In this document: in pieces, positions 1 to 64,000 of the stretch
How the letters are laid out: every line of letters begins with the position of its first letter
Numbering within the stretch: the first letter of the stretch is position 1
DNA from: Blastocladiella emersonii ATCC 22665
Lineage: Eukaryota > Fungi > Blastocladiomycota
Direction of reading: 5' to 3'
Length of the DNA: 64,000 nt
Assembly: GCA_025594325.1 (NCBI GenBank)
Contig: JANHCV010000006.1
Location: forward strand, 124,001 to 188,000
Made by a program: the position numbers and the translations under genes
Notes under the pieces: generated by a model
What the model was told of the DNA's origin: nothing
Seen by the model: only the letters and a program-made list of their open reading frames with translations
Database searches by the model: none

Positions 1-45
1 ATCGCACTGCTGCTCGCCTCTTCTCTCGCTTCAACCCGCGGCACC

Positions 46-1898
46 ATGAATCAAATGGACGAATCAACAAAGGACTTGGCGCAACCGCCCTTGCATGAAC
101 GTTTATCGCCCGAGTTATGGATTTCGGCACTCGTCAAGCTCGCTGAGATCGGCGAGCCCGACGACGTGCTTGCCACGATGTGCACCAGTCGCAAAATGCA
201 TGCTCTAGCACGCGATGAAAGCGTTGGCCACGCTCTCTTTCTTGCATTTAATAAGCAACTGGCCCAGGACATGAACGGGCGCCCGCCGCGCGTCGCCGAC
301 CTCCCGTTCTCGTGGTGGGCCGTTGTGCGCGACCAGGCCTGCGTTCACCGCACATGGACCCGCGGCGCTCACAATGTTACCCACATTGATTTTGCCGCGC
401 CGAGCGACCCGACGGACCAAGTCGTGCTCTACAAATGGGCCGAAACGAGCGACGACCACCTCGTGGCCTTGGCACTCCGCCGCCGCGAAGTCGGGTATGC
501 CGGTCCAACTTTCGATTCTTACAATTTCGACTTTGAGACCTATTACTGTGCTCACGTTCTTGCCTTGCCGTCGCTCGATCCCGTTGCAACGCTTCGGTTT
601 ACTGGGCTCAAGTCGCGGAACTACCAGTTTACTGATGACTACCGCTTCGAGTTTCTCGTCATGGACTCGCCCCGGTCCCGTTTCTTGGTCGCTATTTCGA
701 GCATGGATCCCAACGAGCTAGCAATTACACTAGCGTGGTGGTGCTGGAATCGAAGCGAGGATGACGCGCTTCTTGAGTGCCGAGACCTAATTTGCGACCC
801 TTTCGGTTCGTCTGTCACGGCCCTTGTCCCTCTGGATTAGCAATAGCTAACAAAAGTCGTGTAGGCGTACAAGCGTTCTTTTTACAAGCAGACACTCTTG
901 TTCTCACGTATTACGAGCGGGAGACCATTTTCCCTGTGATTGAAACGCTTAATCCGATCACCCTCGCCTCCACCTCGCGCACCCTTATCGAGCGCCGATG
1001 CGAGTCTGTCAACCGCCTCGACTCCTTTTCTCCGGACCTGCTCGCGCTTGGATTCTCGCACGGGCCGATTGCCATCTACTTGATCGCCAAGCGCGCTATT
1101 CTCGAGGAGTTTCAAGGCACAAACGGTGTCAATCCCCACAGAGTTAATCCGCGGCCTTGGTACCGCCATTCTCTTCGCTCGGAACTCAAACCAATTAGGA
1201 ATTCCATTCTCTTGCCACTCGAACAGCGACGCTGGCATCAGTATCTGGTCGAATATCCCAATTGCCGCCCAGGCGAAGAAGACGAGGTCGGTTTCATGGT
1301 AGACACCATGCGTCTCATTTGTGCGCTCCCGCCCGTCCCTCAAACAGATCCTGTGACCGATCACTTGATGCCATCGCATGGACGAGTACCGCACGCTGGC
1401 AAGCTGCCGCACACCATCAACTTTTCTGTCGTTGGTTACCACCTGCAAATCGCGATTACAGTACAGCATACCATCTACGTCACCGATCTCCGTACTGGTC
1501 AGCTACTTCCGCCACTTTTCCTGGTCGACTTTGTGCCCGCCAAGGTCATGGAGGTGCGCGGTACGGTCGTTCGGCCGGGACCCGAATGGACCGCAGCCGA
1601 ACTCCAGCACGCCATGCATGCGTCTCGTTCCTTGTGTGCGCCTGGCTTGTGGCTCGACAAGCTTACCTTCCGATCCGAGGCGGATGGGTCAGCCCCGCTT
1701 GTGATGTGCGAGCGCAAGTTGTCAAGCAACGCGCTTGCACTGTTCGATTACGAGCACCGGGTGAACCCGAAGAAAACCGAGCTTACAGCAATGCTGGAGT
1801 CGGCAACCTCGGGTATCCGCTGGATCGGAGAGTGCTACGATGAGCTGGTTGCGTTCCACGGACCGTATCTCTACCTTCTCCAGGCGCATCAGAGCTGA
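46..1898 (+). CDS. F-box-like N-terminal domain protein, tandem family copy 1 (exons 46-805, 865-1898)
   Basis: Two ORFs join in frame across a 59-nt intron (GTTCGT 806, branch GCTAAC, GTAG 864). The N-terminus LHERLSPELWISALVKLAEIGEPDDVLATMCTSRKMHALARDE fits an F-box-like pattern. Paralogous to 2906-4757. Confidence 0.75.
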
Positions 1899-2114
1899 GT
1901 GGAACGGGCAAGATCGCGGTATTGCAATACATTCAAACTGATTTATGAATTCAAGTCCACTGGACGGGGGTTTTGAGGAACGGGTCTCGGCCAGGCACCG
2001 GACACGGAACGCGAGGAACAAAACGCGAGGTCGCGATGCGCCACAAACGTGACGCCACTGCAAGTTCGCATGCTGCGACCATGCGAAGCTCTCTCCCGCT
2101 CACCATCTTATCTC

Positions 2115-2444
2115 ATGAATCGAATGGGGGAATTGACAAATAACTCAGTGCAACCGAATTCGCATCAGCGCTTGTTGCCCGGGCTATTGATCTATGTCCT
2201 GGTCAAACTCGCGCAACTTGGCGAACCGCGCGACGTGGTTGCCTTTATGCGCATCAACCGTTCAATGCATGCTCTTGCGACCAATGAACGGGTTGGCCAC
2301 GCACTCTTTCTTGCTTTCAACAAGTCCCTCGCGCAAGATATGCACGGCCGCGTTCCGTGCGTCGCCGAACTTCCAATTTCGTGGTGGGCCGTAGTCCGCG
2401 ACCAGGCCCGTGTGGGTAGTAAGTTGATTCCTACTTGCCTTTAA
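2115..2444 (+). pseudogene. Truncated copy 2 of the F-box-like family (N-terminal ~110 aa only)
   Basis: Aligns with copies 1 and 3 (VGHALFLAFNKSLAQDMHGRVPCVAELPISWWAVVRDQA), then diverges and stops at 2444; no downstream homology. Confidence 0.7.
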
Positions 2445-2554
2445 CTACCGGGTTCATGGAAGCGCCCTTGCCGTCGAGAGTGAGCGACGCGACGCGGCGC
2501 GCCATGGCATGACACTCTCGTGATACTCGAAACCGAGTGGCGTCAATCTCCGAG

Positions 2555-2853
2555 TGGACACGTTGCGCAATTCGGGCCTCCCCCCGAATCCTGAAAGGCT
2601 GGCGCGTCCACGCGACCTGCGCCGCCGCCAGCTTGCGGGCGCCGCCGCGACCTGCCACCCATGTCGCCGCTCGCGGAACGCGGCCGACGCGTGGAAGCGA
2701 GGCCTGAAAGTTCGGCCCTCGCTTTGCAGGGAGTCGCGAGTGCAGCGCTTGTCGAGAGGCGTGGCAGGTCGCTTGCGTTGCGGTTCGGCGCGTCGCGTGA
2801 CGCGCCCAGCCTTTCAAGATTCGGGGAGAGGCCCGAATTGCGCAACGTGTCCA
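2555..2853. mobile_element. ~300-bp long imperfect inverted repeat (MITE/foldback-like)
   Basis: Left arm TGGACACGTTGCGCAATTCGGGCCTCCCCCCGAATCCTGAAAGGCTGG... (from 2555) is the near-perfect reverse complement of the arm ending at 2853 over ~60 bp. Pairing resumes at GCGACCTGCCAC (2648-2659 vs 2761-2772). No TSD seen. Confidence 0.55.
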
Positions 2854-2905
2854 GTTCGACAACTGGTGACTCCCGCTCCGTTATGCACATGCATCTGATG
2901 AAATT

Positions 2906-4757
2906 ATGAACAACGACTCCATGCAATTACCTCTGCACCAACGTTTATCTCCAGAACTGTGGACCCTTGTTCTCGTCCACCTCGCGTCGGTGGGCAACTC
3001 GCGGGACGTTGTCGCGGTCATGCGTGCGAGCCGAGCCCTGAATGAACTTGCTCGTGACGAACGTGTGGGACACGCGCTCTTTCTTGCCTTCAACAAGCAG
3101 CTGGCCCAGGACATCAACGGCCGCCCGCCGCGCGTTGGCGAGCTGCCGTTTTCGTGGTGGGCCGTTGTTCGCGACCAGGCCCTGTTTCACCGCGCTTGGA
3201 CTCGTGGCGCGCACACCATCACTCATCTCGAATTTGCCGCGCCGAGCGACCCAACCGACAAGGCGATCCTTTACGAATGGGTCGGCACTAGTGACCACCA
3301 CCTCGTCGCCTTGGCGTTTCGTCGTCGCGAAATAGGCTACGTCGATGCTCCACCGCTCTACGCGCCGCGGGACTTGGATTTCGAAGGGTACTACTGTGCG
3401 CATGTGGTTGCACTGCCGTCGTTTGAGCCTGTCGCAACGCTACGCTTCACTGGGCTCAAGGCGCCAAACCGTCCCGTTGGCAACGATTTTCGTTTGGAGT
3501 TTGTGGCCATGGACTCGCCCCGGTCCCGTTTCTTGGTCGCTATTTCGAGCATGGATCCCAACGAGCTAGCAATTACACTAGCGTGGTGGTGCTGGAATCA
3601 AAGCGACGACGAGGCGCTCATCGAGTGCCGAAACATTGTTGCTGACCCATATGGTTCGTCTCAACTTTGATCTTGTTTTATTAAGATGATGACTGACTAG
3701 AGCCGTTTGCGTAGGCATCCAAGCGTTTTTCCTTGCAGACGACACGCTTGTCCTCGTCTACCACGAGAGAGTGACTGACTTCCTTGTGGTCGAAACGGTG
3801 GACCACATTACCCTAAACTACACTTCTCAGACGCGCATCGAGCGCCGATGCGAGTCTGTCAACCGCCTCGACCCGTTTTCCCCGGACCTTCTTGCTCTTG
3901 GATTCTCGCGTGGGCCTATTGCCATCTACTCGATTGCCAAGCGCGCTATCCTTGAGGAGTTTCAAGGCACAAACGGTGTCGATCCCCGTGGACTCGACCC
4001 GCGGCCCTGGTACCGCCGTTCGCTTCACTCGGAACTCGCCTCGTCAAAGCCCGTGGTCCCTTCGCCACTCGACCAGCGACGCTGGCATCAGTATCTCGTT
4101 GAATATCCCGAGTGCGAGCCAGGACAAGAGCGGGAAGTGATGTTCACGGCCAACACGGTGAACGTTGTCTGTACCCTTCCTTCTGCTCCCCAAACTGGTC
4201 CTGTAACCGATTACTCAACGCCTTCGCTTGGATGTGTTCTCCACGCGAGCACGCTCCCGCACACCGTGTCCACAACCGTCATGGGTTACCACCTGTACAT
4301 CGCGGTCACCGAGCAGAATGTCGTTTATGTGACCGATGTCCGCACTGGCGAGCTTCTTCCGCCACTCTTCCAAATCGACTTTGCGCCCGCCGAGGTCATG
4401 GAGGAGTACGGTACAGATATTTGTCCCTGGCCCAAGTGGACCATGGAGGAAGCTGTGCATGCGGCGCGCGCGTCTGAAGCCCTATGCTTGCCTGGATCCC
4501 ACCTCAAACGGCTTGTCTTTTCCTCCCAAGCGACTGCCACTCCACCCCATGTCGCGTGCCAGCGTCGGATATCCAACAAACTGCTCTCGCATGTCGTTGA
4601 ACAACACCGGCAGTATCCTGACCACATCGAGCTTCCAGATATAGTGGAATCGGCGTCGTCTGGTATTAGCTGGATCGGGAATCGCTACGACAAACTCGTC
4701 GCGCACCACGGGCAATACCTCTACATTCTCCAGGCGGCGAACGAGGCTGACCGGTAG
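2906..4757 (+). CDS. F-box-like N-terminal domain protein, tandem family copy 3 (exons 2906-3653, 3715-4757)
   Basis: Same intron position and phase as copy 1 (GTTCGT 3654 ... GTAG 3714); colinear protein similarity along the full length. Confidence 0.75.
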
Positions 4758-6373
4758 TTCATACATAATTTGCCCTGTATTCGTGCCAGTTTGACCCGTG
4801 TGAGCGTCTCGGAGCTGTTTTGACGCACGGCTGAGACAAGTCATGCAATTGGAGGAGATGACGCGTCGCGCCACTTCCGCAGCGCGTGATGGCACGGCGT
4901 GATGAGCTTCTCGCCTGATGTAAAACTGCTGTAGCGACTGGACTGCAGGCGAGCCGCGGTACGACTCTTGGCACGCTTCGCGCACACATGAGATTGTGTT
5001 TGCGACCAAAGCAGCGCGATCCCGACCCTCAGGGACGTGAACGCCACTCCCGTCCATCGATCGCTCGTGTCGCTTGTCAGCCGTCGCAGGTCTCACACAG
5101 GGCGTTGGAGTTGCACGTCGGAAGGTGACCGCGTGCTGCCTTTCGTGATGGGATACGGCTGGCCCTCGAACAAGGGCAGACCCGATCCGACCAAGGGCGC
5201 GAGAAATTGGTGGCAGTGAAGCGCGCGCAGCAGTGATCACGCACAAGATCAACATGGGAATGTCAGAACATGGTCAAGGCCAAAGTAGCAACACATCGCG
5301 GATCATCGCGAGATGGAGATTCCTGAGCCCCCGTGCGACGAGCGCACGGAGGCAATAGCAAAAATTGCGCCAATCGGCAGCCCCGAAGGAACCACCGAGA
5401 CCGAGGCGATCCCCTAGCGGCAGTGCGATGCTAGAGCCTCCTCGGCCGCCGCAGAGCCTTCGAGATAACCCCACGACCTGACAAGGTACGTATGAAGTTC
5501 AAACTAGGGTACGCGGGGCGCCGACCCGTTTTGTTGCGGCGGGCGAGGAGCGGTTGTGGGCCGACGTGCGAGGCGAGCGCGGTTGTCGCATCAATCAGGA
5601 CATGCCAAAGTAGCAACATGTGCGAACACGGTCGCGAGTGTAGGCTCTCCGCAGGCGCCCTTCGTCCGGAGAGACTGAAGAGCGCGTTGTCGCGAGCCGA
5701 TCCCTTGCGGGACGTGGTCTCCCAGGCTTAACCATACTCAGCTTCAAGGAAGATCAGCGAGTAAACGTGGAGGACCGATCCCCGCGGACCGCGGTGACGA
5801 GCAACTGTGCTCGCGGGGGCGGCCTCCGACCTGGTGGGTAAACGACGAACATAAACGAGCAAGTTGGCGATCGTCGCGGATGAGCGCGTGCTCGGGGACG
5901 ACGCAGGAGAGGGCGCGGCAGTCAAGAACACGAGGGCCGTCGCGTGACTGAGGTGGCAGAGCAGCTGCGAGGAAAGGGGACACGGACGAGCCCAAGACGG
6001 CGTGCCGCGAGCGGGTCGGGCAGCGCACACAGGTCGCGACGCCAAGGACGAGGGTCTAGTGAGGCAACTTCGACAAGTCATAGATGCATGGCAGTAGAGG
6101 GCGACGTCGTTCAGGGTAGACATGGTGCGACGAGCGCCGATGCTTTTGAGGCGTCGAGGACGCCCGTAGCGACCAGTCAGCCCGCATCACGTGGCACGCA
6201 GCTTGCGGTGCGCCTCACCGTCTCCACCCGTGCACCCCCATCGATGCTGTGCCAGTTAGGTAACCACGAAAGCGAACGTCATCAACACCACGTAGTGCTT
6301 GCAAAACGCGCACGCCGCTGTGAACCCGCCATCCGTCCACTGATCGGGAACCCAGCACATCAACATCAATACC

Positions 6374-8565
6374 ATGGCTCGGGTGAGTCTCGACCGCCGC
6401 TCCTCAATCTCCATGAAAGCACGATGTCTGATGAAAGACCGTCTCGGATCGCGTAGGGTCGTAAGGGCACATCCAGCAACCGGGGCAAGCCCGCGGCGCC
6501 CGCGCCCGTCGACGAGGACAAGAAGTTCTTCGTCAAGGCGTCGGAGCGCGACGCCATTTTCGGTCTCGGCAACGACTCGGACGACGACGGCGAGAACATT
6601 TTCGCCGGCGAGGACCGTGTCGGCACCGTCGACGTCGAGGAGGACGAGGTGTTCGGTCTCGACGTGCCGTCCGACTCGGAGGCCTCGGACGCCGAGCGCG
6701 ACTTTGTGCCCGAGGACGACGACGAGGCGACGGCGCAGTCGGGCTGGGGCCGCCGCCGCGGCGCCTTCTACAACGCCGACGACACGTTCGCCGACGACGA
6801 TGCGGCCAAGCTCGAGGAGGAGGAGGCGCTGCGTCTCCGCCGCGAGAAGCTCGCCAAGCTCAAGGAGGAGGACTTCCTCGATGGCGCCTTCGCCAAGATC
6901 GCCGGCGACTCGGACCTCGCGTCGCTGTCGCGCGGCCCGGCCTCGGGCTCAACGGCCGCCGTCGTCGATGGCGACTCGGGCAAGGCCGAGGTCGAGATCG
7001 TCGAGCGGCGCGCGCGGTCGGACATGACGCGCGACGAGATCCTCGAGCACCTGGCGACGACGTCGCCCGACCTGCTCGAGTTCATTCTCGAGTACCAGAG
7101 CAAGATGGAGGACGTGCGCGACGGGCTCGCGCCCATGTACGCGTTCGCGGTGCGCATGGAGCCCGAGACCAGCCCGGTGCGCGCGTACCTGGCGGCCAAG
7201 TACTTTTCGGTGCTCGGGTTCCTCATCAACGTGTCGTACTACCTGTCGCGGTACGCGCAGGCGACGCCGCGTCGCGAGATCATGGTGCACCCGGTCGTCG
7301 ACGTGCTCGTCCAGTTCAAGCGCCACATGGCCGCCATCGAGAAGATCGAGGAGGAGAAGCCGTGGCTCGCCGAGCGCCTCGAGCCTATTGTCCAGGCCGT
7401 CGAGGACATGGACGAGCTTGAGATGGACGTCGACGAGTACGTCGCCTACCTCCAGAAGGAGCTCGAGCGCGAGCGCAAGGAGGAGGAAGAGGAGAAGCTC
7501 GCCGAGCGCGAGGCCGCTGGGTCTGACTACGACTCGGAGGAGGAGGCCGAGGACGACATGGACGCCGCCAACGAGGAGCAGCTTGAGACCGTCTCGCGCA
7601 AGCGCAAGCGCAGCGACGCGGCGTCCGCCGACTCGGACGACGAGGCCGCGCTCGCCACCAGCGACCCCGCCCTCGCCGGCCTCTCGGCCAAGAAGCGGAA
7701 ACGCGCCGCCAAGCTCGTGGCGTCGATCCAGTACGAGGACGACTACAAGAAGGTCAAGTCCTCGTCGTCGTCCAAGAAGGCCAAGTCCGCGACGCGCGCG
7801 GCCGGCGGCGACGACTTTGACGAGACGGCGGCCGACGCCAACCTCGGCGCGCCCGCGGCGCTGTCGACGCTCGGCCTCGCCAAGAAGCCGCTGCGCAAGA
7901 TCGTGCAGAGCGTGCAGGCGCAGGGCAAGGCCAAGAAGGCCATCTCGGCCGACAGCGACGTGGCCAAGAAGGCCAAGCGCGCCGACACGCTCAACGCGCA
8001 CCTGTCCAAGGAGGAGATGGCTGCGGCCGACCGCGACGCCGACGTGTTCTCGGACGACGACGAGGCGGGTGCGGCGGGCAAGACGAAGAAGGGCGGCAAG
8101 CAGCAGTCGACGGAGCCGCAGCTCAACGAGGTCGGGATCAACATGGCCAAGGTCGACCCGCTGCGGCCGATCACGTCGCTGCTCGAGCACAAGGCCAAGA
8201 AGGACGCCAAGAAGATCCAGAAGAAGGTGGCCAAGCTGGTCGCGCGCGAGGGCCTGTCGCGCGAGGAGGCCAAGCAGCGCGTGGTGCAGTTCAACGACGA
8301 GGACGACTTTGACATGAACGACATGTCATCGGGCGCGGCGGCGGGCAAGCGCGAGGCGTCGTACAAGATCCTCAAGAACAAGGGTCTCACGCCCAAGCGC
8401 AAGAAGGAGGACCGCAACCCGCGCGTCAAGCACCGCCGCAAGTACGAGGGCAAGATGAAGAAGCTCAAGTCGACCAAGCGCCTCGTTACCACGCTCCAGG
8501 GCGGGTACCAGGGAGAGCTCACGGGTATCAAGACCCACCTCACGCGCCAGATCAACCTCAACTGA
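6374..8565 (+). CDS. SAS10: Sas10/Utp3 SSU processome subunit (exons 6374-6382, 6457-8565)
   Basis: ATG GCT CGG, intron GTGAGT 6383...CGTAG 6456, in frame with the 638-aa ORF. Acidic N-terminus and the Sas10 C-terminal motif NKGLTPKRKKEDRNPRVKHRRKY...YQGELTGIK. Confidence 0.93.
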
Positions 8566-9039
8566 GTGGTCCGCATTTGTTGCTGTCAATACACCGTCAA
8601 TCCTTAGCCATCTCGCTCGTGCGGAAAGTGTCTCGTTTTGCACGTGAGGACGCGACGATCGTCTCACGCACCAGCCGCCGTTCCGCGGGCTTCGCCGCCG
8701 ATCCGGTTCGCTCGCCTTCGGCCGACCGCCGACCCCGCCATCGCCTTGCTGCGGGCCCCGCCCGTGCATACAAAAACCAGCCCCGCCCCTTGCCCCGCTG
8801 CTCACGGAGCGAGTGCGGAGTAGCAACATTCGTCCGCCACGGGAGCGCACCGTTCGCTCTCGGCCGCTTGCTGAGTTATGACCATCATGCAGCGCGAGAT
8901 GACGATTTGACATTCTGGTACTATCAAATCCTGATCCCTAGGATGAGAGCTCTCTCAAGCATGCTCTGATCGCGCGCTCTGAGTCCATGTCCATGCGACA
9001 CTGCGTTGCTAGATTATGTGTATCACGCCGTACCACATC

Positions 9040-9893
9040 TCACTCCTCGGCCGACGTGCGTCCCGCCAGGAGCCCCGCGTAGTACCCCGCCCAGTACGAG
9101 TGGGCCGTGACGCTGTCGATGAGCTGCTGCCGCGTCATGAACGGCGCGGCCTGCGGATTCGCGGTCGCGGCGGCGGCCGAGAAGGGCGACGGGTACGCGT
9201 AGGACTCGGCCGTGGTCGCGGCGAGGGCTTCTGGTGCTGCCGCTGGTTCGGCGGCGGCCTCGTTCTCCTCGTAACCGGCGCCGTCGTCGAGGTCCTCGTC
9301 CTCTGAGTCGGACATGGGCTCGCCGCGCTTCCGGCGCTAGATCATGGGGTATGGAGTCAGTATCTCCGCGAGACGGATGTCAATGTGGAGAGCGTACCCG
9401 CTCGCGGTCCATGGCACGGTCCCAGGCCGCGATCAGCTCCGTGTCATCCCAAAAGTCGTCCTCGGCTGGCGGGAGCGCGTTGGGCTACACAGTCGAGGCG
9501 TGAGACGACGATCTCGCGGCGAGCCTGGCGAAAACAGCGCACCTGGGTCGGGGCCGCATCGCGATCGCGCTTCTGCTTCTTGCTCGCGGATCCCTTGCGG
9601 CCGGTATCACTCGTGTCGCGCTTGCGCGACTTTTTCGCCGCCGGCGCGGGTGCAGGAGCGGGTGGTGGTGCCGTGGCCGGGTCGAGCTCGCCCTCCTCAA
9701 AGTCCTCGTCGAGCGCGGCAGCCGGGACGAGATCACCGTCCACCTCGTCACCGTCGTCACCGGCAAAGGCCTCGTGGAGGTCGTCGCCGAGGTCCAGCTC
9801 GCCCTCCTCGGTCGGCTCGGCGACGGCTGCCGCGGGCGAGGGGGCGATCCCGTCGTTGAGCTTGGGGCGTTGCAGGGGCGTGTAGTCGGTCAT
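9040..9893 (-). CDS. SMN1: Survival motor neuron (SMN) homologue without Tudor domain (exons 9893-9543, 9484-9398, 9336-9040)
   Basis: The 87-nt middle exon, absent from the ORF track, encodes DDFWDDTELIAAWDRAM (Gemin2-binding motif). The last exon ends SYWAGYYAGLLAG (YG box). Both introns are canonical and phase 0. Confidence 0.85.
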
Positions 9894-10152
9894 GGCGACA
9901 CTTTCATGAGCTTACAGGGTTTGCACGAGGTGCAGATGGAGAGCGTGGACGAAGACGGCGGCCTCCGACCTTTCGACTCGACGATCCTCCCGTGCAGAGC
10001 ATCACGCGACAGTCACGCGCGCCGCGCGGGTGCGAGACACGACGCGTCTCGCGCCCCGCGCCTGCACCCGATGTCGCGAGCCCGATCCCCTCGAGTTCGC
10101 TTCAAAGTGGAACTCCCTGCTTTACGAATTGACTCGCACATGTAATCGAATG

Positions 10153-11745
10153 ATGGGCAACTGTCTATGCCTCGCCCCCGCCTCCCCGCGGTCGCCGTCG
10201 CGCGCGGGGACCACCAAGTCCGCGAGCCAGGGCGGCGGCAGCACGCTCGGCCACCGGTCCGCGCCCAGCGTGGCCTCGGTGCCGCACGTCGGGTTCGGGT
10301 CCGGCGTGGCCAAGGCCAAGTCGGCCGGCTCGAGCATCAAGACCGCGAAGAAGTCGCGGCAGCAGCTCGTGTCCAACGGCTCGCTCGTCTACTCGGTCGC
10401 CACCGCACGCAGCAGCGAACCGCACGTCGCACTCTCGTACAGCACGTCGGCGGTCGCGCAGGTCGCCGAGCATGCGTCCGCGGAGCGGAAGCGGTCCGAC
10501 TCGCGCGACTTTGCGTTCTCGCGTGTCGACGGGAGTGGCGGGGAGGCGACTCGCGTGAAGCGGCCGGGGTCGCTCATCGGGAACGCTTTTGAGATCGAGG
10601 AGTGTAACGTGGGTTATCCGCGTGGTTCGTTCCTGTCGGCGGGAAGCTCATGAGCTCGATCGCCATGTAGTCGGCCGTGCTCCTCGTCATGGACTGGACG
10701 ACCCAGGTCACCATCGACCTGTGCAAGACCTGCGTCATCGTGATTGGTCCATGCGACGGAAGGTACTATCATACCCTCGCTGTCTCGGCACCCTGTCCGC
10801 GAGCACTGACGAGTCACCTCGCACCAGCGTGTTCATTCGCGACTGCGTCGACTGCGTGCTCTTCGTCGTCGCGCGGCAGGTCCGCCTCCGCGACTGCACC
10901 AACTGCACCGTGTACCTGCACGTCGCCACGCCGCCCATCATCGAGACGAGCCGCGACATCGAGTTTCGATGCTTTCAGGGCTGGTATCCCGGGCTTGAAG
11001 GTGCGTGCGCGGCCGGTGGCAGCGGACCGCATCTTTCTCACTACGAGCTCGCGAGTGTAGACCAGTTCGCCGCGGCCAACCTGTCCGTCTTCGACAACCA
11101 CTGGTTCAAGGTGTACGACTTCAGCCCGCCGCCAGCAACTGCACCCGACGGCGAAGCGACTGGACCGCACTATTGCGTCCACGCGACGACGGCCAATGTC
11201 GCCGCGGGATCCGACAGTGTGCTCACGGTGCCCGCGCCGAACCTGCCCGTTCCGGTCGCTGCGAGCGAGGGTGAGGAAGATGTCGAGCTCGAGCTCGACC
11301 TGACTGTGGCCAGCGTCCCGCTGACGCGCCCGCTCGCGGCGGACGAGCAGTGCGAGTTCCTCGTGTGTCCGCTCGTCGCCGCGCCGACTGTGGCCAGGAC
11401 GCTCGGGGTACGCTCGAGTTTCGTCCGCCATGCACGTTGACCACTGACGGCAGGGAGCGCGAGTCTAGGCCGACCTGATCGACGTGCGGACGCTCAAGGA
11501 CGACAAGATGGCGGCGCTATCGAGTCTCGAGCTTGAAGGTATGCGTTTCCCTCGCCTTGCCCGATCGAATCGCTCCCTCACGCATGTTTCGTGTAGCCGA
11601 ACCGCACGCCGTCTTCCTGGCCCTCTCGCCGCTTGACACCGAACCTCGCCCGCCGCTCGCTCAAACCGTCCGCGTGCGCCGTGGCGACAACGACGATCCC
11701 GCGTCCGCGGTGCTCGGCGCTGTATTCGAAATGTCGACGACGTAA
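10153..11745 (+). CDS. RP2: RP2/XRP2 (TBCC-domain ARL3 GAP; ciliary), 6 exons (10153-10608, 10671-10762, 10828-11000, 11061-11407, 11469-11538, 11597-11745)
   Basis: MGNCLC acylation motif. The spliced beta-helix EECNSAVLLVMDWTTQVTIDLCKTCVIVIGPCDGSVFIRDC...RQVRLRDC...PPIIETS...NLSVFDNHWFKVYDF matches the RP2 cofactor-C domain. Confidence 0.85.
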
Positions 11746-11765
11746 CCAATCCATTAATCCATCCC

Positions 11766-13196
11766 CTAGCTCCCGCCGCCGCGCTTCTTCATGGTCTCAA
11801 AGAACGCCTGGATGTCCTCGGCCGAGACGACGCGGCCCGACTCGGCAAAGTCCTTGAAGTACGACTTGAGCCGCGAGCTGAGGTCGTCCATGGCCTGGAT
11901 CCCTTCGATGGCGCGTACGCGGTCGACGCGCTGCAGCATCTCGACGCCCGCCTCGTACAGCGGCTTGCCCGCGTCCGGGTCCACGTCGGGTGTGATCACG
12001 GGCTCCTCGGCGTACAGGAACGGGAGCGGGAGCGTCTCGGCGCGGTGCTTGCACTAGACACGGAAGCGAGAGGTGAGTTGCGCCAGCGGGTGAAGGTGGG
12101 AAACGGGAGGAAGCGTACCCCGCCGCAGCGACACACCTGGTCCCGCCAGCCGTCGACGAGGAACAGCCATGGAGCCGTGTCGGCAGCGGGCGGCGCCGTG
12201 GAGCTGATGCACACGGCGACGCGCTGGCGTTTCGACGCTGTTGGGCGAGGGGCATCGGGTTCTGGCGAGTGTGGCCGTTTCCGCGTGTTGTCGTCGTTGC
12301 TGGGCGTAGCTGCAGCGGCGGGCACCGCGACGGTCGCCTTGGGCGCGGGTTCCGTTGAACTCGGCGCGCTGGAAGCCTCAGTGGCGGCCGGCGCGACAAT
12401 GTCGATGGGTCGGTCCGCCGACAGCTCGTGAAGCACCGCGAGACCGAGCTACAGTTATTGCGAAAGCACATCAGCGCGATCTTTTGCGTCGTGCAAGCGC
12501 GACGTACCTTGCCCGTGCACGGACCGCAGATCAGGTCGTCGTACGCGTCGCCGTCGGGAAGCTACACGACGGGTCGCGTTCATTAATGCGGTTCGGCACG
12601 GGAATCGGGTATGGGCGACGCACGTTCGGGATGCACGCGTCGTGGAACCAGTCCTGGCACGCGATACACTGGACCATCTCGCGCTTCTCGACGCGCGGGT
12701 CGTACACGGCGTCGCACACGCAGTACCGCTGGCGAAAGTTGTGCCCGTACGTGTTCTCCTCATTCACGGCGCCCTGGGGCTTCTCCTCGAGCGTGCACCC
12801 GCCGCCGCCACACCCGCCGCCGCCACACCCGTCGCGCGCAAACCGCGCAGTCCCGCAGTCGCACCGGAACGCGCGCTTCGTGAACAGCTCTGCGATCTCA
12901 TGGTCGCCGTGGCACTGGATGTGGCACGCGTAGCAGATCCCCGCGGGCTCGACGCCTGAGTCGGCCGGCGTGCACGTCAGGCACACGTAGACGGACTGGT
13001 TGATGTACCCGCGCGCGTAGCTGCACGCGTCCGACTTGTACTGCAGCAGCCGTGCCGCGTCGGCCTCGAGCGCCGCCTCGCGCTGCAGCAGGTCGGACGC
13101 CGTCAGCGTCGCGGGCGCATCGTCGGCGGCAGCATTGCTGGAGACCGTTGCGGTAGATGGCGACTGCAGCGGAGGTTTTTGTGCATTCGAGTCCAT
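11766..13196 (-). CDS. UBR7: UBR7/Mlo2-like E3 ligase (UBR-box zinc finger + PHD), multi-exon
   Basis: CSYARGYINQSVYVCLTC...ICYACHIQCHGDHEIAELFTKRAFRCDCG; NTYGHNF...YCVC...CIACQDWFHDAC; C-terminal helix DRVRAIEGIQAMDDLSSRLKSYFKDFAESGRVVSAEDIQAFF. Confidence 0.9.
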
Positions 13197-13538
13197 GGTG
13201 CTGCGTGGGGTCGGTGAGAGCGAGAACGGGTGCGGCGGTGGGCCGGCGATCAGATCGCGAATGCGGGCCGAGGTTGGTCAGCTGACGTTCACGCGCATAT
13301 GAGCTCGAAGGTGCGACGCGTCGCATACTTGCTGGCGCTCCGAAAAACTTGCACAGGAGCAACTGTTCGAGGCCAAAGAGAAGAAGTCAACGGGATCTGC
13401 CCAATCGAGATGTCGCACGCAACGCGATCATACGCTGGATCATCGCGTACCAGCCAACTTCACGCGCGGCGCGCTCAATGCAATGACTCCGGGGCAACTC
13501 GTCATTGCTGGGCAGAGTAAACGATACATCGAGGTACA

Positions 13539-15057
13539 TCACATCAACCATTCTTCAACAGGATCATCGGCAGGACCAACAGCATCAACTTGGATTGCGT
13601 TGACGCGCTGCAGCGCCTTGGGCGCTTGACTGATCCCAGTCGCCTCCTGCGGCGTCAAAGCGGATGCTTGCGGCAGTAGAGCAGGTGCTGATGACGGGCG
13701 GGGCGTGAGGACGAGCGGTACATCAAGCAAACCGTCCTCCTGAAGTTCCAGCAGCGGCGGCGCGAGGAGATCGGTTGTGCGGACGCGCTTCTGACGCTTC
13801 CGTGCTGCAGCTGTGGTGTGCTCAGGTGCGGAGGAGGGGAGCGTGCTCGCAGAGATGGGTGGTGGTGGAACAGCATCGACTTCGACACACGCTTGAGCTT
13901 GCTGCGTTGGAGCCGTCGATGCTGCTGCATGCACCTTGAGCCGGTGGGCGGCGATCGCTGCAGCAAAGGTCGGGTCAACGGGAGGAATCGCGATGACAAA
14001 GTCACGGAGCACGCGTCGCTGCTGAGTGTCGTTGGGGCGGACGCGGACAAGCTTGGAGGCCATAGAGCAGGTTGGTCTGGACGAGAAACGGAAGCGGAGT
14101 TGCAACCCTGGTCCGGTTGCGGCTGCTTCTTCTCCTTGGTGGGAAGCGCGGGCGGCGTCGAGGTAGAGAGCAGCGGAGACGAAGCGGAAGCAGCAAGCGA
14201 ATTGCGAGTGGAGGCAGTGGGGGCCGGTCGCGATGGAGTGGCGGGTAGCGACGGCGACGGTGATGGCGAGGAAGTGGTCCGTGGCGAGGCGGCGCCACCG
14301 TCCCGAGAAGGCGGAAGCGGCGCGACCAAGGAGTCATCACCAAGCGCGAGCGCGCCGGCTTCGGGCTGCGGCACATGACGCTTGCGAACCGTTCTGGTCG
14401 CGACCGGGACACGCCGCTCCCGCGCATCCAGTGCTGCCGGGTCGAGTGCGGGAAGCCTCGGTGGCGGCGGCGGAAGCCCGCGCACCGACATGGGCAAGAT
14501 CCGGGAGACAAGCGATTGGACGCGGGACCGACGCGCGCGCTCGGCCTCGTCAAGCGGAAGCGCACCCAGCAGGCTGGCGGGGCCCTCGACCGACTTGGGC
14601 GTGAGCGGCGGCAGGGGCACTTCGGCCGCGTTGAAGCGAAGCGGCGGGCCCAAGCCAGCGTGGTGGGCGCGGCAGTGAGCGTCGCGCTCGTCCAGGGCCG
14701 CTGCACGCGCATGTACTCGGCCGTGAGCTTGGTGAATCCATCGAGCGCGGCAAGCAGCTTGCGCTCGAGGGTGGCGTTGATAGACTCGCAAGCGGACAAG
14801 GCGGTCTGCGTGGCCTCGAGCTCCTTCTTCGTGAGCTCGTGTTGCTACGATGGCGCGCTGGGGTCAGCGCAGCGCGCCTTGCGCGACACAGGCGATCGTA
14901 CTTGGCGCAACTCGGCGTGTTCTTTCGTGTGCTCCCGCACGGCAGCCAGCTGCTGCTCGACGTGAGCGAACGCGTCGTTGCCCTCGGGTTGAGGGTCAAG
15001 CTGCGCCCGGCCCGCGACGGAAGCCGGCGGCATGAAGCGGGGCGGCGGAGCGATCAT
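13539..15057 (-). pseudogene. Chimeric, apparently frameshifted paralogue of the 15740-18679 gene with a coiled-coil 5' part
   Basis: Canonical 57-nt intron (14901-14845) joins exon 1 to a coiled-coil exon. Similarity to the neighbour then continues in two other frames (ALALGDDSLVAPLPP; RRVLRDFVIAIPP...AAAIAAHRLK; LQRVNAIQVDAVGPADDPVEEWLM*). No canonical intron found to reconcile the frames. Confidence 0.55.
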
Positions 15058-15739
15058 CGGGGATGCGCGGATCGGAGTTGATTCGTAGTGTTACGTTGCG
15101 TGGAAGCGGATATCAAGTTGGACTGGGCGAGAGAGAGAGAACGGGCGGCGGCGCCAACTGGGCAGTCGGATCGGTCGCCCGCCCGCCAGTCGCGCGGCGC
15201 AAACCCGAGACGCGTTGCGCTCGGCCTCGGCCCGAGTGCATCGCTGAGCGCGTCGGCACCGTCACACAATGGCATGAAGTGTGACCGTCTCATGCACCGG
15301 AACGGATTCACCAAGCGGACGAGCTCGCGACTGACGCGGATCGGCGGCGCGACGGAGGTCCTGTCGCTAAGTCGCGAAGCCGCAAAGCACGGGCGCGCGC
15401 TGGGGTGCGCGCTGCTCCATGTCGGTGCCGACCAGAAGAGCGTCCTCCTGCGGAAGCAGCGACTGGGCTCGCAGCCGGCGAAGTGGCCGCGGCCTCACTC
15501 GAGAAGGCGTCGCGTCGATGCAACCGTGGTGCGCTCCGCTCCAAGTTGCCGCGAGTGGCAGCGACGACCATGACGGCAGACCAATTTCATAAGAATGCGT
15601 CGTCTTCTATGAGCACCGAGCTTCATTGGGGAGCGAGAGAGCGAAGCGAGCTCAAGCGGCTCGCGGGACGTGCTCAGGGGAACCGTCCCCCACCGTCGCC
15701 CGTCGCGTCGCTCATTTCGAGGGTACACGATCCATGTCA

Positions 15740-18679
15740 TCAACTCAACAATTCATCAACAGGACCGTTCTCGGCATCCAGAACATCGACCTTGCACACC
15801 TCGACGCGCCTGAGCGCGATGGACATGCGCCGGATCCCCGCCGCCTCCTGCGGGGCTGACACGGGCGGCGCCAGCGGCGCTGGCGGAGCGCGCAAACACG
15901 CCGCGTGGGGGGATTCGACAAAGTCCTCGATCGACCCCTCGCTGGGAATCGGGTGAAGCGGCAGCGGGGCGGAGTTCAAGAGCAGCGTCGACCGCCGCCG
16001 CGTTGAGTGCGTGGTGGGCGCGGGCGACTGGGAGCGCGTCGACTTGGGCGCCGGAGCGGCGGGGGTTTGTGTGAGCGCCTGCGATGGCCGTGGTGCCGAG
16101 ACCCGTGGGGTGGAACGACGCGAGGGGACGGCTGCGTGTGTCGATGGCTCCAACTCGAGACGAGGTGGATCCGCGGTGGATGGTGCAGCGGGACCAGCGG
16201 TCAACGGTGCCGCTGGCGACGCGGCAGGCGCAGCTGGGGAGCTCGCGGCGGCGGCGGCGAGCGCGGCGGACTTGGCCTGCGCCCGGGTGCGGCGTGGGAG
16301 CGGTGCGGCGGCCGCACCCACCTGGTCGACGTGTTGCGCGACAGGCTCGCCGCGGTCAGCGACGAGAGCGGCGGCGGGACGCGCTGGTGCAGCTGGTTCG
16401 GCCGACTTGGCGGCAGCGTCCGGAGGTGGACTCGCGCGTGGAACAGAGCAAGGTCTGCCCACGCGACGGGGAGCGGGCGCAGGAAGCGAGGTCTCGAGCG
16501 CGGCCGCGGGCGGTGAAGACGCGAGCACGGTCGACGAGGACGTATCGGCGACCGCTTTGCCTGCACGCGCGCGAGTCGCAGGTTTCGCGGCCGATGATGA
16601 TGCTGCAGCGGTCGAACTCAGCGACGCAGCAGCGTGGGATCGAGGAGGACGGCCGGCGGCGGCGGGTGCGGCGGGATCGGCAGCAGGAACCACGTCCAAA
16701 CTCGCAGCCGAGTCGGTGGGTGCAGTAGCAGCAGCCTCGATCGCGTGCTGCGGGACGCGGCGCGGGCGGCCAGGGCCGCGCTTCGCGGGAGCGACGGGGG
16801 CGAGAACAGCGGGCGCGGGGACGGCGGGTGCGGGCACGTCGGGCCCTGGTGATACGGCTGGAGCTGCGTTCGGTCCCGCGGCCGAGTCGCTGGGCGCAGG
16901 AGCGACAGCAATCGCGACGCTCGGCTGCGGGACGCGACGCGGACGGCCAGGGCCGCGCTTCGCGGGAGCGGCGGGGGCGGGAACAGCGGGAGCGGGAACA
17001 GCGGGAGCGGCGGGGGCGGGAGCAGCGGACGCGAGAGGGTAGGAGCCCGGGACGGCAGCTGTTACTGGCAGTACGGCTGGAACTGCGCTCGGTCCCGCGG
17101 CCGAGTCGGTGGGCGTAGCAGCGGCAGCGATCGCGACGCTCGGCTGCGGGACGCGACGCGGACGGCCAGGGCCGCGCTTCGCGGGAGCGGCGGGGGCGGG
17201 AACAGCGGGCGCGGGGGCAGCAGCGGGTGCGAGCGCGTTGGAGCCCTGGAAAGCAGCTGGCACATGTGCTGCATCTGAGACGGGGCTCGGTTCCGCGGCC
17301 GAGCCAGTGTTCACAACAGCGGCAGCAGTCGCGACGCTCGGCTGCGGAACGCGACGTGGACGACCGCGACCGCGCTTAGCGGCAGCGACGGGCGCGGGAA
17401 CAGCGGGCGCGAGGTGGTCCGAGTCCTGCACGGAAGCCGGCGCTGGCGATACAGCGGCAGCAAAGGCAGCTGCGGCGTTTGCCTGCGTGTTGCGGCGTGG
17501 ACGGCCGCGGCCGCGGGGAGCGGGAGCGGGTGCGACAGCAGCAGGCGCAGGAGCAGGTGCAGGAGCAAGAAACGCGCTTGGTCCCGCGGGCGAGCTAGCG
17601 GGCGCGGCGGCCGACTCCTGCGACTTGCGGCGGTGCGCGGTGACGGCGGCCGCGATCTCGGCCTGGGGGTCGCCGATCGGGATCACAAAGTCCGGGAACG
17701 TGCGCCTTGGCGCGCCGGGCGGCGATCGTAGGGCGACGAGGGCAGCGAAACTCGTGGGATCCAGCCGTTGCCGCTTATTCACGGCGTCGGCAGCGGCGGG
17801 CGCGTCGGCTGCACGAGCGCGTTTCCGCGGCGCGGGTGGCGACGTTGCGACGACAGTGTCGCCCAACACCAACGTCGACGAGGAACACGGCGGGCTCGGG
17901 AGCACGAGCGTCATCGGCGGTCCGTCAACGAGTTCGTCGAACCGCTCGCTCTGGGGGACGGGTCCGGCGTTGGGCGGGAGGATGATAGGCCGGTTGCGCG
18001 AGGCGCGGCGCGGCGGCCGGGGTGCGGGGACACGCGGCGCGTTGGGCATGTGCTGGTGGTGGAGCTCGGCGATCAGGCCGACGAGGTGCGCCTCGTTGTC
18101 CTCGTAGGTGCGGAGGGCGGCGGAGGGCGCAGCAGCGCGAGGGCGCATCGAGACGAGGATGTCCGAGTCGTCCGAGTCGGAGCCCGAGTGCGCGTCGTCG
18201 TCGTCGCCGGAGGAAGATCCCGACTCGGGCGTCCCAGAAGCAGCGTCATCGTCTTCGGCGGCGGACCCTGCCTCCTCGCCGCAGTCGCTCGCACTCGCAG
18301 GCTCCTCCTCTTCCACGGCGTCCGCGTCGCGCCCCCTTGCGAGCGTCCCGAACGCGTACCGGCCGGGCTGGCTCAGGAACCCGCTGCCGGACTCGTCCTC
18401 GTACACGGCGTCGTCGTCGTGGAGGTCGATCTCGACGTCGTCCTCGAACTGGTGCGAGTAGCGGAAGTAGATGTCGTCGAGCTCGGCCTGGAACCGCGAC
18501 ACGGACGCGGCGCGCTGCTTGTGCAGCGGCAGCGCCGGGTCGGGCGGCGGCGGGCACACGAAGCTGCGCGAGGGCACGCCAATGGTGTCGGCGAGACGCA
18601 GCCTCGGCCGCGGCGCCGGCGGGGACGGTGGTGGGGACGGCGTTGGGTCGGGCCGGCGTCGGCGGCGGGGTTGCGTCAT
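15740..18679 (-). CDS. Scm3/HJURP-like CENP-A chaperone domain protein with multiple AT-hooks (979 aa, intronless)
   Basis: aa 47-86 DPALPLHKQRAASVSRFQAELDDIYFRYSHQFEDDVEIDL resembles the Scm3 motif (R..S..RF...I..KY...F...EIDL). AT-hook-like RGRGRPRR x2, KRGPGRPRR x3. Confidence 0.7.
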   Translation of the reverse strand: MTQPRRRRRPDPTPSPPPSPPAPRPRLRLADTIGVPSRSFVCPPPPDPALPLHKQRAASVSRFQAELDDIYFRYSHQFEDDVEIDLHDDDAVYEDESGSGFLSQPGRYAFGTLARGRDADAVEEEEPASASDCGEEAGSAAEDDDAASGTPESGSSSGDDDDAHSGSDSDDSDILVSMRPRAAAPSAALRTYEDNEAHLVGLIAELHHQHMPNAPRVPAPRPPRRASRNRPIILPPNAGPVPQSERFDELVDGPPMTLVLPSPPCSSSTLVLGDTVVATSPPAPRKRARAADAPAAADAVNKRQRLDPTSFAALVALRSPPGAPRRTFPDFVIPIGDPQAEIAAAVTAHRRKSQESAAAPASSPAGPSAFLAPAPAPAPAAVAPAPAPRGRGRPRRNTQANAAAAFAAAVSPAPASVQDSDHLAPAVPAPVAAAKRGRGRPRRVPQPSVATAAAVVNTGSAAEPSPVSDAAHVPAAFQGSNALAPAAAPAPAVPAPAAPAKRGPGRPRRVPQPSVAIAAAATPTDSAAGPSAVPAVLPVTAAVPGSYPLASAAPAPAAPAVPAPAVPAPAAPAKRGPGRPRRVPQPSVAIAVAPAPSDSAAGPNAAPAVSPGPDVPAPAVPAPAVLAPVAPAKRGPGRPRRVPQHAIEAAATAPTDSAASLDVVPAADPAAPAAAGRPPRSHAAASLSSTAAASSSAAKPATRARAGKAVADTSSSTVLASSPPAAALETSLPAPAPRRVGRPCSVPRASPPPDAAAKSAEPAAPARPAAALVADRGEPVAQHVDQVGAAAAPLPRRTRAQAKSAALAAAAASSPAAPAASPAAPLTAGPAAPSTADPPRLELEPSTHAAVPSRRSTPRVSAPRPSQALTQTPAAPAPKSTRSQSPAPTTHSTRRRSTLLLNSAPLPLHPIPSEGSIEDFVESPHAACLRAPPAPLAPPVSAPQEAAGIRRMSIALRRVEVCKVDVLDAENGPVDELLS
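16740..17520. repeat. In-frame tandem repeat array (period ~177-219 bp), each unit carrying one AT-hook
   Basis: KRG[PR]GRPRRV coded at 16757-16783, 16934-16960, 17153-17179 and 17351-17377. Units share long near-identical DNA, e.g. CGCGACGCTCGGCTGCGGGACGCGACGCGGACGGCCAGGGCCGCGCTTCGCGGGAGCGGCGGGGGCGGGAACAGCGGG. Confidence 0.85.
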
Positions 18680-18906
18680 GTTTTTAGTGCTTCATGTGGG
18701 GGTGGTTCGTTGCAGAGCGTGGTGAGGGAGGGGAGCGGCGAAGCGGCGCGACGACCGTCGACTCTCTGCCCGCGCAGCGCATCGTCGCCCCGGCTGCCGC
18801 CGACCTCGCCTCTCCCCTCGACAAGCGAAAAACAGAGGATACAACGGCGTAGATGGTACATAATGGTGGCGTGATAGATAGGATAGGATACAAATTCACC
18901 ACTCTC

Positions 18907-21900
18907 TCACTCGTCCTCGACCGCGACGCCCGCCGCGCCGAGGACCGCGTCCACGTCGTTGACATCGACGTCCATGTTCCCGGCCTCGGCGATGACCGGG
19001 TTGACGAGCTGCGCCGCCTGCTGCTGCTGCTGCACCAGGACCGGCGCCGGCGCCAGCGGTGGAGGCACCACAACCGCCGCCGCTGCTGCCGCGACAGCTG
19101 CCGCCGCGGCCGCGAGGTTCGCCGCCGCCCCACCTCCACCGCCGCCGGCGCGCGGTGGCGGGTCAACGACCTCGATCCGCCTCGCCTCGCGCGGGTACAC
19201 GTGCGCGATGCGGTCGAGGTCGCGCTTGCGGACGTGCGGGCCCGACACGGTGAGCCGGCGGAGCGACGCGAGCCCGCGCTGCGCGACGAACCACAGCGTC
19301 TCGACCGTGACGCGCGACTCGGTCACGACCAGGTACCGCAGCGACGGCACCGAGTACACGAGCTGCAGGATCCCCGGGTCCGTCAGGAGCGACGCGTAGT
19401 GGATGTGCAGCACGCGGAGCGGGGCCGCCGCGGAGGTTGGCAGTGTTGCGGGTGAGGCGTGCGCGTCGGCGTCGTGCGCTGGTGGCGGGGTGGACGCGCC
19501 CGAGCCCGTCGCACCGCCGTCCCCGTCGTCGCCGCCGAGCTGTTGCGGGGGCGGGGTCGCTGTGCCGCCGCCCGCCTCGACTGCCGCACCCCCGGCGAGG
19601 TCGAGCGTGGACGCGGACCCGGCATTTGCCGCGACGGCAGCGATCCCGACGGCCGCGGGCACCCCGCCAGGCCGCCCAGGCACCGTGATCTGCCCCGCGG
19701 CCGCGGTGAGCTGGTGGACGTACTCGCGGATATCCGCGTTGCGCAGTGCGAACCCGTTCTTGATCCGCAGCTCGCGGAGCGCGGGCATGCGGGCCGTCGA
19801 GACGAGGACGGGTCCGGCGACGTGGCCCCACAGCTCGAGCGTCGAGATGGCGAGGCACCGCGTCGCGATCAGGTCGATGTTGGCCGCGTAGTGCTTGCAC
19901 TCGAGCGCGAGCAGCGACAGGGCGTCGGGGGCCTCGGACGAGACGGGCGGCGGGGTCGGGGCCGGCGACTCGCCGCCGCCTGCCTGGAGCAGCGGGGACA
20001 TCGGGTCGCCCGGGTCAACGAGGTCGGGCACCTCGCCGAGCCCGCCGGCCAGCTGCGGGAGCGCGTCGGACCCGAACACGCCGGGGAGCTCGGGCTCGGC
20101 CGCCATGAACGCGTCGAACGCGGCCGCCGCGGCTGCCGCACCTCCGCCACCTCCAGCACCCGGCGCGAGTCCGCGGTCGCCGAGGGCAATGTTGGTGGGG
20201 TCGAGCGACACGGCGTCGTCGACGACGGCTCCGGGCGGCGGGCGGTACTCGAAGGGCGCGAGAATCAGCGTGCGCAGCTGTGCGAGCGAGGCGATAGCGC
20301 GGGCGACGATGCGGGTGAACACGAGGTGCTTGATGTACAGGGCGCGCAGGTTGGGCGCCATGGCGATGAGGTGCGCGACGCCGTCGGGCACGCGGCGTGG
20401 GCGGTTGCGCGGGTGATCGATGGTGAGCGACGTCAGGTGCACGAGCGGCGTGGCGATCGCCAGGAGGTCGCGCTCGGGGACCACCACGTTGCCGATCGTC
20501 AGCAGACGCACCCACTGCAGCGGGATCGACGAGAAGTAGTGGCCCGTCAGCGGCAGGTGCCACAGGTTCAGCTCGTGCAGCCGACCGCGACCGTTGGCCG
20601 ACAGGATCCACGCGATCGCCTGGTCGGGCGTCACGGGCGCGGTGGCCGCCGCCGACGCGGTCCCGCCGGCGGGAACGGGTGGTGGCGGCACGGACGCATC
20701 GGCGGCGTCGTCGACCAGCATCGGCTGCGTGCCCTCCTCCTCGTCGCCGCCCTCCTGCGGTTGGTGGTGCTGCAGGATCCCGGGCCACGGGCCGGGTACG
20801 GCGCGGCGCATCTCGGTGAGGCGAAGGCTGCGGTCGGGCTGGAGGTGGAGGAGGCGGAGGTTTCTGCAGTGGGCGGCGATGGTGCAGAGGTGGTCCGTCG
20901 AGAGGTTGGTGACCCAGTAGAGCCCAAACTGGCTGAGCGCCGTGAGCGGGATGAGGACGCCGCCGGGGACCGTGGCGAAGCGGCACGCGTGGCGCGGGTG
21001 GTGGAAGGGCGGCGTGCTCCCGTCGGCGTCGGCGTCGCCGGTGGCGGCGCGCACGGTGCACCGGCACGCGTCGAGCGCCCACGACGCGGGCCCGCGGTAC
21101 GCGAGCGTGACGCGCTTGGTCGACGTGCACCGCTCGAGCAGCACGCGGCGGATCCGCGTGATGAACTTGTGCATCTCGTACGGGTTCGTGATGTTATACA
21201 CCATGATCACGATCTTGCGCACAAACGTCAGGTACGGGTACGTCAGGCGCGAGGCTGCGGGCGACGCGGACGCGGATGCGGCGGCGCACGGCGGGAGGCG
21301 CGCCGCCGGGTCGAGACCGACATTGTCATGATCATCATTATCGTCGCTCGGCTCAACGGGGTCGGCGCACGCGATCATGTCGGCCTCGAGCACGTCGAGG
21401 ATCTTGACGAGACGCGTCTCGGGGAACGACGGCATCCAGCAGCCAATGGAGCGCCACAGGCACTCGGCGGCGAGGCGCGACAGGCGGCGGTTGAGGAACA
21501 GGCAGCGGAAGCGCGCCACCTTGGGCAGGACGTGGAAGATGGCGCACACCTGGGCGAGGCAGGGGCGAGGGGCGAGGCAAAAGGCGGCAAGTCAGTGGGC
21601 GGCGGCGGTTGCAGGAGGCAAACGGTGACTGGTCGGACGCACCAGCTCGTCGGGCAGCATCGAGAGGCGGTCGAGGACGCGCTCCTCATCGGGCTCGCGG
21701 GGCTCGGACTCGTCGGACGATGCGGGTGGCGCGTCGGGGAAACCGGCAAGGAGGAGGGTGCCCGTGCGCGAGTGGACGGCCATGACGAGGTCCGAGGCCG
21801 GCGCGTAGTCCGCGGGTACTGGGTCGGGGACGGCGTCGGTCGCGAGCGGCGCAGGTGGTGGGAGCGAGACGTCCATGGCGTCCGAGGCAGGCATCTTGCC

Positions 21901-22713
21901 TAATGCCGGTGGTGGCGCGGGATGGTCGTGGGGTGGTGGTGCGGCGGTCGCAGCAGGGACGAGCGCGAGCGGTGGTGCCGCGGCGTCGACGGAAACGGCA
22001 GCGGGTATTGCGTCGGTCGCCATGGGCTCGGGCGAGGCGAGGTGCGCGTCCACAGACGACATGGCGAGCGGCAGTGGGGGCGCAGCCACAACGGGCGCCG
22101 GCGACGGCGCGGCGACGGCGACGCGTCTGCGCGCAGCAGCCGGCGGGCGCGCGTAGGGGGCTGCGCGCGGCGGGAGCGCGTTGGGCGCGTCGGTCGTGCT
22201 CGCGGCGGGGCTGGAAGATGAACTGCGCGCAGCAGCAGTCGACGCGCGGCGGACGTGGGCGCGGCGGGCGAGGCGGGGCGCAGGCGGCAGCGGCGGCGGC
22301 GGCGGGTCTGTGATGATGGCGGCGGGGAGACGCGCGCGCGGGGTCGGCGCAGCAGCAGCGGGGAGCGGGCGGTGCAGGGGAAAGGTGGAGGCGCGGTCCG
22401 AGGGATGAATGGACGCGGCGCGATGGATCGGCAATGGGAGGGACCACGGTCGCCGACGCGCGACGAGGGCCTCGAGCGGGTCGCTGGCGGGCGGGCGGCG
22501 GGGCCGATGCGGCGAGTTGCGTAGCGGAGCGGCGTGTGGGGCGACCGGCGGCGGGGGGAGGGGCGGGCCTGGGAACAAGGCGGCGAACCGACCGCGGTCG
22601 CTGCGGTGGCGCCCTGCCATTCCGTTGCTGCACGTCCCGTGACTCGCGGCACCGCGTGACGGGCCGCTGTGGCGCAGCGCGTCCCCTCTGCTGGCCTCGA
22701 CGACCGTCGCCAT
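18907..22713 (-). CDS. F-box / leucine-rich-repeat (RNI-like) protein (exons ~22713-21643, 21549-18907; start uncertain)
   Basis: Splicing the 93-nt intron rebuilds the F-box LSMLPDELVCAIFHVLPKVARFRCLFLNRRLSRLAAECLWRSI. Multiple LRR-like units follow (CRNLRLLHL, LHELNL, LTSLTI, LRALYI, LRTLIL, LRELRI, LRYLVV). Confidence 0.8.
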
Positions 22714-24779
22714 GTCGGGAACACGATGCAGCCGAATAGACTCGCAATCACACGCTCAAGTCGAGTACAAAGCAACGAGCTTTCTATTTTGCGGCACCCG
22801 TCAACGTGCTCGCGATCGACCACTCAAATTGGCATCCAGCCACACGGCCGAGCCCTGCGCAACGTCCAGCACCGCACCGCGAGCGGGTGATATCGAGGGC
22901 TGCACCCGCGCGAGCGACGCGGCCTTTTCACGGCGCCCACGAGAGTCCAGCCCACGAGCGCGGTGCAGTAACCTAGGCAGGGCTCAAGGGTCGTCGCGTC
23001 GATGAGCCGCAGCATCCCGAATTGGCGAAATGTGCAAAGTCGCCGTGTGACTTCCACGGTGCACGGTCGTCGACCGAAAGTGATTGTGAGATGGGCGATA
23101 CTTTTCGAGAAAGCGCTCGAGTGCGATTCGAGGTCGATCTTGTCAGTCTCCAATGCGAGGCAAACACGACGTGGCCTCGACCGTGGAAAATGAAGAAGTG
23201 GATATGGCTGATGCGCAACTTCTCGTTGAATGACGGCGGTTCGTTGAGGCCGGGTCACGATTACCCATAACCGCGATCAGTTTGGTGATGCCGCCGCTAT
23301 CGCCTTGGTCAAAGCACAGCCTACACGTGTCATCCAACACGGATCGGTGTCAGCAAGTTCTTTCTCGGTACAAGAAGGCGACCGCAACATCCGACGCGCC
23401 AGTGCCACTTTCGTACCTTTGCGTCGAGTGAGAACCATGAGTGTGTTCAAGGGGACGACGTTAGGTCAAGGGCGGGAGGATCAAGAACACAGCAAGCGGG
23501 TTCATTTGTCGTCGTGACAATATCGGTCCGCATTTCGGTGTGAGGCAAACCCCGAAAGTGCACGAAGCAGCCAACGTGGCGGCTTAAGCGACTGTCACGT
23601 CTCGTCTCGTCTCAGCAGTTTATACGCGGTTTGCGCACAAACGCTCGACTCGGGCGTAGGACCGGTGGTGGAGACGCACCACCATCAGTCACGGCGCCAG
23701 CGTCGCCGTGCAATTGTTGCAATTATTCATGGTAAGCAAGTGTTACGAGAGCAGAGAGTCGTCGTGGGCGGCGGTACCGCGAAAAGGGCCACGGCGGCAG
23801 ACCCGCGTCACGCTTCAGCACCGCACTGTTATCGCGAGGATGCACTTGCGCGTTCGGCGCGGTCTTTTCACGGCAATCGCGCGAGTGCAGCCCAAGAGCG
23901 CGGTGCAGAAGCTGGCGAGGCTGGAGTTCTAGCAGCAGAGTTGTTGACCGTGTACCGGACCCCACTGCGTCAGTAGGACCGGAAGCGTTGCCGTACAGCT
24001 GAGAAATGCTGGAGACCCATCAAAGACTTTTTAATCAGACTCGCGGAATGCTCCGTGAGCAACTACGTAAGCTTGTTTTAATTGTGCTAAGCTAATGAAA
24101 ACTCGACGCTGCTTGAGCGCGTTTGAGGACACACGCTGATACTGTAGTGCGGATGCCTAGGTCGAGAGGCGAACTGCTTGGGCGGCTAAAGGTCAAGATG
24201 GGCGAAGTGCGGACTGCCGGGACTGTCTTTCGCGTCAAACAGGGCGTTGCGAAGCCATTTCTCAAACCCGTCGTCCAAATACAGTGGCCGCGTGAGAGAA
24301 TCCGACGCGTCCTCGCCCAGCATGTTGAGAAACAAAACGAGCGCTGGCCTTAGTAAAGCGTTCATCATAATCGCAGTGTTGGTGCTGTGGGCTTGGTAGA
24401 TGGCGAGAGCGTAAGAGTCGACAATGAGCCGCTGTGGTGCGCCTCAATCCCAAGGATTTGCACCTGGACCGTCGTATCCTAGGCCGATGCGCCCTGCTCG
24501 AGTTACCAAAGCGTCGAGCTGCGACATGGCCCAGCGACCAAATGGCGAACGGCTCCCATGAGCCTCACGGCAGCACAACCCAGTTCGAGCTTATAAACCG
24601 AGTGAAATGCATGTTGTTGCCATTGATTATGCGAAGCGGGGTCGTTGAAGCACGTAGCGAAAGAGGCGCGCGCGGACTTCGCGCACGCGCGGTCGGAGCC
24701 AGGGGGCTGTCGGAGCGGTCGCCGATCACTCCGCCGGTCACATGTGCTAGACGTGATATCCCGACGCGTTTCCAGCTAT

Positions 24780-25142
24780 CCACAGACACAGATGAGACGA
24801 GTGTGCACGAACGAGCTGAGAGCATTGAGTCTCTCACCATGAAGCCGGCCGTGGCACTCTGTCGCGAATCGTCGCGCTGAGCGACTGTCCTCCATGGGCG
24901 AGAGCTTCCGGAAGTCCTCTAACTTGACGACCACAACAGACTACGTCAAACTCGGCCATCGTGATGCCTTGTCTGACCACCACGACAACCGCTTTGGGGC
25001 ACGGGCACGCGTTTTAACTCGGCAGGATCGGGGGCGTGCGGCGCGTGCGCGAGCCTCCTGGACATGGCCTCCTGACCGCTCAACTGGGAGTCACAACGAG
25101 GCGGCCGACCAGCTGGCCAAGGGCGGCGCGCGCCGGTACTAG
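24780..25142 (+). pseudogene. Degenerate RNase H domain remnant (retroelement- or RNase H1-derived)
   Basis: Motifs in the expected order across two frames: ERAES (RAE), TTTDYVKLG (TDSxYV), WTWPPDRSTGSHNEAADQLAKGGA* (W..H.G..GNE.AD.LAK.GA). First catalytic Asp motif not seen. Confidence 0.5.
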
Positions 25143-25599
25143 ACCACGCGGTTCCAGCGTGTGATGAGCAGTTTTGATGAGCCGAGATGCTCCATTGCAA
25201 GAATGTAACCTTGATTTCACGTCCCAACCCGGCTCTCGTTCGGGTCGCCAAGTGAGGTCGCCGAGTGAGGACGAGTGTTGGTAGCTTCGCTGCGTGAGCG
25301 CTAATTATCGACGTCGATCGTTCAGCTTGTTCCTGGCGACTGCGAGCACCGCGACCCCTCCGACACGAACGAGAAGCCGAACGAGACGCGGCTCGAAAAC
25401 CAACGCGTCGCGCGCGTGATCGCGTTGTTGATCGCATCGCGGCGATCAGAAGAGGGGAGATGTTGAGCGCCGACCATCGCGGCTTCCCACCCGCGTTGTT
25501 CATTTCATAGCGCGCTCCCCGCTCGCCGACTCCCTGCAACGTATCAGCGACGCGTCTCGGCACACGCCCGCGCTCCCGCACCACCACCAGCGACCAACC

Positions 25600-27585
25600 A
25601 TGCTCGCATCGACCCTGCTCCGCACCTCGACGCGCCGCGCCGTCGCGCTCGGCCGCGCGTCCGTCCCCTTCTCCACCGCATCCTCAACGGCCCGCCCGGC
25701 GTCGACCAAGGCACTCCGGTGGTCCCTCGTCGCGACCGCGTTCGCCGCGGGCGTCGCTGCCGCGACCGTGGGCGGCGCCGGCGCCGACGTGCACAACGAG
25801 ACGGCGGCGACGGCGCCCGCACCCAAGCCGTTTGACGTGACGGGACTGCCCGAGGACAAGCGCGACACGCCCGGGCTGTTCGTGTGGGGCGCCAACGTGG
25901 CGGGGCTCGTCGACCCGAAGCTCAAGCTGACGGACCCGGCGACCGTGCTCCCGTCGTCGGCGAGCGACCCCGCCACGGCCGCGCCCGCCGTCAAGTACCC
26001 GCGCCGCAACCGCGTCTTTGACGGCATGCGGTTCCGCGACGTGCAGTTTGGCACCACGTCGGCCGGTACGCCGAGTCTCTATCCTGCGCGACGGTTCTCG
26101 CGTTTACACCCTCGCCGCCCCTCCGTCTAGTTGCGATCGACGAGCACGGCGACGTGTACCAGTGGGGCACCGGGTTCTGCGGCACCGACGCGAAGCGGAT
26201 GCCCGCAGCCCCGACCAAGACCATCATCGGGCACGACATTGTTCGCGTCGCGCTGTCGCCGACGCACCTGTTCGCCGTGTCGCGCGCGGGCGCCGTGCAC
26301 GCGGTCCCGCTCTCTGCCGCGGACCAGGCCGCCAAGTCGGGCGTGCACCCGGTCGCCGACGCAGCGTCGCTCGCCAAGCCCGCGTCCAAGGGCTGGTGGC
26401 CCTTCACCTCGGGCACGCCCGCGCAGTCGGACCTCGCCGCGTTCCCGACGCTCGCGCTGCCCGCGGGCGACGCCAAGGCCGTCGATGTCGCCGCGGGCGC
26501 CGACCACGTCGTCGTCCTCACCGAGGCGCGCAACGTGTACACGGCGGCGCTCACCGCGCGCGGCGTCCACTGCGGCGCAATCGGCCGCGACGCGTCGCCC
26601 AGCGAGTCGGCGGCGCTGCACAAGGCCGTCCCCGAGCCCGAGACCTCGGGCGCGAGTGCGGGCACGCTGTGGGCCGAAGTCGTGCCCGCCGTCGTTCAGC
26701 CCGTTGCCGTCGACGAGATTGCCCTGCGCAAGGTCCCGATCGAGGCGCCCGTCGCCCAGATCGCCGCGGGTCGCGCGCACACGATCGTGCGGACCGCGGA
26801 CGGCCGTGCACTGGCGTTTGGCAGCAACAGTTTTGGGGTTCGTGCTGCTTGATTGCACCCGTCTCGAACAAGGCTAACCCTCTCCCATACGCTTGTAGCA
26901 ACTCGGCCTCGGCGACTGGTCTCGCCAGAACCAGATCACGCCGCGCCCGACTGAGCTGATCGCGCCGCGCCGCCACGCCAAGGTGATCCACGTTGCGGCC
27001 GCCGGGGACGTTACGGCGCTTGTGACGCACCATACCGCCTTCACCCCCGCCACCGGCGCCGTGGTCCCGTCGCGCGCAGCGCCGCCCGCCGACACGTACG
27101 AGGTGTACACGTGCGGCAACGGGCAGTTCGGGTCGATCGGGCACGGCCAGTTCGTGCACGTGCAGCCGTCGCTGACGCGCGTGCGCGCGTTGTCGTCGCT
27201 GCACGAGTACTCGGACGCGGAGCAGAAGCTCGTCCCGCTCGTCCCGCGCGACCTGGTCCTGGCGCCCGTGCACGCCGCGTGCACGCTGGCGCCTGCGCAC
27301 GGTGGCGACGCGACGGGGGATGCGGGGCAGCGCACCGTCTACATGTGGGGCAGCGGAGCCGATTTCGCGACGGGGACCGGCCGCCGCTCGCACCTCGCGA
27401 CGCCGACGCCCGCGAGCCCGCTGCCGTGGCGGTACGGGTTCCGCGCGGCCGGTGGAGCGGCCCCCGGGAACAAGGCGACGGTCACGGGCCCCGAGAACGG
27501 CGACGGGATCGAGCAGATGGTCGTGCTCCCACAGCAGGCCGTGGCCGTTGGGCCCGGCGTGTCGTGCATCTACACCAAGGCCTAA
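25600..27585 (+). CDS. FMP25: Mitochondrial RCC1/BLIP-II repeat protein, Fmp25-like (exons 25600-26065, 26131-26837, 26899-27585)
   Basis: Arg/Ser-rich presequence plus TM segment; PGLFVWGAN, YPRR..FDG..RD, DVYQWGTGF; RCC1 repeats (IAAGRAHT..., AFGSNSFGQLGLG, YTCGNGQFGSIGHG). Two canonical introns restore the frame. Confidence 0.75.
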
Positions 27586-27662
27586 CCGCCGCGCAGCGCA
27601 CGCAGCAGTATTGCAACGATGTCCAAAAAGCAGTTCACAGTATATATATCCATCTCCACGCG

Positions 27663-29405
27663 TCATCCCCGCTGCCGCAGAATCGCCTCGGCGATACGCA
27701 AAAACTCGGGCTCGACGACGGCCCACACGGCGACCAGCTCGGGGCTCGGGGTATACTCGCGCGGCGCGGCCCACACCCAGCCGTGGTCCTCGCCCTTGGC
27801 GGCACGCACGGGGTCCCAGGCGCGCGCGGCCCACCGCCGGTTGACGCCGGAGCTGCACTCCCAGACCGTCTTCTTGAGCGTGGGCTCGTCGAACTGCGGG
27901 AACCGCGCGCGGAGGAGCGGGATCACGGGGGCGACGTGGAAGTCGACAGCGTTGAGGAGGAACTGGGACCGCGCGATCGGCGGCGGGAGCGCGGCCGCCG
28001 GTAAATGCGGGATCGGGGCGCGGAACTGGCGCTCGAGCAGCGCGCGGTCCGGGCACGCGGCGAACCGGTGGAACAGCGACACGAGCGCCTGGTCGAGCAT
28101 GCGCATGTCGCCGCGCATCCCGCCAAACTCGCGCCGGCACCGCACCGACCACAGCAGGTCGCGGGTCCACCGCGGCAGCGAGGGTACGATCTCGATGGAC
28201 TCGAGCACCGCGCGCACGTCCGCGTCCGTGCACGGCGCCGCCGCGCCCGTCGTCGTGTCGGACCGCAGGCACCACTCGAGGTCCTGCACGTCCGACGCGG
28301 TGATCTGCGCCACGGCGCCCAGAATGTCCGGGACCACGTCGCGCGGCGGCGGCGAGTAGCCCTTGGACGCGGCGAGCATCAGCCACACGAGCACCGGCTG
28401 CGCGTGCGAGAAGACGCGTGCGTCCTCGAGCGGGATGATCGGGATCCGCCGGATGAACTCGGTGTAGTCGACGCGGATCAGCGCCGTCGCGGTCGCCACG
28501 GTCTGGTCGACGAGGCGACGCCGGATGCACTTCTGCAGGTGCGACTTGAGGAACGGCACGTTGGTGATGGGCGGCTCGGCGATGGGTGTCGGTGCTGCGG
28601 CGGGTGGGGCACCGTCAACATCCATGGGTGCGGGTGCGGGAGCAGCAGCAGCCGTTGCCGATGAGGAAGACGCGGCGGCCGCGGCAGCGAGGTCGTCGAG
28701 CAGCTCCTGGTCCTCGACGAGCGCCTCCTCGGACGCGACATCCTCATCGTCTTCATCCTCCTCATCATCATAATCATCCTCGTCCTCCTCGCCGTCGGTC
28801 CCCGGCACGACCGCAGGTTTGAGGTCGAGCATCGCGAGCTCGTCGCTGAGCTCGTCGAGCGGGATATCCGTGGCGAGGATCACCGACTTGCGCAGGCCGC
28901 GCAGGTGCACGGCGGCGGTCCACGCGACGCGCGGCAGCGTCTGGATCCCGTGCCGCGAGAAGGTCGCCTCGAGCGCGCCCGCCGCCGTCCGCGTCAGGAT
29001 GAAGTGGTCCGGGATCGTCGGATCGACCCCGCCAAAGTACGCGTGCAGGGAGACCTGGCGCGGACCCGTCAGCGGCGACGCCGAGGCCGAAGACGTCGCG
29101 CGGCCCTTGCCCTTGCTGACGACGGGTGGCGACGTGGTGGTGACTGGCGGAGCCGCGGGGGCGGTGGGAGCGGGTGCGGGTTGAGCTTCGGGCTGCGGCT
29201 GTTGCTGCTGTTGTTGTTGTGAGAGCGACAGCCAGTCACCGACGGATCGCACGGGCGCCGGCGAAGGGCCGAGGACGGGCGTCGCGGCGGCCGAGCTGCT
29301 GGCGGCGGGATCGCCCGCGAACGACGCGCACTCGGCGTCGAGGTGCCGGTTGATGGTCGCGAGCGGCACGCGGCGCGAGCACGCCGGACACTCGATGAGA
29401 TCCAT
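27663..29405 (-). CDS. UBZ4 zinc finger + PIP-box + MgsA/RarA C-terminal-like helical domain protein (580 aa, no AAA+ motifs)
   Basis: N-terminal CPACSRRVPLATINRHLDAEC (Rad18-type UBZ4); QVSLHAYF (29057-29034); LKSHLQKCIRR...D...RRIPIIPLED resembles MgsA_C LISAFHKSMRG..D...RRL....ED. Confidence 0.7.
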   Translation of the reverse strand: MDLIECPACSRRVPLATINRHLDAECASFAGDPAASSSAAATPVLGPSPAPVRSVGDWLSLSQQQQQQQPQPEAQPAPAPTAPAAPPVTTTSPPVVSKGKGRATSSASASPLTGPRQVSLHAYFGGVDPTIPDHFILTRTAAGALEATFSRHGIQTLPRVAWTAAVHLRGLRKSVILATDIPLDELSDELAMLDLKPAVVPGTDGEEDEDDYDDEEDEDDEDVASEEALVEDQELLDDLAAAAAASSSSATAAAAPAPAPMDVDGAPPAAAPTPIAEPPITNVPFLKSHLQKCIRRRLVDQTVATATALIRVDYTEFIRRIPIIPLEDARVFSHAQPVLVWLMLAASKGYSPPPRDVVPDILGAVAQITASDVQDLEWCLRSDTTTGAAAPCTDADVRAVLESIEIVPSLPRWTRDLLWSVRCRREFGGMRGDMRMLDQALVSLFHRFAACPDRALLERQFRAPIPHLPAAALPPPIARSQFLLNAVDFHVAPVIPLLRARFPQFDEPTLKKTVWECSSGVNRRWAARAWDPVRAAKGEDHGWVWAAPREYTPSPELVAVWAVVEPEFLRIAEAILRQRG

Positions 29406-29801
29406 GGCGATGCGTGCTGACCTTTGCGTTGGGAGCGAGGCTGAAGGGAGAAGAGAAGCGAAGCGAAACGAGCGCGAGGCGCCCCCAAAACGGCCGGCGC
29501 GACGGAGTGAGTCGAGTCACGTGCGCGACACGTGCAGATGAAGGACGCGCCTTGACGCGTCGCAGCGAGCACGTACCGAGGATCGAACCAAACGCGGGAA
29601 ATACAAGGGAACGCATGTAATGCGGTAACGATGAATAGATTTTAGTGCGGCTCGCGTCCCAGCCCTCGCCGCAAGCCGTTCCAGCGACTGGGCAAGCGAG
29701 CGAGGTTTGCTGCAAAAGCCCTGTCAGATGGAGGGCTGGAAGCCCTCTCTTTAGAGGGGGAAACCAGACCAGGGGGACTCCGAATAGACGGGTGAAGCCG
29801 A

Positions 29802-29905
29802 AGTGAACCGCCTTGAACCGCCGTGAACCCGCCGTGAACCGCCGTGAACCCGCTGCGAAGCCCAAGTCAAGTCGCGTCAAGCCGCGCGAAACCGCCGTGA
29901 AACCA
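29802..29905. repeat. Short tandem repeat (GCCGTGAACC[C])n, about 5-6 copies plus degenerate copies
   Basis: AAGTGAACCG CCTTGAACCG CCGTGAACCC GCCGTGAACC GCCGTGAACC C... read directly; a further GCCGTGAAACC near 29894. Confidence 0.8.
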
Positions 29906-30289
29906 CGGATCCAGGGTCACGTGACGTTCAACTCGGGCCGCGCCGCCCGCTTGAGCACGCGCCGATCCACCCCTGCTGCGCCTGCACATGAATGTCTCGA
30001 GCAGCCACTACTTGCAATGCACTCGGGAGGCTCTGATGTACACGTTGGTGGGTCGGATGAATCTAATAGTGTCCCTTGGGGCAAACGGGTCGGCGGCAGC
30101 ATGCTGCACGGCGCTGCGCCCCCCGTTGATGTATCCTAACTTCGCTGGTTGTCTTTGCCATGGCTGAGCGCACAAGATGATCCAGGTAGAATTGGGTTTT
30201 GAGCTGGCCCAGAATCCACGTCGCAACGCGTCGCGGCCCAACCATGCGCGGCATGGCGTTGGCTCACTTTTGATCCCATTCAGCGACTC

Positions 30290-32680
30290 CCGTGAGCCGT
30301 GAGCCCCGATCTATGTTGCTGTTTATTCGCGAGACAGATTTCTGGCGGCTCAGCGCGACATGGTGCATGGTTACGCGCCCTCTAGTGCCACCACTTCCGC
30401 CAATTCTTCCCTGTATGTTTTCCAAAGAATCCGGAGGCCTGTTTTGTATCGACAGTCTTTACCGTTACGATGCCCAGCGGCCAACGTAGATGTTCGGAGC
30501 GGCGCACCTCGCTGTCCAACGCCTTGCCAACATTCAAATCAGTCCTTGAGCTTTAAAGGCCCTACTCGTCTCTCCTCTGTAATCTTCTGCTTGATTCCAT
30601 GTCGTGGTGGCACCAGGGCGCGGCTTGCTCACTTCTTGCACGAGGCGCCGTCCCGCATACACAACTTGACGTGCCCAAATTCTCCTCCAGGTACTGTAAC
30701 TGATCGTTTTCGACTTGCTTGCCGCACTCGTGTTCTCCAACTTGGCTTTTTTTAGCTGCAGCGCGAGTACAAGCGCAGCGGCTACGCTCACGCGCTCTTC
30801 CTCTTGCTGGCCAACCTCGTCGTCGTCAAGGACGTGCAGCAGATTTCCGTGCCCTCAGTCAGCGACAAAGCACAAGCGGCTTGCGTCCCACACTACGACG
30901 CCACGGTCGTAAAAACGCGCACGTTCGCCATCGCCGCCAGTGCCATGTGAATTCGCAGGAAGCTCGTGTTTGCCCCGCGCCAGCTGCTGGCGCTCACGGC
31001 GATGCAGCCGCTACTCGTCCTCCGAGAGCCGATGCCCGCCATGGTCCGCGACTACTACCACGTGAACTACGAGCACGGCATTTTCAACGGCCTTGGTCTT
31101 GTCCCGCCAGGCGCGTCGCGCCACTCCGCGTGACTGGCGCGTACTTTGACACGGACGCGCTTCGTGTGCTCCACGTAGCGCAGATCAGCACTCTTGCTGA
31201 TGGTGCAGCGCGCGCCGAGCGCCGCAGTGGTGGTAGCATGTTGGCAACAAGAACGAGGACCGCCATGACAGCTGCCGGCCGCTGCTCAAGCCCAAGTTTG
31301 CCATCGCTGTACTGGTTCTTCTTTGGCCTGATCCCGGCCGTGTTCGTCTGCCTCACATCTGTGGAGGAGGCGCCCGTCGCGCTGTACCAGGCCACCGCCA
31401 TGCTTGAGGTCGTAATGGGCAGGGGCAGTCTCTCGCTCTGCTCTCACTTCATCATCTAGGACGGCCATCTGCATCTCGCGGACCTCGTGCTCCCCGACAT
31501 GACCGCCGCGTAGCAGGTTCGCGTCGTCTTCATCCCGCCCTTCACCCCGAACCAGCAGGTGCTCTCGCGCGCAAGTTCTACAACGCATGCGCTGACGTCG
31601 CCGTCGACACGGAGCACGTCCTTGCTCGGGCCGCTGATCCCGCGAGCGTCAAGGAGATGATGAGCAGCGCCCAGATCTCGCCGCGCCGCGAGGATGACAA
31701 CGACGACCCTGCTGATCGTGCTCTCGGTCATGAAAGTGGGGAGCGCCGCGACGCCCGGCATCGCGACCGTGAGGAGGAAGGTGAGGATGAGCAGCAACAG
31801 CAGCGCCATGGCCACGCCGTCGCAGCCGCCGAGGATCGCCAAAACGCGCGCGTGGTCGTCGACCCCGTGCCGCTCGAGGTGCACGGCACTGCACCGAGCC
31901 CAGCGGAAAGACATGGAAAAGGAGATGATAGAGCTGGCGATGAAGGTAATGGTGGGAAGAGTGGCGACGTTCCGCTTGTCAACAAGGCGTACGCGGTTCG
32001 CCAATCCGGTCAGTACCTGCACATTTACGAGGAACTCTCGCTCGCTGGTTCCTTCCCGCGCGACTCTCGACTCTTTCCGTGGGGACTCCGCGGTTGCAAC
32101 TCGGAACTCGACCAGCGCTACCAGGCCTCCTCGGCCGAGGCGCACTGCGAGCACCTGCTCCACCTCAGCGATTCGCAGCGCGTCGGGTTCATCCTGTTCG
32201 CCTTCGACTACGTGCGCACGCAACACCTGACGCAGAGCGTCCGCCTGCGCGTGCGGAGCCTCCAGAACACGCGCTCGCGGCCGCGTCCATCTCCCAGGAG
32301 GAGCTCCTCGCGGCGTACGATCTGCTCGCCAAGCAGCAGCTCGCCGCGTCGCGTCCAGAAGCTCGACGTGGCCAACATGCAGGAGTCGTCGCCGCTGCGG
32401 CTTCATCAGTTGCAGCACGACACGGCGTCGACTCCTGCGGCCAGCACCGACCGTGGTCGCGTCGCGAATGAGGGTCCGCCGCCGTGCCCTGGTCCGCCAC
32501 CAAGTTTGCGAGGACCGCATGTTGTAGACACGGTTTCGGCGACCCTCACCCACGCGCAGACGAGCAACAAGGAGCGTAGGCTGTGCGGCCAGTGCGTCAC
32601 GGTGCTCGTGAAGACGCTTGACGCTTGGCCACCCATACCTGCAACGCTCGCTTGCGCTTCTCATCTCGGCCAATGGTAAG
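30290..32680 (+). pseudogene. Decayed intron-containing gene of unknown family
   Basis: Protein-like fragments with host codon usage (LQREYKRSGYAHALFLLLANLVV..., QYLHIYEELSL...HCEHLLHL...) broken by stops and frameshifts; intron-like GTACTG...TTTTAG at about 30691-30755. Confidence 0.4.
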
Positions 32681-33745
32681 CACGCTGCCGTGGAACTTGC
32701 AGCAGTCGCTGTAGACAGACGTTTGGGTCGGTCGTGTAGCGCGATGCCAAGCTCCTTCTCAAAGTGATCCAGAGCAGGCACTTGATAAAACCGTATATTT
32801 GACGGCCATCTCAGTCTCAGCTGTCCGTCAAGATGACCATGGCCGGTGGGCTTCCAGCCCTCCTCATGGCGTGGGACGCGAGCGGACGCGAGCTGGCCCG
32901 TCATGGGAATTGCAGTTCCGAGGCCCTCCAATAACAGTGCGCAAAAAGCATGACCCTGTACCATGACTCTGAAAAGTCTGTGAGCGAGTCAGAACGTACG
33001 GCATGCTAGACATCAGCGGTGGAACGTACGCATGCTAAGGCACTGTCTAGGATCGCTAGGCCTCGGGCTTCAGAAAAGGAGAAATGCGAGTGCGCTAAGA
33101 AACTTTCTGTTGGTATCGGTATCACGCCTGATTGATCGATGAGTGATGTGACATACCGCGTCTATCTTTTCATTCTTTCTCACCGGATTTGGGCTTCAAT
33201 AATGGAGCATGTATGCTATCCCTCAAAAAGCCAGGTGTTTCCTTCGAAGTAAACGGCGAGCGGGAGCGAGACACGCACCTCGCGTTAGGCTCCAACCTAT
33301 TGAGATCGTTGACCTCGGATGTGCTGATTTTGTCTGCAATTCCACGACGATTGGGCTGGTCAACGGGGACTCTCAACAGTGGAAATCGCTACGACGGTTG
33401 GTCGAAATGCAAAAGGAGCAGCTGATGGTAATCAACGTTTGAACTGGTGCTGACGTCGCTCACGCTTGGTGGGCCGCATGTCTCACGGCGTTGGTCCAAC
33501 AACGGAAACGCAGCGGAGCAGCACCAAATATCCTCTAGTTCTCAGCCGCATTCAAACCTGCAACGAGTGCGGCTCAAACAGTGAAGTGAAGTTGCGCATT
33601 CGAGGGCAGGTAGTACGAACAGTAAAGAATCTGCCGCCCCGCTCAGTTCACTGTGCCGAGTTTACTGTACCCAAGATTACTGGGCGGTGGCAAGCGGCTT
33701 TCACTGCGCGGCCACACTAGAAACAGTAAAATCACCTGTCCCGAT

Positions 33746-33753
33746 TATATAAA
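33746..33753 (+). promoter_or_regulatory. TATA box of the GTPase gene
   Basis: TATATAAA about 80 bp upstream of ATG 33830 in an otherwise GC-rich context. Confidence 0.6.
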
Positions 33754-33829
33754 GGTCTGCCTCGCCGGGCCCCAACTCGTTGCTCCAGCATCGGCACAAC
33801 AGCAGTTCCACATTTCCTTCCTGCCAGCC

Positions 33830-34810
33830 ATGACGAACGAGGCTTCCCCCTCCGCCCACGCTTCCAAAGTCCGCACCATGGGCATGGTCGGCTATGGCAA
33901 GTCGACCACGCTCAACCAGCTTCTCGGGTACAAGGAAGACCGCGGGGGCAAGCAGGTGATCAAGCAGGTCTTCGCCGCCGGATCGGCGGCCAAGGGGATC
34001 AAGACCAACATGGCCCGCCAGTTCAACGTCAACCCGACACTTCTCCCCGACAGCACCGACCTCATCGTTTCTGACTCGGAGGGCATTGGCAGCTCGGCCA
34101 ACGACAGCGTCCAGGTCGCCGACTCGATTCTGGAACTGCTCAAGAACGATCCGGCGACGCTGCTCATTGTCCATCGTTTCCACCGCACCGACATGCCGTT
34201 CGTCCGGGTGCTCCAGATGCTCAAGGTTTGCACCAACATCAGTTCCAGCAACTGCTTCCTGTTGCTTACTTTTGCTCAGGACCACGACATCGAGGTGTCT
34301 TCGTTTGATGCCGACCCGAGCCGGTTCTTGGATGAGCTCAAGGCCAACCACGGCATTGACTTTTTCGACGCGGAGCACAACGTCATGTGCATTGATATGG
34401 ACTCGCGTGCTGCCAAGATCCCCGAGCTCCGTACCCAGCTCCTAGCCCGCATGCCCGTCAAGGCCAGCATGACGTACTTGGAACTGGTTGCGCTTGCCAG
34501 CAACAACCACAGCAACGCGAGTGACGCCGTGAGCAAGCTTCGGAAAGAGCTCGCGGACGCTGAGTCTGACCGCGGCTGGCACGAGCAGCGCATCAAGGAC
34601 CTCAACATTGCCATTGCGTCGACTGGTTGGATTCCGTTTGTTGGCACCATCTCGGCAGCGGGCATGGCTATTGCCGTTGCGTCAAGTATCGACAGCGTCA
34701 AATCGCTCAACAAGAAGATTGCGGACCTCAGCAAGAAGGCTCAGAACGGACGTGAGTCCCAGGCTCACTACTTGGCCAAGCTCAACGAGTACAAGGCCAT
34801 GATCCAGTAG
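33830..34810 (+). CDS. AIG1/GIMAP/septin-like TRAFAC GTPase with C-terminal coiled coil-hydrophobic segment-coiled coil (326 aa, intronless)
   Basis: G1 GMVGYGKST, G2 Thr (GIKTN), G3 DSEG, G4-like LLTFAQD; hydrophobic IAIASTGWIPFVGTISAAGMAIAVASSI flanked by heptad-rich helices. Confidence 0.75.
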   Translation: MTNEASPSAHASKVRTMGMVGYGKSTTLNQLLGYKEDRGGKQVIKQVFAAGSAAKGIKTNMARQFNVNPTLLPDSTDLIVSDSEGIGSSANDSVQVADSILELLKNDPATLLIVHRFHRTDMPFVRVLQMLKVCTNISSSNCFLLLTFAQDHDIEVSSFDADPSRFLDELKANHGIDFFDAEHNVMCIDMDSRAAKIPELRTQLLARMPVKASMTYLELVALASNNHSNASDAVSKLRKELADAESDRGWHEQRIKDLNIAIASTGWIPFVGTISAAGMAIAVASSIDSVKSLNKKIADLSKKAQNGRESQAHYLAKLNEYKAMIQ

Positions 34811-36320
34811 ACGACGCGTTGAAGCGGCGCAGCGAAGTGCAGCGCCGCATGGTTCTGACTTGCATTTCCCTACTTTACAGGGTAGTACTCATATCGAATA
34901 TACACGGTCAAAATTTCTTCTTCGCGGGAATGATGCATTGAGAAACAACCACATTTTTCTCGTTCACGTTTCAGCAAATCAGCGGTTTTGCTGGAGATAC
35001 AGCGCAAGCGGGTGAGGGAGTGTGCGGCTGCTTCCGCGGGTAAGTGTGGCGCGACGCGTCCGATCCGGGACACAGGTGATATCGCGACGCGTCTCCCGCG
35101 CCTCCCGCCGCCACGCGTGCTGCTGGCCGAATTGACAAAATGGGGCCTCGCAAAATGGTCCGAAAGGTAAAAACTAATGATCAGGTCACGAGGTCGTGGA
35201 ATAAAAGAGTGCGGGCAGCTGATACGTTCAGGAGTGACTGACATTCTTCAGTCTGAGACAGAGGAATGCATTGGATATGATTCCCGGATGATCGACACAG
35301 GGGTCGACCACCGGGTACCCAGCGCACCGTGTCCCAGTCAGTGGTCTCATCCCGACCCTTGCGTACCAACGCCCCGCATCTTCTTGTTTGCAAACCCAAA
35401 ACAAGTTACCAACGAGGAGCGCGTCACGCGCACCGTCGAAGCACCAAGAGCATTTGGCGATGGGTTAACAACTCTGGAGCCGACACCAGCAGCGGCCCGT
35501 TTCCGACTTGGTCGACTTCCTCGTTCAGCCAAGGAGGCAGTCAGGCGACCAGGGCTGTTCTTAGAACTTGCGGAGCTGCACCGTTTCGACATCACCTTCC
35601 GTCGAGAGGGAACGTCGTACTGGGCTGACATCCAGAACAAATCCACAATTATTGCGATCAGGCTTTGCTCAAGGCGCGGAACTCGGTGCGTGACGCGTAA
35701 AACATGAGACCCGCCGCGAAGTACGCTCGCTGGCTCGGACTTCATCCTCGATTGCGTCGATCTTGACCGCAACAACTTCGTGACGAACGTACCAATTTCT
35801 TGGCGGGAGCTGGCCACTGATGGCGACGGGCAGATCCTTTGTGACTGATGTCTGTTCAGTTGTGGACAATGCTCCCAATGGACACCAATCATGATGGACA
35901 GCAGCGGCCGAGGTGTTTTGTGAGCGACTCGTCCATCGCTCCCGCTGTCCGGGATAGCGACGAAATCCCCTTTGAAGTCTGGATAGTGGTGTCGCTTGCT
36001 GTGCTGGTTGAAGAACGACTGAGCGTCTCTGCTTGTGGTTTTGACGTTCAGGGACCATGCCTCAGCGTTGGCTGCTGTTGCTGGCATACGCGGCGATCTG
36101 TACGATTTGTAGTCGCGCCATGTTTAGCGCGTGATCGTTCAACAGCAGTAAACTCTTTCAACGAGTTGTATCGCAGTGCGGCGGCGGAGTTTCTTTGCTG
36201 AGGATCAGCGAGCGCATTAGCTCGATCAGCGCTGTCAGCAGGTCCGAGTGAGCGAGAACCAAGTCCAAGGCAGACAGCACGTGGGGCAAATGATCATATC
36301 ATCTATTACCACACGACAAA

Positions 36321-39300
36321 CTACGCCCGCAACGCGCGTCGCACGTACTCCCACACAAGGATCGCCGCCGAGTTGTGCACGTTGAGCGAGCGGGTGTTGC
36401 CGAGCTGCGGGATCTCGATACACACGTCAACGATATCACCCGCCGCAAGCAGGTCCGCGGGGACGCCCTCCTTCTCCTTGCCGAGCAGCACGATCACTTT
36501 GGCGGGCATCTCGCCCATGGCATCGAGCCGGACCGACGCCGACGTCTGCTCGAGCGCGACGACGGTGTAGTGGTGTTCGCGGCGCATGGTGCGGAGCCAG
36601 TCGGCGAGCGCGGGCCCGCGGGGCACCTCGACGAGCGGGAGATGTCGGTCTGCACTGACGGCGAGCGCGCGGAACGTCGGGTCGTCCTGGACCCGTGCGC
36701 TGTGCACGGCGAGCGCGCGCACGCCAAAGATCTCGCACGTCCGCGCGAGCCCGCCGAGGTTGGTCGCGAGATCAACGAGCGACGCGCACACGATCAGGTC
36801 CAGGCGGCCGCGCGCGCCGCGCGTCCGGATCGCCGCCTGTAGCCGCGTCAGCTTGTCCTCGTCCGACACGGGCTTGGCGTTGGTGTCGCTGGAAACGGCC
36901 TCGCCCGCCGCGTCCGCGTGCAGCATCGTCGCCATGGCCGCGTTGATCTTGCGCTGCACGGGCATCGCGGGCGTGTTGGCCGTGTCGATAGTCGCCGTGG
37001 GCGCCGGGGGCTGCACCACAACGGAAGCGGCTTCTGCGACCATGTTGCGACCGCCCTTCTTGGCGCCCGCGACAGCTGCCGTAGCCGCCGCCGAGTCCGC
37101 GATCCGCGCCGACGCGGGTGGGGCCGATGTCACCGCAACGGGCTGCGCGGCGACCACGTCGGGCGCCGTGGGCGCGATGGTCGGGTCCTCGATCGCGTCG
37201 TGGCGGAGGTACACGGTGCGGGTCGGGTCAGCGAGCGCGACGATCGCGCCGCCCTCGTCCTGCGGCACCACGCCCGCGAACGCGCGCGAAGAGATAAACT
37301 CATCGGGCGCCGTGTCGGTAGCGAGGCGCGGGAGCATGTGGAAGACAAACTCCCAGGTGCGGTCGCGTACTGGGTGGAAGTCGTTGGCGAGGTAGGCGGC
37401 GAGGAGGTACTTTGCGTTGAACTTGACGCAGTCGCGGTTGGTGCGGGTGTACGCGACGAGGGCGGCGAGGTCGGGGCGGCCGAGCAGCGCCGCGAGCGCC
37501 GGGTGAGAGTCGCGGCGCCGCTCGCACACGGCCCAGGTCCGCCCGAGCACCCACTGTGCGTGCAGGCGCACCGTGAAGTGGTTGGTCGCGAGCCACGGCG
37601 TCGTGTGCAGGAACACGAGCGTCGCGAGGTCGGCGAGCGCGCGCGGGACGTCCACAGGGTTGGCGGCGGCGCCGGGCTGGTCGACCCAGTCGTCGAGCGC
37701 GCGGACCAGGTGTGCGACGACGGCCATCTTGGACGCGACCGTCGACGCGCGGTCGTTGTACTTGGTCAGGTCCGCAAAGACGCGCGGGACGCCCGCGTCG
37801 AGGTTGCGCAGGACGAGCAGCGCGAGGAGCCACTCGTAGTACGGGCGCAGGTTGATGGCGGGCTCGGCGTCGAGCAGGCCCGCGACCGCTTCCACTAAAC
37901 CGGGCGCGGCAGCGGTGGGGACGCACGCCGGGTGGCCCGCGAGCACGAGAAGCGTCGACAGCAGGCGCAGCTTGTGGCGGTTCGGCCCCTGGTTCGGGAA
38001 CTCGAGCCGCGGGTGCAGCTGCGGGTCGTTGACGAGCACGTCCATGAGCTTGGCGAACAGCGCGGGCCCGTGGACCGGGTGCGCGCCGAGCCGCGCCGCG
38101 AGGTCGTTGGCGAACACGCGCACGCGGTAGTCGGTGTTGGCGCCCATGCCGTCGGCGTCGCCCGAGGACGGCGCCAGGACCGCCTCGAGCTTGCCGAGCC
38201 ACACCGTCTCCTGGCGCTCCTCGTCGCGGTCGCGCGCGGGCCCGTACTTGAGCCACTCGACGATCGATCCCGAGTACGCCATGACGAGGTCCATGTCCTG
38301 GGCGAGCGTGGCGTGGACGGCCGCGACGGCGCGGTCGACGACGCCAAACTTGGTCGCGCCGAGCGCGAGGATCTTGCCGAGGTACATCTCGACGGCGGGC
38401 CGCATCGTGGGGTTGCGGACGAACCGTGGCGCGGCCACGAGGTCGAGGAACGCCGGGTACAAGATACCAAAGTGGCGCGGGATCGAGGCCGCGGCCGCGA
38501 CGAGGTCCCACGCGACACCAAGGGCGCGCGAGAACTGCTCCGCGGCACCGTTGTCGTCCATGCACTGCGCGACGCACCGGATCAGCGGCGCGCTGCCCTC
38601 GCGGTGGTCGTTCTCGATCTCGTCAATCAGCGAGTCGACGAGGTACGCCCGCGCGCGCGACCCGGGCTCGGTCAGCGCCAGGACCAGGTCCCACTTGGCC
38701 GACGTGAAGTGTGTCACGAGGTCATTCCACGGCACGGTCGTGGCGGCGGAACCTGTGGGCCGCGTCAGCGTCGCGGTCAGGACCGCGGATACGTTGAGCG
38801 CGGCAGCGCCAATACCCGCGAGGACGGCGCCGCGCGTCTGTTCGGTGGCGAGAAGGTGGCGCAGCGTCACGACGGCCAGAATGCGGGACAACTCCGACTC
38901 GATTCCGCCCGACGCCGGTGCGAATAGCGTCTCGTACGCCGCCGTGGCGATGGAAGCCGCGTCCATGAACCGGGCAAACACGGGGGCCGCGCGCTCGTAC
39001 AGCTCGAGCGCGAAGTGGTCGTTGACCTTGCGCGTGGCCATGGCGAGGTACGCGGCAACCTCGTTCCCGACGGTCTCGACGAGAGCGGTGTCGCCGAGCG
39101 AGACCACGAGCGCGATGCGGAGCTCGGGGACACCCGGCGCGAGGTACGGGTGCGTGTAGACCTGGGCCGCGAGCTCGGCGATCTCGACGGTGACGGCAGC
39201 GCGGTCCGCGGAGTCGAGGCAGGCGACGAGCCGCGCGAGCCACGCTGCGTCCTTGACAGCGACCTCGAGCGCGCGCGGGGTCGTCAGGTACTCGGCGACG

Positions 39301-41050
39301 TGCGAGAGCGCCGCGTCGCCGATTCCGGCGTGCGCGCGGACCCAAGCGGCGAGGTCCGGGTGGTCAAAGTACCGCAGCGACGCGAGGACCGGGGCGACGC
39401 AGGACGCAGGCTCGGCGCCCGCAACGCGCTGGGTGCGCACGAGCACGTCGACGACGAGCCGCTCGAGGAGGCGGCGCGAGTTGTCCGAGATGGGCGACAT
39501 GTTTCTGCACAGCTTGGCAACCTCGGTTGCGCCACCGGGCAGGGCGAGCGGGGTCTCGGCGCACGTCTCGGCGACGCCCTGGAGCCCAAACAGAAGGAAC
39601 ACGAGCGAGCGTGTGTCGCGGAGGCGCGGGAATACGAGGTCGGCGAGCGCGGCGCGGCGCGTGAGAAGCTGGGCCCAGAACCGCGCGACTGACTCGCCGA
39701 ACGGGCTGGCGAAGGCGCCCTGCACGTTGACGGCGTACAGGACCGTGGGCTCGGTCGCGGTGATGAAGCGGCCGAGGAACGCGGGCTGCGCGGCGAGCGC
39801 GTCGAGGGCGGGACCCCGCGTGTCGAGGATGAACTGCATTACGAGCTTGCGCGAGGCGAGCGAGTCGTTGAGCAAGCCGTGCTCGAGGACGACGAGCCAC
39901 CAGTCGATGGGCAGCGGCGAGGCGGCGAGGTGCGTCTCGAGCATCGGGAACGCGGTGCGCACGAGGTGGTGGTAGGACTCGGCGACGAAGTCGTAGGTCA
40001 GGAAGAAGGCGTCCCACGCGGCCTTGAGCTTGGGGTCCTGCAGCGGGAACAGCCGGCTCGTCGCGCCGTACGTGGCGCGCAGCCGCGCGGGCATCTCGCA
40101 CACGAGCTCGGCGAGGTGCTTGACGGCGTGCAGCGCAAACTTGCGCGGGGCCGGCTCGGCGTGCACGAGCGCGGTCATGAGGAGGGCGAAGAAGGAGTCG
40201 TCGCCGAGCACGCGCGGGAGGACGACCGGCGACTCGAGGACGGGGAGTAGAGCGGCGACGAGCTGCGGCGCGTCAATGGCGACGGCGGGCGAAGGTGCCA
40301 TGTCGAGGAGCCGGCGGTACACGGTGTCGACGTGCGCGGCGGCCCACGACCCGCGCGACTGCAGCTCGCGGACGAGAACGGGGAGCAGCGCAATCGCGGC
40401 GCCGCGGACCTCGCGGTCAAAGCACACGACGGCCGCGACGGCGATCTCGAACAGTCGGTTGATGGTGCTGGCCTGCAAAGCAGCAGCCGACTCGGCGAGC
40501 AGGCGCGATGCCATTTCGAGGCCCTCGGCGGCATCCTGGAAGAAGGCCAGCGTCGAGGCAGGGGCAATCGTAGCGAGTGCCGACGGGAGCGGGATGAAGA
40601 ACGAGTGCTCGGCGAGCGATGCCGCGAGCTGCACGACAAAGGCGTCCTGGTGCCCTGCGTTGCGCGCGAGGAACAGGCCGTAGACGGACTCGAGCAGCGC
40701 CTTGCCGTTGGCGTCCAGCGCGTCGAGTCGCTGGTAGACGGACTGGAAGCTCAGTAGGAGCGTATCGAGCGTGTCCTATACGTCCCGTCGTGTGAGCGCT
40801 GGCCTCGTCCGCTCTGCGACGGGATCACGCGTACCGCGGGAACATCGTGGGTGTCGAGCGTTGCCTTGAGGAGATCGTGGAGCGGCTCGAGGGACGACTT
40901 GTCGGTCGCGGCAGCGCACTGCTCGCCAAAAAGGGCGGCGAGCTGGCCGAGCGGCAGCGCCTGGACGAGCTGCCGTGTCAGCGGATCGAGCGGTTACATT
41001 CGTGATTCATGGAGTTCATTTACCCTGGCGACGCTTGCGAGGACTGACAT
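36321..41050 (-). CDS. TRM3: tRNA (guanosine-18 2'-O)-methyltransferase Trm3/TARBP1 (exons 41050-41024, ~40972-40835, 40775-36321)
   Basis: C-terminal SpoU domain LIVCASLVDLATNLGGLARTCEIFG...LLGKEKEGVP...IEIPQLGNTRSLNVHNSAAILVWEY after a long helical N-terminus. Two upstream introns reconstructed with canonical sites. Confidence 0.9.
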
Positions 41051-41268
41051 GGTCTTTCCAGATGCGCCTCGCCTCGCTGCAGGGGTCGGCGGTGCCTCGA
41101 TCGGCGGCGCAGTCGGTGGGGCGGCGGGCGCGTCGCGTCGCTCGGCCGGTCGCGTGAGCGGCGTGTGAGCCGTTGCCGGGTGCCGCCGGTCAGCCGCCGG
41201 TCTCACCCCGAAACGCGCTGCTCATCGCGCGTCCACTTGTCGCTCTCCGTCTCCCACGCTGGCACTCC

Positions 41269-42435
41269 ATGAAACCTGCAATGAATCCTAAAACCTACGA
41301 CGGCCCCGGTTCGCGTTCAACCCGGCCTGCCTCGCTGCTTCCCAACGCGCACCCGGCCAACCCGCAACGCACGCCGCGCGCGCCGTCCCCTCGCCCGCGT
41401 CGCGCCGTGTCCCCGGTGAAACCACCCGCCGCCGCCATGCCATCAACCAGCACTTATCCACGAGTCGATGCCGCGACGGTTGACCGATGGGCCTTCTACC
41501 AGGCCCTTCTCGACGTGCTTGCCACGGAGCACGCCCGCGTGCCGCTGCCCGACACGCCGCTCCCGTTTGCCGCGGCTCCCGGCGCCATCGAGCTTGTGGA
41601 CGCGATTATGGGCATGGTTGACCGCTCCGCGACGCGGCGGTTTGATGCCTATAACCTCGGCCACAACTCAGCGGTATGCCTGCGCCAGATCTCCATCCAT
41701 GCAGCGCTCCGCAAACATGCTGCTCCGAACGCTTCCGCGACTTCCTCGACCGCCACAGACGCGGCTATCCGCTCCGCGATCGCCGCGCTCCTTGCTGGCG
41801 TCGCTGACGGCAGCGTACCGGCTGTGATTTCAACAGGATTCACGCCTAAGGGCGGGAAAACACCGTTGCTGCTTCACCTGCCCTTCATCCGTCGCTCTCA
41901 CGAACGTGGTAATGTCTTTGTCACTTACAACATCGATGGCATGACCGAGTATCTGAGGGCCGTCCCGCGTGACTCGCGGCGTGGGCCTACGCCAGCCATT
42001 GCGCGCCCGCCCGCCTCGACATCTTCTTCTGCCGCCGCTTCAACGCCCAGTCGCAAACGCGCTGCTGACAAGGCGCTCGAGCATCCGGGCGCCAAGCGGC
42101 ACGAACCGCATCCCTCTCCGCGATCGCGGACGCCTCCTGCGTCTGCATCTGCTTCACTGCCCGGATCGTCTCGCGCACCCAATCTTTCCGCTGCCAGCGA
42201 ACACGAGACCCCGCCGCTTCCGCTTCCGTCTCTCGCTCCGCTTCCAGCAAGCTTCGTTGCGCGCGCGCTCGCTCCCCCCGCCGACCAGCTCACGTTCTTG
42301 CTCATCTCGTTTACGTACGCCAAGGCGACAGATCCGTCGAAAAAGGACGTGCTTGATGAACTGGCTGAGCGTGCTGCCCATCTTGGATGGTCGACGACCA
42401 AGTTCATGAGATTCCTCGGCCGCTTTCAGCTCTGA
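41269..42435 (+). CDS. Hypothetical protein (~388 aa), divergent from TRM3
   Basis: Long open frame with two globular-looking segments and an NLS-like RKRAADK; no family recognised. Confidence 0.55.
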   Translation: MKPAMNPKTYDGPGSRSTRPASLLPNAHPANPQRTPRAPSPRPRRAVSPVKPPAAAMPSTSTYPRVDAATVDRWAFYQALLDVLATEHARVPLPDTPLPFAAAPGAIELVDAIMGMVDRSATRRFDAYNLGHNSAVCLRQISIHAALRKHAAPNASATSSTATDAAIRSAIAALLAGVADGSVPAVISTGFTPKGGKTPLLLHLPFIRRSHERGNVFVTYNIDGMTEYLRAVPRDSRRGPTPAIARPPASTSSSAAASTPSRKRAADKALEHPGAKRHEPHPSPRSRTPPASASASLPGSSRAPNLSAASEHETPPLPLPSLAPLPASFVARALAPPADQLTFLLISFTYAKATDPSKKDVLDELAERAAHLGWSTTKFMRFLGRFQL

Positions 42436-42491
42436 AATGCGTTCTTTGTCATGTATATATTCAGTTTGATATCTTGTTAATGACCACTTGG

Positions 42492-42950
42492 CTAGTGCTC
42501 CTGCGGTACCCGGCCGCGGCTCTCCTCTTCGCGCATATCAGCCACGGCCTGGCGAAACGTCTCGCCGCCGCCCGCAAAGTAGACGGCGATGAGCTCGAGG
42601 AAAGTGAAGAAAAATTCATCGTCATCGCGCTTGGAGTGGCGCTTCCGTAAGGCGGCCTCGGCCGAGTGCTTTACGACAATGTTTGGGTCAGCAAGCTGGG
42701 AGTCGTGGCGGCTGTAGACGAGGCCCAGGCGGTACGCCTCGAGCTCGCACGTTGACTGCAGCACGTCGTAGAGGCGGTTCATCGTCTCCCAGTCAACATT
42801 CATGTGCTGCCACAGCTTCGACCACTTCATGGTCTTGGTCGCCCACATGTAGATGGCCAGGATGAGGTCCTGATGGACGCGCTCAGCCACTCACGTGAAA
42901 CACGCGATGACATTGATCGCTTCATCGCTTCGAGCTCAAGCCCAACTGTG
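42492..42950 (-). pseudogene. 5'-decayed second copy of the Merlin/IS1595-derived gene
   Basis: Aligns with 43066-43728 (LAIYMW...TCELEAYRLGLVYS...EFFFTFLELIAVYFAGGGETFRQAVADMREEES); the upstream zinc-ribbon region contains stops. Confidence 0.7.
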
Positions 42951-43065
42951 TTCAAAAGTGCGATGTATTACTGTAACATGTGGAGGCCGCCTCCTTCGCC
43001 CGCCTCGCCAATAATTGGCCAACAATTACGACCAGGTATATGCTTCTGCTGATCAAGCTGGCCCG

Positions 43066-43728
43066 CTACACTTGGACTTCCTGTGAGTCGCGTCCGTGGC
43101 TCTCCTCCTCGCGCATGTCGGCCACGGCCTGGCGGAACGTCTCATGGCCGCCAGCAAAGTAAACGCCGATGAGCTCGAGCATGAAGAAAAAGAACTCTTG
43201 GCCGCTGCCGTGCTTCGCGTGGTACCGCCGGAGGGCACATTCGGCCGAGAGCCCCGTGCTGACGTCCGGACCAGCGAGCGGGCGGCCCTGGCCGCTGTAC
43301 ACGAGGTTCAAGCGGTACGCCTCGAGCTCGCACGTTGTCTGCAGCGTTTCGTGGATGCGGGTAAGTGTTTTACCATTGGCTTCCATGTACCGCACGGCTT
43401 CGGACCAGGTCATGGACTCGGTCGACCAAAAGTAGATGGCCTTGGTGATGTTCCACATCGAGATTGTGTTAAACTCTTCGAAGAACGTGCCAGTGCGCAC
43501 GTTGACACAATTCTTGGTGCAGATGTGACACGCCCAGTAGGGCTTTGGCCATCTATCGGGGATGATGTAGTAGTTGGGGTCGTCGGGCGGCGGCGCGTGA
43601 TGCGGGCACAGGTCGCGCGGGCGGGAGATGATTCCGTAGTCGACGAGAAAGGGGATGAACTTGTCGTAGTCCGAAAGCAATCCGTAGAGGTCGGACAGTT
43701 GGAATTGCAATTTGACGGCGGAGGGCAT
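43066..43728 (-). CDS. Merlin/IS1595(ISXO2)-transposase-derived protein lacking the DDE core (220 aa)
   Basis: FL.DYGII...C...YWACHIC...VNVRTGTFFE...IT.AIYFWS matches the Merlin N-terminal zinc ribbon/HTH. LAGP then jumps to RRYH...EFFFFMLELIGVYF (Merlin C-terminal helix); no VEIDES or TD..GY motifs. Confidence 0.65.
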   Translation of the reverse strand: MPSAVKLQFQLSDLYGLLSDYDKFIPFLVDYGIISRPRDLCPHHAPPPDDPNYYIIPDRWPKPYWACHICTKNCVNVRTGTFFEEFNTISMWNITKAIYFWSTESMTWSEAVRYMEANGKTLTRIHETLQTTCELEAYRLNLVYSGQGRPLAGPDVSTGLSAECALRRYHAKHGSGQEFFFFMLELIGVYFAGGHETFRQAVADMREEESHGRDSQEVQV

Positions 43729-44200
43729 GATGAGTGTTTGCTGGTGCAGGAGTTGGTTGTTGAAGGAGCGGGGAAGAGCTTAGGACGTCCGTCTTGATGC
43801 ATTTCCGCAGCTATTTGGTGCACAAATGCGCCCGTCCAGCCGTGCTCAAGCGGGATGCATCCTGCATTGCACGCAAGCTGCACTCAGTCAGGCTTGCCAA
43901 CGCGCTCAGCCACTCACGTGAGTCCCGTGCATGTGTTCGTCGCGTCCTTGCTTCCTCTCTTTCAACGTAGGAACTCGAGACATTAAAGTGGTTCATTATA
44001 ATCTGAAGTTGCGTGTGTAATACGATCAGGGGCCCTATAAACGGCTGCCAACGTCTTGCTTCGCTCTGTGACTGAAGTCCGTTCAATGTGTGGAGAACAT
44101 CAACTCCCAAGCCGATGCTCGATACCCACCCATGCAACAAAAACACGAAACAAGTTGTATTGCAGAGCTGAAAAGAATCGACACCTAGTCATAATCGTTA

Positions 44201-47200
44201 CTAGCGCGTCAACGGAAACCGTTTTTTGAGCTCCTCCACTGTGGTCTGATCGTGTCCAAGGTTCGGAAACAAGGGCAGCAGGAGGGCCCTCTCAAAGACA
44301 ATCCCGAACTGGCGGAGCAGTTCTGCGTTCGACGCTGTCTCTTGCTGCCGGCGCTCTTCCTCGTCCAACTGCGCGTAGTTGTGGCCCATTGGTCGAGATG
44401 CATTCGGTGCGAGTCGCGTTTTGTCCACAACCGCGCGATGCGCGAAATCAAGGTACTCGCAAAGAGGGACAAGAATGTCAGCTGGAACGTCAACAACGCG
44501 CGGTGCATTGTCGGAAGCCCCGCGAATGACGCGGGCCAAGAGCTCCTCACGCGTCGCGATTGCATCGCGCGAGTTTGACATCGCTCCAACCAGGACGCGG
44601 ACCACGGTGACATCCAGCGCAAGACTCGCCGCGTTGGCCTTGCCGTGGGGCGGGACGGCGACTATCCCATGCCACTGGACGAGACCAACAACCGTACCGC
44701 CGCTGACAAGCTTAAAGCAGACATGCATTTTCATTCCAAGCACCAGCGTGTTGAAAAACCACCTGAGCCAGTTTGCCTGCCACAGGCTCACCGGCAAAGT
44801 GGCTGGCCGGCGCAGCGGAAGGAGTTGAGTTGGAAGGCCCAGCAAGCGGCGCTCGCTTGGCAAGCGCATAAACGCAAGGCACATGGAAGCGACGGCCACA
44901 TGAAGCGGCAGTGGTATTGAGACCGAATTGACCGGTTCAACAGCCATGCGCGGAACAAGTGGACCAAGACCAAGCGACGGGACCACAGTTCCCGGAATCA
45001 GATCAATCAACACAGTCGCGCGCTGGAGCTTCTGCTCAACCTTGACGCTCCGCGCGCGGCACGGGCAGGGCAGCACCAGCGTCGCGACCTTGCCGTTGAT
45101 GCGCAGGGCGAGTTTGCCGCGGTGCTGCGCAAGCTCCGCGGCAGAGACGAGTGAAATCTTGACCCGCTTCTTGGCACTCGGAAGCGCAAGGACGAGACGC
45201 AGCGTCTTCTCGTCATCGTACGCCAAGAACTGGATAGGAAGCGGCCATTTGCATGACTTGGGCGAAGGTCCGGTCGCCGCGTCGGCCATCATCGCGCGCA
45301 GCGGGCCCCACATGTCGCTGAGCGCAACTTTGGTCGTCACGACGAACGGGCTGGCAAGCGGAAGCCGATCGCGGGAGATGGTGTGCGTCGCGCTTTCAAC
45401 AAGTTGGCTGCCAAGTTCAACGGTCTGAACGGGAATCGCGCCGAGCGAAAAGCTGGCTTGGTCTGCAAGTTCGGGCGTTTCGAAAAAAGCTGGCAGAATG
45501 TACCACAAAACATTGATCCGCTGGTTCCCGTGGTCGTAAGTGGCACGCAAGGAGGAATAGCGAGTGGGCTCCGGGTCATCAAGCGTGTGAACCAGAACGA
45601 CAAGCGAGCTGAGCGGGAAAAGAAGCTGGCCGTCCACTGAAAAGCTGGCATCGACTCGGACGATTTCGGCGGACTTGGCTAACCAGTTTGACTGCGCACT
45701 GAGGGCTTGGATTGCAAGCTGCGAACTGAAATCAGGCATTCCGCCGATTACCGCATCGCTTTTGAACATCGTGTCCACAAGGGCTCCAATGTCCAGGAAG
45801 GGAAGCGACGTGGAAGGCGTGGCACCCAGCCATACGATTCGCCGCGAGGCGAGCGCGTAAGAAACGAGCTTGGTGCACAGGTCAGCCGTGGCGAAGCTCC
45901 CAGCTACATTCAGCGAGAAAAAAAAATAGTCAAGTTAGCGTCCACTCCCCCGAGTCTTGACAGCGGCTCGAAAACTGCACCTTTCGTGAACTTGCGCGGG
46001 ACGCCTGCCACTGGACAGCGCTCCACCAGTGAAACGATCGTCATGATTCCATAAACGAGGTCGAGGGAGCTTTCAAGGGCAACAGGAACTGCCGGTGGAT
46101 CAACATGGGCGAAGGTGAAGCTTGCGTAAGGCAGGATTCGCTGCCCGAAGCGGCGATTGTACAAAAACGGGTGAGTTTGCGCGGCCCAGCGGTCATCGAC
46201 TGGCTGCTCGACAAGTGTGACGCCAAACACAAGCGGGAGAAGCGAAGGCGCGGGCACGTGGACAAGTTGCAGGAAAACAGACTGCGGCGACGCGTGGCGC
46301 AACGCGTGGGCGGAGCAAGCGTGAAGCAGCGACCGTTCGCCGTCGGCACATCCGCGCTTCAAGAGCGGGGATCCGAGGGTGACAAGGGTAAGCAGCCCGC
46401 AAGTGTCCATGAGCGAGGAAGTATCGATGACGTTGAAGCGCCGAGCAGGATCGATTAGGAATCGGTCGAGCAAGAGAACCGCGTTGTCCCGGACAAACTC
46501 GATTTGGTTGCGAGAAGGATCGCGAAGCCCAGCAAAGAGCGCACGGCACCAACGCGTGATCTCGACCAGCATTTCCTCGTCCAAGTGGTTACCTGCGAGA
46601 AAGAAGCCAGTGTGCGGGACCAGCGATTCGGGAGCAACACGATTGCGCGCGGTACCGTCCGACGCCACGCCGAAAAACGTTGGGTTCACGGCCAGGTTCG
46701 AGCCGCGCGTGAAGTGGGTTCCAGTCTCGACGGCACGATCAATTTCGCAGTGCCCCTGCGCCCACAGGGAAGCTTTGACGGTGTCCTGGCAGCTGTCGTA
46801 AATGGACGAAAACGCCGTTTGAGCAGTTGCCGAGGCCGTGTCAGAGTCACGCGAGTCGACCTCGGGCCCGCCCGCCGTCGCTGAAGCACGCTGAAGCCAT
46901 GCGCGCCAGCACGCTCGAACGTCGCGAAGAGTCGCCTCGTCTTGAACGCGGAAAGCGAGTCCGGGGTTGATCCAGTCGATTTCGATGCACGCGCGCACCT
47001 GGGCAAGCCAAAAGTCAAGGACATCACGCTCCAGCCGAGCAGAAAACCACAGCTGCGCGACGGAGCGAGCGGTGCGATCGGACGGCGACTCGTTGGAGCA
47101 AGTGGTGTAGAGGATGAGTAGCGCGCGAGCGATAGGTTCGGGACGGATGTCATGTAGCAAGAAACGCATACTAGCGAGGGACCCCTTGCGCTCCGCGTCA

Positions 47201-47490
47201 AGCAAGGTGCGCGCAACGGAGCGCAGGTCGTTGAAACCACAAAGCAGCGCCTTGAGCTCGACCTCGGCATTGCTGGCATCGTGGAAGAGGAAGACGTCGC
47301 TCGCGTAGGTGTCGCGGTACGGCTGGAAGGGACCGCCGTCGTCGCGCTCCGCCAGGGTCGCCGACACCTGGGTCCGCATAGGTTGCATGGAGTGTTTTTC
47401 GGTTTCTTTCATTTCATACGATACATGGTCGGCGTGGTCGGAGAGCTCTGGTTGAGCAACGCGAAAGGAACGAACAAGGTTTGACGCCAC
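44201..47490 (-). CDS. DUF4470-domain protein (probable intron ~45991-45904)
   Basis: LKALLCGFNDLRSVARTL...FLLHDIRPEPIARALLIL...AQLWF and RFNVIDTSSLMDTCGLLTL typical of DUF4470 proteins. Intron with branch GCTAAC; donor choice (GTTCAC) inferred from frame. Confidence 0.6.
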
Positions 47491-47985
47491 GAATGATGCT
47501 CACGTGGGTCGACCGTGACTGTCTCGCACGACGCGTCTCACAAAACGCGTCGCGAGACGTCCGCGGCGTTGGCGGGACCCGTGCGCGTTTTTCGTACGCC
47601 GCTTCGAGATTGAGTGCGCCGTGCGCGTCGCCATGGTGGTCGCGGAGCTGGTCGGCATAGTGCGCGGGCTCCATGCCACGGTCGCGCTCGCCAACCTCGT
47701 AGCCTGGCGGGCGACGTCGCTTGCGCTTCAGGGCGGGACCGAGCCGCTCGCGCGGAGGACGTCGCGTCGCTTCATACGAAACACGGCGAGGCCGACGCTG
47801 CTTGCGAAGTGCAGGTCGTATACCCCGATCGTTGCTGTCTCGCAGGTCGTGCGACACATCGATGTGTCGACATTTGGAGGCTTGCCTGCACCTCAACCCA
47901 ACCAGACTGTACAGTGAGATGATACTTGTATACGTGATATAATCCAAAACCCCGTCCAGGGGACCCGTCCCCGCCAATGCTCGCC

Positions 47986-50040
47986 TCAGTAGTCGTACCC
48001 GCACCGGTCATCACCCGACGGCCGCCGCGTGTACTGCTGCTGCTGGCCCGCCGCGAGCCGGTTCGGGTTCGCGTACCGCGACGCCGAACCGGTCGCCGCC
48101 GGCGGCGGCTGCCGCGGTCCGCTCGAGTGCCCGGCGTCCTGGTCGCCGCCGTAGTACCGCTGCGGTTGCTGCTGCTGAGGCTGGCGGTCGTAGCCCGACC
48201 GAGATGGCGGAGGCGCGGAACGGTCGTAGTCGGACCGCGCGGGTGGCGTGGACCAGTCGTAGTCACGGTCGGGGTAGCCGGACCGCGCGGGCGGCGTGGA
48301 CCGGTCATATTCACGATCGGGATACCCGGACCGCGCAGGCGGCGTGGCCCGGTCGTACTCGCGGTCGTAGCCCTGGTCGTACGCCGAGCGCGCGGGCGGC
48401 GCAGCGCGGTCGTACTCGCGCCCCTGGCCGCCGCCGCCGTACGGCGACTCGGTGCGCGGACTGCTGGGCCCCTGGCCGTAGTACCGTGGCGATGGCGGCT
48501 CGCCGCGCGGGGACCGGGGCCCGCTGTTGTTGTAGTAGGGCTGCTTGATGTCCGAGCTGGGCGTGCCGAGGTGGCGCGGCCCGCTGCCGGCGGTACTGCC
48601 GGGTGTGCGGTCCCAGGTGGGCAGCGAGCCCGCGTCGAGGCGCGCGGCGGACAGGCTCGGGCTCGGGAGCTCGCCGAGGGTCATGTCGACGGGTCGGCGC
48701 GGGCGCGATGGTGGGGCCGTCGAGTGCATGGACCGCGAGCCGGTACCTGTACCCGAGTCGCGGCGGGTCATCGGGTAGCCCGAGTCGGCGGGCGGTTTCG
48801 CGTCCTTGGAGATGGACGAGGACGAGGCGGCGGGGGCCATGTTGACGTGGTTGTCCTGCTTGAGCTTGACGGAGGCGAGGCCGAAGAGGGCGATGAAGAG
48901 GATCCAGGTGGCGAGGTAGCCGCCCTTGAGCCCCCACCCGTCGGGCGTGTAGAGGTCGAGGCCGAGGTAGATGTTGGCGGGCCCGCCGATGGCGAGGATG
49001 TAGCCGAGGACCCAGTGAGCGCGGTCGCGGATCGGAATCGCGGTGCGGGCCGGGTCGAAGAGGTAGTTGATGGCGACGCCGAGCAGGATCTGCAGCCACA
49101 TGGCCGAGAAGACGACGAGGCCGAGAGTGCCGTGGATCGTGTTGAAGAAGTGGGCGCCCGAGGGGACGTAATTGAAGACGACGACGAAGCCCGCGATGTT
49201 GAGGCCAAGGAGCACCAGCATCGCGCCCCAGTGGATGCGGAACCACCACTCGCCGAGCCGCGACTTCATGAAGCGCGCGACGAAGATGGCCAGGTAGCTG
49301 AGAAAACCCCACGCGGCGGTCATGCACACGGCGTGGATCAGGATCACCGTGTCGCGCGACATGCCCGAGTCGACGATCACGTCGTCGGCGGGCGCCTTGG
49401 CGCCGGCGCTGCCGGCCTTGGTTGGGTCGGCAGGCGCAGCGGTGGCGCCGGGAGCAGGCGCGGGCGCGGGCGGGTCGGGGACGAGTGCGTTGTAGGTGAA
49501 CCGGTCGTAGGCGGAGTGGATGGTGAAGGTCGGTGCGCGGTCGCTGACGACGACGGGGTCCTTGGAGATGGCCCAGATGTACTGCTGGTCCTTCTTCTCG
49601 AACGGGTAGTCGGCGCCCTTCTCCTGCGTGTCGATGGCGCGGCGGATGGTGACGACGTTCTTGCGGTCGACGACGGCGGCGGACACGACGGCCCAGTCCT
49701 GCTTGACGTCGACACGCGGGACGGCGTGGCCCGAGGCGAATCTGTCCGAGACCTGGGCGGCGGTGCCCTTGCTCGTCTCCTGCATCCACACCATGACGAC
49801 GTCGGCGTTGGCCATGGTGCCCGACGGCGAGAGGCCGAAGCTGACCCAGCCGGCCGTGGCGAAGGTCACGGTCCAGTCGACGTCGGTGCCGTTGACGGCG
49901 GCCTTGAGGCACAGCGACCGGTCGCGGTTGCACCAGGTCGGCGCGGCGCGCGCGGGCGTCGCGGCGCCGAGGAGGAGCGCGAGGGCCACGGTCGCGAGCA
50001 GCGCCGCGGCGATCGGCGAGTGGGGTGGTGTCGATCGCAT
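47986..50040 (-). CDS. DOMON + cytochrome b561 membrane protein with repetitive C-tail (684 aa, intronless)
   Basis: Signal peptide; DOMON GWVSFGLSPSGTMANADVVMVW...TIHS; b561 helices with four His (LIHAVCM, FRIHW, TIHGTLG, RAHWVLG). Confidence 0.88.
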   Translation of the reverse strand: MRSTPPHSPIAAALLATVALALLLGAATPARAAPTWCNRDRSLCLKAAVNGTDVDWTVTFATAGWVSFGLSPSGTMANADVVMVWMQETSKGTAAQVSDRFASGHAVPRVDVKQDWAVVSAAVVDRKNVVTIRRAIDTQEKGADYPFEKKDQQYIWAISKDPVVVSDRAPTFTIHSAYDRFTYNALVPDPPAPAPAPGATAAPADPTKAGSAGAKAPADDVIVDSGMSRDTVILIHAVCMTAAWGFLSYLAIFVARFMKSRLGEWWFRIHWGAMLVLLGLNIAGFVVVFNYVPSGAHFFNTIHGTLGLVVFSAMWLQILLGVAINYLFDPARTAIPIRDRAHWVLGYILAIGGPANIYLGLDLYTPDGWGLKGGYLATWILFIALFGLASVKLKQDNHVNMAPAASSSSISKDAKPPADSGYPMTRRDSGTGTGSRSMHSTAPPSRPRRPVDMTLGELPSPSLSAARLDAGSLPTWDRTPGSTAGSGPRHLGTPSSDIKQPYYNNSGPRSPRGEPPSPRYYGQGPSSPRTESPYGGGGQGREYDRAAPPARSAYDQGYDREYDRATPPARSGYPDREYDRSTPPARSGYPDRDYDWSTPPARSDYDRSAPPPSRSGYDRQPQQQQPQRYYGGDQDAGHSSGPRQPPPAATGSASRYANPNRLAAGQQQQYTRRPSGDDRCGYDY
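48185..48418. repeat. In-frame peptide tandem repeat YDR[AS][AT]PPARS(GYPDRE), about 5 units
   Basis: YDRAAPPARSAYDQGYDREYDRATPPARSGYPDREYDRSTPPARSGYPDRDYDWSTPPARSDYDRSAPPPSRSGYDR. Confidence 0.8.
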
Positions 50041-50620
50041 TGTAGTGATGGGGAGGGGAGGGTACGGGCAGCAGTCTATGGATGGCCGCGGCGCAGTCGC
50101 AGCAACTGCAAGGAGGAGATCTAAGGTGGCTCTAAGGGAGAGAGAAGTCGTCTAGAAGGAGCGGGGCGGCGCAGTGGCGGCGAGCTGCATCCGCGCGAGC
50201 GAGCGATGGGTCGAGGAACAAGCAAGACGGTCGCGCGCGTCGTCGGCTGCCGCGAGTCGGGAGAGCGAGGGTTGGCGGCGGAGGTCCCTGCACGCACGGA
50301 GGGCCCGATCAGCGCGAGGAGTATCGTCGGCGGAGCGGCGCAGTCGCCAAGGGACCGCCGGCCGGCAAGGTCGACGGCGTGGGCGTGCGTCGGCGGCGGC
50401 GGCGTCAGCAGAGTCGGCCGCGGCGGCGGTGGCGCCCCTCGGCGCGCGCTGATTGGCGGGCGGGCCCACGCTGCCGCGTTCTGGAATGCGCGCCACCACG
50501 TGCCGCGCGTCACTCCGCCCGACGCCGCGATCGGCGCGTCTCGTCCGCTCTCCTCTCGCCCTCCGCATCGACCCACAGAGCCGCTGAGCCACGCTAAACT
50601 ACATGCATTGAACCCGGAAC

Positions 50621-53600
50621 ATGGTCACCCACGCCTCGGGCCGCACGTCGGCCGCGCCGACCGCCATCACCGAGGAGCGCCTCGTCCTGCTACAGCGCCT
50701 CGTCGAGCACCTGATCCCCGACGACCCCGTCAAGCGCGCCCGCGGGTTCGCCCAGGCTAATCGCACGCTGCAGCGCACCTGGGCTTTTGGGTTGGTACAC
50801 GCGAGCTCTGATGTTGAGACTCTGAGCGAGCGATGGGTGCTGACGCGACGCCGACCCGGACAGGATCAATGAGACGACCATCTGGAACCAGCTCGAGGGG
50901 TATGCTCCTCCGTCTGTCATGTGTTATGCCGTGGATGCTGACGACCGCGACAGGATCGAGACCAAACTCAGGCTATGGGGCTACGTCGAGGCCGCCGACT
51001 ACCTCCGCTCGCTCATCAACAAGCTCGTCGCGCCGCCCTCGTCATCTTTACTCGACCATGTATGCTGCCCACCCCCGTCCCTTACCCGACTCCTCACTCA
51101 CCCGAACCCGCACACAGGAACGGACCATGTACGCAGTCCTCGACGTGATCCTCAACACGGCCCGCTCGCTCGAGCCCTCCGTCTTCAACCCGATCGTCGC
51201 GCGCGCCAAGCGGGACCGCGAGCGCACCGAGCCGCCCGACCCGCGCGCCGTTGAGCTCGACGAGCTGCGCCGCGAGCTCGCCCGCGACGCGCCGAGCCCC
51301 GTCAAGTACGACTACGACGCCGCCTCGCGCACCTCCGACTGGGCGAGCGACTCGGATGGGGAGCCCGATGCGGCTTCGCCAGATAACACAGCCCGGCCCG
51401 GTGAGCTGCCGCGGCGAAAGCTCGGTGACCTGGTGGAGGAGCCGAACGGCTCGGACCCGACCGCGTGGCTCGCGTACCTTGCCGCCGTGCAGTACTGGCA
51501 CCGCCGGCCCGCGCCACACCCGCCCGTCTCGTTTGCGCTCGAAGACCCGCACTCGCTCGCCCTCAGCCTCGCGTTCCGCCCGACCGACGACGACCCTGTC
51601 GCCGAATCGCTGCCCTTCAACCCGATCCTCGTCACCGAGGCCGAGGTCGCGCGCGAGTCGCTGTGGCTGCTGCGCGGGCTGCCGTGCGCGCTGTACGCCG
51701 AGGACACGACAACCCACGCCATCCGCGTTGTCAAGCGCGTCTCCGTGACCCACCTCGCCCAGGACACGCTGCTCGCGCTCATGACGCGGTTCGCGCTTCG
51801 CGCCGCCCGCATCAACGTGCTCCGCCGCCTCGCCGCAGAGCTGCGTCATCACGCCGACCCCGTCCTCGTCGCCCTCGCCGCCGGGACCGCCGCCGAGCTC
51901 GACCTGTTTGACCTGCACCTCGCCGACCTCGAGCGCAACTTGCAGCACCACTACATCTGGCAGCCCGCCGCCGCCCCGCCGCGCAAGGCGTCGCTGCTCA
52001 GCCTGCTGCAGGCGACCGCGACGCCATTTCTCGACGAGCTCGAATCAGTCGCCGGCGCGTGGACCGCGAGCACGCCCGGGACCGCGGTCGTCGATGCGGT
52101 CCACGAGCACGTCGTCGCGCGCCAGCTTACGCCCACGGCGGCCAACTGGCTCCGCCTGTTTCTGGGCGCCGCGCGCGCCGTGTGTACCCAGGTCGACGCG
52201 TGGCTCCGCGACGGGCGCGTCGTCTCGCCGTCGTTTTTCGTGCGCCGCGCGCTCCCCGACGGGGCCGGGGCCGCGGCGACGGAGGAGGACACGTGGCGCG
52301 CGGGGTTCCTCGTCGACGACGCCAAGGTGCCGCGGCTCCTGCGCGGCGTCCAGGCCGAGCTCGTGGTGCTGGGGAAGAGCACGGTCATGGCGACGCTCGC
52401 CGACGCGCGGCGCCCCGTCCCGACCGCCGCGTGCCCGCCCTTCTACACCGTCTTCGCCGACTACCTGCACGCGCACTGTGCGGACCCAAGCCGCATCACG
52501 CGCGAGCAGTGGGCGGCCGCCGCGTCGCCGTGGACATCCGACGACCTGCAGCTGTCCCGCCCACTCGACCGCGTGCTGGCCGACGCCGTGCGCGCGGCGC
52601 TCGGCGCGTTCACGGCGACGAGCATCGACGTGGTGCACTCGTTCGCGGTCGCGCACGGCCTGCACCGCCACATGCGCGCGCTGTCGGGCGTGTACCTCAT
52701 GGAGGACGGCGCGACGTGGGCCGACGTCTGCCGCGGCATCTTCCGCCGCGTGCGTGTGCGCGCCGAGTGGTGTACCGTCGACCGCCTCGCGGGGCTGCTC
52801 CTCGAGCCGTTGGCGGACGTGGTCAGGCGAAGCGGCGTGGAGGGGGAGGTGCTCGCGCTCGAGATCGTCGGCGCGCCCGCGATCCGGTCGGTCCATATCC
52901 AGTACCTCGCGCCGTGGCCCGTGCGCGCGCTCGTAGGGGATGAGCAGGTCGGCGGGTATAACTGCGTCATGGTCGCCCTGCTGTACCTGCGCCAGGCAAA
53001 GTATTTGCTCGAGGGCGACGGCGCGCTCGCGCGGATCCGACGGGTCCGGTCCCGCGAGTTTGACGCGATCCTCGCGCTCAGGCTCCGCCTGCTCCACTTT
53101 GTTCGCGCCATCGAGGCGTTCTGGATGGTCACGGTACGTCTATCGGTGTGGGTACGGGGGTATGAGTGCTGATTTTGTGTCCAGGTCATCGAGACGGAGC
53201 GGATCCGGTTCCGCGCCGAGCTCGACCGCGCGACGGCCATCGACTCGCTCATCGCCGCGCACCAGCAGTTTCTCGGCCGTGTCCTCGACAAGTCGTTGCT
53301 CAACGTACGCCCTCACCTCACCGCACCCTCCACACCTCCCTTCTCACCACTCACCTCGCGACCACGTAGACGCCCCCGCTCGCCGACGCTATCGGCCAGG
53401 TCTTTGGCCTGTGCTCGCAGTTCGCGGGCGTGTTCGACCACCTGCTGTGGCCGCAGGCCGCGGACGTGCGGCTCACGGCGCGCACGGTCGAGGTGCGCCG
53501 CGAGCTCGTCGCCAAGCTCGAGTCCATCCGCGACACGTTCGACTCGCTGTCGAGCTTCCTCGTCCGGTCGCTCGAGGTCCTCACGACGCGCGGGAATATC

Positions 53601-53725
53601 GCGCACTGTACGTTTCTTTCGCGCTGTTGGTGACTCCGGCCGTGACTGACCTTGAGCGTGGGGGTGTAGTCGAGTCGCTCCTGTTCGCCCTGCAGCGGCC
53701 GGAGGCGACGAGCCGAGATGTGTGA
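50621..53725 (+). CDS. TUBGCP5: Gamma-tubulin complex component, probably GCP5 (multi-exon)
   Basis: QYW motif, VTEAEVARESLWLLRG, HMRALSGVYLMEDG, SVHIQYLAPWPVRALV...YNCVMVALLYLRQAK (GRIP domains). Several canonical introns; GCP5 rather than GCP6 is inferred. Confidence 0.75.
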
Positions 53726-53915
53726 GACAGAAATAGGACTCGACGCGTTACGTGCGCATCAGCCAGCCGCCTGATCTCACCGCGCGCGGTGATTGGCCGA
53801 GATCCTGCAGCCGTCACGGGGAGATACCGGCTATCGGGCGAGATCGGAGCGCGTCGTGTCACGCCGCACGTGCTATCTCGGCCCCGACTTCTCATCGCCT
53901 GCGGGCCGCGGAGGG

Positions 53916-53922
53916 TATAAAA
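53916..53922 (+). promoter_or_regulatory. TATA box of ARG4
   Basis: TATAAAA about 90 bp upstream of ATG 54009. Confidence 0.55.
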
Positions 53923-54008
53923 GGCGCGGGGGAGCCCCTGCTCTCGCGAACGAACGAACTGCACACTTGCAACGTATCAACCTCCCTCTACTACTTCCAC
54001 GAATCACG

Positions 54009-55675
<1,667 letters not shown>

Positions 55676-55778
55676 GGCGAGAGTGTATACAATTTATTCT
55701 CCTAGTACAGCGACGCGAGCGAGGGCAGGCAAATCTAGTCGGTCTATCGATTGTACAACAACAAAAGTCTCACAAGTT

Positions 55779-56611
55779 TTATATGCCGCCGATGGCCGAG
55801 ACCTCGCGGTGGCAGTCGACGCGGCCAGCGACGTCGCGGAACCGGGGCATCTTGAACAGCGAGTCGACGTCGCGCTCGTAGATGGTGAGGTGCTTGGGCT
55901 TGGGCCGCTGGAGTGGAACGACCTGCTCGCGGAGCGTGCGCGGGGTGCGGTTCGCGTGCGAACCTGACGCCGCCGCCGCGGCGTCGGCGCGCGCGCGCTC
56001 GGCCTCGAGCATGGCCATGTACTCGCGCTCGTAGTGGTCGGACATGAGCTTGGCGACGGGCGACGACGGGCGCGTCGGCTTGCCGTAGGTGAAGAGCGGG
56101 TCGGTGTCGCTCGGCAGCCGGCGCAGCGCGCGGCGGCCCGGCGTGCTGTGGTCAATCACCTTGACGCGGATCGGGTGCGTCTTGCGGTGCTCGTACTGCG
56201 CGCGCGGGTCCACGATCCCCTCGTGGATGCACTGCTTGTTCATGGCCACGTAGTCGAGCGCCGGTTCCGCGTTCTTCGACTTTTGCTTGGTCTGCCAGTT
56301 GGACAGGACTAGATGTGCGGGCGAGGGTCAGATCGTGGCCGATGCACACCCGCGAAGCGAGTCCCGCGCGTACCCTTGGCCGTGGTCTCGTCGGGCTTGC
56401 GGTCAACGCCGCGCCCGTACACGTGCTCGTTGGGCGGCAGCGTGTACGACGACGGCTTGGCCTTGCCGACCGGGTACTTGACGAGCAGCGTGTTGGGCTG
56501 CGCCTTGGTCGACGTCGGCCGCCCAAAGTCGGCGCCGTACGTCGTCACGGCCGTCGCCTTGGCGCTGCCGCGCCCGGATTTGTTCATTTTCGGCGCAGCG
56601 GGTCGGTTCAT
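55779..56611 (-). CDS. CFAP77: Cilia- and flagella-associated protein 77-like (exons 56611-56374, 56308-55779)
   Basis: VGKAKPSSYTLPPNEHVYG...NW...DYVAMNK...HPIR...YGKPTRPSSPVAKLMSDHY matches the CFAP77 pattern; canonical 65-nt intron. Confidence 0.75.
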
Positions 56612-58043
56612 GGGGGAGTGTTGCAGCGAGTGCGCGTGAGTGCAAGAGGTGGAATTGCGAGGGGAGCAGAGTTTGGATCCGGGTGGGCGTGCTGAGGGTG
56701 GTGTCTCAAGAAGGCGCGAAAGCGAAACGAAACGCGTCTCGCGCGGGGTGCGAGACACTTTCGCGTCTCTGAAACGAACGAACGCGCGCACGTGGCGCGT
56801 GCAGCTGGGGTCGCGAATCGCGCGTTCTCGCTCTCGCTCGCACCCCACCGACCTCCATGCATCTATAGACCAAATGACTTGCAGCAATGTATCGCTAGAC
56901 CGCTGAATTATGCGATGGACCGCGATTTTGATCGATCTGCGAGGGTCCGGCGGCACTCGAGAATCACACGCCCACCGCGCGGCACTCGTGTCGCCTGCTT
57001 TCCATCGCCCTCAGCGGATGATTGTGTTGGTGCTTGATCTCTACTCGCAGTCCCCATATTCCGCCGCAGTAGAATCGGCGCACGCGGCATCGATCTCGGC
57101 GCAGAAATTCAACAAGTGCCCGGTCGGCTTTTTTTGAAGTGCACCTCAGCCATGTAGGGGTTTGCTCTACCACGCCGTCCACTTTTTTGCTTTCCAAGCG
57201 GCTGCGCTCTCGGTCTCTCGAGCAACCACCGACAGCAAACGGTTTGGGCGCATGGAAACGTTTCGACAAGAAGCTCGCGCACGGTTTGGCGTGCACCCCG
57301 TGATTGGGTGTGTTGCACCAGCGACCGGATTCACGGAAGTCGTACTTGTACTGCTTCCGAGCTCCTCGCACACTAGATGGCCAAGCAGACTAGTTTCTAA
57401 TCGTCAACGCCGCCGACGCAGCCCTCACACGTTCGCTGTGGCAGCGGTACGCTAGACCTGATCCGGTCCGTGATCGCGCGCACGCGTCGGCGCCGCTCCT
57501 TGTCCCGCGATTTACCTCGCTTCGTGCCCGAATGACCCATGTCGCTCTCGCCTGCTTGCGCGCTCTTCATGCGCCCTGATAACGCAGTTGCGAGCACTGG
57601 GTCGTCTTGGCGTGATGGTGGGCTGAGCCCTTTGACGCGGAAGTTGAAGCCAACAAGCGCATGCGCGCGGTCAGGGATCGCTCTGGTTTGGACGTCAAGC
57701 TTGGAGCTGAAGGCCCAGGGGACCGAGACTAGGAACGGCTCCGTGGGCTGCTGCGAGACGACTCTGTCGCTCGAACCGCGCCTCAAAGCGGGCCTCGCTC
57801 GTGTTATCGCGAATAAAACTGTTGATGCTACTTGTTATCTTGATGGCCGGTCTACGGAACTGGCATGGGGCAGAGCCGTCACGAGAGGTGAGCGGGGTAA
57901 ACCATGGAGCAGCCTCGCTGTGGCCGGGTTGTCGCGGTGCGGGACACGAGGTGAGACACCGCTGATCTCGTCGTGATCGCTTGCTCCTCCCACCTCCTCC
58001 CCTTCACCTCGCTCAGTGCGACCCATGCAACAGATTTAACTCG

Positions 58044-58856
58044 ATGCAATCGAATGCACCCAACCCAAACCACGACCCCCTCGTCGAGTGGGGCGCGTAC
58101 CGCATGCCCGCGTCCCTTGCCCGCATTCTCAACGGCCAGGTCGCCCAGATCGACGCCCTCACCCAGGAGCGCGACGACCTGCTCCGCCATTGTCATGTCC
58201 AGCAGCAGACCATTGAAAAACAGGAGAATGCGCTCGATGTGATTCGGACGCAGCGCGACTACTACTTCAAGTTCTTCGCGGCGACGCCGCCCACTCCTGC
58301 TCCCGCTTCTCGGACCACCACCACGTCGCGCGCTGCCGCTCAGCGGCCAGTTCTAGCTGCACCACTTGCTCCTCAACCTGCGGCTCGGTCAGAGGACGCA
58401 GCCGTCATTTGCCACGAGATTCGGAACAAGAAGCACAAACAGATGGAGGTGCGATCGCATCGTCCTGCGTGGACCGAAAACCACGGCTTACTCACACTTT
58501 TACTCGTGCCCTCCTCCGTTCCGCCCGCGTACAAGGCGATCACCGAGTCAAGCAAGAACTGGATCCGCAGCAACGTGCACGACCCACGCCTGTACGGCGA
58601 GGGCGACTGGGAGGAGGTGGTTGATGCGGGCTACCACGCCGTGGTCCAGGACATTTTGGACACGTACGGCGACGAGTTCGACATGGACGGCATCCGCTGG
58701 CGGCGCATGTACGTCGAGACCAAGGCCATCATTCTGTTTGGTCGCATCATCGAGGCTGAGCGCATCCGCGTTGAGTACGGCGTTCGCAGCAAGTATCCCC
58801 CGCTCACGCAGCCTGCGCCGCCCGAGCTGCTCCAGCAGTTTGGGTACAGACAGTGA
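58044..58856 (+). CDS. Hypothetical protein: N-terminal coiled coil + unrecognised C-terminal domain (probable in-frame intron 58449-58535)
   Basis: Open frame with host codon usage; C-terminal domain duplicated at 59064-59594. Confidence 0.65.
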   Translation: MQSNAPNPNHDPLVEWGAYRMPASLARILNGQVAQIDALTQERDDLLRHCHVQQQTIEKQENALDVIRTQRDYYFKFFAATPPTPAPASRTTTTSRAAAQRPVLAAPLAPQPAARSEDAAVICHEIRNKKHKQMEVRSHRPAWTENHGLLTLLLVPSSVPPAYKAITESSKNWIRSNVHDPRLYGEGDWEEVVDAGYHAVVQDILDTYGDEFDMDGIRWRRMYVETKAIILFGRIIEAERIRVEYGVRSKYPPLTQPAPPELLQQFGYRQ

Positions 58857-59063
58857 TCCGCACTCAAGTTTGCGTGATTGGTTGCGTGGCATTGCGTTGC
58901 GTCGCATCGCCGAATCGCTTGCACAAGGAGCCTCCCAAAACGAACGACATAAGGAACGAAGCAATATCAAACTCATATCTTTGTTTTTACACTTATCAGA
59001 CTTGACGGCAATGACGGACGCGTTTGATGCTCGCTGAGCACCTTTCTGTCGTTTTTTCCACCT

Positions 59064-59594
59064 CAAAACCCGCCGCTGCGCCCCAAGCACGTCTTTGCTC
59101 CTGCGCCATCATCCGTCCCTGCACTTTCGCCCAAGGAGCTCGAGAATCGTGTCTGCAACGGAAAGCACAAGCAGATCGATGTACCATAGGCGCGCGCGCT
59201 GCCCATTGGCCCGCAAGGACCACGACTTGCACCAGGGCCGCCATGTCTCTGGAAACAGGAAGAGATCACGGTTGAGAGCGAGCACTGGATCCGCGGTGCC
59301 GTACACGACCCGCGGCTGTACGACGAGGACGATTGGGAGGCGCTGATCGCGCGCGGCACGGAGGCCGTGGTCGAGGACATTTTGGAGACGTTCGGCACCG
59401 TGTTCGACATGGACGGCGTGCACTGGACGGCCAACCTCATCGAGATCAAGGTCGCCAAGCTTCTGCGGCGCATCCTCGAGGACGAGCGCAAGCGCATCGA
59501 GTACGGGCTCCCTGCCAAGGGATCGCCGCTCACGCAGCCGGCGCCAGAGGATTTGATAAGGGAGCTTGAGGAGGAGTTTGGGTACCGGTATTGA
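59064..59594 (+). pseudogene. 5'-truncated tandem paralogue of 58044-58856 (intron ~59181-59257)
   Basis: KHKQID|EEITVESEHWIRGAVHDPRLYDEDDWE...VEDILETFG..FDMDG...ER.RIEYG...PLTQPAPE aligns with the upstream copy; no in-frame ATG after the stop at 59025. Confidence 0.65.
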
Positions 59595-60413
59595 TCTGCG
59601 CGGCCGAGATGGTGATGGGGTATTGAAGATTGCGCCAGCTATGCCGCGTAAACTAGCTTAGTACTGATCATAGACATACGTTTCCTTTAATACGTTTTGA
59701 GAGAGGAACACCATGCTTGTCTTAAAACGAATCTCCCCCCCCCCCCCTAGGTCTTGCTTATTTGCGAGTGAACCTGCTCGCAACTTGGACGCGGCGATGA
59801 CGCTGTGTGTCTCAGAGGGTGTGAGCGAGTGCGTCGCCAGGTCTCTTTTCGATGAGCGCCAATCGCCGCGCGCAAAGTGTGGGACGGGTCGCGTCGCGTC
59901 GCGTCCCCAGTCCGCACGGAATCTGAAGTCCCGCATGCGCACTTCTCCCGGTCTGACTGCGCTACTCCAGTCTGAATAGCGATTTCTGAGTGTCTATTCA
60001 TAGGCAGACTGGATTGTCTCGCCGGCCCGGTCTGAGCGGACTCGCGAAATAATGTCTCGCAGCAGTCACATGATTGATCGACGCGTCGCGTTTCGACTTG
60101 CATGGTCACTTTTGCGACTGCGTCATAAGAAAACCTTGAGCATTGCGACCAATTGGAGGTTGGAGCGTCGAAACGCGTGATGTAAATCTGTTTGGCAGCG
60201 AGGGAGGGCTATGTGGTGAGGAAATTTGCAAGCGACAAGCCCACCAGCTTCCAGCAGCGGATGTGAAATGTTGCACGCTGCATGTCGCGGAGGGTGCGGG
60301 CCTTCTGAGGCAAAACGAGATGTATATTTTTGAGGAGCGGTTGCATTTAGAAAGGTGATCGGATTGCGCGCTCGTTGGTGTGGATGGATGTAACATGATG
60401 TGGGTTGGCTAAT

Positions 60414-62687
60414 CTAGCCACTCAAGTTCAGATGGACCTTCTTACATTCCTCTGGGTTGGCCAAAATCCAAGCTACGAAGGCCCTGGTCCATTCGCACTT
60501 GAGCTTGCACTCTTCTTCAACCTTGGCCAAAAGATCGTGAAAGTCGCTGTCAGCATTGGGAACCGGATTATCCCATAGTTTGCCTTTAAAGGACATAACC
60601 AAGTCTCGCTCAATAAACCGAGAATTGTCGATCTGGGCGAACATCCGTTGAACTGCAGATTTGATTGCTTCAAAGAATCCCTTGTGCGGCCATGAGAGAT
60701 CCACAACTCCGTTTTCGAAGCGGGCAAATTTACCGGGTTCGGAATGATTATCAGCGATGTCAGGCAGGGGAATGCAATTCTCAAGCTTTTCCTCGAGCCG
60801 CGTCTTTTCAGCGGAAAGCCGATCAACGTCGCCCTTGAGTTGGGCGACCGCCGCGTTCGCGCTCTCAAGTTTGGCGTTGGTTGCGTCCCGCTCGTCGCGA
60901 AGCTGCTTGAGATCGTGGTCGCGCTCGCGGCGGACCTGGCTAAGCTCTCCACACAAACCCTCGAGCTCCGTGGCAGTTTTGGCGACAAGGCGTTCGGCTG
61001 TGATCGCACGGGCGGAGAGGGCGTCCCGTTCAGTCTGAGAGTTGGATTGGGCGCAAAGGGCACCGTCACGGGCCGCTGTCGCGGCAGCGAGCTCGGTGGC
61101 AAGGGTGCAAGCGCGGGACTCGGCGGCAGCGAGGCGCCGCTCCGTCTCGTCGTGCGAGGCACGCAGCGAGGAAAGCGCCGTACGAGTTTCAGCGAGCTCG
61201 GCGATGATGGACTCGAGTTGCGCGGCGGCCGAGTCAAGCTGCTGCGAGAGCTTGGCGTTCACGGCGTGCGATTCGGCAAGATCCGTGGTAAGCTTGGTGT
61301 TGCTAGCCTCAGAAGCGGAGAAGCGGTCAGAAAGCTGAGCGTGGTCGGCGCGCAGGTTTTCGATGGTCGCGCTGTGGTCGGCGACCAGCTGCTCGGCCGC
61401 GGTTGCGCGTGTTGAGAGCGCGTCGCGTTCGTCACGCGTCTCGGCATGGGCGCGAACGGCACCGTCACGGGCCGCTGTCGCGGCAGCGAGCTCGGTGGCA
61501 AGGGTGCAAGCGCGGGACTCGGCGGCAGCGCGGAGCCGCTCCGCCTCGCTGTGAGAAGCGCGCAGCGAGGTGATCGTGGAGCCCGCTTCCTTGAGTTTGG
61601 CGAGAGCGGGCGCAAGGTCGCTGGTAGCCGAATCGAGCTGCTGAGAAAGCAAAGCCTGCTCGGCGCGGGCATTGGCAAGCTGCGCGGTGAGCTCGGTGAC
61701 CTGGGTGGAAAGCGCGTCATCCTTGGCCGTGGAAGCAGAAAGCAGCTGGGAGACGCTAGCGTGGTCGGCGCGAGACGCGTCAAGCTCAGTCGAGGTCGTG
61801 TTGAGATCAGCTGCAAGCGTTGCAGCATGGGACTTGGTCGTGGCAAGCTTCTCCATAGTCTCGGCCAACGCCGCCTTGGTCGCGACAAGCTCAGTCGTCG
61901 CCAAGTCGCGGTCGGCAAGCGCGGCGGCGTGCTGGGCCCGAAGCGTGTCGTACGCCGCCTTGAAGTGCAAGGCACGGTCCTCGGCGGTCTGGCGCACGTT
62001 GAGAGCAGCCTGGCGGTCGCGGAGGGCGACGTGAAGCCGGGTCTCCAAGTCGAGCTTTTCGGACGTAAGCGTGTCGCGCGAAGCATTGTTGGACTCGTTG
62101 CGAGCCATGAGCGCGTCCCGCTCGTCGTCGCGTTTCCGCTTCAGCTCGCGCCGCTGCTGCCGCTCGCTGGCGACCTCGGCGGAAAGCTGGCTGATGTCGA
62201 GACGCATCTTGCGGCGCTCCTGGGTGTGCGTGCCCCAAAGCTTCCGAAGCCCACCATTTTCGACAGCATCGACGTGAGGTTGGGCCGGAGGAGCTGGCGA
62301 ACGTTGATGATGGTGAGCATGGCCGGGACGATGAAAATGCATCTGCGGCTGCGGCTGCGGCTGCGGGTACAGAAGCTGTTGCTGCTGGAGCTGCTGGTTA
62401 CGGAGAGCTGGAGCGGAAGCGGAAGTAGAAGCAGATCTGCTTCTAGAAGAAGCAGGAACAAAGTCGGAAACAAAAGTCGTGGACTGGCGGAGAGGCGAAT
62501 GCGTGTTCGGTGCGTGGGTAGAAGGGAGAAGCGGAGGCCGTTGAGCTTCAACTCGGTACAAGCCGGTTGGAAGGTCGTCCGCGTCAAACTTGGCAGACAA
62601 GTGCTGCTGGGGCGCAGGCCGCGGCAACTGCGGCCGGCGCGCCGTTGCATCCGATCGCGGCTGGTGTTGACCGCCGGGTAGATTCAT
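60414..62687 (-). CDS. Long coiled-coil protein with unique C-terminal domain (757 aa, intronless)
   Basis: Q/P-rich N-terminus, about 450 aa of heptad-rich helix with an internal duplication, then a distinct globular-looking tail. Confidence 0.75.
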   Translation of the reverse strand: MNLPGGQHQPRSDATARRPQLPRPAPQQHLSAKFDADDLPTGLYRVEAQRPPLLPSTHAPNTHSPLRQSTTFVSDFVPASSRSRSASTSASAPALRNQQLQQQQLLYPQPQPQPQMHFHRPGHAHHHQRSPAPPAQPHVDAVENGGLRKLWGTHTQERRKMRLDISQLSAEVASERQQRRELKRKRDDERDALMARNESNNASRDTLTSEKLDLETRLHVALRDRQAALNVRQTAEDRALHFKAAYDTLRAQHAAALADRDLATTELVATKAALAETMEKLATTKSHAATLAADLNTTSTELDASRADHASVSQLLSASTAKDDALSTQVTELTAQLANARAEQALLSQQLDSATSDLAPALAKLKEAGSTITSLRASHSEAERLRAAAESRACTLATELAAATAARDGAVRAHAETRDERDALSTRATAAEQLVADHSATIENLRADHAQLSDRFSASEASNTKLTTDLAESHAVNAKLSQQLDSAAAQLESIIAELAETRTALSSLRASHDETERRLAAAESRACTLATELAAATAARDGALCAQSNSQTERDALSARAITAERLVAKTATELEGLCGELSQVRRERDHDLKQLRDERDATNAKLESANAAVAQLKGDVDRLSAEKTRLEEKLENCIPLPDIADNHSEPGKFARFENGVVDLSWPHKGFFEAIKSAVQRMFAQIDNSRFIERDLVMSFKGKLWDNPVPNADSDFHDLLAKVEEECKLKCEWTRAFVAWILANPEECKKVHLNLSG
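61059..61530. repeat. 73-bp identical direct repeat, 399 bp (133 codons) apart
   Basis: 61059-61131 = 61458-61530 (GGCACCGTCACGGGCCGCTGTCGCGGCAGCGAGCTCGGTGGCAAGGGTGCAAGCGCGGGACTCGGCGGCAGCG), encoding AAAESRACTLATELAAATAARDGA. Confidence 0.9.
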
Positions 62688-63069
62688 TCGCTACGTTGCT
62701 GGATGTCCTGGTGGAGAGAGAGAGAATGCGAGCGCCTGGTTTGTTGGGCCTTGTTGTCCCTGTGGCGACAAGGAGGTGTCGCCACACCACGCACTTCTGC
62801 AACTGAGGCCCGATCAGCCGCCGTGGGCGTCAACGCCACAGCGTTTCAGCGCAGCGCGGGTGTAAATTGGACGCGTGATGGTCCGCGTGATGGCCAGCGT
62901 GATCCCTGCGTCAGTCACGTCAAGAAGCGTCGCCCCGCCTCTCTCACTAACAACATTCACCGCTTGAACGAACGCACAGGAGTTTGAGCGTCGGATAAAT
63001 TTTGGTGGGAGCGAACAAAAAGGTGTATAATGGACAAAGGACAAAAAGAGCGAATTGCGACAGCAGCTA

Positions 63070-64000
63070 TCAACGCGGTGCGGGCATACCAGGATGCTCG
63101 GCGTGAAACTGGGCGATGCGCTCTTCGAGCCCAGGATTGCCATCCTTGAGCTCGTCAAACGACTTCCACGCCCTGTTCTTGTTTCCCTGGCGCAGGACCT
63201 GGTACTCGATTGTATTGCGCGACCCGTTGGAGTTGTATCTCCAGCGCGACTGGAAGATTATGTCGATAACGTAGTGGGTTGGGTTGGGCCGAACTCGCTT
63301 ACGGCGAGTAGGAAAAGGCGCATCATTGGGCGCCTGCGACCGCTCAAAGCCCGTGCGTCTGATTCGGGCCAGGAACGACTCCCTTTCAGGGTCCGAGTCT
63401 GAGTCTGATTCAGATTCAGACTTCGACTCTGGGCGCGGGCGCTTCGCCGCAGAAGTAGATGATGAGGCGGATGCATCGACGCGAGCAGGGGCTGCCCTGG
63501 GCAAGCAGAGCTGGAGAGAATCAAGCTGGCCCTGCAAGTCGGCACGCGCAACGCGCTCCTGGTCAAGTTCCGTCGCCTGGCGAGCAAGTTGGGCCGTAAG
63601 CTGATCGTGCGCCGCAGTGAGGCGAGCCGTGTCCTCCTCCTTGCTCTTCGGCCGCGTCTCTATGTCGCGAAGCTCCAAGTCAAGGCGAGCGCGTTGGGCG
63701 GCGAGGTCCTCGCGCGCTTGGTCGCGGTCGCGCCTGCACTCGGCAGCTTCGAGTCCAAGGGTATCGCGCTCGTCCGTGAGACGCAAAGCGGTCGCAGAAA
63801 GCTTGTCTCGCTCAGCGACGGCGCTAGCAAGCTCGGCAGTAAGCGCAAGAGCCTTGGCCTTGGCGTTAGCGAGCTGCTCCGCCGTCTTGTGGTGGTCCGC
63901 CAGCAAACGTGAATGCGTCGACTCGGACTCGGTTACACGAGTATCGGCAGCCTCGAGCCGTCGTGTAAGGTCGGAGCAGCTGGCGCGCGAAGCATCAAGC
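63070..64000 (-). CDS. Coiled-coil protein with C-terminal chromodomain (5' end beyond window)
   Basis: Frame stays open to the window edge (LDASRA... as in 60414-62687). C-terminus YVIDIIFQSR...IEYQVLRQG...AWKSFDEL...IAQFHAEHPGMPAPR is chromodomain-like. Confidence 0.7.
   Translation of the reverse strand, partial: LDASRASCSDLTRRLEAADTRVTESESTHSRLLADHHKTAEQLANAKAKALALTAELASAVAERDKLSATALRLTDERDTLGLEAAECRRDRDQAREDLAAQRARLDLELRDIETRPKSKEEDTARLTAAHDQLTAQLARQATELDQERVARADLQGQLDSLQLCLPRAAPARVDASASSSTSAAKRPRPESKSESESDSDSDPERESFLARIRRTGFERSQAPNDAPFPTRRKRVRPNPTHYVIDIIFQSRWRYNSNGSRNTIEYQVLRQGNKNRAWKSFDELKDGNPGLEERIAQFHAEHPGMPAPR

Follow-up and report, generated by a model that had tools for sequence, protein, structure and literature searches.

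HMGA1 and Drosophila D1 are satellite binders with multiple AT hooks, and fungal Scm3 proteins are said to range from roughly 200 to 1300 aa. Fungal Scm3 homologs that carry AT hooks were described by Aravind, Iyer and Wu in 2007 (Cell Cycle 6:2511), as related in a passage of PMC8997354. The Scm3 domain itself has three published hallmarks: an amphipathic helix with hydrophobic residues every 2–4 positions that pack against CENP-A helix α2, a KY dipeptide that closes this helix and permits a conservative change at the Lys, and a patch in which acidic residues alternate with Ile, Leu or Val (PMC13322267). Sequence conservation is low, and published Scm3 domains are about 27% identical even within deuterostomes (PMC13322267). 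Budding-yeast Scm3 is an A/T-rich DNA-binding protein (PMC10476280) in which a D/E-rich region comes after the histone-binding domain (PMC12695027), and the AT hook of yeast Mif2/CENP-C provides a case of a kinetochore protein that is helped to read A/T-rich centromere DNA (PMC5710141).

Here we describe a gene of Blastocladiella emersonii in which these elements appear to be combined. Positions 15740–18679 of the window, the whole 64,000-nt stretch of DNA that was analysed, hold a single open frame of 979 aa plus stop on the minus strand (counted as 983 codons in a six-frame genome search), and all features located below by window positions lie on this strand. Its parts are ordered as a candidate Scm3 domain, an acidic tract, a long Ala/Pro-rich disordered region with five AT hooks, and a C-terminal block. 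In the public annotation the gene is represented by KAI9178707.1, a "hypothetical" protein of 513 aa that is the same as the open frame over residues 1–506. From its sequence, the gene very likely encodes the Scm3/HJURP ortholog of this fungus; an ortholog with a duplicated AT-hook array and the hook role proposed below is, as a whole, probably the best explanation of the locus.

The candidate Scm3 domain

The predicted CENP-A/H4-binding domain, aa 53–96 (18392–18523), is matched by Pfam Scm3 (PF10384) and overlaps the segment 18541–18422 that the original prediction had picked as a candidate. The match scores 18.2 bits with the whole 979-aa protein, 22.4 bits (E 9.9e-5) with aa 1–120, for which it is the sole family matched, and 23.7 bits (E 0.0014) when all 32.65 Mb of the genome are searched in six frames, where it is the top match. 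The best of these scores, 22.4–23.7 bits, are statistically significant but stand just below the Pfam gathering cut-off of 24.3 bits, which was not reached in any cut of the sequence tried. Two loci match Scm3 genome-wide, this gene with the better score and a second on contig C9 that falls inside a RasGEF-like domain and was ruled out. In ESM Atlas, the top three clusters for aa 40–115 are all PF10384, with scores of 0.78–0.86 that lie under the tool's own 0.9 mark and with PF10384 as the top family in just 5 of the 10 best family-bearing matches, a level at which the tool's calibration shows the family to be often wrong.

All three published hallmarks are found at the N terminus and in the right order. 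A predicted amphipathic helix spans aa 52–75 (18455–18526) with V60, F63, L67 and I70 on one face, and the hydrophobic residues V60, F63, L67 and I70/Y71 recur with the published spacing. The helix ends with R73-Y74 (18458–18463), a dipeptide that fits the KY hallmark, and is followed by FEDDVEIDL (aa 78–86; 18422–18448), an alternating acidic/short-hydrophobic patch in the place of the expected Scm3 strand element. A single-sequence AF2 model places a helix at model residues 13–36, which correspond to aa 52–75, at low confidence (pLDDT about 55–60). With mean pLDDT values of 49 for aa 40–345 and 55 for the last 130 aa, the AF2 models are usable for this helix only. Further along is a tract rich in Asp, Glu and Ser (aa 120–175; 18155–18322).

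Protein sequence searches detect no homolog beyond the protein itself. A full HMMER search with aa 40–345 against 1.84 billion representatives returned the protein itself and nothing else, word-index searches with aa 30–130 of the full protein and aa 45–105 of the 513-aa model returned only self-matches, and a phmmer comparison with PDB chains yielded no Scm3/HJURP match at E values up to 10 (noise for aa 1–120 and nothing for aa 45–105). Given how little sequence identity is shared by published Scm3 domains, this absence is weak counter-evidence. Pfam finds no family in aa 121–393 or in the C-terminal 153 aa, and no Myb or zinc-finger module and no HJURP middle or C-terminal domain in the whole protein. 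Elsewhere in the genome are a candidate CenH3 whose loop 1 carries an FRWQ insertion (C15:561588–562077), CENP-C (80.6 bits) and one Yippee/Mis18 gene. The Scm3/HJURP call of the original prediction is supported, at a Pfam score below cut-off, by the best match in the genome, the ESM Atlas lead, the three hallmarks, the N-terminal position, the acidic tract and the presence of a CenH3 candidate.

The AT-hook array

Five hooks containing GRPRR are found at aa 389–396, 435–443, 501–509, 574–582 and 633–641, where about 0.005 such motifs are expected from the composition of the protein. Judged by a G-R-P core with basic flanks, R1 (RGRGRPRR; 17492–17515) and R2 (KRGRGRPRR; 17351–17377) are canonical hooks with the full RGRP, while R3 (17153–17179), R4 (16934–16960) and R5 (16757–16783), all KRGPGRPRR, are PGRP variants in which Pro replaces the first Arg. 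Two degenerate GRP sites lie beyond them at aa 676 (AAGRPPRS; 16637–16660) and aa 741 (RRVGRPCS; 16445–16468). The Pfam AT_hook model (PF02178) is not reported for the whole protein at E values up to 10. This model is very short, about 13 residues, and as hmmscan filters can drop true hooks for this reason, the missing match counts for little.

The hooks are carried by a DNA repeat array at 16669–17528 with units of 141–219 nt (repeat families D1, D2 and D4). Family D1 has four 173-nt copies at spacings of 177, 219 and 198 nt with 65–88% identity, and a 46-nt hook core is present in five copies. All spacings are multiples of three, placing the hooks 47–73 residues apart, and the rest of the genome holds no copy of the unit. 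The R3 and R4 units are 95% identical in nucleotide sequence over 120 nt. As read from these repeats, the five predicted hooks arose via in-frame tandem duplication. The original prediction had described at least five AT-hook motifs after the Scm3 domain in a disordered Ala/Pro region, four of them in ~200-bp units, and an array that grows by repeat duplication, all of which agrees with what we find; its description of the units as recently duplicated holds for R3/R4, the other copies being older.

Across the five copies, seven of the eight residues of the core R-G-x-G-R-P-R-R are invariant and the sole replacement is R to P at x. The nucleotide differences in the seven invariant codons are all synonymous (two synonymous changes and no others distinguish the R5 core from that of R3/R4), and the flanks have diverged to 38–55% amino acid identity. 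On this codon-level pattern, the five hooks are under purifying selection within otherwise fast-evolving linkers.

The proposed role of the hooks and alternative readings

By homology, the N-terminal Scm3 domain (aa 53–96) would hold the CenH3/H4 dimer and pass it to DNA, and the hooks would confer multivalent affinity for short A/T tracts. The B. emersonii genome is roughly 65–70% G+C and A/T tracts are scarce in it. Among 20 contig starts sampled, in a genome of 21 contigs, those of C4, C5 and C19 carry repeat arrays of 2.8–3.1 kb with a G+C content of 0.52, whose 138-bp monomers have a G+C content of 0.41 (59% A+T) and 4–6 A/T tracts of at least 5 bases each. A/T runs of at least 6 bases number about 8 per kb in these arrays versus 1.1 per kb in the window. 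Because A/T tracts are scarce genome-wide and dense in the 138-bp monomers, the hooks could bias or stabilize CenH3 deposition at these satellite arrays, which are candidate centromeres. Dense A/T tracts are not confined to the satellites: the non-satellite start of C17 has 7.7 runs of six or more A/T bases per kb, and a 7.37-kb repeat on C1 contains (TA)n runs, both with an A/T content comparable to that of the satellite arrays. (A search for a W30 pattern as a centromere finder was rejected, as its matches were mostly the (TA)n runs of this C1 repeat.) Since such other DNA exists, site specificity probably also needs partners of the Mis18 and CENP-C types. The targeting of CENP-A loading to AT-rich centromeres, as originally proposed, is thus plausible given the tract-dense arrays at three contig starts but is weakened by the other AT-tract-rich DNA, and we put forward a centromere-directing role for the hooks only tentatively.

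A slightly stronger case, although one still short of even odds, can be made for an Scm3 ortholog whose hooks are a general aid to DNA binding or nucleosome assembly, or a nuclear or chromatin tether, the centromere being chosen entirely by partners of the Mis18 and CENP-C types or by pre-existing CenH3; the hooks would in that case be comparable to the region of yeast Scm3 that binds DNA with an A/T preference. The A/T-tract-rich DNA beyond the satellites is consistent with this, as are the CENP-C and Yippee/Mis18 genes, the non-canonical PGRP form of R3–R5, and the finding that the intrinsic DNA binding of yeast Scm3 does not define the site (PMC10476280). Set against it are the preservation of all five hooks by purifying selection amid fast-evolving linkers, the restriction of the hook-repeat unit to this one gene, and the several tracts per satellite monomer, which suit a multivalent binder. 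The centromere-directing role of the hooks can also be taken further. The hook array and the 138-bp satellite may form a matched pair in which the arrays are the centromeres, the multivalent hooks direct or stabilize CenH3 loading by reading the A/T tracts of the satellite, and hook number and type (R-G-R-P to P-G-R-P, and the recent R3/R4 duplication) shift by unequal crossing-over and track satellite turnover; we regard this fuller proposal as doubtful.

The public gene model bears directly on the number of hooks. It implies a 76-nt intron at 17088–17163 (GTCCGC...ACCGAG) that shifts the frame, and if it is correct, the product has 513 aa, two hooks and no C-terminal block, and the downstream repeats are untranslated. 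KAI9178707.1 was deposited with this intron-containing structure, the intron ends are GT..AG, GC3 in the hook-repeat region is low (0.63–0.67), and 74% G+C DNA readily yields long open frames, several ORFs of >300 aa being present on the opposite strand. The intron, however, has neither the CTGAC branch site nor the GTAG acceptor end found in all three reference introns from the same genome, and splicing it out would delete the R3 hook core and introduce eight residues of unrelated sequence. The R5 hook, which would be untranslated, differs from R3/R4 by synonymous changes only, and the repeats keep their spacing in multiples of three. The C-terminal 129 aa have a coding-like GC3 of 0.79, and their in-frame translation matches a neighboring gene.

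This neighbor is an adjacent tandem paralog, a part of which, at 13545–14051, has the middle and C-terminal blocks and neither an Scm3 domain nor hooks. The C-terminal block (aa 943–978; 15746–15853) is 44% identical to it over 36 aa (tblastn, E 4e-4), and collinear with this match is the middle block (aa 314–358; 17606–17740), with 43% identity over 47 aa (tblastn, E 0.005). The neighbor is also the best non-self match of the C-terminal block genome-wide (E 0.013, 37% over 96 aa). The single-sequence AF2 fold of the last 130 aa leaves the C-terminal block without structure, and ESM Atlas gives no usable match for the C-terminal 95 aa. The 76-nt intron is probably a prediction artefact, and the 513-aa model would then hide three hooks and the C-terminal block. 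A full-length product of 979 aa is quite likely, and we consider it unlikely that the deposited structure is correct.

Least probable is that the protein has no relationship to Scm3 and is a chromatin protein with AT hooks whose N terminus resembles the family by chance, below threshold. This reading would account for Pfam scores all under 24.3 bits, the lack of a phmmer match among Scm3/HJURP PDB chains, the lack of homologs for profile building in protein searches and the ESM Atlas calibration, but not readily for two independent methods picking the same family from about 25,000, the HMMER E value of 0.0014 over a whole genome in six frames, all three motif hallmarks in order at the N terminus, or the lack of a better Scm3 candidate alongside the CenH3 candidate and CENP-C of this genome.

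Comparison with known Scm3 proteins and A/T-tract readers

The Blastocladiella protein is most likely a further Scm3 and AT-hook fusion, and its recognition a re-annotation and not the discovery of a new kind of protein, since such fusions were described for other fungi by Aravind et al. in 2007, according to the passage in PMC8997354. The novelty that had been suggested for this architecture does not hold: the fusion is already known in fungi from that passage, and yeast Scm3 itself binds A/T-rich DNA (PMC10476280). Any surprise for specialists is accordingly modest. A literature search, the lineage coverage of the 2007 survey aside, returned no description of such a protein for Blastocladiomycota. 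The re-annotation names a protein so far deposited as "hypothetical" and truncated, and extends its gene model. Together with the CenH3 candidate, this protein provides a concrete handle for mapping Blastocladiella centromeres. If the satellite arrays are centromeric, a chaperone equipped with A/T-tract readers of its own would make it tractable to study how DNA sequence can assist a deposition system that is otherwise epigenetic. If hook array and satellite do change together, centromere drive would have left its record on the side of the chaperone, in the array, and this in an early-diverging fungus whose satellite centromeres resemble those of animals.

In its layout the protein resembles the large fungal Scm3 proteins as portrayed in that passage, in which the Scm3 domain comes first and the C-terminal remainder, with AT hooks, is long, variable and specific to the lineage. 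In contrast to them, its hooks sit in a tandem-repeat array that is young and includes three PGRP copies, and it has no Myb or zinc-finger module. Its 979 aa lie within the size range reported for the fungal proteins.

With Saccharomyces cerevisiae Scm3 and human HJURP it shares a short Scm3 domain at the N terminus that combines a helix with a K/R-Y dipeptide and an acidic/hydrophobic strand, and with yeast Scm3 also the acidic region that comes next and, as predicted here, a preference for A/T in DNA binding (PMC10476280, PMC12695027). Unlike in both of these proteins, DNA binding is predicted to occur through explicit AT hooks, pairwise similarity to either is below phmmer detection, and the HJURP middle and C-terminal Pfam domains are lacking. 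Nor does the genome offer the CBF3-type point-centromere context of yeast, having long repeat arrays instead.

HMGA1 and Drosophila D1 likewise carry several hooks with a GRP core along a disordered chain, an arrangement fit for repeated A/T tracts. Unlike HMGA1, D1 and Mif2, however, which are not histone chaperones, the Blastocladiella protein has its hooks fused to a putative CenH3 chaperone.

The Scm3-like segment

The Scm3-like gene (window 15740-18679, minus strand) consists of 979 codons in one open frame and encodes a product with high Ala (229) and Pro (168) and also Ser and Arg. The antisense ORFs of 343 and 332 aa, Gly/Ala/Arg-rich, that lie opposite its Ala/Pro-rich repeat region (window 16011-18107, plus strand) are by-products of GCN/CCN codon bias, not genes.

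The candidate Scm3 domain that the original prediction placed near the N terminus gains support, short of the curated cut-off, from the Pfam check it proposed: Scm3 (PF10384) is the one Pfam-A family found on the protein, at residues 53-96 (profile positions 2-45 of 53). The match scores 18.2 bits on the whole protein, 22.4 bits (E 9.9e-5) on aa 1-120 and 23.7 bits (E 0.0014) in a six-frame search of the assembly (32.65 Mb, 21 contigs); it is significant by E-value and formally under the curated cut-off of 24.3 bits. At E up to 10 the genome-wide search returned one further locus, on contig C9 (19.7 bits over 24 positions), which is a false match, the open frame there reading as a RasGEF-like catalytic domain.

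An HMM-independent ESM Atlas feature search with aa 40-115 gave best three clusters in which 98-100% of members carry PF10384. The scores (0.86, 0.84 and 0.78) are under the search's own mark of 0.9, making the result a concordant lead and not proof; the top cluster is auto-named "Myb-like DNA-binding domain protein", with PF10384 at 100%. The segment may also align with the "KY...FED" stretch of human HJURP; no Scm3/HJURP chain was found among PDB chains at E up to 10 with either aa 1-120 or aa 45-105. A 2026 study of remote Scm3/HJURP orthologues found that very diverged Scm3 domains keep hydrophobic residues every 2-4 positions on a helix antiparallel to CENP-A alpha-2, a KY dipeptide in which a conservative change is tolerated at the Lys, and a downstream alternating run of E/D and I/L/V that forms a strand element (PMC13322267). 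All three features are present here in order, as V60-F63-L67-I70, R73-Y74 and F-E-D-D-V-E-I-D-L (aa 78-86), and a single-sequence AF2 model places a helix at aa 52-75 with low confidence. An Asp/Glu/Ser-rich tract (aa 120-175) lies downstream, as a D/E-rich region likewise follows the Scm3 domain of yeast Scm3 (PMC12695027).

Neither two word-index searches nor a full HMMER search of 1.84 billion representatives returned anything beyond the Scm3-like protein itself, the sole HMMER hit being the public model KAI9178707.1 (513 aa, annotated as hypothetical), which is identical to the ORF over residues 1-506. Because no relatives were found, a family alignment is impossible and membership rests on the profile, Atlas and motif evidence. 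The blank is weak evidence against Scm3 membership, since Scm3 domains share only ~27% identity even within deuterostomes (PMC13322267).

The AT-hook array and the gene model

Five GRPRR hooks, R1-R5 from the N-terminal side, lie at aa 389-396, 435-443, 501-509, 574-582 and 633-641, with spacings of 47, 66, 73 and 59 residues, and two decayed GRP sites follow R5 at aa 676 and 741. R1 and R2 have the canonical R-G-R-P core. R3-R5 read K-R-G-P-G-R-P-R-R, keeping G-R-P and the basic flanks, with Pro in place of the first Arg of R-G-R. Since the corresponding Arg of the HMGA hook inserts into the minor groove, R3-R5 may bind more weakly or differently than canonical hooks. The Pfam AT_hook model gave no report on the whole protein, a result of little weight because the model is only ~13 residues long.

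The hook-bearing DNA units are 141, 198, 219 and 177 nt long, every length divisible by three, and a genome-wide search found the unit nowhere outside this gene. R3 and R4 share 95% nucleotide identity across 120 nt and R2 is 80-82% identical to both, whereas R1 and R5 stand much further apart when compared in ungapped register. The predicted array of at least five hooks in duplicated units is present, whereas recent duplication of four units does not hold, being limited to R3/R4. Within the R-G-x-G-R-P-R-R core 7 of 8 residues are invariant over the five copies, the sole replacement being R to P at x, and all nucleotide differences in the seven invariant codons are synonymous (GGC/GGT, CGT/CGC, CCA/CCG) while the linkers drift. 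This pattern shows that the hooks are under selection, and the proposed growth by repeat expansion is upheld, the array having expanded by tandem duplication with R3/R4 the latest.

The public model departs from the ORF after K-R-G-P-G of R3 through a 76-nt GT..AG intron (17088-17163) and ends eight out-of-frame residues later. All three reference introns, defined by homology or reading frame (two in the centromeric H3, or CenH3, candidate described below and one in the neighbouring gene), share a GT(A/T)CG donor and the branch site CTGAC and end in GTAG; the annotated intron has a GTCCGC donor, lacks CTGAC and terminates in CCGAG. The full 979-aa product is probably real, since R5 is conserved synonymously, repeat lengths stay in frame, GC3 of the last 129 codons is 0.79 (coding-like, vs 0.60-0.65 in flanking intergenic DNA) and the in-frame C terminus resembles the neighbouring gene. 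GC3 in the Ala/Pro-rich repeat region (only 0.63-0.67) does not separate the models, because the low values include a part that is coding in the public model too.

The neighbouring gene, immediately downstream (window 13545-15057, minus strand), has neither Scm3 domain nor AT hooks, and its first intron (~14845-14900) carries GTACGA...CTGAC...GTAG signals. Its segment at window 13545-14051 shares two collinear blocks with the Scm3-like protein, the latter's middle block (aa 314-358) and its C-terminal 36-96 residues, and the gene is probably a tandem partial paralogue. Pfam gave no family for either block, and ESM Atlas and AF2 gave no match or structure for the C-terminal one; by analogy with other Scm3/HJURP proteins, one might speculate that the common blocks are partner-binding or dimerisation modules.

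Kinetochore genes and A/T-rich arrays

The genome has four canonical H3 genes and a diverged H3 (C15:561588-562077, minus strand), which, read exon by exon, has at least three exons, a loop 1 two residues longer than that of H3 and an FRWQ signature. At 82 and 78 nt its two introns are short, and each has the CTGAC branch site and terminates in GTAG; exon 1, searched alone, has an H3.1/CENP-A chimera as its best PDB match; we take this gene as a CenH3 candidate. Together with CENP-C (CENP-C_C, 80.6 bits) and one Yippee/Mis18 family gene (37.7 bits), it argues that a CenH3-based kinetochore exists for the chaperone to serve. A second H3-like gene (C1:3640470-3640884, plus strand) is strongly diverged too: its loop-1 region bears a long insertion, and a TAG or intron interrupts the match. 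It could be a further H3 variant or else a pseudogene.

Of 20 contigs sampled over their initial 10 kb (under 1% of the genome), C4, C5 and C19 open with repeat arrays that have periods of 2766, 3124 and ~3049 nt, G+C 0.52 and related 138-bp monomers; sampled C4 copies show 100% identity one 2766-nt period apart. The monomer consensus (G+C 0.41) contains 4-6 A/T tracts, each 5-9 bases long (ATAATT, ATAAAT, AAAATAT, AAATATA). A/T runs of at least 6 bases number ~8 per kb in the arrays; the window, which is gene-rich, has 1.1 per kb, and contig starts high in G+C have 0.2-0.6. The arrays, the best current candidate for centromere DNA, are of the kind that a multi-hook protein would prefer, in a genome where such tracts are otherwise scarce. 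The idea that the hooks target CENP-A loading to AT-rich centromeres gains from these arrays, but the non-satellite C17 start and a 7.37-kb repeat on C1 are similarly A/T-rich, so hooks alone could not give specificity.

Other contig ends also carry repeats. At the C1 start (C1:1-62500; G+C 0.52), (TA)n microsatellites 30-43 bases long return at intervals of ~7.37 kb, the mark of a long tandem array that may be rDNA. The (CCTAAA)n runs at C2:1-889 (~153 copies) and the C11 start read as a six-base TTTAGG-type telomere repeat, unlike the TTAGGG common in fungi. Runs of (CTG)n/(CAG)n open C10, C13 and C18 (the contig on which the window occupies 124001-188000), which points to trinucleotide repeats as break points of the assembly.

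Comparison with known systems

The original prediction is confirmed in its observation and supported in part in its interpretation. We found no literature on B. emersonii centromeres or Scm3, and the lineage of this hook-bearing Scm3-like protein, Blastocladiomycota, is new, as are the array's character as a young tandem repeat that includes a PGRP variant and the correction of the 513-aa gene model. The architecture, which had been thought uncharacterised in zoosporic fungi, is itself not new: according to PMC8997354, citing 2007 work, Scm3 homologues of other fungi likewise combine Scm3 with AT hooks, the same architecture as in the B. emersonii protein. Budding-yeast Scm3, described as "A/T-rich DNA-binding" and required to wrap A/T-rich CDEII DNA (PMC10476280), is a precedent for A/T-DNA binding by an Scm3 protein, and in Mif2/CENP-C an AT hook reads A/T-rich centromere DNA (PMC5710141). 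With these three systems, both the architecture and the targeting idea are already established.

Follow-up and report, generated by a model that had tools for sequence, protein, structure and literature searches.

A putative PCNA- and ubiquitin-tethered protein with an MgsA_C-like subdomain and no ATPase in Blastocladiella emersonii

WRNIP1, Mgs1 and RarA (MgsA) are AAA+ ATPases of the clamp-loader clade that serve in the maintenance of replication forks. Spartan/DVC1, SNM1A and RAD18 illustrate a targeting logic by which a PIP box and a UBZ4 finger bring damage-tolerance factors to ubiquitylated PCNA, and human ALKBH2 is the textbook example of a replisome-coupled AlkB dioxygenase. RarA, Mgs1 and WRNIP1 rank among the most conserved DNA-maintenance proteins, and their C-terminal domain has no assigned role beyond tetramerisation, the MgsA_C domain of RarA/WRNIP1 being described as a tetramerisation domain (PMC6374455). 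The molecular function of RarA/Mgs1/WRNIP1 is still called obscure (PMC8735627), and Mgs1 and WRNIP1 are reported to interact with (ubiquitylated) PCNA in works cited in PMC5389604.

The gene described here lies in a 64,000-nucleotide stretch of Blastocladiella emersonii DNA (the whole of which we call the window), and its product resembles both the WRNIP1/Mgs1/RarA group and the PCNA-targeted factors in part. With WRNIP1/Mgs1/RarA it has in common an N-terminal UBZ4 finger of the same subtype as in eukaryotic WRNIP1, together with a helical subdomain that superposes on MgsA residues ~240-350 and carries the same KSxR...RR...ED motif. It differs from them in having neither the AAA+ module nor its lid, with a small four-strand beta domain in their place, in the replacement of the second half of MgsA_C by ~200 family-specific residues, and in possessing an explicit canonical PIP box. 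With Spartan/DVC1, SNM1A and RAD18 it shares the combination of PIP box and UBZ4 as targeting logic, whereas the effectors of those proteins (a SprT protease, a metallo-beta-lactamase nuclease and a RING ligase, respectively) are unrelated to it and the order of the motifs is different.

The gene and its targeting motifs

The open reading frame at 27663-29405 on the minus strand starts with ATG, has no internal stop and encodes 580 residues, with the following features (basis of each assignment in brackets).

27663..29405 (-), whole gene, one exon, 580 codons plus stop (ORF list)
29325..29396 (-), UBZ4 zinc finger, aa 4-27, with CCHC ligands and the HLD aspartate (regex; phmmer; family profile)
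29058..29324 (-), P/A/S/Q-rich low-complexity linker, aa 28-116, of variable length and unconserved (alignment gaps; composition)
29034..29057 (-), canonical PIP box QVSLHAYF, aa 117-124 (regex; column profile over 150 members)
28869..29006 (-), small four-strand beta domain, aa ~134-179, family-wide (AF2 strands; conservation)
28692..28796 (-), acidic tract, aa 204-238 (alignment; composition)
28572..28691 (-), Ala/Pro-rich linker, aa 239-278, partly modelled as helix with low-to-middling confidence (pLDDT; sequence)
28269..28571 (-), putative MgsA_C-like helical subdomain, aa ~279-379 (profile, Foldseek, VIA, hhalign, invariant columns)
27666..28268 (-), family-specific rest of the C-domain, aa 380-580 (pLDDT; conservation)

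This is an intact, single-exon, single-copy cellular fungal gene, for which the family profile gives one match in the 32.6-Mb genome. The sequencing runs that cover the locus are three DNA runs of a single study. A hidden AAA exon was looked for and is ruled out, since the N- and C-termini of the frame are collinear with those of the orthologs in Blastocladiella britannica, Catenaria and Allomyces and nothing intron-like was found within it; E. coli RarA, moreover, gave no match on the contig that carries it. An ACGCGT box upstream was considered as a G1/S signal and discarded because the window contains 56 copies of the same hexamer.

Residues 6-26 fit the UBZ4 pattern C-x2-C-x11-H-x4-C with C6, C9, H21 and C26 as ligands, and D23, which follows the histidine ligand in the HLD triplet, equals the conserved ubiquitin-contact aspartate. 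Five residues of this region (C6, P7, C9, N19 and D23) are invariant among 12 cellular members of the family. A profile built from 12 family N-termini retrieves the UBZ of RAD18 (E 1.1e-10), that of WRNIP1 (3vhs, E 3.9e-9) and that of FAN1 (E 2.7e-5), and phmmer matches UBZ chains of the same three proteins. The Pfam model zf-WRNIP1_ubi, which has a cut-off of 26.4 bits, matches 8 of the 12 cellular members and lies above the cut-off in the member from Stephanoeca (27.6 bits), while the window's own finger falls below it with 18.4 bits (E 0.0033). On this pattern and these matches the finger is predicted to bind ubiquitin.

The sequence that follows the low-complexity linker, QVSLHAYF, fits the strict PIP pattern Q-x-x-[LIM]-x-x-[FY]-[FY] that we sought in flexible regions, and which by our own estimate would be found by chance in ~2% of proteins of this size. 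The consensus is kept family-wide: in the 150 aligned members the glutamine occurs in 77 of 120 filled cells, L/I/M/V in 121 of 129, F/W/Y at the first aromatic column in 120 of 132, and F/L/I/V/Y at the second in 127 of 131. Throughout these members the box keeps its position upstream of the beta domain with a connecting linker that varies in length, and in the viral members the PIP-like motif forms the extreme N-terminus. The AF2 model predicts a short helix over L120-Y123.

PIP-like motifs bind several partners, and the Q-x-x-L-x-x-F-F motif could serve a partner other than PCNA, for instance Rev1 or Mlh1, or be a structural element that packs on the protein's own domains, in which case recruitment would occur by ubiquitin alone, or otherwise in the viruses. 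A fairly high model confidence for the residues that follow the PIP core (block pLDDT 89) leaves room for docking of the motif on its own protein, and tryptophan is as frequent as phenylalanine at the first aromatic position (54 vs. 55 of 132), which is unusual for classical PIP boxes. Such a non-PCNA role nevertheless seems to us quite improbable, as the strict PIP consensus is fitted here and in most members, and the motif is either very N-terminal or placed in a disordered stretch with a variable linker, the usual setting of a tethered short linear motif. PCNA itself, which we prefer as the partner, is encoded in this genome by a gene that a 60-nt in-frame intron interrupts near the 3' end. 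A complex prediction of aa 100-132 with this PCNA scored 0.02 against a mark of 0.34, a value that by the method's own account speaks neither for nor against binding; the PCNA had been entered as an unspliced read-through ORF, which may have hurt the prediction.

The strands of the beta domain (E25-30, E36-41, E53-59 and E64-70 in AF2 model numbering) are modelled with pLDDT values of 90-97, and F135 within this domain is conserved in 133 of 150 members; the structure searches barely probed it. The acidic tract, in which 24 of 35 residues are D or E, is found among the aligned orthologs only in Blastocladiella and Allomyces and is absent in Hyaloraphidium and in the metagenomic (viral-type) members. 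The Ala/Pro-rich linker that follows has block pLDDT values of 46-77 across model residues 130-169. The initial annotation of this locus had proposed a UBZ4 finger, a canonical PIP box, an acidic tract and MgsA_C-like helices without an ATPase, and both the first three elements and the order of the whole are borne out.

A family shared with giant viruses

The family to which the protein belongs is large, unnamed and uncharacterised, and our literature search found no description of it. Searching with its profile yields 2,030 representatives, clustered at 50% identity, with E<=1e-3 and 565 with E<=1e-30, most of the representatives being on contigs of giant viruses (Nucleocytoviricota). All of the family motifs (LKSHLQKxxRR, RRLxIIxxED, YGGMxGD, DFH and W..SS) are present in the window protein. 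Across 150 sequences with only 22-30% identity, nine residues are invariant (S288, Q291, K292, R295, R320, E327, D328, D488 and H490), with R424, G428, G429 and D433 near-invariant.

Cellular copies, which carry UBZ4, come from zoosporic and other early fungi and from choanoflagellates (the latter from transcriptomes), and make up one side of a tree split with 98% SH-aLRT support. The giant-virus proteins have the PIP-like start, the beta domain, the helical domain and the invariant residues all in common with the window protein. Their HMM E-values, hundreds of GVMAG ORFs included, reach 1e-45 to 1e-80, and Foldseek matches the model to Hyperionvirus A0A3G5AAS2 (E 1.2e-13, TM 0.78) and Pandoravirus neocaledonia A0A2U7UC17 (E 1.2e-9). 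They differ from the window protein in their length of ~300-360 aa, in lacking UBZ4, the long linkers and the acidic tract, and in lying on the other side of the tree split. Since UBZ4 is absent in the viral members, the conserved core consists of the PIP box, the beta domain and the helical domain, and the finger is a cellular addition to it. We regard the family as a candidate for ancient exchange of a gene between early opisthokonts and giant viruses.

With most of the family being viral, the gene might be thought a leftover, functionless in the host, of a recent giant-virus insertion. This seems very improbable given that the frame is intact and host-like in composition (GC 0.714 and GC3 0.886, matching local coding DNA), that the adjoining gene is an ordinary RCC1-repeat gene, and that at least five blastocladiomycete genera possess orthologs. 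The two orthologs examined, those of B. britannica and Allomyces, sit among housekeeping genes and have one intron position in common, and the cellular copies form a clade of their own with UBZ4, which the viral copies lack.

Three giant-virus members (L173, L177 and L188) are single ORFs in which a PIP-like start is joined to an AlkB-type 2OG-Fe(II) dioxygenase domain (PF13532, E 1e-17 to 1e-22) and the family module. In this they resemble the replisome-coupled AlkB dioxygenases, and by architecture they are putative PCNA-tethered dealkylation enzymes. The window protein differs in having no AlkB domain, so the fusion only suggests the pathway of the shared module. Matches in the BFVD structure collection to Edafosvirus DEAD/SNF2-like helicases suggest that a second kind of fusion, with SNF2-type helicases, exists in giant viruses. 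Some of the viral neighbour genes are replication genes (RFC1, D5 primase, thymidine kinase and PolX), which together with the AlkB fusions suggests a link between the family and repair. The family would add to giant-virus genomes an unannotated and very common replication/repair gene, fused in some copies to AlkB.

The missing ATPase and the helical C-domain

Neither a Walker A (GxxxxGK[ST]) nor a Walker B motif was found by regular expression in the window protein, as the initial annotation had stated, and Walker A is likewise absent from all 164 fetched family proteins. Pfam reports no AAA match in the window protein or in 36 members, and the AAA lid AAA_assoc_2 (PF16193) is matched neither in the protein nor anywhere across the genome. 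A search of the 32.6-Mb genome with PF12002 (MgsA_C) produced no candidate, and E. coli RarA gave only four weak, generic Walker-region AAA hits (E >= 4e-4). A separate canonical MGS1, the existence of which the annotation had proposed to check, was thus not found, and canonical Mgs1/WRNIP1 appears, from these searches, to be absent from this genome.

It had further been suggested that the protein is a catalytically dead regulator or partner of Mgs1, and with no canonical Mgs1/WRNIP1 found in the genome this suggestion becomes unlikely. The idea of a dead paralog of the ATPase does draw on the WRNIP1 domain order minus the AAA module, on the WRNIP1-type UBZ4, and on the description of MgsA_C as an oligomerisation domain (PMC6374455). 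We consider it far-fetched, however, as there is no canonical ATPase found for it to regulate, the UBZ4 profile matches this gene only across the genome, and its sequence has diverged too far from MgsA_C for a dead paralog of recent origin.

The helical C-domain spans ~300 aa, the first ~100 of which resemble MgsA_C while the other ~200 are family-specific. In the former, the invariant residues S288, Q291, K292, R295, R320, E327 and D328 align with the KSxR...RR...ED motif of MgsA/RarA. The family profile run against the PDB places three MgsA fragments on top (E 0.016-0.15), and Foldseek matches the MgsA structure 8g28 with a probability of 0.96-0.97 and a TM of 0.60-0.62. In VIA comparisons with two independent models, MgsA chains again come out on top (Z of 8.8 for 2r9g, 8.6 for 8g28, 7.8 for 2qw6 and 3pvs, and 7.7 for 3bge) and only 8 of 48,161 chains reach Z>=5, although a Z <13 may be a chance match for helical bundles. 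With hhalign, comparison to a 47-sequence MgsA alignment gives P values of 5e-4 to 1e-3 and a probability of 26-33%, whereas a 9-sequence profile against the single E. coli RarA sequence gives a probability of 0.3, which is too weak.

The Pfam model PF12002 matches neither the window protein (E<=10) nor any of 36 members (E<=0.1), Pfam as a whole assigns no family to the C-domain in the full protein or in these 36, and an ESM-Atlas structure search gave no match above a TM of 0.30, a level too low to be of use. Taken by itself, any single measure of the MgsA_C likeness is weak. Residues ~279-379 nevertheless seem related, remotely but consistently across profile and model comparisons, to the first half of MgsA_C, at a level below Pfam membership. 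The MgsA_C-like C-domain of the initial annotation, for which a Foldseek search had been recommended, can therefore be retained for these residues, which make up the first third of the domain, and has to be given up for the remainder and for membership in PF12002.

The remaining residues (aa 380-580) are modelled mostly with pLDDT >90 and include the conserved R424, G428, G429, D433, D488, H490, W515 and S519. No convincing relative was found for them in the PDB, where VIA yields MarR-type chains at Z 3.8-4.1 and generic three-helix bundles at Z 4.7-4.8. Over the last ~90 aa the layout is helix-helix-strand-strand-helix, weakly resembling winged-helix domains.

The nine invariant residues, all of them polar (S, Q, K, R, R, E, D, D and H), would also fit the active site of an enzyme, an observation that runs against reading the protein as an adaptor. 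The conserved core might accordingly be an enzyme that acts on damaged DNA or nucleotides in, say, a metal- or phosphate-dependent manner, in which the invariant and near-invariant residues form the active site and the PIP box and UBZ4 only deliver it to the fork. So many invariants at 22-30% identity exceed what a scaffold usually needs, the AlkB fusion fits a two-enzyme repair protein, and whole-model VIA searches weakly match the helical oxygenases 7y3w (Z 7.9, 201 aligned) and 8z4q (Z 7.2, 207 aligned). These two matches come at 5-10% identity and an rmsd of 4.5-4.6 A, however, and the two enzymes bind iron through several histidines, whereas the family has one invariant histidine only; a Questin-oxidase/PaD-like oxygenase identity seems very unlikely from these models. 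Neither Pfam, a PDB sequence search, Foldseek against the PDB nor the Atlas points to a known catalytic fold or motif, and seven of the nine invariants (all except D488 and H490) lie on the motif common to MgsA_C, a tetramerisation domain (PMC6374455). An enzymatic core is in our judgement unlikely.

Proposed function

The reading that we favour, with confidence slightly above even, is that of a non-ATPase adaptor or scaffold in replication-coupled DNA-damage tolerance or repair, which would be tethered to PCNA and ubiquitin and act at the fork. Reading of (ubiquitylated) PCNA at forks is the most plausible function that the combination of motifs suggests. The canonical PIP box would bring the protein to the PCNA sliding clamp, the N-terminal RAD18/WRNIP1-type UBZ4 of the cellular members would bind ubiquitin, and at stalled forks the two together would confer a preference for PCNA that is mono- or poly-ubiquitylated. 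The PCNA of the host retains the lysine equivalent to K164. The beta domain and the ~300-aa helical domain would then form the working end, in which the MgsA_C-like subdomain probably performs, here without ATP, the task that it has in Mgs1/WRNIP1, be it self-association or the binding of a fork-associated DNA or protein ligand.

A bolder version, which we find doubtful, would have the module of PIP box, beta domain and helical domain be an ancient, ATP-independent relative of the MgsA/WRNIP1 C-domain, exerting the core activity of that domain, be this catalysis or the binding of forks or partners, by way of the common KSxR...RR...ED site. Giant viruses and early opisthokonts would have exchanged the module, and in the Blastocladiales, which to judge from this genome appear to lack Mgs1/WRNIP1, the UBZ4 version would take on the ubiquitin-PCNA role of WRNIP1. 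The family keeps the most conserved motif of the domain minus the ATPase and thereby offers a way to study the domain alone; if the relationship is true, work on the module would show separately what the conserved half of WRNIP1/RarA outside the ATPase does.

The family and its members

The gene under study encodes a protein whose closest relatives are all hypothetical proteins, from Blastocladiella britannica (57% identity), Catenaria anguillulae, Allomyces macrogynus, A. javanicus and A. arbusculus.

27663-29405, minus strand: gene under study, a single open reading frame of 580 codons starting with ATG

In an exhaustive search of 1.84 billion representatives with a family profile, 2,030 proteins were recovered at E ≤ 1e-3, 1,534 at E ≤ 1e-10 and 565 at E ≤ 1e-30, with a typical member length of 320-380 residues. 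All named members are labelled "hypothetical" or "uncharacterized" with no functional name among them, and a literature search for a description of the family found none. The bulk of the family comes from giant viruses, as seen from the Nucleocytoviricota label of look-alike Atlas clusters, the bins of 74 IMG/VR family loci (mostly giant-virus GVMAGs), viral-locus neighbours that include genes for D5 primase-helicase, mRNA capping enzyme, thymidine kinase, RFC1, PolX and aminoacyl-tRNA synthetase, and structural matches in BFVD to Hyperionvirus (E 1.2e-13, TM 0.78) and Pandoravirus neocaledonia (E 1.2e-9). Cellular members occur in five blastocladiomycete genera, the chytrids Hyaloraphidium and Rhizophlyctis, Calcarisporiella, Cymbomonas, and four choanoflagellates (three of them known solely from transcriptome entries). 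The window protein is a member of a large unnamed family common to giant viruses and early opisthokonts.

A maximum-likelihood tree of 95 sequences separates 22 cellular-type from 73 viral or metagenomic rows (SH-aLRT 98%), with choanoflagellates and blastoclads clustering roughly as taxonomy predicts. Since this tree came from a quick search, is unrooted and spans strongly unlike base compositions on its cellular and viral sides, it sets no direction of transfer between virus and cell.

Shared motifs and the helical C-domain

Every element listed in the initial annotation is present, confirming that observation. The UBZ4 finger lies at residues 6-26, with CCHC ligands and the HLD aspartate. 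As a single sequence it matches the UBZ chains of RAD18, WRNIP1 and FAN1 at an E of only about 0.4, and it scores 18.4 bits against Pfam zf-WRNIP1_ubi, under the cut-off of 26.4 that the Stephanoeca family member clears. An N-terminal profile built from 12 cellular members matches the UBZ of RAD18 (E 1.1e-10) and WRNIP1 (E 3.9e-9) as well as FAN1 (E 2.7e-5), a far clearer signal. Such fingers appear in only 15 of 164 family proteins, all of the longer type; those traceable to an organism are cellular and the others are unnamed metagenomic sequences.

The PIP box, QVSLHAYF at residues 117-124, agrees with the strict consensus and stands in columns conserved over 150 aligned members (Q / x / T,S / L,I / D,H / x / F,W / F,L,I); in viral members the PIP motif forms the extreme N-terminus. 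The acidic tract (24 of 35 residues D or E at 204-238) is present, among the aligned members, only in Blastocladiella and Allomyces proteins. The reported lack of an ATPase also holds, as both Walker A and Walker B are absent from the protein, and a search for Walker A in 164 family proteins found it in none.

The proposed resemblance of the helical domain to MgsA_C stands for the first half of that domain only. A Pfam search of the helical domain gave no match. When a nine-sequence profile of residues 270-580 was compared with all PDB sequences, the best three matches were the MgsA/RarA C-terminal fragments 8g28, 2qw6 and 2r9g (E 0.016-0.15), all aligned over an identical two-helix motif. Two AlphaFold2 models were built, one from 9 sequences (pLDDT 67) and one of residues 110-580 from 150 sequences (pLDDT 87.1, pTM 0.84). 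With both, the sole high-probability Foldseek match in the PDB was 8g28 (probability 0.96-0.97, TM by target 0.60-0.62, 29-31% identity across 87-88 columns), and MgsA chains ranked top in the VIA all-against-all search. With the better model, VIA gave 2r9g at Z 8.8 (rmsd 2.8 Å, 94 aligned, 24% identity), 8g28 at 8.6, 2qw6 at 7.8, E. coli MgsA (3pvs) at 7.8 and 3bge at 7.7; of the 48,161 chains compared, only 8 scored Z ≥ 5. Aligned locally by hhalign with 47 gammaproteobacterial MgsA C-regions, the family profile gave P values of 5e-4 to 1e-3 over 50-55 columns, at a probability of only 26-33%. Aligned to MgsA, the invariant residues S288, Q291, K292, R295, R320, E327 and D328 fall on its conserved pattern S..[HQ]K..R ... 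RR ... ED, and R319, beside R320, is near-invariant in the family. Taken together, the sequence profiles and model searches amount to consistent remote homology of residues ~279-379 to MgsA residues ~240-350, which fall within a region described as a tetramerisation domain (PMC6374455).

No PDB chain is a convincing relative of the other ~200 residues, and the final ~90 are only weakly like winged-helix (MarR-type) domains (VIA, Z ~4). In this part D488 and H490 are invariant, and R424, G428, G429, D433, W515 and S519 nearly so. The main rival to the adaptor role favoured below gives the conserved core an enzymatic activity of its own, which we consider improbable.

Relation to Mgs1 and pointers to function

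WRNIP1, Mgs1 and RarA have an AAA core, a lid and a Pfam-level MgsA_C, whereas the window protein lacks all three and is for that reason not a member of their family; what they have in common is the UBZ4 subtype and a stretch remotely homologous to the first half of MgsA_C. The initial interpretation is partly supported, and its suggestion of a "partner of Mgs1" is unlikely. Across the genome assembly (32.6 Mb, 21 contigs), PF12002 gave no candidates and PF16193 no match, a RAD18/WRNIP1-type UBZ4 profile found no locus besides the gene under study, and E. coli RarA (from NC_000913) gave only four weak Walker-region matches (E of at least 4e-4) that look like generic AAA genes. Mgs1 is ~35-40% identical to RarA, so a genuine Mgs1 should give a strong match. 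A canonical Mgs1/WRNIP1/RarA is therefore likely absent from the assembly, judging from these searches, which argues against a partner of that kind; the UBZ4 protein may cover part of the Mgs1/WRNIP1 role in this fungus.

Three IMG/VR giant-virus contigs carry the family domain in uninterrupted fusion frames of 495-518 residues.

L173:3263-4747, L177:3260-4771 and L188:3212-4765: PIP-like start MITD[FY]F, AlkB-type 2OG-Fe(II) dioxygenase (PF13532, E 1e-17 to 1e-22), beta region and family helical domain, in that order

By architecture, each is a candidate for a giant-virus dealkylation repair enzyme tethered to PCNA. BFVD matches, at E-values of 2e-4 and 4e-3, to Edafosvirus proteins named DEAD/SNF2-like helicase (entries A0A3G4ZUG2 and A0A3G4ZTR7) suggest that the module may also lie inside such helicases. 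A weaker structural look-alike in BFVD is the 346-residue Orpheovirus A0A2I2L670, annotated RarA (E 0.026). Alkylated bases are what AlkB repairs, and forks are remodelled by SNF2 translocases; together with the PIP box, and in cells UBZ4, this points to a role in replication-coupled repair or damage tolerance. We lean, by a little, towards an ATP-independent adaptor or scaffold: the PIP box would tether it to PCNA, UBZ4 would in cells add a tether to ubiquitin, and the tethered protein would act without ATP in replication-coupled DNA repair. The host PCNA keeps the K164-equivalent lysine.

L009:1021-1869 (PCNA locus; contig C1 of G000, the B. emersonii genome, about 3028.7-3029.5 kb), minus strand: host PCNA gene, an uninterrupted open reading frame

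This gene has one 60-nt intron (GTATGC...CTGAC...TCTAG) just ahead of the last beta strand, and because the intron is in frame the open frame reads through it with a 20-residue insertion.

The gene and its surroundings

A search of the 27663-29405 frame for introns of the PCNA-gene type found none, and the protein is collinear with its blastocladiomycete orthologs from first to last residue. The orthologs of B. britannica (L199:6001-7625) and A. macrogynus (L200:6001-7690) each have a single intron of 65-70 nt at the identical codon position, within the conserved motif GGMxG|D; its absence here indicates loss in the lineage of the window's copy. Both orthologs sit amid ordinary eukaryotic genes (V-ATPase subunit A, cyclin, sugar transporter, glyoxalase and an RCC1-repeat gene). 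The gene under study, the only locus in the whole genome that the family profile matches, resembles the surrounding coding DNA in composition (GC 0.714, GC3 0.886). It is an old resident cellular gene; recent insertion is rejected on GC3, the housekeeping neighbours and the common intron site of the orthologs.

26154-27585, plus strand: RCC1-repeat gene, the downstream neighbour, convergent with the UBZ4 gene; two open-frame pieces, probably exons

The Allomyces ortholog likewise has an RCC1-like gene two genes downstream of it, and the two may represent residual synteny. Upstream of the gene, in window 29510-29880 (minus strand), a ~10-11-nt unit (GGTTCACGGCG-like) repeated in tandem about five times and a closely spaced pair of CACGTG boxes lie ~120 nt before the ATG. 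An ACGCGT box is also found upstream, a hexamer of little meaning as it occurs 56 times in the window.

Follow-up and report, generated by a model that had tools for sequence, protein, structure and literature searches.

GTPases of the AIG1/GIMAP family are defined by a domain that contains the motifs G1 to G4, a G5/IAN motif, and a conserved box (PMC7053062), and an AIG1 domain together with coiled coils is the general make-up of the GIMAPs (PMC7053062, PMC8857920). GIMAP2 is targeted to lipid droplets by a double hydrophobic domain, GIMAP1/3/5 have C-terminal anchors, and dimerisation regulates the GTPase of GIMAPs (PMC8201404). The distribution of AIG1/GIMAP proteins is puzzlingly patchy, and according to surveys, yeast and other representative fungi lack them (PMC7053062).

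Here, we investigated a gene of the fungus Blastocladiella emersonii ATCC 22665 that lies within a window of 64,000 nucleotides (the whole stretch of DNA that was analysed). Its product would be of an already known kind, namely the AIG1/GIMAP GTPases that carry coiled coils and a membrane anchor (PMC7053062, PMC8857920, PMC8201404). What appears to be new is a diverged, lineage-expanded AIG1-like subfamily that extends across the Blastocladiomycota and is missed by standard domain models.

The gene consists of an uninterrupted open reading frame of 326 codons plus a TAG stop codon at positions 33830–34810 of the forward strand, and no intron is needed in the model because the relatives are collinear with its translation over the full length; in this respect, the original prediction of an intact, intronless gene was right. 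The start coordinate given there, 33746, marks a TATA element and therefore belongs to the promoter, not to the coding sequence: the box TATATAAAG occupies 33746–33754, 84 nt upstream of the ATG at 33830, in agreement with the description of the gene as TATA-driven. Together with AACAGTAAAATCACCTG (33722–33738), it makes up a promoter block (33722–33754, forward strand) that is present in 3/3 intronless copies of the gene in the form AACAGTAAAATCA(C)CTG, a gap of ~7 nt, and then TATATAA, and that is also kept in the 75%-identical copy on contig C5, whose flanks have otherwise diverged. The true start is probably the ATG at 33830, since the nucleotide match of the C5 paralogue (blastn) spans 33829–34809, which is exactly the coding sequence, the start context CATGACG is kept in 3/3 intronless copies, and residues 12–19 form strand beta-1 in the AF2 model. 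The public models P0001 and P0002, each of 310 aa, start at M17, probably 16 codons downstream of the true start, and the corrected gene model probably restores a strand beta-1 into which the late start cuts ahead of the P-loop. Substitution rates and the promoter block common to the copies indicate a working gene under purifying selection: dN/dS is 0.13 against the copy on contig C3 (dN 0.013, dS 0.10) and 0.24 against the C5 copy (0.18 in the G domain and 0.30 in the tail), with an overall range of 0.13–0.25. The GC3 of the gene is 0.81 and host-like, compared with 0.92 in the neighbour gene.

As the assembly of 32.65 Mb contains nine paralogues, the gene does not stand alone, as had been supposed. 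Besides the target on contig C18, there are a 97% copy (C3), a 75% copy (C5), and six copies at 27–32% identity, two of which lie in tandem on C4, ~3 kb apart. The distant paralogues have an intron inside the P-loop (GxVGxG / intron / KST) and were aligned and searched via exon 2 only, whereas the target belongs to a clade of three intronless copies. Two of the distant copies (L004 and L006) carry a single premature in-frame TAG where the intact paralogues have Gln or Ser, and the gene family evolves through duplication and loss. The target itself is part of a segmental duplication of ~2.4 kb (33585–36021, no strand assigned), for which blastn matched C3 over 33585–35130 at 95.6% and over 35173–36021 at 90%, the C3 copy having ~2 kb of extra sequence between its two segments. 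Of the other copies, one on C4 adjoins a PIF/Harbinger DDE relic, and the pseudogene copy on C15 adjoins an MLKL_N-kinase gene.

The lower GC content that had been noticed around the gene is real (0.51–0.61 across ~32750–36250 versus 0.65–0.73 on either side), and it coincides with repeats and non-coding DNA: the "island" is a duplicated gene surrounded by such sequence. Its flanks are not simply pseudogenes, as the original prediction had it. Positions 30200–32910 are a repeat found again on this contig at a distance of 1.2 Mb (96%) and on C1 (86%), and ~35490–35850 belongs to a dispersed repeat that has at least 20 old copies at 64–74% identity in a DNA search of the own genome. None of the large flanking open reading frames contains a Pfam domain.

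The likeness of the protein to the AIG1 family is remote and had to be traced through intermediates. Against Pfam AIG1 (PF04548), the target scored 13.5 bits (E 0.046), below the gathering cut-off of 27, and its score against MMR_HSR1, 13 bits, was likewise sub-threshold; in a six-frame search of the B. emersonii genome, no canonical AIG1 domain reached the cut-off. An NCBIfam scan of the target returned noise only, a PDB sequence search with the single target protein returned nothing, a PDB search with a Blastocladiella-only profile returned no GTPase, and an initial word-based protein search found matches from the own genome only. The seven intact B. emersonii sequences were then turned into a profile (A1), which in an exhaustive search of 1.84 billion representatives matched only 24 proteins. 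The strong matches were the B. emersonii paralogues, KAI9219436 of B. britannica, KAJ3346710 and KAJ3359447 of Allomyces javanicus, and one JGI metagenome cluster, and 12 weaker ones (E 3e-12 to 1e-4) were unnamed JGI/Logan proteins that matched chiefly in the C-terminal third.

It is through these environmental proteins that the AIG1 family is reached. The family profile matched P0014 over its full length (E 2.9e-12); the N-termini of P0014 and P0021 score 60.3 and 56.7 bits against Pfam AIG1, those of P0016, P0019, and P0020 are also above the cut-off, and the environmental AIG1 proteins keep GxxGxGKS, DTPG, and NKxP. In order to exclude a link through the tail only, the alignment was cut before residue 212, and hhalign then still aligned the N-domains of the blastoclad and environmental proteins with 97% probability (E 1e-10, 190 columns). 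A mixed profile retrieved from the PDB GIMAP4 (2.7e-16), GIMAP7, GIMAP5, Toc33, and GIMAP2, followed by IRGs and septins, with the Toc proteins at ~3e-9, and the nearest named clusters in the ESM Atlas were all AIG1 (0.93, 171 shared features). The module region of P0015 as a query added one further protein, P0035, and P-loop words overwhelmed the search that used the environmental alignment. The predicted GIMAP/AIG1 likeness is thus partly supported, by the domain-only alignment, the GIMAP4 match, and a best Foldseek match to GIMAP7, and fails at the Pfam threshold: the target appears to be a highly diverged AIG1/GIMAP-like GTPase linked to the family by remote, transitive homology, within the AIG1/GIMAP-Toc branch of the septin-like (TRAFAC) GTPases. 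On present database content, the family seems to be restricted to Blastocladiomycota and a few environmental eukaryotes.

A maximum-likelihood tree of 20 sequences, from which fragments of <240 aa and two redundant rows were left out, separated a blastoclad from an environmental clade (support 100/100) across a stem of 1.34 changes per column. The blastoclad clade comprises the intronless target subfamily with the metagenome protein P0007 and an intron-bearing subfamily with both Allomyces proteins, while the position of the B. britannica protein within this clade is unresolved in the 20-sequence tree. Since the two subfamilies extend across Allomyces and Blastocladiella, the family appears to predate the split between these genera.

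The G domain has the alpha/beta P-loop GTPase fold according to AF2, Foldseek, and VIA, and covers residues ~12–205 (33863–34444, forward strand, as are all features of the protein given below), after a short leader. The nucleotide-binding motifs of the original prediction (GxxGxGKST, T, and DxxG) were all found. The G1/P-loop GMVGYGKST (residues 18–26; 33881–33907), with K24, S25, and T26 invariant in the B. emersonii family, corresponds to the GxxxxGKS/T of AIG1 domains, and GxxGxGKS is common to the target family and its environmental AIG1 relatives. T59 is a possible switch-I Thr. The G3/Walker B motif DSEG (residues 82–85; 34073–34084), in which D82 and G85 are invariant together with the nearby G87, has the DxxG form of AIG1 domains and aligns to a position where relatives carry DTPG or DGDG. 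The strand PATLLIVHRFHRTD (34151–34192) resembles the conserved box, as it aligns in the profile-PDB comparison with the LLLVxxLGRYTEEE box of GIMAP4/GIMAP7 with partial similarity, and its invariant R119 falls at most one position from the GIMAP Arg, which we take to act as catalytic finger when GIMAP7 dimerises. The G4 motif is atypical: TFAQD (residues 147–151; 34268–34282), within LLLTFAQD (144–151) and with T147 and A149 invariant, is not the canonical NKxD, the paralogues having TKAG and the environmental relatives NKxP at this place. At the expected G5/IAN strand, N184-V-x-C187-x-D189 is invariant and differs from the FNN-type motif of GIMAPs. The target is therefore best called a candidate GTPase, for which guanine specificity and hydrolysis are putative given the non-canonical G4 TFAQD and G3 DSEG.

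Downstream of the G domain, the layout of coiled coil, hydrophobic segment, and coiled coil that had been described for this gene proved to be strongly conserved, with an uncharged run of 30 aa in place of the 28 aa reported earlier. Stalk helix 1 (residues 216–257; 34475–34600) ends in W250-H-x-x-R-I-x-D257 and is followed by the hairpin LNIAIASTGWIPFVGTISAAGMAIAVASSI (residues 258–287; 34601–34690) and by stalk helix 2 (residues 288–323; 34691–34798), which runs antiparallel to helix 1. In the AF2 model, the two helices extend into the hairpin, as helix 216–265 (pLDDT >90) and helix 271–323 (pLDDT 92–96) are joined by a five-residue turn, G266–F270. Heptad a/d positions are 75–82% hydrophobic (82% in the best register of helix 2), and the predicted stalk helices would provide the coiled coil, of one segment or more, that follows the G domain in GIMAPs. 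The hairpin has no D/E/K/R in 30 residues, is rich in Gly, Ala, and Ser (53% A/G/S/T), contains GWIPFVG, and has a KD hydropathy of 1.49, or 1.6 over 19 residues, which is borderline for a membrane segment. With arms of about 8 and 16 residues on the two sides of the WIPFVG turn, it would be too short to cross the bilayer twice and is compatible with a monotopic wedge.

In a joint alignment of the blastoclad and environmental proteins (A2), this module reads T-[WFY]-x-E, a helical stretch of ~30 residues, D-[IR]-x-W-H-x-x-R-I-x-D, [IL]-A-x-x-S-T-x-W-I-P-x-x-G, x5-G-x3-A-[IV]-x-x-S, and finally another helix. T215, W250, R254, and S286 are conserved in ≥90%, W250 and R254 being nearly invariant in 20 family members. 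Nearly all members have an uncharged run of 20–50 residues, about half of them Ala/Gly/Ser/Thr and with a KD of 1.0–1.9, that measures 30 residues in the target, 39 in P0025, and 50 in P0035. No Pfam family corresponds to the module, for which the Pfam search gave coiled-coil noise and DUF5955 at E 0.02–0.1 only, and an ESM Atlas search restricted to the C-terminal module produced no usable match. It thus appears to be common to blastoclads and rare environmental AIG1 proteins while not being described by Pfam. With this module, one can ask by what means GIMAP-type GTPases are attached to membranes, and whether early-diverging fungi employ them in defence or organelle biology.

The structure was modelled with AF2 from 28 sequences (pLDDT 84, pTM 0.72), superseding a run with seven sequences in which residues 1–80 remained unmodelled. 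Strands of the G domain are predicted at residues 12–19, 35–44, 78–81, 109–116, 142–147, and 185–187, with helices between them, and the whole has the predicted fold of a TRAFAC GTPase with a helical extension. Foldseek ranked GIMAP7 first (2.8e-8), followed by GBP5, GBP1, MFN2, GIMAP2, Irgb10, SMG9, IniA, and Toc33/34, while re-ranking with VIA gave Z scores of 13–15 over ~170–190 residues to EngB, Era, IRGs, Toc34, GIMAP7, and MFN2 alike. An assignment to a clade from the fold alone was rejected on account of these nearly equal Z scores for EngB, Era, IRG, Toc, and GIMAP; because the fold does not separate the TRAFAC families, the AIG1 assignment is drawn from the sequence profiles.

Among the described systems, the GIMAP/IAN GTPases, above all GIMAP2 with its membrane anchor and GIMAP7, a dimer that activates itself, share with the target a small septin-like G domain, helical or coiled-coil segments, a hydrophobic C-terminal segment that in the target is a putative anchor, and membership of multi-copy families prone to duplication; their conserved box with its Arg is partly matched by a strand of the target. 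They differ in that the target falls below the Pfam AIG1 threshold, has DSEG/TFAQD where these proteins have DTPG and a motif of the usual T/NKxD type, and carries its hydrophobic segment at the tip of an antiparallel stalk in a non-terminal position, accompanied by WHxxRIxD and STxWIPxxG. Toc33 and Toc34 belong to the same AIG1/Toc clade and have, as is predicted for the target, a dimerising G domain with an interface Arg and a C-terminal anchor, with VIA Z scores of ~14 over 185–194 residues. The G4 motif of Toc proteins is THAQ-like, which makes the T-x-A-Q of the target (TFAQ) Toc-like. However, the host is a fungus without plastids, and Toc proteins have a single tail anchor, no coiled-coil hairpin, and no direct sequence match to the target that could be detected. 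Mitofusins, atlastins, and bacterial dynamin-like proteins resemble the target in the order of GTPase, helix, hydrophobic hairpin, and helix, and in an anchor distal to the G domain, but all of these have much larger dynamin-type G domains and four-helix bundles, superpose at rmsd >11 Å, and have no sequence relationship to it. Further counterparts are the environmental proteins with AIG1 domain and hairpin (P0014, P0016, P0019–P0021, P0024, and P0035, among others), which have the same architecture and C-terminal motif and homologous N-domains, yet differ in their canonical DTPG/NKxP motifs, pass the Pfam AIG1 threshold, and are set apart from the blastoclad proteins as a clade of their own by a long branch.

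The most likely reading, which we hold to be somewhat more probable than all others taken together, is a hairpin-anchored GIMAP-like GTPase that would dimerise on nucleotide binding, as suggested by the sequence profiles, the predicted structure, and the analogy with described GIMAPs. The hairpin would dip into a single leaflet of the membrane of an organelle or lipid droplet, as GIMAP2 does with its double hydrophobic segment, and the G domains would then pair upon nucleotide binding. Homo- or heterodimers among the nine paralogues would form a switchable membrane scaffold, which hydrolysis would dissolve. The process served may be organelle homeostasis or cell-autonomous defence. An immune or conflict role, as the original prediction proposed, may fit with the copy turnover, the two pseudogenes, and the repeat- and transposon-rich settings, to which the purifying selection is neutral. 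Nor is the gene a conserved single-copy housekeeping orthologue across fungi, so that the immune/conflict idea survives this test.

A more specific form of that idea, a GTP-gated membrane-permeabilising defence effector whose hairpin inserts and oligomerises to a pore on activation, leading to cell-autonomous death or damage to pathogen membranes, seems unlikely to us. Colicin and ApoL hairpins are rich in small residues, and the hairpin of the target is likewise and is flanked by amphipathic helices. GIMAP, IRG, and GBP GTPases act in immunity, and the relatedness of the target to them would suit such an effector, as would the birth-and-death evolution with recent duplicates, 2/9 pseudogenes and repeat- and transposon-rich settings, and the adjacency of one pseudogene copy to an MLKL_N-kinase gene. 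However, colicin, Bcl-2, and ApoL pore formers bury a hydrophobic hairpin of two helices of ~20 residues each within a bundle of amphipathic ones, whereas a segment of 30 residues, ~13 per arm (or ~8–16 depending on the arm), does not suffice in most members for a pair of transmembrane helices, and the AF2 model has a two-helix stalk only, with no helical bundle to shield it; the resemblance to alpha-helical pore formers that had been pointed out thus found no specific support. Further, dN/dS values of 0.13–0.25 show no diversifying selection, and PADLOC returned no defence-family match. A low probability also attaches to the proposal that the WHxxRIxD/STxWIPxxG module is an unrecognised membrane-inserting effector domain of an immunity or cell-death system in zoosporic fungi and some protists, in which GTP-driven pairing of the G domains would trigger insertion and damage the membrane cell-autonomously, as a compact analogue of GBP/IRG proteins or MLKL-type executioners. 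The parallel between the order GTPase, helix, hairpin, helix and the HR1-TM-TM-HR2 of mitofusin, and the presence of MFN2, MFN1, and IniA among the Foldseek/VIA matches, could instead point to a miniature tether or remodeller like mitofusin, atlastin, or BDLP, with G domains that dimerise in trans and an anchored stalk tip. We regard this as improbable too, because the MFN matches, at rmsd 12–16 Å, are driven by the generic G domain and long helices, the G domain of ~195 aa is without dynamin-type insertions, and sequence profiles favour AIG1 over the dynamin superfamily; the large G domain and the two full-length transmembrane helices or paddle of dynamin fusogens are not present.

The borderline KD of ~1.0–1.9, a content of 50% Ala/Gly/Ser/Thr, and the degenerate G3 and G4 would also be expected if the protein were not membrane-associated at all, its segment being tightly packed at the tip or in the core of a soluble oligomer of coiled coils, and its degenerate G domain that of a pseudo-enzyme or adaptor which binds nucleotide without hydrolysing it. 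This is quite unlikely in our estimation, as an uncharged run of 20–50 residues is kept despite its varying sequence and reaches 39–50 residues in P0025 and P0035, which is typical of membrane segments, and as the P-loop, DxxG, and R119 are invariant. Least probable by far is a recently acquired gene island. The horizontal acquisition considered in the original prediction would accord with the local GC content of 0.51–0.61 against ~0.70 and with the patchy distribution of the wider family, but the tree, with relatives in Allomyces javanicus and B. britannica, speaks against it: two old subfamilies are shared with these fungi, and a family that predates the Blastocladiella–Allomyces split disfavours recent transfer. 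In addition, GC3 is host-like, repeats and non-coding DNA lie where the GC content is low, and a spliceosomal intron interrupts the P-loop of the deeper paralogues.

Two minor observations may be added. A 1437-aa minus-strand gene was recognised as a SpoU-type methyltransferase. A search for loci related to P0021 found no viral contigs and a single metagenome contig of 2.9 kb with 35% GC, on which a lone intronless open reading frame has ~1 kb of non-coding sequence to either side, and which looks eukaryotic.

Public gene models for the target GTPase and its paralogue on contig C5 are 310 aa long each and begin at M17, directly before the P-loop. Based on conservation and a structure model, we favour the upstream ATG at 33830 over M17 as the start codon (window positions 33830-33877). 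All distant paralogues in the genome (loci L004-L009 on contigs C15, C5, C6, and C4) have in common a phase-1 intron within the P-loop codon (GxVGxG / KST) that is absent from the target clade. The three copies without it could stem from an ancestor in which the intron was lost or that arose by retro-copying.

The original prediction described the sequences on both sides of the target as decayed genes. The large one at its 5' side (window 30200-32910) is a repeated unit, with further copies on C18, the contig of the target itself (96% at C18:1374562-1377674), and on C1 (86% at C1:833244-834457), and no Pfam domain was detected in its two long overlapping ORFs. The second decayed ORF, at the 3' side (window 35173-36021, core ~35490-35850), is located within a block duplicated on contig C3 and includes a dispersed repeat that is found on many contigs, in at least 20 copies of 64-74% identity. 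This ORF is probably what is left of an old transposon and not a pseudogene of the host. The GC content is back to about 72% at a 1437-aa intronless ORF on the minus strand (window 36321-40634), which has a SpoU methylase domain at its end (78 bits) and looks like a TRM3/TARBP1-type tRNA 2'-O-methyltransferase.

Other genes were observed next to the distant paralogues. Immediately 3' of the TAG-disrupted paralogue on C15 lies a gene (L004:2595-3944, contig positions ~1555850-1557190) in which a Pfam MLKL_N domain (48 bits) precedes a protein kinase domain (121 bits); by domain content this is the architecture of an MLKL-like cell-death executioner in a blastoclad fungus. The tandem GTPase pair on C4 is adjoined by the relic of a PIF/Harbinger-type DDE transposase (L007:76-552; Pfam DDE_Tnp_4, 35.5 bits).
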